From Octopus vulgaris (Eukaryota): DNA of 64,000 nucleotides. The notes under the pieces were generated by a model. That model made no database searches and was not told where the DNA came from. It saw only the letters and a list, made by a program, of their open reading frames with translations. Both the position numbers and the translations under genes were made by a program. Within the stretch, counting starts at the first letter, position 1; every line of letters begins with the position of its first letter. The DNA lies in NCBI GenBank assembly GCA_951406725.2, contig OX597824.1:84940001-85004000 (forward strand). The letters are read 5' to 3'. This document shows, piece after piece, positions 1-64,000 of the stretch.

Positions 1-94
1 ACTGGCATATGTTTAAATATTCAAGAACGCAGGTCAACTTTTGTGAAGAATGGACAGATGACAGCTCAAAATGTTACTGGTACTTTATCCTCAC

Positions 95-490
95 CGTGAC
101 TCAATGGCCTTTTAAAGTGTTTTTTACTAGAAATAATTATCTACAACAGTAGTAAGAAGTAACTTCTTATACACGAGATAAAAATTTTAAGAAAAAAGTA
201 AACTAAGATATTATAGTAGTCTGGCTATTTTAATCCGAATTCCACGAGATGGTAATTCCGAGATTAACCTAGCAAGAGACTGGCTACAGTAATAGATTCT
301 GTAATAGATTCAAAAGGGGCCAAATGGGGGTGGATTGGGATGGTAGGTAAACGGGTGGATGGGTAAGTGAATTGAGACAGAGACGAGGACTCGGGCAATC
401 GGCGAAAGGGTGAGTATTTTATAAATCGAAAAAGAAACAAACGGATGTCACACACATACACACACACAACCGTGATGACGTCACGACTGC
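95..490 (-). promoter_or_regulatory. Candidate leftward promoter and non-coding first exon (CRE + TATA)
   Basis: Perfect CRE palindrome TGACGTCA at 476-483. Minus-strand TATAAAA at 423-417. CpGs are retained. Minus-strand donor ACG|GTGAGG, with the exon ending at 95. No transcript evidence. Confidence 0.35.
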
Positions 491-852
491 ACACGTAGAT
501 TACATTTGAGTTGGTGGGGGAGGACGTCTTATGCACTGTGTGTGTGTGTGTGTATGTATGTGTGAGTGTGTGTGAGAGAGAGAGAATGGAAATGTATTTC
601 GAGACAGACACAACGAGAGATATTTGTGATAATACAAGAACGAGACACACCATGACAGGCGGGTTTCAATGAGCAGTATATATATATATATATATATATA
701 TATCCATGCAGAAAGCAAAGCATTTATTGACAAAATACTTCAGACAGTCAATACTAGCCATTTAAAAAACAAAAAAAAATCACCAAACCTTAATACATAT
801 AAAGATACATTTCCCAATGTGCGTGTCTGTGTAGCTACACACACACACAGCT

Positions 853-953
853 ACCATGAGCGATAGCTGTGTAACCTTGTCGAACTAGGGCGGGGCGGTC
901 ACCACCCACCATTAGAACAAACTGTCCAAAGCTATCGACAGTAGATTCATGGT
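853..953 (-). other. Long imperfect hairpin (candidate structured RNA element)
   Basis: Nested inverted repeats ACCATGA/TCATGGT (853-859/947-953) and CGATAGCT/AGCTATCG (861-868/930-937). On the minus strand TTGTT/GACAA, CTA/TAG, GGT/GCC and GGGTGG/CCGCCC also pair, using G-U pairs. Confidence 0.35.
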
Positions 954-1538
954 GTCTAAGCTTCAAAAGCCAATTAGTACACACACACACACACACACAC
1001 ACACTATTTCCACCCAACAGATGTTAAATTTTGACTGATTTGATAAATAATCATAGAGTACATATTTTCAAATATTTTTTACACAGTTCTATATCCAAGC
1101 TTGGTATGGATGAGATCAACATGTTATGCAGTAAAATTATCCTGCTTGTAGCCAAGTCCCATCTTCGACTAAACAAGCTTATAGTCAGTCAGAAGCAGGG
1201 ACGAATGCTTTAGTACTTTGAATTCGTAATCCAGAATGAGGGCTAACTTTTTTTTTCTCTTACTGTAGTGAATGCCCTACTGGTCGAAGACATCCATGGT
1301 TTATGATAAAAAATATTCAACGAACGAAGAGTATATATATATATACCTATCTGATCTCATACAGTTTCTATTTCAATTTTCATTATACACTTATGTTTAT
1401 ACGTAACTAAAAACATACATTTGACAAATTCAAAAAGTACAAAAAATACCTATATATATATATATAATAAAATATATTACAGATTTTCTAACCAGCTACT
1501 TTGCTTTATATATATATATAATCCGAATTCCACGAGAT

Positions 1539-1579
<41 letters not shown>

Positions 1580-1945
1580 AGAATAACGATCTATTATTTG
1601 TTTTGAACTAATTAATTTACACATTGAAGATTAATTAATAAAAATGATGGAGGAAGGAAAAATCCATTTTTCTAAATACAAAACAGAGCAACATACACGA
1701 TTCAAGCTTTTACATTAATTATTTTTAGTTCGATGAGAGAGGAGGGGGAGAGAGAGAAGGCTATTCTAATTCACTGGCAGGGAAAAAAAAAAAAAAGATA
1801 TCTTATGAATTATACAAGACACTATATTAAATGAATATAATTTTTTTTTTCTCCATCACATTCATTATCCACATTCCCACTCGCCCAATACGAAAGAGAA
1901 AGGCGGGGGAGGAGGTCAAAGTGTGTGTGTGTATATATATATATG

Positions 1946-1976
<31 letters not shown>

Positions 1977-2714
1977 GTCAGGAGGTTTCTGTGATTAGGA
2001 TGTCAGCACACAGAGCAAGTATTCATCGGCAGACAAAAAGTAACAACCACACGGGGGAGTAAGAGCTAACGTATCTTCCGAGTGCACCCCGTGTATATAT
2101 ACACAGAATCGCGCGAGAACGAGAAGACGCAATTTTATTATTCGCCAGTGAAGGAAAAATTCAATACAAAATTATGAATAAACAGATGGGAGGAATAATG
2201 GAGAGAGAGGAAGGAGTTGGAGGCTATTACAACGTAGGAAGTGAATTACTTCCCCTTTATACATGCACAGAAGTCTGTCTGTGTGTGTGTGTATATACGT
2301 GATTCAGCTTTCTATATACACGCACAAATACATTATATATTTATACACATTTACGTATTATATATATATATAAGTGCCAACGCACAAAAACTTAGCCCTC
2401 GTGTCACTTTGTGACATCTGCCAAATATTAATAAAAAATATGAATATAGTCATATTTTGGGTTGTTTTTCTTGTTTGCCTCACCCTACCTGTGTGTGTGT
2501 CTGTCTCTGTGTGTGTGTAAATCTATTGACAAGGTTGCAAAAGGTTGAACATTTTGGCAGAAAAAGAATATAATAAAAGAGTGGAAATCGAACCAGTGAG
2601 TGTTAGATAAAAGTCATTAGGATAATATGACTCTCCAGACACAACAAAATTTGCTTTAACACACGAATTCACATAATGAATCTTGCAAACCAGATACAAA
2701 AATGAGCGTGTGTG

Positions 2715-2775
<61 letters not shown>

Positions 2776-2893
2776 ATATATATGTATGTGTATATATAAA
2801 TGTGTGTATGTATATGTGTGTGTGTGTATATATATATATATATAAAAATAAATGTGTGTATATATATATGTATATATGTGAGTAACCCATACT

Positions 2894-2946
2894 CGTCCAA
2901 CCCATGCTAGCATGGAAAACGGACGTTAAACGATGATGATGATGAT
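2894..2946 (+). mobile_element. 3' tail only of RTE-type (GAT)n-tailed repeat (family C)
   Basis: CGTCCAACCCATGCTAGCATGGAAAACGGACGTTAAACGATGATGAT, matching the ends of the copies at 6157, 6963, 16870 and 39772. Confidence 0.85.
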
Positions 2947-4001
2947 ATATATAAATATGTGTACACACACAGGTACACATATCTACACACTGACAAACAT
3001 ACATGCTCTCCCTCCCACCCGTCTTGAAAACCCTGGAAAGGGTCATGGCTTACTTCTTGATTGACTAAAAGATAGAAACGCACATATATACATAATTATA
3101 CATACGCATCATTTTACATTTGTCTTCCCATGCCGGCATGGGTTGGCCGATTGGTTATGAAGCAATGCTCTACAGCCGGGCACCTTTCCTGATGCCAACC
3201 TTTTTAGATGCCTCTTAATGAAGCACAAAATACCTTTGCTATAGACCGGTTAGACAAAGTAATATTTCCGTCCTTTCTTCTGAGACGAGGCTGAAGTTCA
3301 AAATGGGCACACTTGTTTGACTTCAGCTGTATACGAATAATTTCAGCTCAAACTGACCTGTCGATTCATTGTTCTGAATCTGTATGTTGATTTTTTTTTT
3401 AATTCTAATATTTTTTTCACATTATTTGATAAACAGCATTTACAATAAAATTCTGAAAGATTTTAAAAATCTAATCAGGCTATCAATAAAATATAGCTTT
3501 TAAAGAATTATATTTAGAGTAAAGTGTATTGTTTATGCGTATGTCATATATATATATATATATACATACACATTATTTATCTATCTCTACATTACAAATA
3601 TATACAGATTACACATATGTACATACACACCCAATAACATCATCATCAGTTTCTAAGCTCGCATGAGTCAGTTTATTGAGACAGTTTTTCTATGGCCATA
3701 CACCCTTCCTGTTGCCAACCCTTACCTCTTTCCAAGCAAGGTAATATTTTCTTAAAGCCAGACATGTTTTTTCAGAACACTGACAATGAGTAACACTGTT
3801 TGAATGACAATGGCACTCATTCACAACTACGTTGTGCAATATTGTGAGAACAACACACACAGGATGAATTGCTTTCAGTTTCCCTTGTCACAAGGCTTTG
3901 GTTGGCTCAGAGCTTAAAGTGTTACATAGAGGAACTGAACCCAAAACCATGTGGGTGGGTAGAAAGCAAACTTCTTATGCACACAGCCATGCCTGTGCTT
4001 A

Positions 4002-4405
4002 TCTGTTATATAAAATCCATTCTGTCTGTCTGTGTGTCTTCTAGGATCTCGGGCATCCGCTCCATCCAATTGCACTCAAATTTGATATGTAGATACCGAT
4101 GGTATCAAGGCGTGTATAAGTCTTGAAAAAATTACAAAAATCAATTCCAGGTGAGAATGTGATCGATAAAGACGTGAGAATGTGATCGATAAAGACGTGG
4201 GAACGTGCATTTGTAAAATCGTTTTTCTTGGAATAGAAAAAAAAAAGTATCTTTATTTCTTCTTTTGCTGGTGTCTCAAATTTAGGTTAAATCAGTGTTT
4301 CTCAAAAGGGAGGCCTATGGGACGGTCAGACAAGTTGTTTTGAAAAAATTTGGTTTAAATGTTTGACAACTCAGCACCATCCATTAGACGGGGGCGTTTT
4401 GCTTG
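4002..4405 (+). mobile_element. Non-autonomous Helitron
   Basis: A|TC 5' end (TCTGTTATATAAAA). Subterminal hairpin CCATCCATTAGACGGG. 3' end CTTG|T (decayed CTAG). The 3' half is homologous to the inverted copy at 54655-54840, which ends CTAG|T. Internal 23-bp tandem duplication at 4151-4196. Confidence 0.75.
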
Positions 4406-4865
4406 TATACATATAAATACACACAGTCACACACAGGTAAACAGCTATATTACGTATTATGGTGGGAAACTGAAAGTCAGTAAGAATGCTTTGGCTATTT
4501 GTTCCCACTCTCAGCATTCAAATCGTATGAAATGCAACTTTTGTCATTAGCAGGGTGCAGAGAAAAGCCATGTGTGCACAGGCAACTACTAATCTTCCAC
4601 AAAACAAACACTGCCCAAGACAGCACCTTCCCAACTGCAGAACCCCAACACTCAACCATAACCAAAAGAAGATTGAGATATATTCAACAATAGACAATAC
4701 ATGTATAAAGGGCATCATGCTGTGGAAAGCAAGCCAGAACCGAAACACACAGTGTGTGGTTCTCAGACCCATTTAGGAGAGCAGTGATTCTGAATAAGAA
4801 CTAAGGTAAAATATGGCAACACCCAAACCATGCCACCAGAGAAAGCCAAAGTAGAATGATAATTT

Positions 4866-5290
<425 letters not shown>

Positions 5291-5539
5291 TGTATATATA
5301 AAGCAAATATACATACACATCTATAAAGGTACTCAGGCATACACACACATCCAAGGCTGCTGAGCAAGGAGAATGCATTGGATAAAGTGACACTACCTCG
5401 TACAGACCCTAGACCAGGACCAGCAATTCAAGTTGACAGCAACATGGCAAACCGCAGGTCCATCAGGGATAATTGTAGAAATGGATAAGCAGTTCCCACC
5501 CAGATAGTTAAGTAATACAAGATACCATCCCAAATGACT

Positions 5540-5577
<38 letters not shown>

Positions 5578-5578
<1 letters not shown>

Positions 5579-5860
5579 CAGGCTTCTACATGTCCTAAAT
5601 AGCACCTTGGGGTTACAGTTGCCCAAAGTGCTGCCCAATGGGACTGAACCTGAAACCACATGGTTGTAAAGTGAGCAGCATCTTAACCATCCAGTCATCA
5701 TCATTTAAACATTCATAGTCCACGCTGGCATGGGCTGGCTGGTTTCACAAGATCCAGTGAACCAAAGAACAGCATCATGCTCCAGTCTCTTCCCTGGCAT
5801 GGTTTCTATGGCTGGATGGCTTCCCTGATGCCAACTACTTTACAGTGTGCTGTGGATGCA
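5578..5860 (-). mobile_element. Decayed SINE A 5' fragment (5578-5693) abutting a decayed family C copy (5695-5860)
   Basis: GGGACTGAACC...ACCACATGG motif of SINE A. TCATCATCATTTAA...GCTGGCATGGG...GGCTGGATG motif of family C. Confidence 0.7.
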
Positions 5861-6156
5861 TTTCCATTACTTTTGCAATCTCTGTGACACTGGTGAGGCT
5901 ATCACACAGACTACAAGAGGATGAACATTGAGGGGGTAATTTTTGCTAAGAAATGGGGGCAAAAGATGTACATATGTATATGTACGTATATTTATTTAAG
6001 TGTGTGTATATATATATATATACATATGTGTGTGTGTATATATGTATGTATATATGCATGTATATATGTATGTATATATGTGTGTATATATATATATATA
6101 TATACATATACGTATGTATAATGTATGTATATATCTATGTATGTATGTATATATAT

Positions 6157-6465
6157 GTGGCACATAAAAACACCATCCGAGCGTGGCCGTCTGCCAGCCT
6201 CGTCTGGCACCTGTGTCGGTGGCACATAAAAACACCATCCGAGCGTGGCCGTTCGCCAGCCTCGTCTGGCACCTGTGTCGGTGGCACATAAAATCACCCA
6301 CTACACTCTCGGAGTGGTTGGCGTTAGGAAGGGCATCCAGCTGTAGAAACACTGCCAGATCTGACTGGCCTGGTGCAGCCTTCGGGCTCCCAGACCCCAG
6401 TTGAACCGTCCAACCCATGCTAGCATGGAAAACGGACGCTAAATGATGATGATGATGATGATGAT
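6157..6465 (+). mobile_element. Family C: RTE-type (GAT)n-tailed retro-repeat with 62-bp tandem units
   Basis: 62-bp units start at 6157 and 6219, with a third partial unit at 6281. Body GGAGTGGTTGGCGTTAGGAAGGGCATCCAGCTGTAGAAAC. Palindromic tail followed by (GAT)n. Confidence 0.9.
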
Positions 6466-6536
6466 ATATATGTATAATGTATATATATATATATATATAT
6501 ATGTATAATGTATATATATATATATATATATGTATA

Positions 6537-6588
<52 letters not shown>

Positions 6589-6821
6589 AATGTATATATA
6601 TATATATATGTATAATGTATATATATATATATATATATTTATGCATAATGTATGTATGTATATATATATGTATAATGTATGTATGTATATATATATGTAT
6701 AATGTATGTATGTATATATATATGTATAATGTATGTATGTATATATATATGTATATATATGTATAATGTATGTATATATATATATATAATGTATATATAT
6801 ATATATGTATAATGTATGTAT

Positions 6822-6852
<31 letters not shown>

Positions 6853-6962
6853 ATGTATGTGTATATATATATGTATGTATATGCGTGTGTGTGTGTGTGT
6901 ATATATATATATGCAGGTATATACATATATATATGCATGTATACATGTGTATGTGTGTGTAT

Positions 6963-7146
6963 TGGCACGTAAAAAGCACCCACTACACTCATGGAGTGGT
7001 TGGCATTAGGAAGGGCATCCAGCTGTAGAAACTCTGCCAAATCAAGATTGGAGCCTGGTGCAGCCATCTGGTTCGCTAGCTCTCAGTCAAAATCGTCCAA
7101 CCCATGCTAGCATGTAAAGCGGACGTTAAACGATGATTATGATGAT
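6963..7146 (+). mobile_element. Family C copy, 5' truncated
   Basis: Same body and tail as 6157-6465. Confidence 0.9.
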
Positions 7147-7150
7147 ATGT

Positions 7151-7188
<38 letters not shown>

Positions 7189-7219
7189 AAGTATATATAT
7201 ATGTATGTGTATGTATATA

Positions 7220-7258
<39 letters not shown>

Positions 7259-7631
7259 ATATGTACATATATATGTATATATATGTATGTATACAAGTAT
7301 GTATATATACACATATATATATACATACATGTAGATATATATGCATATATATATACATACATGTAGATATATATATGCATATATATATACATACATGTAG
7401 ATATATATATGCATATATATACATACATGTAGATATATATACACATACATACATATAAATATGCATACGTATATATATATATATACGTACATACATAAAT
7501 ATGCATACATATATACATATAAACACACACACATATATACACACACACATACATATACACACATACATATATATACACATATACATGTGTATATATACAT
7601 ACGCATATATATATATACATGTATATATACA

Positions 7632-7683
<52 letters not shown>

Positions 7684-7717
7684 TGTGTATATCTATTCAT
7701 ATGTGTGTCTGTGTGTA

Positions 7718-9214
7718 TGGCTATAGCTTAGTCACCCGCATTGTAAACCAGGTAGTACATAACGGAGTCATACCCAATGACTGGTATAGCAACACCATCA
7801 TCAACTGCTACAAAGTTAAAGGTGATACACTAGCAAGGAATAACTGCAGGGGTATTAAACTGCTGGATCAGGTGATGAAGAGAGGGTCATAGTCCATCTC
7901 ATTAGGGAGAGAGTCTGCTTAGATGAGATGCAGTTTCATTTTGTTCCGGGTAGAAGCACCACTGATGCCATATTCCTGGTTCGACAACTGCAGGAGAAAT
8001 ACCTAGCTAAAGATAAACCCCTCTAATTAGCTTTTGTGGACTTGGAGAAAGCCTTTGACAGGGTCCCCCGGTCCCTTATCTGGTGGGCAATGCGGAAACT
8101 GGAGATTGACGAATGGTTGATAAGGGCTGTACAGGCCCTATACAGAGAGGCCGTTAGTAAGGTTAGGATTGGCAACGAGTATAGTGAAGAATTCCGGGTA
8201 GAAGTAGGGGTTCACCAAGGTTCAGCCCTTAGTCTTCTTCTATTCATCATAGTCCTCCAGGCAATAACAGAGGAATTCAAGATGGGTTGCCCTTAGGAGC
8301 TCCTCTATGCTGATGACCTGGCCCTCATAGCAGAATCACTACCGGAACAAGAAAAGAAATTTTGGATGTGGAAGTTAGGTTTAGAATCAAAGGGCCTTAG
8401 AATAAATGTAGCAAAGACCAAAGTTATCGCAAGCAGAAATGCGAACTCATCACACACACCCTCGTGCAGGTGGCCCTGCTCGATCTGTAGAAAAGGTGTA
8501 GGTAGAAACTTCATAAGATGTACACAGTGTAAGCTATGGATGCATAAGAGGTGGAGTAACATCAAAGGAAAATTAACCAAGAAGATAGCTTTCATGTGCG
8601 GCAGATACACAGGGGCAATAGACACCACAGATACTCAGAAAACAGATTCCATCACACTCCAGGGGGAGAAACTAGAAGTAGTTGATAGTTTCCGCTACCT
8701 AGGTGATCAAGTCAGTAGCGTAGGTGGATGCTCAGAGTGTCACCACTAGAATACGAATAGCCTGGGCAAAATTTAGAAAGCTCCTACCCCTACTGGTGAC
8801 AAAGGGTCTCTCGCTCAGAGTGAAAAGTAGATTATACGATGCATGTGTGTGAACTGCCATGCTTCATGGTAGTGAAACATGGGCTGTGACTGCAGAGGAC
8901 ATGCATAGGCTTGAAAGAAATGAAGCTAGCATGATCCGCTGGATGTGTAATGTCAGTGTGCACACACAACAGAGTGTAAGCACCCTGAGAGAAATGCTGG
9001 ACATAAGAAGCATCAGATGTGGTGTACAAAAGAGACATTTGTGCTGGTATGGTCATGTACTGCGGATGGATGAGGAGAGATGTGTGAAGAAGTGCCAGTC
9101 CCAAACAGTTGAAGGTATCCGGGGGAGAGGTAGACCCAGGAAGACATGGGATGAGGTAGTCAGGCATGACCTTCAAATGTTGGGCCTCACAGAGGCAATG
9201 ACGAAAGACCGCGA
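7718..9214 (+). mobile_element. RTE-clade LINE fragment (decayed reverse transcriptase, with stops and frameshifts)
   Basis: Translations IPNDW..NCRGIKLL, DLEKAFDRVPR, GVHQGSALS, LLYADDL, FRYLG, HGSETW, WYGHVLRMDEER and RGRGRPRKTW are typical RTE RT and C-terminal motifs. Confidence 0.95.
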
Positions 9215-10738
9215 TGGCGTTGCTGGGATCTTTGGTACCATGCAGTGTCGTCCCATTCTGGCATTGGTGAAGCTTTCAATGCCAAAATTTGGCACAATTC
9301 CTTCCAGGATCTTCAAAATGTATATTACTGCATACCTTTTGTGCCTTCTCTCCAGGGAGTAGAGTCTTAGCTGTTTCAGCCTTTCCTAGTGGCTGAGCAG
9401 TTGCAAAGAGGTAATCTTCTTTGTGAATCTTCTCTGGATTGCTTCAAGGTCCGCTGTTAATTTCACACTGCTGGGTGACCATACCTGTGAGCAGTAATCC
9501 AGGCGGCTGAGGACGAATGTCCTCCAGAGGACCATCATGGTCTCTTTATCTCTGGTTCTGAATGTTCACAGGATCTATCCAGCCAGTCGTCTGTACTTTG
9601 TCGCCATCCTGGTAATGTACCCTTTAAGCTTCATATTCAGTTTTGGATGCTGGTAGCGCAGGGATTGGAATTTTTCAGCATTAATCTGCATATTATTATC
9701 CTCAGCCCATCTGGAAATTATGTTCAACTCCTGCTGCAGATGTGCAACAACGCTGGGGTTCTGTATTTTCTGCAAGACTTTCGTATCATCTGCATACCTT
9801 GCAAGGGTGGCTATCTGGGCACTTGCGGACATATCTAAGAGGGCCACTATAAAAAGCAGTGGTCCCAAGACAGTGCCCTGTGGAACACCGCTCACTATTT
9901 GTGTGTTCATAGAGGTTCCATTAGCCACTACTGCCTCACTTCTATCTTTCAGAGATTCAAGTAATCCAGCTATGCCAAGATCACGTAGTTTGTGGCATAT
10001 CATACCATGATCCACTCTGTCAAAGGCTTTTACAAAGTCAAGGTATATTACATCCACATTTAAGTTTGTTGAGTAACTGCCTCAACACCCAGTCATAATG
10101 TAAGAGCTGGGTCAGGCAGTTCCTACCTGGTCGAAAGCCATGCTGGGTATCACTCAGCAAGATATTTTCTTCAAGGAATGCGATTAGTTTTCCTCTCACT
10201 ATCTGCCCCATGACTTTGCTGATGTGTGAAGTCAGAGAGATAGGACTATAGTTTTTGGCATCTGCTCTGCTTCCCTCTTAATGGATTGGATATATTAATC
10301 CCTCCTTCTTCAGCTTGCCTGCCAGTTTGCCATTTGCAACAAAGCTCTGTAAGAGAATCTGGAATGATTTTGCAAGGGCAAGCTTACACGATTTGAGAAG
10401 GATTGCTGGGAAACCAACAGGAGAAGCAGTTGCGGTTGTGTCCACTTAATATATGGCTAGAAGTATACCTTCTTCGCTTACGTCGATTTTTTCCATTATA
10501 ACTGCCTCACTGGTTATAGGTGAGGTGACAAAGAAGTCACTGGTTCCTTCACATATCTGTCTTACAATTGGGTGGGAAAGACACTACTGAACTGGTCATT
10601 CAGTATCTCACAGATTATACTTGGACTGAGGGTGAGGAAGCCATTCTTTTCGAAGATAGGTCCTCTCTTGCAGTGTACTGGGGCTGTTTCTTTCGCGTAA
10701 TAACAAAAGGCCTTTGCATTTCACTTAATGCTTTTTAT
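9212..10738 (-). mobile_element. CR1-group (CR1/L2/Crack-like) LINE fragment, decayed
   Basis: DVIYLDFVKAFDRVDH, SGVPQGTVLGPLLF, YADDTK and upstream ILNDQFSSVF. Internal deletions and stops are present. 3' end missing. Confidence 0.93.
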
Positions 10739-11400
10739 ATATGCATATATACACATATATATGTATACATACATATATAAAAAATACATATGCATACATA
10801 TATGTATATATATATATATATACACGCACATATATACATACATATATGTATATATATATATATATATATGCACACATATACACATACACAACATATATAT
10901 ACATAAACATATAGATATGTACATATATATAAATATATACACACATATACATATATATATATATGTGTGCTAACACAGAAAATGGATGATAAACGATGAT
11001 AATGATATATACATATACACACATATATATATACGTACATCTACATACATATATACATACGTACACAAACATACATATATACACATATATATACATGCAT
11101 ATACAAACGTACGCGCACAAACAAACAGACAGACATATATATATATACACACATATACGCATTTATATATACACATATACATATATATATATACATAGAT
11201 ACATATATATATATACACACACAAATACATATATATATACATATACACATACATACATATACACATACATACATATACACATACATACATATACACATAC
11301 ATACATACACACATACATACATATACACATACATACACTTGTATGTATACATATATATACACATACATATACATACACATATACTTGCTTATATATACAT
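10739..11400. repeat. (CATA/TA/CA)n satellite
   Basis: Direct inspection. Confidence 0.95.
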
Positions 11401-12546
11401 ATAAAAGACAGAAAACAGGCAGTTGTGAGCAATGGAGCCACTTCCAAGGAAACGCAAATAACAAGCGGTGTCCCACAGGGCACTGTCTTCGGGCCACTGA
11501 TGTTCATAGTGGCCCTTTCAGACATGCCTTCAGTTGCTACGATGACCACCCTTGCTAGCTATGCAGATGACACAAAAGTCTCCCACGCAATACAAAACCC
11601 TGAAAATATTGCGCATCTGCAACATGAGCTGGACACAATATACAGGTGGGCTGAGGACAACAACATGCAGTTTAATGCAGGTAAGTTCCAGGCCCTGCGC
11701 TACTGGCACACAAAGGTAAATGACGTGAAGACTGGATACACTGGCCCAGGAAGAATTGCAATCCCTGAGTCAAAATCAGTGCGTGACCTGGGCATTGACA
11801 TGAGCAATGATGCATCTTTCCAAATGCATATTGCTAATCTGGTGATAAAATGCAGACGGCTAGCTGGATGGATTCTCCGAGCTTTCAGAACAAGAGAGAA
11901 GGAGACACTGATGGTCCTATGGAAAACATTCGTCCTCAGCCGCTTGAACTACTGCTCCCAACTTTGGTCACCACACAATATAAAACAAACAGCAGAACTC
12001 GAAGCAATTCAGAGAAGCTACACAAAGAAAATCGTCTCAATGCAAAATGTCAGCTACTGGGAAAGACTGAAGGTATTAAACCTCTTCTCTCTGGAGCGGA
12101 GGCGGAAGAGATATGCAGTGATATACATCTGGAAAATCCTGGAGGGTCTTGTCCCAAACTTTGGCATTCAAAGTTACTCCAACCGCAGAACGGGGCGCCG
12201 CTGCGTGGTGCCAAGGATTCCAACATCACCATCAAAATACAGGTCCAGATACTGCAACAGCTTGGGTTTCAGAGGACCACAGCTCTTTAACATCCTCCCT
12301 AAATGCCTGAGAGACTTACATGGTGTGGATGTGAGTTTCTTTAAAACTAAACTGGATCGCTTCCTGTTGGGAGTCCCAGATGAACCTACCTCACGACAGG
12401 AGACACGGATGCGGGCAGCAGCATCGGACTCCCTTGTTGATCAAGTGCCACGTATCAGAGGTGGATTCACAAACTAGTGTAGCTCATTCAGCGGTGGTGC
12501 CCCAGCATGGCCGCGGCCTTCAGGCTAAAACATTTTTAAGGATTTA
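11401..12546 (+). mobile_element. CR1-group LINE, 5' truncated, with uninterrupted RT C-terminal frame and 3' UTR
   Basis: SGVPQGTVFGP, YADDTK, VRDLG, LNYCSQLWSP and SLERRR. The frame is open to the stop at 12477. 3' motif GGTGGTGCCCCAGCATGGCC + stem-loop + AAAC. Confidence 0.95.
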
Positions 12547-13478
12547 TACATACACATATATATATCTACAATTACATACATATATATATACACACATACA
12601 CATATATCTACAATTACATACATATATATATACACATATACATACATATATATATACACATATACATACACACATATACATACACATATACATACACATA
12701 CACATATACATACACATATACATATATATATATCTACAATTACATACACATATATATATATATACACACATACACATACACATATATATATATACACATA
12801 TATATACACATATATATATATACACATATACATACACATATATATATATACACATATACATACACATATATATATATATACACATATACAAAGACATATA
12901 TATCTACACATATACATACACATATATATCTACATATACATACATATATATCTACATATACATACACATATATATACACATATATATCTACATATACATA
13001 CACATATATATACACATATACATACACATATACATACACATATATATACACATATACATACACAAATATCTACATATACATACACATATCTACATATACA
13101 TACACATATATATCGACATATATATACATATACACATACATTTATATATCTACATATATATACATATACGTTTATATATATATATACAAACACCTATATA
13201 TCTACATATATATATATATATATATATACATACAAACACCTATATATCTACATATATATATATATATATATACATACAAACACCTATATATCTACATATA
13301 TATATATATATATATACATACAAACACCTATATATCTACATATATATATATATATATATATATACAAACACCTATATATCTACATATATATATATATATA
13401 TATATATATACAAACACCTATATATCTACATATATATATATATATATATATATATACAAACATATATATACATATATA

Positions 13479-13513
<35 letters not shown>

Positions 13514-39230: not shown

Positions 39231-39771
39231 TGATCATGGGTGGATACATTGGGAGTTTGATACCTTGGTTGATGGAAGAGTTAAACCATAAAGGCTTCAG
39301 GAGCTAGAAGACAGCTGCAACTCTGTGGAGTTTCCTCTTTACATAAATGAGCATCTAAGCAATGAGAGATCCCCACCAAACACACTCACAAGTCTTATTG
39401 TGAGACTGCTCCCTGGCTAGGCTTTAATCTCTGTATACTGGGGCTTGCTATCAATAAATAAATAATTGACACTACATTGCTGACTCAGTTTGTTTGGTTG
39501 TTATGGAATTTCATAACTGCAGCAAAATGTTTGAGGACCATCAATGCATTGTTAGATCACTACTAAAAAATTTGCTTTCATGAAGCTAATTTAGTGGATC
39601 ACACTTTTCCCACAGGTTATTGAATGTAGCTGACATTTCAACCACAAAGAGAGAGACAATGTTTTGCAGATGCTTCTTGATTTTTGAGGTTTCGGTAACC
39701 AAGAGGGAAAATAAACAACTAATCACTTATGATCTGGGGTCTCTGTGTCACCAAGAAGGATTTCATCTTTA

Positions 39772-40076
39772 GGTGGCACGTAAAAAAAACATTCGAGTGA
39801 GGTCGTTGCCAGTGCTGCTGGACTGGCTCCTGTGCAGGTGGCACATAAAAAGCACCATTTGAGCATGGCCGTTGCCAGTACCACCAGACTGGCCCTTGTG
39901 CCGATGGCACGTAAAAGCACCCACTACACTCTCGGAGTGGTTGGCATTAGGAAGGGCATCCAGCTGTAGAAACTCTGCCAGATCAGATTGGAGTCGGGTT
40001 CGCCAGACCTCAGTCAAATCGTCCAACCCATGCTAGCATGGAAAGCGGACGTTAAACGATCATGATGATGATGATG
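39772..40076 (+). mobile_element. Family C copy with tandem 5' units
   Basis: Two full GGCAC(A/G)TAAAAA units, the body and a (GAT)n tail. Confidence 0.9.
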
Positions 40077-40129
40077 GTAATTGTTTGTTAAAAGCAATCA
40101 GAGCCTGTCTCTTTTTCAGACTGCTAATT

Positions 40130-41790
40130 CATCATCAATATCGTTTAACATCCACTAGTCCATGCTTGTATGGATCGAATAGAATATGTCAAGGTAGAAT
40201 TTCTACACCTTTCTTGTTGCCAACACTTACCTGCTTCCAAGTAAAGGAAAATTTCCCTGTGGCAAGACACATTTTTCACAGAAGGCTGGAAATGATCAAC
40301 TTCGTTCGTATGACAGTGATGCTCATTCACAACCATCACTTCATGTCTAGACAAGGGTACATGCAAACAGATACATACACACACACACAGACATACATAT
40401 ACACATATATTGGGCTTTGGGCTTCTTTTCAGATTCTATCTACCAAGGCCATTCACAAGGCTTTTTACCTAGACCTATAGAAGAAGACACTTGCCCAAGT
40501 TGTCTTGTAGGGGGAGTGAACCGAACCCAAGACCACATGGTTGGGAAACAAGCCTCTTAACCACACAGCCACATCAGAAATTCACAGATATGACTACATA
40601 GGTGAACTGATTCATTTCAGTTCATAATCAAATCTGTTAGCATAGTTTTTGCTTGCTGAAAGCTTGTTACCATTCTAAAGTCTTTGGACATTTCACAAAT
40701 ATTGGCCTTTACCAATAGGCATCTTCTCTACCTATATTTGCAGGCATGGTAATATAGTTAAGAATCTAACATCACAACCATTTGGTTCCAGATTTATTCT
40801 TAGTGCATGACACCTTGGGCAAATGTCTTCTGCCATAGCCTCAGAATTACCCAAGCTTTTTTGGGAATATGGAAACTCTAGAAACGTTCTTGGGTCATAC
40901 ACCTTAATCTAGAGCACCACTCTACAGAAAGCATTCAGATCAGCTCTCCCTCTTGTTTGACCAAGTATGAATGCCCCTACAAATAGTTAAGGGCATTGCT
41001 TCTGTCTAAACTATTTTAAAATCTTTTATCTTTTATGCTTCAGTCATTGGACTACTAAATCCACTCACAAGGCTTTGGTTGGCCTGAGGCTATAGTAGAA
41101 GACACTTGCTCAAGATGCCATGCAGTGGGACTGAACCCAGAACCATATGGTTGGTAAGCAAGCTACTTACCACACAGCCACTCCTGTGCCTTAAGATAGT
41201 AAATTTTCTTTGGAATAATTCTGTTCTTTAAGGTGGTCAGTTGGTCAGTTGTTAGCATGCCAGGCAAAACACATAGTTGTATTTCATCTGTCTTTACATT
41301 CTTCATCATCATTTAACATCCATCTTCTATGCATAGGTAGGATTGTTGACAGGAGCTGGCCAGGTAGAAAACTACCCCAAGCTACTGTGTCTGTTTTGGC
41401 AAGGTATTTATGGCTGGATGCCCTTCCTAACACCAACCACTCTGCATAGTCATTGCTTCAGGGTTGATAAGATACGTAGAGCCCTGAGGCTGATGTAATT
41501 CACTTACCTATAGAGGCAAGCTGGCAGAAACGTTAGCACGCCAGGTGAAATGTGTAGCTGCATTTCGTCTGCCATTACGTTCTGAGTTCAAATTCCACCA
41601 AGGTCAACTTTGCCTTTCATCCTTTCGGGGTCAATAAATTAAGTACCAGTTAATATAACGGCTTAATCCGTTTGTCTGTCCTTGTTTGTCCTCTCTGTGT
41701 TCAGCCCCTTGTGGGTAGTAAAGAAATAGTAATTCACTTACCTATTGCCCTGAACTTGCTGGCCTTGTGCTAAAATTTGAAACCAGCAAT
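40130..41790. mobile_element. Cluster of decayed and nested SINE A, SINE B and family C fragments
   Basis: SINE A pieces at about 40410-40573(-), 40740-40870(+) and 41025-41190(-). An old B copy at about 41230-41790 is interrupted by a C fragment at 41323-41447 and by a young B copy. Confidence 0.75.
41512..41728 (+). mobile_element. SINE family B nested in an older B copy
   Basis: Exact 17-bp TSD GTAATTCACTTACCTAT at 41495-41511 and 41729-41745. Confidence 0.92.
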
Positions 41791-41960
41791 TTTGTTCTTT
41801 TAGTATTATAATATAATCTCTTTGTAATTTGTTTTGTTTTCAAATCTAAAAGTACACAGATGTAATAATAATCTAATAATATACACTCAGAAACAAAGAT
41901 TTAAATTGGGTTGCAGACATAAGTATAGAAATAGCCTGAAGTTTGTATGTTTACATTTAG

Positions 41961-42072
41961 GACATTGTAGCAAACTTAACATGATAGCAGATCTTGTGAC
42001 AGCAACATACATACACCACTGTATGCAAATTCAGAGGAGCAATGACCATTGTGGTATCAACAGAATGGGTCG
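41961..42072 (+). other. Candidate internal exon (112 nt)
   Basis: Acceptor TTACATTTAG|, strong donor TCG|GTAAGT, unique sequence. One frame is open (HCSKLNMIADLVTATYIHHCMQIQRSNDHCGINRMG) but no homology was recognised. Confidence 0.35.
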
Positions 42073-42223
42073 GTAAGTAGGCAGGGAGGGAGAGAGTGTG
42101 GGGAGGGGCAAGGGGCATGATGTGTTTATGGGCTAGAAGTTGTAGAGCTCCCATAGGCGACCTGTTCCCTCTGGATTTTGTGCATGGCATGCCTAATGAT
42201 AAATAACCTTGAAACTTTTTTAG

Positions 42224-42448
42224 TGGTGCAGCCCGCCTGATGGTGAAGTGAACCACTATGTCTCATGTGGTCCACTTCTCAAAAATGGCTGTCCATGCCT
42301 GTTGCTGAACGTTGTTGACAGACTTTTGTGGGGCAACAGAAACTCTTTGAACATCCTTCTGAAAAACTGGGTTTGCACCCACCAAAGTAAATTTCATTCC
42401 TGCACTTATGCTAGAGGTGAGAGTCTGCTAGTCATTGATGTACGGGAG
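42224..42448 (+). CDS. Candidate coding exon of an unidentified gene (225 nt)
   Basis: Branch-like CCTAAT, acceptor ACTTTTTTAG| and donor GAG|GTATGT. Open for exactly 75 codons (WCSPPDGEVNHYVSCGPLLKNGCPCLLLNVVDRLLWG...LLVIDVRE). No family recognised. Confidence 0.35.
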
Positions 42449-42887
42449 GTATGTCTGTTACCTTCAACTTAGAAGTATAGCAAAGTAGCAGATTAGCAGA
42501 CTTGCATATTGGAATATTGGAATATTGGCAGAATGGCAGAATTATTAGAGCTTTGGACAGAATGCCTCATAGTATTTGTTTTAATTCTTTGTGCTCTGAG
42601 TTCAAGATCTGCAGAGGTCATTTTTGCCTTTTGTCCTTTCAAGTCAAATGCAAGGAGGTGAATTAGTAGATATTTTAGAGGTTCTGATAGGATACTATGT
42701 GGTGACTGTTCTGGCTTTGTGCATTATGAGTTCAAATCTTACCCCATCATCATCATCATTGGTTGGCATGGGTTGGACAGTTTGAGAAGAACAAATGTGT
42801 CAAAGAGCTCTGCCAGGTCCTATGTCCGCTTTGGCAAAGTTTCTACAATTGGATACCCTTCCAAATACCAACAACTTAACAGAGTGT

Positions 42888-43224
42888 CTGAGACCCCCTT
42901 CGGTCACGACACAGACCATGGGATTGCACCTAGAAAGTTACCCTCCCAGGCACAAGTCCAGGCAAGGTTGTTTATGGAAGACCAGCAGTCGCCCATGCAT
43001 ACCAGCTTCCCCTCTCCATGCCACCAGTGTTATCCAAGGGGAAGGCAAAGGGCGATACAGCTTGGCACCTGTGACATCGCAACTGATTTCTACAGCTGAG
43101 TGAAATGGAGCAACGTGAAATAAAGTGTCTTGCTCAAGAACACAACACACAGCCCGGTCCGGGATTTGAGCCCACAACCTCACGATTGTAAGCTCGACGC
43201 TCTAACCACTGAGCCATGCGCCTT
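42888..43224 (-). mobile_element. tRNA-derived SINE family D inserted in a family C copy (42745-43290)
   Basis: A box TGGCTCAGTGG, B-box-like GGCTCAAATCC, then GTGTTCTTGAGCAAGACACTT. 8-bp TSD CAGAGTGT at 42880-42887 and 43225-43232. Confidence 0.9.
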
Positions 43225-43811
43225 CAGAGTGTACTAGGTGCTTTTTTCATGATATCAGCAACTGTGAGGTCACCAAATACTCACAAGATAAGATCCCTCG
43301 ACTGAGTGGAGTATAGATGGGAGAACTAAAAAACAGTGACATTTTTGCCAGATGTGACTAACAGCCATTATCATCAACTTGAAAAACTAGTGAAAATATA
43401 GGTATTCTAGCTGTGTCAATTATTTCTTTTATTCAGATATAGTCTATATCTTGAATTATGTTTTCCAATATGCTGTTCATTTCTTAAGATAGTTGACCAA
43501 GATTAGGCTGCTATTTCTTGCAGATCAAATGACCATGTAGAGGCTCCTTCTATTGGCTTATACTAGGATCTGAATGCAAGCTGTGCTGAAAGTCACTGAA
43601 ACAGTTATCAATTATACAGTGGTCCAGCAGCCTCTAGTTAAGTTATGAACTGTAGTCAGATATTGTATTAGTCTGCAAGCAAGATGGACATGGCTATTGA
43701 GAGATATATGTCTAATCTATAGAAACTGTTTAGACATCTATTTAAATATTAAACAGACATCGTGTTGTTCAGCCTTGTTGTTTGAAGCATTTTAATTGAA
43801 TATTACTGAGC

Positions 43812-44570
43812 TCAGGAGGTGGCTGTGTGGTAAGAAGTTGGCTTTCCAACCATATGGCTTCTGGTTCAGTCTCACTGCATGGCACCTTGGGCAAGTGTCT
43901 TCTGCTATAGTCTTTTTATTTATGCACCCTTTTCAAGCCTAGCTAGGCTCATGGGCCCGGTTTCCTGGTTTCTATGGCATATGTGTACCTCCTAGCTGGA
44001 CAGGATGCCAGTCCATCGCAGCGTTACTCAAAAAAACGGAAGAAAGAATGGGTGAAAGAGTACAACAGGGGTCACCACCACCCCTTGCCAGAGCCTCGTG
44101 GAGCTTTAGGTGTTTTCGCTCAATAAACACACACAACGCCTGATCTGGGAATCGAAACCGCGATCCTCTAACTGCGAGTCCACTGCCCTAACCACTGGGC
44201 CATTGTGCCTCCACCTTGGAGGCTATAGCCTTGGGCCAACTAAATCCTTGCGAATGGATTTGGTAAACAGGAAGTAGAAGAAGCTCATCTATCTATCTAT
44301 CTATCAGTCTATGTATCTATCTGTGTGTGTATGTGTGTGTGTGTGTGTTTGTGTGTGCATGTATCTTTGTATCTGTTTGTACCCACCACCACTTAACAAT
44401 TAGTGTTGGTTTGTTTATGTCCTTTTAACTTAATGGTTCAGCAAAATAGATCAAGCGAATAAGTACCAGGCTTAAAAGATAATAATAATAGGTCGATTTG
44501 TTCAACTAAACCTTTCAAGGCAGTGCCCCAGCATGGCCACAGTCTAGCGACTGAAACAGGTAATAGGTAA
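43812..44570 (+). mobile_element. SINE family A (older) interrupted by SINE E
   Basis: The family A head (to 43910) resumes at 44222. Ends CCCCAGCATGGCCACAGTCTAGCGACTGAAAC. Confidence 0.85.
43911..44221 (-). mobile_element. tRNA-derived SINE family E (V-domain-like 3' part)
   Basis: A box TGGCCCAGTGG, B box GGTTTCGATTCC and CTGCGATGGACTGGCATCCTGTCCAG. TSD GCTATAG at 43904-43910 and 44222-44228. Confidence 0.85.
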
Positions 44571-44828
44571 ATGATATATTTTCGTGGCTGTGTGGCAAGA
44601 ACTTGGCTTCCTAACCACATGGTTTTGGGTTGAGCGGGACACCTTGGGCAAGTGTCTTCTACAATAGCCTCAGGCTTTTTGTTTGTTGCCCCCTCACAGC
44701 TTGACAACTGGTATTGGTGTATTTACACATCCATAACTTCGCAGTTCAGCAAAATAGCCCAATAGAATAAGTACTAGGCTTAAAAAATAAGTCCTGGGAG
44801 CAATTTGTTCAAGGTGGTGTCCCAGCAT

Positions 44829-45045
44829 CAGTCATTTTTCATTTGACTGCGGCCATGCTGGAGTACCGCCTTTAATCGAGCAAATGGACCCCAGGACTTA
44901 TACTTTGGAAGCCTAGTACTTATTCTATCGGTCTTTTTTGCTGAACTGCTAAGTTACAGGGATGTAAACACACCACCATCAGTTGTCAAGCGATGTTTGG
45001 GGGACAAACACAGACACACAAACATATACGCACGCACACATACAT

Positions 45046-45085
<40 letters not shown>

Positions 45086-45253
45086 ACATATATACGACTG
45101 GCTTCTTTCAGTTTCCGTCTACCAAACCCACTCACAATGCTTTGGTCGGCCCGAGGCTATAGTAGAAGACACTTGCCCAAGGTGCCATGCAGTGGGACTG
45201 AACCCAGAACCATATGGTTGGTAAGCAAGCTACTTACCACACAGCCACTCCTG
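44829..45253 (-). mobile_element. SINE family A inserted antisense into the tail of another A copy (44585-44828 + 45254-45300)
   Basis: Full A sequence on the minus strand. The host tail is split as CCCAGCAT | GCATGGCTGCAGTCAAATGACTGAAAC. Confidence 0.88.
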
Positions 45254-45656
45254 CATGGCTGCAGTCAAATGACTGAAACAAATAAAAGAATAAAGGAATG
45301 AAAGAATCTGCTTCTTCAATATTGAGAACTGCAATTGAGCATACTGATGGTATGGGTTGTAAGGAGCTGCAAATACCACAGTCTCTCAGTTAAGTTCATC
45401 TCATGTTGTGCAAGGGAACTAACATTTCAAGTTCCTCTTGCTCTAATTACATTCTCCAAGGTCATACATACAAGGTGTGTGAGGATAATAAAGGGCAGAG
45501 CTCAGATGAGGATGAACCAAAAAGAGAAAGGAGAACCAGTAACCAAGATACCATAGAACAATAACAGTACAGACTTCCAGTTTATGCAGTGGGAGCACTA
45601 TGGAACTGAATAAGTGACGAGTGTTTCGTTAATTTAAAAATAAGCCAGCATTGCTT

Positions 45657-46067
45657 GGATCTTTTCGGTTTGAACGGCAGTTTTTTCTAGTGGTGTCATA
45701 TGAAATTGTCACCCATAATTATTACCCTAGTATCGATCTATTGCATTTCAATCTATTTTAGGGTTAGAGGTGGGGGAAGGGTATCTTTTCTTTTCTTCAG
45801 AAATGTAAATAAACCCAATCTGTTTCTTAAACGAGGGACATTTTCATACGGCACAGAATGTTTTCACCTCAATAGACGTCATTGATTGGTTGAAATTGCA
45901 GAAATTGAAGAAAAAAACAACAAATATCTTACAAACTATAGAATTTTCTCAATAAAGCCAAGAGAAAAAGATGTTTCATAAGCATGTTCTACCAGTAAAC
46001 GAAGTTTAAAAGTGTTTAGTTATGTGGAAATTATTTTAAAAAACTGCCGGTCAAACTGAAAAGACCC
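45657..46067. mobile_element. MITE with 29-bp TIRs and 8-bp TSD (Merlin- or hAT-like)
   Basis: TIRs GGATCTTTTCGGTTTGAACGGCAGTTTTT versus reverse complement GGGTCTTTTCAGTTTGACCGGCAGTTTTT (3 mismatches). TSD CATTGCT(T/C) at 45649-45656 and 46068-46075. Confidence 0.9.
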
Positions 46068-46129
46068 CATTGCTCTTTACTAGTTTAATCATTTCTAATT
46101 TAGGCACCAAGCCTGTAATTTTGATAGGG

Positions 46130-46665
46130 AGAGGATTAATCGATTTTTATCAATATCAATACTTGATTTGAACTGTATTTTATCAAGTCCAAAAGGAGAA
46201 GGATCAAAAGTAAAGTCAACCCCTGCAAGATTTGAACTCAGAACCTAAAGAGTTGGAACTAAATACTACAAAGCATCTTGTTTGACATTCTAACAGTTCT
46301 GCCAATACACTACCTCTCAATTAGTTTAATATCAACTGGGTACGAAGGCAGTGAGCTGGCGAAATTGTTAGCATGCCCCGTGAAATGTTTATCAGCATCT
46401 CATCTGTGTTCATGTTCTAAGTTCAAATCGGGCTTCTTTCAGTTTCCGTCTACCAAATCCACTCACAAGGCTTTGGTCGGCTCGAGTCTACAGCTGAAGA
46501 CACTTGCCCAAGGTGCCACACAGTGGGACTGAACCCGGAACCATGTTGTTGGTAAGCAAGCTACTTACCACACAGCCACTTCTGCTCAAGGATACAGTGT
46601 GCCTCCAGGAATTGAACTCCCAACCCTGTGATCATGAGCCAGATACTCTAACCACTGAGCCATGT
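46130..46665. mobile_element. Decayed SINE B, SINE A and D/E-head fragments
   Basis: TTTGAACTCAGAAC (B, minus), GAGCTGGCGAAATTGTTAGC (B, plus), A at 46430-46582 (minus) and CTAACCACTGAGCCATG (D/E head, minus). Confidence 0.7.
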
Positions 46666-46982
46666 GGTTGAATGAATGCATGAAAAATCTCAATGTAAAA
46701 CCTTGAGTATAGTTTTTTCCCCTTAGTTTACATTCATGATAAAACCACATTTGTTTATAGTGTTTTGAGGGTCATATTAAGTTGAAATATAATCTCTTTT
46801 AATCCCTCCCTCATCTATCTTGTTAATCTTGTCTCCATAATCCAGTAGTAGATAGATTTATCGCCAAATCTCCGCGCTTCATACTTAAGCGCTTCTTAGA
46901 CCCCAGACTCCCAAGCTAAACACTTTATACTCATCTTTTTCCTCACTATCTCTGCAACCCCAGATCTCTCTCTCTCTCTCTT

Positions 46983-47020
<38 letters not shown>

Positions 47021-47089
47021 ATACACACACATGCACTCTCTTTCCCTCTCTCTTTCTCTTTATTCCTCCCAACCACCAATCTTTCCATT

Positions 47090-47323
47090 CATTCATCATG
47101 CCATCTACTGCTGGATAAAAGCCTCAACAGGCCATTCATTGCCTGTTTATTTATCCTGGTTGTAGGCCTTTCTATCCATGCTGGCCACTTGCAGGCTGGA
47201 AACTCTTGTCACCTGTTCAGTTCCACAGTGTTCCCACTGCATACACTAGTAGTCTGTACTGGTACTGCTCTAGGACAGTGAGTCCATTTTTCTTTCTGGT
47301 TCACCTTCTTCTAAGATCTACAC

Positions 47324-47370
<47 letters not shown>

Positions 47371-48090
47371 CATTATTATTATTAATAGGCATAGGAGTGG
47401 CTGTGTGGTAAGTACCTTGCTTACGAACTACATGGTTCCAGGTTCAGTCCCACTGCATGGTACCTTGGGCAAGTGTCTTCTACTATAGCCTTGGGCCGAC
47501 CAAAGCCTTGTGAGTGGATTTGGCAGACAGAAACTGAAAGAAACCCATCGTATATATGTATATATATATGTGTGTATATGTGTGTGTATATGTTTGAGTG
47601 TCTGTGTTTGTCCCCCAACATCGCTTGACAACTGATGCTGGTGTGTATACATCCCCGTAACTTAGCAGTTCGGCAAAAGAGACTGATAGAATAAGTACTA
47701 GGCTTACAAAGAATAAGTCCTGGGGTTGATTTGCTCGACTAAAGGCGGTGCTCCAGCATGGCTGCAGTCAAATGTCTGAAACAAGTAAAAGAGTAAAAGA
47801 GTAATCGCACACACTCTACAAGTAGGATCTAGAAGGTAATTAGAGCAAGAGGAATTGGAAATTCTCTTTCAGAACCCAAAGCTGAGAGACTGTTGCATTT
47901 GCAGCTCATTACAACCACTAGCATAGCTAGAGTGTATGCTGCCCTTCTGTTTACTGCCCCCAGATCCCACAACACATTGCCTACAGCAGATCCAAAAGTG
48001 CCACTTGTGGAAGACCACCCCTACTGTCACCCCATAGTTATGCTGGGGTTTATAACCCATACCATCAGGGAAAACCCATACCATTAGCTG
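47090..48090 (-). mobile_element. Old non-autonomous RTE-related element, split by a SINE A; inverted homolog at about 45340-45627
   Basis: Shared blocks GAGCTGCAAAT..ACAGTCTCTCAG, TTCCTCTTGCTCTAATTAC and CAGTACAGACT..ATGCAGTGGGA..TGGAACTGAA. The 3' end GAGGCTTTTATCCAGCAGTAGATGGC resembles RTE termini. Confidence 0.55.
47388..47803 (+). mobile_element. tRNA-derived SINE family A, full length
   Basis: A box TGGCTGTGTGG, B box GGTTCAGTCCC, internal (TG/TA)n, LINE-like tail GGCGGTGCTCCAGCATGG..CAGTCAAATGTCTGAAAC and (GTAAAAGA)n. Preceded by (ATT)n. Confidence 0.93.
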
Positions 48091-48101
48091 GCCAACTCAG
48101 T

Positions 48102-48535
48102 AAGGTGGCGAGCTGGCAGAAACTTTAGCATGACGGGCAAAATGCTTAGCGATATTTCGTCTGCCGTTACGTTCTGAGTTCAAATTCCACCAAGGTCAAC
48201 TTTGCCTTTCATCCTTTCGGGGTGGATAAATTAAGTACCAGTTACACACTGGGGTTGATGTAATTAACTTAATCCCTTTGTCTGTCCTTGTTTGTCCCCT
48301 CTATATTTAGCTCCTTGTGGGCAATAAAGAAATAAAGAACTTTAGCACGCAAGGCAAAATGCTTAGCAGTAATTTGTCTGTCTTTACGTTCTGAGTTAAA
48401 ATTCCTCCAATGTCAACTTTGCCTGTCATCCTTTCAGGGGTCAATAAATTAAGTACCAGTTGCGTACTGGGGTCTATCTAACTGACTGGCCCCACTCCCC
48501 CAAAAGTTCTGGGCCTTGTGCCTGGAGAAGAAAAG
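48102..48535 (+). mobile_element. Two tandem or nested SINE B copies
   Basis: B at 48102-48336, then a second B resumes at GAACTTTAGCAC. Confidence 0.85.
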
Positions 48536-48784
48536 AACTCGGTAATGACATGCTCAGGTGATTTGTCCTAGCCATTGTCACGTGGCTAGAATTTGGACAT
48601 GAAATGCAAAGAATCACAACAGACACTGCAGAACATCTCCTCCAGTATTCTAATAAATCTGCCAATCTACTCTTTAGACTGGATCTGTATTTATCCAATT
48701 CCCAAAAGATGAAGGGCAAAGTTGATTGGTACAGTTTGAATCCAGAAATCAGGGAACCAGAAGAGAACGAATCTTTTATCTTTT

Positions 48785-49177
48785 TACCTTTTTTGTTCTT
48801 TCAGGCATTAGACTATGGCCATGCTGGAACACTGCTTTGAAGAATTTTTTTTCTTTTACTCTTTCTTGTTTCAGTCATAAGACTGTGGCCATGCTGGAGC
48901 ACCACTTTGAAGAATTCTTTTTCTTTTACCTTTTTCTTGTTTCAGTCATTAGACTGTGGCCATGCTGGAGCACCACTTTGAAGAATTTTTTCTTTTTCTA
49001 GTTGAATAAATGAATCAATACCAGTACTTATTTTCTTAAGCCTGGTGCTTATTTTATTAATGCCTTTTGCTGAACTGCTAAGTTATGGGGATGTAAACAC
49101 ACCAACACTGGTTGTCAAGTGGAAGTGGGAGGCAAACACAGACACAACGACACACACATGCAAGTACATATATACAT

Positions 49178-49211
<34 letters not shown>

Positions 49212-49492
49212 GAACCACTAAGTTACGGGGATGTAAACACACCAACAGTGGTTGTCAAGTGGAAGTGGGAGGCAAACACAGACACAAAGACACACACATG
49301 TAGGTACATATATATATATATACACACACACACATGATGGGCTTCTTTCAGTTTCCATATCTACCAAATCCACTCACAAAGCTTTGGTTGGCCCGAGGGC
49401 TATAGTAGAAGACACTTGCCCTATGTGCCACACAGTGGGACTGAACTTGGAACCATGTGGCAGGGAAGCAAGCTACATACCACACAGCCACT
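48785..49492 (-). mobile_element. SINE A with triplicated 3' tail and an internal duplication
   Basis: Three ~70-bp tail copies at 48785-48995. Internal block duplicated at about 49071-49210 and 49211-49335. Confidence 0.88.
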
Positions 49493-49589
49493 AAAAATGT
49501 TTTATCCAACCTTCTAATGACTCTACCAATTTGGTCATCTACAGAATTTCAAAGAACTTAAACTGCATCAACTGCCCCCAAACTATCAC

Positions 49590-49833
49590 CATTTTCCAAT
49601 CGAAAAGTGTCGAAATCCTTAGTTACTCTATTTTCTGTTAAAATGCATGGCCTTTAGTTAATTATGAAAAAATAATTAAAAAATTAGTAAAATAATTTTG
49701 TCGTTATTAATCTGGTGTTTGAAGCATAACATGACATTTTGATGCTAGGTTTTAATCAAGATCACTATAAAACAGGGAATTTGTATCATAGAACCAAAGG
49801 TGGTCCCAGGTAGGTTGGAATCAGAAGGGTTAC
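49590..49833. mobile_element. Possible piggyBac-type MITE end
   Basis: Ends GTTGGAATCAGAAGGG-TTAC, resembling a CCCTT TIR plus decayed TTAA. No partner end found. Confidence 0.3.
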
Positions 49834-50157
49834 GAGGTCTGTATGAGCTTGATCCTTTACCCTCATTAACTACTTAACTAACTAACTTACTAATTAAAAC
49901 AATGTCGTCATCGGGATTCTCTCTTTCCCTTTTATCATGAGATAACAAAACAATTCATTCAAGCACTATAGAGTGCATTTGGGGAAGGGGCTGCATTTTG
50001 GGTGGGGGGCTGCATCTGGTGGGGGATGCTGCATTCAAAGTTTCCTTCTCCTCCTACCCCTCCTGATGCTCCACTTTTTATTTTGAATTTTGGAGTTGAT
50101 GGTAGAGACTGGAAGAGACTGATGAGCCACCAGAGTATGAATGGCAATGGTACAGAT

Positions 50158-51192
50158 TGGTGGTGGTAGTGGTGGTAGTGGTGGTAACAGATTTGTTATG
50201 CAGGGTACTGATAGTGGTGGTGGTGGTGGTGGTGGTAGAATTGTTAAGTAGATGGTTGCAGTGGTGGTGGTTGTGGTGGTGGTAGCTATGTAGATGGTTG
50301 CAGTGGTGGTGGTTGTGGTGGTATGTTATTATGTAGATGGTGGTGGTGGTGGTGGTGGTGGTAGATTTGCTATGTAGATGGTTGCAGTGGTGGTGGTTGT
50401 GGTGGTATGTATTATGTAGATGGTGGCAGTGACTGTGGTAATGTTGCTGTTGGTGGTGATGGTGGTGATGGTAGTGTTGATAGACTTGTTATGTAGATGG
50501 TTGTCGTAATGATGGCAGTGGTAGTGGTGGTGGTGGTGGTAGTAGTACTGGTGGTGGTGTTGGTGGTGGTGGTGTGCTAATAGATCTCTTATGTAGATGG
50601 TGGTGGTGGTAGTAGTAGTGGTCGTGGTTGTAGTGATGGTGGTGGTGATGGTGATGACAGCAGTATTTTGTAGATGGTGGTGGTTGTGGTGACGGTGGTG
50701 ATGAAGATGATGGTAGCCCTATTATGCAGAGATGATGGCAGTGGAAGTGGGGTGGGTGGGTACCAATAGCTGTGTGTTCATGTACATGAAGGTAGCTGGT
50801 GGTGGCGATGGTGGCAGTGGTGGTAATAGCAAGTAGTGGTGGAAGCGGTGGTAGTGGTATAGTACGGGTGGTGTGAGGAAGGGGGGGGGAGAAGTAATTG
50901 GATCAGCAGTGGTGCTGGTGGTGAGAGCATATGTCTGTGTTTGTGTGCATTAGACAGGCAGGCGGTGGGGGGTGGAGGGGGCAGGTGGCGAGAGAGAGAG
51001 AGGGGGAGAGAGAAAAGGGGGGTGGAGGCGATGATGCTGTTGCAGCTGCTCTTGCTTGTTGTTGTTTCTCATTGTGATGGAGGTGGGGGTGGGGTAGGGT
51101 GGGGGTGGTGACAGCAAAAGTAATGGCTGACAACAGCAGTGGTAGTGATGGTGGTGGTGCTGGTGGCTGGTGGTGGGTGCGATAGTGGGGGA

Positions 51193-51230
<38 letters not shown>

Positions 51231-52071
51231 CAGCAGCAGCAGCAGTAGCAGTGTTGGCAGCGACAGTGAAAGTAATGGCTGACAACAGTACCAGTGGTGG
51301 TGGTGGTCGTGGTGGAGTTGGTGGTGGGTGGTGGTGGTGGTGGTGGTGGTGATGGCGCCAGCAGTGGTAGTGGTGGTGACAGCAGCAGCAGCAGTAGCAG
51401 CAGCATTATTGGTGGTGGTGGTAGTGGTGGTGGTGGCGGTGATGGTGGCGATGGCGATGGCGAATGCAATGGCAGCAGTATAGGTGGTGGTGACAGTGGT
51501 GGCAGCGACAGCAGTGGGAGTGGTAGTGGTGGTGGTGGTGGTGGTGGTGATGGTGGTGGTGGTGGTAGTAGTGAGTGGTTGAGGGCTTATGGTGTTACTG
51601 GTTGTAGTAAATGGTAATATGGTGGTGGCGATGGTAGAGATGTCTAATGGTTGTGCTGAGATGCTTTTGTTGGTCAATAATGTTTCTGTGTCAGTGTGAA
51701 TCCACTGAAATGCAATAACAGTACTAATGGTGGTGGTGGTGGTGGTGGTGGTGGTGGCGATGCTGATGATGATGCTGATGAGGATGATGATGATGATGAT
51801 GATGATAATGATGACAATAATAAAGAGAATGATGATGACGATGATGACGATGATGAGGTGATGGTGGTCATGATGATGATAATGATGACAATTATAATGA
51901 GAATGATGATGATGACGATGACGATGACGATGATGAGGTGATGGTGGACAATTATAATCAGAATGATGATGATGACGATGATGATGATGAGGTGATGGTG
52001 GTCATGATGATGATGATGATGATGAAGAAGATAATAATGGGGATGATGCTTATAATGACGACGACGACGAC

Positions 52072-52134
<63 letters not shown>

Positions 52135-52190
52135 GATAATGACAATGAGGATGATGACAAGGATGAGTATGAGGAGGAGCATCGTTACAA
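50158..52190. repeat. Trinucleotide low-complexity block: (GGT)n, (GCA)n, then (GAT)n
   Basis: Direct inspection. Recurrent TATGTAGATGG spacer at 50245-50680. Confidence 0.95.
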
Positions 52191-52487
52191 CAAAGATTAT
52201 GGTGACATCAATAATATTTCTTAATATTTAATTTGATTTAATGTCAACAAGTGACATAGAGGGTGCGGGAGGGGGGAGAAAATTGGCAGCGGTGGTGGTG
52301 TGGTGGCAGGCATGCCTTTACACAAGAATATCATTGGCATTCTCAATGAAGTTGTAAGGATTTCATGTGGGCTAAACAATGAGGCTATCAACACTACCAT
52401 TAATTCTTCTGAAAACAAACTTATCGAAAATGGATATTAATGTATTATAATATATGCGTGTTTGTGTGTGTATGTATGTATGTATTC

Positions 52488-52689
52488 ATTTACTTGTTTC
52501 AGTCATTCGACTGCGGCCATGCTGGAGCACCGCCTTTAGTCGAGGAAATCGACCCCAGGACTTATTCTTTGTAAGCCTAGTACTTATTCTATCAGTCTCT
52601 TTTGGCGAACCGCTAAGTTACGGGGACGTATACACACCAGCATCGGTTGTCAAGCGATGTTGGGGTAGGGGGGCAAACACAACACACAA

Positions 52690-52731
<42 letters not shown>

Positions 52732-52894
52732 GACGGGCTTCTTTCAGTTTCCGTCAACCAAATCCACTCACAAGGCTTTGGTCAGCCCGAGGCTATAGCT
52801 GAAGACACTTGCCCAAGATGCCACGCAATGGGACTGAACCCGGAACCATGTGGTTCGTAAGCAAGCTACTTACCACACAGCCACACCTACACCT
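52488..52894 (-). mobile_element. SINE family A, full length, young
   Basis: Complete family A sequence with most CpGs intact. Confidence 0.93.
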
Positions 52895-52982
52895 ATATGT
52901 ATGTATGTTTGTGTATGTTTTTATGTATGTGTGTATGTATATGTGTATGCCTGTATGTGAGTGTATGTATGTATGTATGTAT

Positions 52983-53170
52983 GTGGCTATGTGGTAAGAA
53001 GTTTGCTTTACAACCACATGGTTCCTGGTTCAGTCCTACTACATTGCCCCAAGTACCTTCTACTTTAGCCTCAGTCTGACAAAAGCTTTGTGAGTGGATT
53101 TGGTAGTTGGAAACTGAAAGAAGCCCATCACACACACACACACACACACACATATATGTATGTATGTATG

Positions 53171-53208
<38 letters not shown>

Positions 53209-53256
53209 GGTGCTCCAGCATGGCCACACTCTAATGACTGAAAGAAGTAAAAGATA
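52983..53256 (+). mobile_element. SINE family A, internally deleted
   Basis: Head, then microsatellite, then directly the tail GGTGGTGCTCCAGCATGGCC. Confidence 0.85.
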
Positions 53257-53504
53257 AGTCATCTAAGAATCCATAAGTCAGAAAAAAAGATGTACGCATA
53301 TCTTTGTCAATAGAATGTACATATCAATCAAAGTATACAGTTTTATAGATCTGTTACAATCAGTTTTACCAGTCAGTTTTGCACTGGGTATTAAAAGCGG
53401 ATGTTAGATAACACCATGATTAAGTAATGCCATGTACTCTTCAGAGATGACAGATGTGGAGAAAATATGACACACACACCCACACACACATATATATAAA
53501 AATA

Positions 53505-54135
53505 TATCATCATCTCGATTAACATCCGTTTTCCATGCTGGCATGGGTTGAATGGTTTGACTGAGGTCTGGAGAGCCAGCGGCTGCATCAGGCTCCAATC
53601 TGATCTGGCAATGTTTCTACAGCTGAATGCCCTTCCTAACGCCAACCACTCTGAGAGTGTAGTGGGTGCTTTTTACGTGTCACTGGTACAGGAGTCAGTC
53701 AGGCGGGCCTGGCATTGATCATGTTCGGACAGTGCTTTTTACGTGCCACTGGCATGGAAACCAGTCAGGGAGCACTGGCATCGACCCCTTTCGGATGGTG
53801 CTTTTTACATGCCACTGGCATGGGAGCCAGTCATACACATATTGGCATATATATATATACATCATCACCATCATCATTTAACATCTGTTTTCCATGCTGG
53901 CATGGATTGGACAGTCTGACTGAAAACTGTTAAATTGGGGTGCTGCACCAGGTTCTGATCTGATTTGGCAAGGTTCCTACGGCTGGATACCCTTCCTAAT
54001 GCCAACCACATTTGAATATATACATGTGAAAACAGTGAGCTGGCAGAATCGTTAGCATGCTGGGCGAAATGCTTAGCAGTATTTTGTCTGTCTTTACGTT
54101 CTGAGTTCAAATTCCGCCGAGGTTCACTTTTGCCC
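53505..54135. mobile_element. Two family C copies (53505-53830 and 53861-54010, minus) and a SINE B head (54033-54135, plus)
   Basis: Family motifs as described above. Confidence 0.85.
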
Positions 54136-54654
54136 CTTTGACATTATACATGACAATGCTTATCATACAGTGGCTGACTGATAAAGAGGATCTACTATCT
54201 ACTTCATTAAGAAGTGATTCATGGTTGAAATGACCTCACACTGTAACCATCCCAACAAGTCATATACTGTTGTAGTAGTGTGTTGTTTATCCTTTCAAGA
54301 ATTCACTCCAGTTTTACTTTCAGTTCCCTGGTTGTGTGCTTTCATATTTTTAGTGCCTAAACATTTGCATTTTCCCTCTCTCTCTTTGACTGAACCCAAA
54401 ACCATATAGCTAGAAAGCAAGCTAAAAAAAAGAAAAGACCTCAGACTAATGATGCAGTAAATCATCAGTTTTGGTTGAATATTTAAAAAAACAAAATGTC
54501 TTGGTGCAGCTGTGGCTGTGTGGTAAGAAGTTTTGCTTCCCAACAACATGTTTCTGGGTTCAGTCCCACTGTGTGGCACTTTCTACTACAGCTTCAGACC
54601 AACCAAGGAACTTGGTAGACAGAAACTGAAAGTAGCCTATCTTATATATTTTTA

Positions 54655-54840
54655 CTAGCAAAAGCCCCCCCCCCCCTTCCCCATCCAATGGATGGTGCTG
54701 AGTTGTCAAACATTTAAACCAAATTTTGTCAAAACAACTTGTCCAATCGTCCCATAGAGAAACACTGATTTAACCAAAAGAAGAAATAAAGATAGACTAT
54801 TTTTCTATTCCTAAGGAAAACGATTTTATTCACACAAATA
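54655..54840 (-). mobile_element. Helitron 3' fragment (same family as 4002-4405)
   Basis: The minus strand ends with hairpin CCATCCATTGGATGG and GCTTTTGCTAG|T. Collinear with 4210-4405. Confidence 0.8.
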
Positions 54841-54876
54841 GGCAACCGAAGAGTTTAAAGTACCAGTAAGTACATT

Positions 54877-54975
54877 GCTCTTAACCACTACACCATATGC
54901 CCATGGGCATATGGCGTAGTGGTTAAGAGCGTGGGCTGCTAACCCCAAGATTCCGAGTTCGATTCCAAGCAGTGA

Positions 54976-55007
<32 letters not shown>

Positions 55008-55203
55008 CTAATAATAACAACATCGAAGAATACCTTAGGAATGAGAACCCAGGTTCAAAATTTCCCCAAGACACCTGAAGTAGGCTGGAGGGTATAACAG
55101 CTGAAATGTTGTGTTAACAACAAACAAGATGAGGACAAATAATGTCAAATGTAAATAATGTAAATAATGTACAAAATTCCTCATCTCTTAAATATAGAAC
55201 TGT
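54877..55203 (+). mobile_element. tRNA-headed, hammerhead-bearing short element with palindromic 5' end (candidate Penelope-dependent SINE)
   Basis: 27+27 bp palindrome at 54877-54930. A box TGGCGTAGTGG at 54912-54922 and B box GAGTTCGATTCC at 54955-54966. Then (AAT)n, a hammerhead fold at 55070-55115 and a 3' stem AGATGAGGA/TCCTCATCT. Confidence 0.7.
55070..55115 (+). ncRNA. Minimal type I hammerhead ribozyme (degenerate copy)
   Basis: GACAC-CUGAAGU-A-GGCUG-(10 nt)-CAGCU-GAAA-UG-UU-GUGUU. Stem I is GACAC/GUGUU and stem II is GGCUG/CAGCU. The core is one substitution from CUGANGA. Confidence 0.65.
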
Positions 55204-55273
55204 AAAACCTGTTTGTTATTTGGCAAGAAATTGCTGAACACTCATATGTTGTCTAATGACAGGAGAGTCCATG

Positions 55274-55309
<36 letters not shown>

Positions 55310-55389
55310 TATATAAATACTTATATATATATGTTCATACAAATATAATTATTTTAATGTCCACTTAGCTATGCTTTCCCTATGGATAT

Positions 55390-56430
55390 CAATGAATGTT
55401 GTAATATGTACTATGTTTTGCAGACAGTAAGATAACAAATCTCCACCCTGTGCAGAAAGGGAATTCTTTGTTGAGAATATTCTGGGTTATACTGGGTGAA
55501 GTGATTTCTCGATCTACAAATTTGCATATAAAGTGGGAGAGTGGAGTGAACTTTTCTCTGTCCCTTGACTTGAAAGGATGTACATGCTGGATAAACTTTC
55601 CTTGAAGTCAGTAATAAGCCATTAGTAGTAAGCCATGATACCTTGGGATACCAACAGGTGTGGTGAGAAGAAGAATTATCTTAGTGAACAGGTGATTTGA
55701 TTTTAGTGCTTGTATGTAGGTACTTGGGGTGAAAGCCATATAGGTTTGTGATTTTGTTTTTTGTTGTAGGATGCAACATTGGATGCAATACTGTCTAAGC
55801 AAGAATAGCTCACCTTGATATTATGTTCATTAAAAAGTTTATATTTATGGTGCTTTGGAAGTGTTGCCTAATTAGTTATGGGAAGTTCCTTGTCATATTT
55901 ATGGAGACATCTAGATGGAGGAGTGAATTAGGTTGTTTTTCTCTTCCTAACTCTCTTCAGGGATGGTAGATCTATAAATACTGATTTCTCACCAAAGCCA
56001 CTTATTTATAATATCAATAATAAAATGCCATATGTTGAAGATATCTCTATCTGAGGATTGATTAAAGATTCTTCTACTAACACTGGCTACTAAATTTCTA
56101 ATTGCAACTGGAGGTGGTTGGAATCCCTATAAATATATACAGCCTTCTTGTTAGACTTTCTGTAGGGATAATATCTGAATGTTCTCAAGACTAGAGTAGT
56201 GTCCAAAAAATGACTGGAGTTAGATTGGTGATGATGAGCATTTTAAAACCAAATTCTTCGAATATTTTGATTAGGTTCTACCTAAACTGATATATAACTT
56301 AGTCATTCATGTTACTTGAAAGTGGGAAGCTGCCATTTCTGTACAAGCCTCAGCCATGAAGGATGAATTCTTCTTTAGAGTATTTGGAACAAACAATCCA
56401 GTGAATCTGTAACCTATCAAGGACAATGGA
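55390..56430 (-). mobile_element. Penelope-like element remnant (RT thumb, linker, GIY-YIG C-terminus)
   Basis: Minus-strand peptides in the expected order: GLYRNG (GLYRDD), IKIFEEFGFKMLI, FLDTTLVL..YPYRK, VYIYRDSNH, FTPP (WFNPP), FNEHNIKVSYSC, FKE and TPLSHFI..PSITQNILNK. Confidence 0.8.
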
Positions 56431-56531
56431 GATTACTCCTGCATGCATGTATCAATTACCACTTACTAATCTAAACACTAGCTAGTAGCAGCTCTACTCA
56501 GAAACAACCTCAGCAGAAGGGGAATCAGATA

Positions 56532-56629
56532 TGAAGTGATATCAAAAAGTTCCTGGACTAGCTTTATAGTGTGCCAACAGATGGCAGCACAAAGTTACAT
56601 GCACAGTGAGAGTTTTTGATACCACCTTG
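56532..56629. mobile_element. 98-bp mariner-type MITE
   Basis: TA|TGAAGTGATATCAAAAAGTT ... AGTTTTTGATACCACCTTG|TA: imperfect TIRs and a TA TSD. Confidence 0.7.
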
Positions 56630-56689
56630 TATAGTGTGCAAAATTGCTTCACTTTGTACATGTGATGCATATGAATGAGGATATCTATA

Positions 56690-57700
56690 TAAAGTTGTAC
56701 TGATTGCTCCCAGTAGTTGGAAACTGTGGAAATAGAAGACCCAAGAAGGCATTGGTTGAGTTAATGAAGGTTGATCTTAGGATGTTGAGAAACACAGAAG
56801 AGATGACAAAGGACCAAGTTGATTGGGAACACGCAGTACTGGAGAAGACTCACTCAGCTATGCTCATATATTATCACTGAGACTCTCAAAGCATAATGTA
56901 TATATTCACTATTCATTCGACTGAGTTCCTACCAAATCTGCTCCAACCCCTGTTTCTTCCTCCCTGTCTCTTTCCCTCGCCCTTACAGTTGGATCCCTTT
57001 CCTTGATCCACTTCTATCCATTCCTCATTCTTATCCTCATCCACTCCCACCCTCGTTGGTATCTCTCTCTCATGCCCCTCCTCCCAATTTGCAACCTTTA
57101 ACTCTACCCTTCATCACACTATTACTCGTCCCTCTATCAATCTCCTGTCTACTGAATTATCCTACTGCTCTAAGAAGTTAAAGCAGAACCTATTACTGTA
57201 TACCATACAACCAGCTCTGTACAGTTTATCGACCCACCCTCATCCTTTGTGCTACCCCTAATCAGCATCTATCCCTCACTCTTATAGTTCCCCACTCATA
57301 TTTATCATCTTCATTTCTGCTCACCATTCATTACACTTATTCCTTACATACACCTGACCATTTCCACCCACCATGTTTATAATCATTTCTCACTCTCCTC
57401 CCACATGCTTACAATCTTACCACCACTTTTCCCTCATTCTTCTGTATCCACTTTCTCTTCTATGCATTTCTTGCATATGTTACCATGAGGACATGTTCTG
57501 TTCCTTTGTCGTCATTGGAGTTGCCTCTCTTTGGGCTTCACCCCACCCTCTCTCATCCTCTCATATAAAATATGAGATGGCCATGAATTTCCTCTAACAA
57601 CAGTAAATCTCTTTTTAATTCCCTCATCATAATTTAACTTCTCTATACCTTGCTTAATATGACCACACTGTCTCTCTCACTCTCAGTAATTTTTTGTCTT
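56690..57700 (+). mobile_element. RTE 3' remnant followed by a long pyrimidine-rich 3' UTR-like tract
   Basis: VVGNCGNRRPKK..DLRMLRNTEEMTKD aligns to VEGIRGRGRPRK..DLQMLGLTEAMTKD at 9108-9210. C/T-rich at 56930-57690. Confidence 0.65.
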
Positions 57701-57807
57701 GAAGAGCTCGGTTAAACGAATGAAAGTGCTAATAAAGAATTATCTAAAATTCTGACTGCTTCCTTTTTCTCAATATACAATATCTGTACACCACTCCAAA
57801 AACTCTA

Positions 57808-57830
57808 TACATACATACATACCTACATAC

Positions 57831-57878
<48 letters not shown>

Positions 57879-57917
57879 ATATATATATATGTGTGTGTAT
57901 ATATATGTATGTATGTA

Positions 57918-58008
<91 letters not shown>

Positions 58009-58103
58009 CATCATCATCATCATTTAGCGTCCGTTTTCCATGCTAGCATATATATATATATATATATGGATGCCCTTCCTATATATATATATGCCAGCCA
58101 GAG

Positions 58104-58180
<77 letters not shown>

Positions 58181-58220
58181 TATATTTATATATATATATA
58201 TATTATATATATATATATGT
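57808..58220. repeat. (TA)n tract with embedded family C shards
   Basis: Direct inspection. Confidence 0.9.
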
Positions 58221-59386
58221 GTCACTGGAAAGCTCCTGCAGTGGATCAAGTGCTTCCTGTCTAACAGAACCCAACATGTTGTAGTCGAAGGAGTCAAATC
58301 CAGCCCAGCCAAAGTCAGCAGTGGTGTCCCACAAGGCACTGTGTTGGGCCCACTTCTCTTCATCATCTACATAAATGATATTACTGACACCATCAAACAC
58401 AGTAACATCAGAACCTTCGCTGATGATTCCAAGCTCCAGAAGGTCATCAATGGCGTGGATGACCGAATAAACCTTCAGTCAGACCTACTGGCTGTTGTCC
58501 AATGGGCGGAAAAGAATAACATGTTGCTAAATGAAGACAAATTTGAACTGATCCACTTTGGAAGAGAGGACACTCTGAAACTCCCATACTCTCTTCCTTC
58601 TGGAGAAATTCTCATGGCATCCAACAACATCAGAGACCTGGGAGTAACAGTGGACAACAACATAAGCTGGGCTACACATATAAGCAGCAAAGTTGACATG
58701 GCCCGCAGAATGTGTTCCTGGATTCTCAGAACCTTCCAGTCGAGAGATTCCCACGCTATTATCCTTCTCCTCTCCACTTTTGCCCGACCCCACCTTGAAT
58801 ACTGCTGTCCACTGTGGTCTCCCTACACAAAACAAAATATTATGAGAATTGAAGCTCCTCAAAGGTCAATCACAAAAAAGATAGATGGCATGTCAGACCT
58901 TGACTACTGGGGTAGACTAGAGAAACTGAAATTGTATTCACTCCAACGACGCCGTGAACGCTACATTATCTGAATGATGTGGAAAATATTCCACCAGCAC
59001 TGTCCGAATGATGTTGGCATCACCTTCAAAATGCATCCAAGGCTAGGACCACGTGCCATCCGTCCACAACAAAAATCTAAATCACATCACATAACGACAA
59101 TACGGCACAACTATTTCACCTCAATTGGACCTCTCTCGTCAACATTACACCAGGGCACGTCAAAAAAGAAACTGACCACACAAAATTCAAGAAGTCTTTG
59201 GACAAATTCCTTCAAACAGTACCGGACAAACCACCCACACCCGGATATGTCTCCGCAAACAATAACTCTCTGCTCGAATGGGCCTTGGTGCCCAAATCCT
59301 GAACTGAAAGACTTTGCCAGGTGGTGCTATTAAGTTAGACATGGCCTGGGCCAATACTGGCCAAAACCTTTCTAAGTTATTCTAAG

Positions 59387-59390
<4 letters not shown>
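58221..59390 (+). mobile_element. CR1-group LINE, 5' truncated (second subfamily)
   Basis: SGVPQGTVLGPLLF, FADDSK, IRDLG, HLEYCCPLWSP and SLQRRRERY. In-frame stop at 58971-58973. Tail (TTCTAAGTTA)2. Confidence 0.95.
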
Positions 59391-60384
<994 letters not shown>

Positions 60385-60398
60385 TATATATATGTATG

Positions 60399-60490
<92 letters not shown>

Positions 60491-60851
60491 TATGTGTGTG
60501 TGCTGGATGCAGAGTATCAGGTATCCATTTATGGATCTTTGAGGACCTACAAAAGTTATGGATGCCATCCCTTCCGCCAGACACTCAGCAAGAAAAGAAC
60601 AAAATGAATCATGATAGTCAGAAACATTTTAGAACTTTGGCTTCCATGGTAACACAGAAGCTATGCTATGATCACTTTGTCAATGAATTCTTACTCCAGA
60701 CAAATAATGCATACAAGGTGATGTTTTGACAGCATAAATCTCATGTAAGATATATAGGTTTCATTTCAGTGTGATTTAGTGTTTGTGTGGTAATTAATTC
60801 TGTAATACTTCATGTTGAAAGGGAAAACTGTCTGGCTATAAAAAACTCAGT

Positions 60852-61108
60852 TAAAAAAAAAATGTCCCTTCTCGAGCCTTGCCAGGCTCATAAGGGCCAG
60901 TTTCCCGGTTTCAGTGGTGTAGAAATTCCCCACCTGGACAGGACGCCAGTCCGTCGCAGGATTACTCATTTTTGCCAGCTGAGTGGACTGGAGCAAGGTG
61001 AAATGAAGTGTTTTGCTCAAGAACACAACGCATCGCCCGATCCGGGAATCAAAACCACAACCTTACAATCATGAGTTCAACACCTTAACCACTAAGCCAT
61101 GCACCTCC
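60852..61108 (-). mobile_element. tRNA-derived SINE with D-like head and E-like tail
   Basis: A box TGGCTTAGTGG, GTGTTCTTGAGCAAAACACTT and CCTGCGACGGACTGGCGTCCTGTCCAGG. Exact 14-bp TSD ATAAAAAACTCAGT at 60838-60851 and 61109-61122. Confidence 0.9.
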
Positions 61109-61139
61109 ATAAAAAACTCAGTGAATGCATCTGAAACAG

Positions 61140-61375
61140 TTTCTCCACATTGCTCCACAAGGAGCATAGGGCCATGATCATTTCATACCAGTGGACACAA
61201 TCATGGGCTACCTCCTTGATTTCAGACCAAACTCCATGCATCCTTTCCAGATCTACTTAGGTCATCCAACTTTCCTCTTTCCTTTAGGTTGCCAGTCTAA
61301 CTCTTATCTTGCCATGCTGCTTGGAGGTTTCCTTAGAGTGTAACTGATCCAGCCCCATTTCCTTTTCAGAATTTT
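61140..61375 (-). mobile_element. Old RTE LINE C-terminal remnant
   Basis: ILKRKWGWISYTLRKPPSSMAR*ELDWQPKGKRKVG*PK. Confidence 0.8.
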
Positions 61376-61703
61376 TTGATTGATGGGAATTTGGTTCCAC
61401 CTCTCCTTGAGCTTAAAGAGGTTGACTTGTGGCTAAGAATCACTATTAGAAAACCAAATTGTTATGGGAACCACAATTACGTCAACTATTTCAAACTGAA
61501 ACAGAATCAAACTAAAATTGTCATTTGTGTATCATACCAAAGGTATTTATACCATTGAAAATCATGATGCTGTGGTTTTTGTTGAAGAGAACCTCTTCAT
61601 AGACATGCTGTGATAAAAATGCAGTATATATCAGAGCAAGGCAAACATCATTGCAGTAGTGATTCATAAGAATGACAGTTGCATTTCACCCTAAAAGATA
61701 TCT

Positions 61704-61935
61704 ATTTCTTTATTGCCCACAAGGGGCTAAACACAGAGGGGACGAACAAGGACAGACAAATGGATTAAGTCGATTATATCGACCCCGGTGCGTAACTGGT
61801 ACTTATTTAATCGACTCCGAAAGGATGAAAGGCAAAGTTGACCTCGGTGGAATTTGAACTCAGAACGTAGCGGCATATGAAATACCACTAAGCATTTCGC
61901 CCGGCGTGCTAATGAATTTGCCAGCTTGCCACCTT
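61704..61935 (-). mobile_element. SINE family B, full length
   Basis: TSD CCTA(A/C)AAGATA(T/C)CT at 61690-61703 and 61936-61949. Confidence 0.92.
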
Positions 61936-62258
61936 CCTACAAGATACCTGTCAATGCTGTGCTTCTGTTTGCTCCTTGCTAACATGAAATTCATTCTTTG
62001 GTATATAGGAAACAGTAAAGAATACATTCATTGTGGAAATCTTGTAGAGTCTCAAATTGGGTGAAACAAGTCTCATTCTCAAGGGTCACAGTGTGAAAAA
62101 GTTCATCTACGATGCACTACAATGTAATGTGTTTTTAACATATGATATTTATGGAGAGATTTTCTCTCAGGCACAAAACAAAGCATCATACCCTTTCAAT
62201 GGCGTTTATACATTTATTATGATACACCAATGAGAATTTTAATTTAATACTGTTTCAG

Positions 62259-62638
62259 TTGCAGTCACCAAATTATTTACAGCCCAGCAAGCTTTTTGCA
62301 ACATCAGTGAATATATCATCCACTGTTTCCTATATATAAAACATGAATTTCATCTTAGGCACTGACAAACAGGGGCACAGTATTGACAAAACCCCAAGTG
62401 AAGCATATCTACCATTCTTATGAGTCAATGTTGTGATGAAGTTTACCTTGCTTTGCTATGCATTGTGTTATAACATGTCTATGATAAGATTTTCTTTTGC
62501 ACAAAAAACCCCCAGAGTATCTTGCCTTTTCAAATGTGTATATGCATTTAGTATGGTATATAAATGGCAAGTATGCATACATATATACTTATACATATTC
62601 ATATATATATATATATATATACATACACACACACACAA

Positions 62639-62679
<41 letters not shown>

Positions 62680-62815
62680 CACACACAAGTATATGTTAGT
62701 ATATATATATATATATATATAAAATGAGATAGGGGTTGAAAATTCAACCCACCATGGGATAACATAATGCCTTTACTGTTATGTAATGGTGTAATAAAGT
62801 ATTGATTGGGTATCA
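62259..62815 (+). other. Candidate terminal exon
   Basis: Acceptor TTTAATACTGTTTCAG|, unique sequence, and AATAAA at about 62793 followed by a T/G-rich stretch. Confidence 0.25.
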
Positions 62816-62889
62816 TCTGATGGTTGATGTTTGATTGATTTAAGTATGTTTCTCCATTTTCTAATTTTGTAATATATATATATATTCGT

Positions 62890-63262
62890 TTATTCTTTTA
62901 TTTGTTTTAGTCATTTGACTGTGGCCATGCTGGAGCACCACCTTTAGTCGAACAAATCGACCCCAGAACTTATTCTTTGTTTGCCCAGTACTTATTCTAT
63001 CAGTCTGTTTTGCCAAACTGCTAAGTTACGAGGGTGTAAACATGCCAATATCAGTTGTCAAGCAATGGTGGGGGGAAACAGACACAGATACATACATACA
63101 AAAACGATGGGCTTCTTTCAGTTTTGTCTACCAAATCCACTCACAAGGCTTTAGTCAGCTTGAGGCTATAGTAGAAGACACTCGCTCAAGGTGTCACACA
63201 GTGGGACTGAACTCGGAACCATGTGGTTGAGAATCAAGCTCCTTACCACACAGCCACTCCTT
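62890..63262 (-). mobile_element. SINE family A
   Basis: Complete family A layout on the minus strand. Confidence 0.9.
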
Positions 63263-63473
63263 ACACACACACACACATGTATATATATGTATATATATCA
63301 TCATTATCATCAAATTTTAATGTCCACTTTTCCAGGTATTTGTTGAGTAGCTTTTCTACACCTAAATTTTCTTCCTGTGTATGTATGCGGATATCATATA
63401 TATAACTTACTACTACGATGGAAAAACTTAGGACGAATACACGAGTTTATATATACATTTCTCTCTCTCTCTT

Positions 63474-63474
<1 letters not shown>

Positions 63475-63515
<41 letters not shown>

Positions 63516-63596
63516 TACATATACACACATATATTTATATATATATACATGCATACATATATATATATATATACATATATAGATATTTATATATAA

Positions 63597-63640
<44 letters not shown>

Positions 63641-63800
63641 CATATATATATATATATATACACATACATATATATTTATATATACATATATATATATATA
63701 GATATTTATATATAAATACATATATATAAATACATACATATATATTAATATATATATATATACATACATATATATATATTTATATATATATATATATATG
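63475..63800. repeat. (TA)n-rich tract
   Basis: Direct inspection. Confidence 0.95.
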
Positions 63801-64000
63801 TAACACGTGCACGCGCACACATACATACATATATACGTTGGGTGTGTGTGTGTCAGTTGCAGATGTAATACTCGAAATATGTAGATCACAGTTTACGATT
63901 ACGTTCGTTTTGGCCATCCGTCGAAACGACAAGTAACTGTTTGCATTTCAAGAGCAGTTAATGACTATTCGCATTGCCCGGATGTTGGATAGCTTTCTCT

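Follow-up and report, generated by a model that had tools for sequence, protein, structure and literature searches.

In the genome of Octopus vulgaris, positions 54877-55203 of the window (that is, the whole 64,000-nucleotide stretch of DNA analysed here) carry a tRNA-like head followed by a hammerhead ribozyme motif, which raises the question of what kind of mobile sequence joins the two and how it is copied. The original prediction regarded the feature as a separate non-autonomous SINE or retrozyme that would be transcribed by Pol III, processed by self-cleavage and copied by a Penelope reverse transcriptase (RT). Judged from the sequence data, it is almost certainly a pLTR-only copy of an autonomous EN+ Penelope-like element (PLE), and consists of the pLTR plus the first ~54 codons of the element's open reading frame (ORF).

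The window copy begins with an inverted copy, on the reverse strand, of head positions 1-26 (54877-54902; 96% self-match), which is the remnant of the second arm of a head-to-head pair. The rest of this partner arm and the target duplication (TSD) are missing, and no TSD was found within 2.9 kb upstream; the predicted lack of a TSD thus holds for the window copy and fails for the family, where a TSD flanks the head-to-head pair. A short palindrome at the 5' end of the head (54898-54909) is intrinsic to the autonomous element, recurs as a dimer centre and would contain the 5' end of the RNA. The tRNA-derived head itself lies on the forward strand, like all the parts that follow, and spans 54905-54979, with an A box at 54912-54922 and a B box at 54956-54966. 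It is not a functional cloverleaf, and ARAGORN called no tRNA on it. Its alignment with genuine tRNA genes of the same genome (35 tRNA sequences compared) scores 56, where none of 300 shuffles exceeded 39.5, which upholds the predicted tRNA-like head with its two boxes; Arg or Thr scored best as the parent among the 10 tRNA types compared. The anticodon-like GCT that had been pointed out is private to the window copy, most copies having ACT.

The head is followed by an (AAT)n linker of variable length (54980-55019, with (AAT)n at 54980-55017), which forms the 5' leader ahead of the start codon and is elsewhere often split by later insertions. In L047, L052, L053, L028, L120 and L128, it is often interrupted by LINE-like elements whose own 3' ends finish with (AAT)n and which may resemble R4/Dong elements. 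The first ~54 codons of the PLE ORF (55041-55204, ATG at 55041-55043) pass through the ribozyme and the tail, and are disrupted in the window copy by a stop at 55095-55097 plus a frameshift. Within them lies the minimal type I hammerhead motif (55070-55115), with stem I at 55070-74/55111-15, the core at 55075-81, an unpaired A at 55082, stem II at 55083-87/55098-102, the GAAA at 55103-06 and the predicted cut after 55110. The loop of a 9-bp stem (55127-35/55178-86; 55127-55186 as a whole) contains 9-nt repeats that stay in frame, together with the zone where the short arms end, which would be the first RT start site, while the end of the ~33-nt PLE 'tail' (55172-55204), found on one arm only, would represent the second one (55202-55204). 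The linker, the hammerhead fold and the 9-bp stem all lie where they had been predicted.

The features of a Penelope-type minimal hammerhead, namely the core, stems I and II, an unpaired base after A9 and a palindromic helix III, were all found in the family. The decay attributed to the window copy is real in that A9 has become U at 55081 and CpG decay has affected 55102 and 55107; the A at 55079 occupies the free N7 position and is an allele of the family. For the window copy, neither stem I nor stem II is predicted to form (pair probabilities 0.04 and 0.2), and the folding z-scores by themselves are not significant; in intact copies, both stems are predicted, with pair probabilities of about 0.55 and 0.93. 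Rfam gave no hammerhead or tRNA match for the window copy or an intact copy, and none in 8 PLE loci.

As anticipated, the family is multi-copy: a 24-mer from the ribozyme has 8,785 exact matches in the genome and one from the head 4,754, the control of each having 0. The expected CUGANGA core is also there, most copies reading CUGAUGA…GAAACGUU. The intact ribozyme form is the commonest, with about 45 copies among the first 100 of the 8,785 matches listed (counted by eye), both core boxes are retained at 5,579 places (control, 12), and of 18 complete head-selected arms, 16 have every one of the 11 core letters, 10 of them with the ACGU too. The family as a whole is decayed (median non-CpG divergence, 3.3%), and since copies decay from near-identical sources, compensatory stem changes within it are not expected. 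The co-occurrence of head and hammerhead was likewise found, the body lying downstream within 1.5 kb in 21 of 30 head-selected loci; in the remaining 9, the (AAT)n linker passes into other sequence, mostly other repeats. L254, L250, L252, L021 and L029 lack 3 nt exactly at the predicted cleavage site, which may be due to slippage, mark a subfamily or be the trace of cleavage and rejoining.

Several other repeats were met. In the window, a TA-rich microsatellite-like array of 17 kb occupies 12545-29585, a stretch near 8302-8370 reads as a YADD-type RT motif, presumably of a LINE, and a different SINE-like family, with many window copies (54500-54642 and at least 12 other places), is unrelated to the PLE pLTR. 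In the genome, an older dispersed minimal-hammerhead family (around 1501-1528 in L195, L202, L204, L205, L208, L210, L213 and L214) has the same core and ACGU, with stems that are different and shorter, and with flanks rich in pyrimidines. Its 3-kb loci contain no PLE ORF, and it was ruled out as a partner of the element described below.

The autonomous Penelope/Poseidon-type element

The first lead to this element was given by RT fragments upstream of the feature at two loci, which were read as an ORF with an RT and an endonuclease. In a genome search with the ORF, the ORF end leads straight into the head in 21 of 30 ORF loci (22 retained any of the ORF end), with 29 nt between the stop codon and the head, and in a search with the N-terminus, the body stands immediately ahead of it in 17 of 30 loci; these loci contradict junctions that vary between copies. 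The unit is therefore ordered as ORF stop, 29 nt, tRNA head, (AAT)n, start codon, hammerhead motif, tail and ORF (RT plus C-terminal GIY-YIG), and the same ~300 bp are found on both sides of the ORF, after the stop codon and before the coding part. A full-length PLE that shares the sequence of the feature, whose existence the original prediction had implied, is represented by L276, a complete pLTR-ORF-pLTR copy. L282, an ORF copy that bears a pLTR and begins at the head, shows together with L276 the partial-tandem arrangement used as a criterion for PLEs.

The start codon is the ATG at 55041, from which the natural copy L252 reads open for 130 codons, with 40% identity over 122 aa to the full-length relative P0003, the ribozyme-encoded stretch included. 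Reading of the body from an ATG inside the ribozyme core was also tried; it is in the wrong frame, and a protein search with it matched nothing. The RT matches PF00078 with an E of 2.7e-6, just below the curated cut-off. The C-terminus is of the GIY-YIG type, with two Cys between GIY and YIG and two His downstream; it weakly matches (E 3.75e-4) the PF01541-positive C-terminus of another PLE family (family 1), and the Pfam GIY-YIG model gave no match on L225. The stretch that links RT to EN has no zinc-finger motif, whose absence defines the Penelope/Poseidon group in the available text of PMC8557442, and a placement in this group thus fits a GIY-YIG-type C-terminus without a linker zinc finger. 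In an RT tree of 37 rows, none of which is a named Poseidon/Penelope reference, the element stands apart from families 1 and 2 (100/100). Its closest relatives include P0001, P0002 and P0004, at 60-68%, and P0003, P0005 and P0007, at 55-56%. No relative was found in the PDB or among viral contigs, and no fully intact ORF among 78 aligned loci, the longest stop-free stretch being 568 codons. By all the features tested, i.e., an ORF with RT and GIY-YIG, flanking pLTRs, a partner arm with a tail, and a predicted hammerhead, the element is classified as an EN+ PLE, and the junction of this ORF to the feature, together with a PLE-type insertion signature, supports the proposed copying by a Penelope RT.

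Other PLEs are present in the same genome. Two young families, found via PF01541, were considered as the source of the feature and have no sequence in common with the element. One young family (L093, 81-1517 and 1439-3781; also L091, L092, L099-L101 and L103) has an extra upstream ORF of 479 aa followed by an RT plus GIY-YIG ORF of 781 aa, many intact copies, and a hammerhead-like motif with a U3-A8 core variant in its pLTR. A second one is represented in L095 by an inverted pair of 766-bp pLTRs (1321-2086 and 3718-4483), which are 100% identical, so that this copy must be very recent. As for the element itself, the ORF breaks off in a single zone of ~35 nt (about 1638-1669) in 9 of 30 loci found with the N-terminus (L247, L249, L250, L255, L258, L260, L264, L269 and L273), 8 of which jump into another pLTR. 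There is no T run at the spot, which may be a preferred RNA 3' end or a sampling effect.

Transcription of the element

Besides the canonical A and B boxes, two lines of evidence bear on the polymerase that transcribes the element. The first is the position of the 5' ends. Among 60 arms that hold the 3' end of the head, 28 begin at -7 to +2 and 23 inside the head; 4 others begin at -14 or -17 (fold-backs), 1 at -29, and 4 reach at least 300 nt into the ORF, only 5 of the 60 extending to -29 or beyond. Two ORF-bearing copies, L282 and L277, likewise start at the head. The edge formed by these 5' ends is no more than about 14 nt away from the A box, which is about where a Pol III start is expected relative to this box. 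Alternatively, the pile-up could result from cDNA fold-back at the palindrome.

The second line is the lack of Pol III terminators. When the column majority of 28 copies is taken, its 2,559 sense positions contain no run of four or more T (P 0.007, with a mean of 4.4 after shuffling). The absence holds under codon-aware nulls (P 0.026-0.036), and there is no depletion of A runs; the deficit is modest, about 3 runs being expected. In the RT ORFs of two other PLE families of this genome, whose T content is similar, 9 and 8 such runs occur. In relatives from metagenome contigs, T4 runs occur in 66 of 68 ORF segments, which were taken from 79 loci after shorter matches had been dropped. In 14 relatives, chosen from 20 with a ribozyme-like match by dropping near-duplicates and one atypical sequence, T4+ runs are found between the ORF end and the ribozyme in 13, and A/B boxes in none. 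Since the other 2 of the 68 segments are also T4-free, and so is L297, a 2.1-kb ORF without a tRNA head, the low T4 count may be inherited or due to chance.

As the 5' ends pile up at the head and no TTTT terminator occurs in the 2.56-kb unit, it is moderately likely that Pol III transcribes the whole element from the tRNA-derived module of the pLTR, and an involvement of Pol III appears likely. Transcription by Pol III leaves the translation of an uncapped RNA unexplained. Among the matching sequencing runs listed, none is recorded as RNA. Contigs from 4 runs, which we guess to be RNA, span pLTR and ORF; the ends, strand and level of a transcript are not visible in contigs.

According to one alternative, the same element would be transcribed by Pol II from a TATA-like box at the ORF stop, with the tRNA head carried as a passenger in the 5' UTR or acting at most as a TFIIIC-binding helper. 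The TATA-like hexamer lies at -34 to -29, overlapping the stop codon and about 30 nt ahead of the putative RNA 5' end, a position that fits a Pol II start or a TATA-assisted Pol III start equally. Described PLEs with a pLTR start site and spliceosomal introns (PMC8557442, as far as its text is available) also speak for Pol II, as do the TATA- and CCAAT-like motifs read by eye in the pLTRs of two other PLE families of this genome; a capped RNA would remove the translation problem, and L297 demonstrates that a T4-free ORF needs no tRNA head. Nevertheless, the entire unit, UTRs included, is T4-free, as opposed to the T4 runs of 13 of the 14 relatives, the A and B boxes are intact and correctly spaced from the 5'-end pile-up, and the 29 nt between the stop codon and the head leave scant space for a promoter region. 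Pol II transcription of this kind is thus unlikely, though worth considering.

A division of labour, in which Pol III would produce the RNA used as template, which would account for the excess of short copies, and the protein would come from rarer Pol II or read-through transcripts, is improbable. It would avoid cap-independent translation, the sequence contains both promoter types, and ORF sequence is present at just 5 of 57 sampled sites, about 90% being without it. By sequence, it is indistinguishable from transcription of the whole element by Pol III, and it requires two promoters where one may suffice.

Insertion of the short copies

The short copies keep a detailed record of their insertion. 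The 131 body arms of 120 loci include 47 pairs of neighbours, of which 43 lie head-to-head, 3 in tandem and 1 tail-to-tail. The 3' ends of the 131 arms are bimodal, with 64 short and 59 long, and 35 of 37 pairs (56 loci) combine one long and one shorter arm, the latter without the ~33-nt tail. Direct repeats with a score of at least 10 across the outer ends of the pair were found in 25 of 37 cases, against 16 of 1,332 mismatched flank pairs, so that target duplications of 10–13 bp enclose the whole head-to-head pair. Dimer centres differ among insertions, and the short palindrome at the head is often the joint. The two arms of an insertion have 20 derived variants in common in 40 pairs (shuffled mean 4.0, maximum 12), which indicates that both derive from one RNA or one source locus, and disfavours two unrelated RNAs that would pair via ACGU and insert together. 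An inverted truncated partner copy and a tail of 30-40 bp are hallmarks of PLEs (PMC8557442, available text), and the short copies indeed have an inverted 5'-truncated partner and a 30-40-bp tail at one end. In the case of the anole PLE, the accessible part of PMC11167929 reports that both target strands are extended in vitro, that RT starts at two internal sites bounding the tail and that ribozyme cleavage is not required.

These data also bear on whether the short copies form a true SINE or retrozyme lineage, whose solo copies would be transcribed, cleave themselves and spread independently by using the PLE enzyme in trans. Solo copies retain the A and B boxes and far outnumber ORF copies (8,785 motif matches, against 215 and 3,084 first-look candidates for the 5' and 3' parts of the ORF, respectively), and in head-selected arms the core is altered less than its surroundings (4/296 vs 129/3,172), as such a lineage would predict; yet the core overlaps coding sequence, and thus its conservation need not be catalytic. 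Three family alleles that were tested are found in the pLTRs of ORF-bearing loci too, none being confined to short copies. As few sites carry the ORF and these alleles are common to ORF-linked pLTRs, a separate SINE lineage is not required. In addition, tandem pairs are rare, copies cross the cut site, the upstream TATA-like box is absent from most solo copies, and solo copies stop at the tail, without the downstream ORF sequence needed in the anole PLE template in vitro (PMC11167929, available part). An independent lineage, as originally predicted, is therefore very improbable. Finally, a fold-back, MITE-like DNA transposon with long inverted repeats and a 10-13-bp TSD would explain the inverted arms and the TSDs and can practically be dismissed, the arms being unequal by a fixed tail, their centres differing among insertions and the sequence being continuous with the RT ORF.

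Copying from the autonomous PLE could then proceed as follows. The RNA would start a few bases ahead of the head and, meeting no TTTT, cross the ORF into the next pLTR. The protein of the element would nick both target strands about 10-13 bp apart, and reverse transcription would begin at two internal sites of the RNA, separated by about 33 nt, a two-site internal start being proposed as it was shown in vitro for the anole PLE. A start at the 5' pLTR would copy only the first ~300 nt and generate SINE-like copies, while a start at the 3' pLTR would generate ORF-bearing ones. The two cDNAs would unite at their 3' ends, often via the head palindrome, and give head-to-head pairs. The template is probably an uncleaved RNA, as the predicted cut site is contained within the copies and cleavage at +70 would separate off the start codon; with the prevalence of head-to-head pairs, this argues against the original idea of processing by self-cleavage, which is apparently not needed to account for the copies. 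If active, the ribozyme might work as a dimer- or protein-dependent switch that takes off the start codon. Taken as a whole, it is quite possible, if still tentative, that a Pol II promoter was swapped for a captured tRNA promoter, with terminators purged from the 2.4-kb ORF, uncapped translation behind an (AAT)n leader, and about ten thousand SINE-like by-products of internal priming.

Comparison with known systems

Among the known systems closest to the element are the Penelope/Poseidon-clade PLEs, such as PAc of Anolis, which, in the text available to us, share a single ORF with RT and C-terminal GIY-YIG, a hammerhead where the ORF starts, two 3' ends that are separated by 30-40 nt and fall in the first ~170 nt of the ORF (PMC11167929) and, in Penelope/Poseidon PLEs, an inverted 5'-truncated partner arm (PMC8557442). 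The 3' end sites lie at +122-131 and +162-164 in the octopus element, and one site of PAc lies at +111-118 (PMC11167929). Unlike these PLEs, as far as they are described there, the octopus element has in its pLTR an A/B-box module derived from a tRNA as well as an (AAT)n leader, 29 nt from stop codon to head, a T4-free unit, and a predominance of pLTR-only copies. The minimal hammerheads of metazoan PLEs (PMC4209133, available text) have the same motif, with a 5-bp helix I, an unpaired base between A9 and G10.1, a G10.1-C11.1 pair and a palindromic ACGU at helix III; here, it is found downstream of a tRNA-type promoter, as a putative ribozyme.

Among short repeats, Schistosoma SM-alpha and Sj-alpha (PMC6765202, in the part available) are similarly short, high-copy repeats in which a hammerhead comes after a Pol III-type promoter. 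They are tandem non-coding units released by cleavage, unlike the octopus sequence, which belongs to a coding element as its pLTR, is inserted in head-to-head pairs and would be copied uncleaved. Animal non-LTR retrozymes also have a type I hammerhead, a length of ~300 bp and a relation to PLE pLTRs (PMC7229834; bioRxiv 10.64898/2026.07.22.740005; available texts), but are defined as tandem repeats, unlike the family described here, where 3 of 47 pairs are tandem. The words 'tRNA' and 'Pol III' do not occur in the available text of bioRxiv 10.64898/2026.07.22.740005. Thus, the family is SINE-like only in its tRNA-type promoter and its many short copies; it is neither a separate family, as a SINE would be, nor made of tandem units, as a retrozyme would be. 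The capture of a small-RNA-derived Pol III promoter in the terminal repeat of a retroelement has a parallel in the TRIMp3 Cassandra, Helenus and Ajax, which, in the accessible text of PMC10886601, are non-autonomous LTR elements, the octopus element being an autonomous protein-coding PLE.

Pol III promoters in mobile DNA have been described for non-coding passengers, such as SINEs and TRIMp3. As for coding elements, R2 is co-transcribed by Pol I and translated without a cap. It resembles the octopus element in being a coding retrotransposon with a 5' ribozyme (PMC6765202, available part) that is expressed without an ordinary Pol II mRNA, and differs in RT clade, ribozyme class and polymerase, and in having no promoter of its own. 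The literature search, which did not extend to subscription journals, Repbase, Dfam and SINEBase, found no tRNA-headed or Pol III-transcribed PLE and no PLE-mobilised tRNA SINE. The available text of PMC3531059, PMC4758252, PMC6962438 and PMC8969392 contains nothing relevant to the octopus element. In the main text of the octopus repeat annotation (PMC13282606), 'hammerhead' and 'Pol III' do not occur; its supplements may include the family, and the short family may already have a name.

If confirmed, a coding retrotransposon driven by Pol III would pose the testable question of how a long uncapped Pol III RNA is translated, and would reveal one way in which SINE-like families arise, by a direct route from a Penelope element. 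Annotators should be aware that some sequence labelled as a 'tRNA SINE' can in fact represent the pLTR of a PLE. The thousands of small insertions also document cleanly, and in vivo, the step of PLE insertion left open in the available text of PMC11167929, in that a 10-13-bp duplication encloses two arms of common source, of which only one has the tail. Collectively, the nearest analogues are the Schistosoma hammerhead repeats and TRIMp3, both non-coding as far as their descriptions are accessible, and what appears to be new is the tRNA A/B-box module in place of the usual PLE promoter region.
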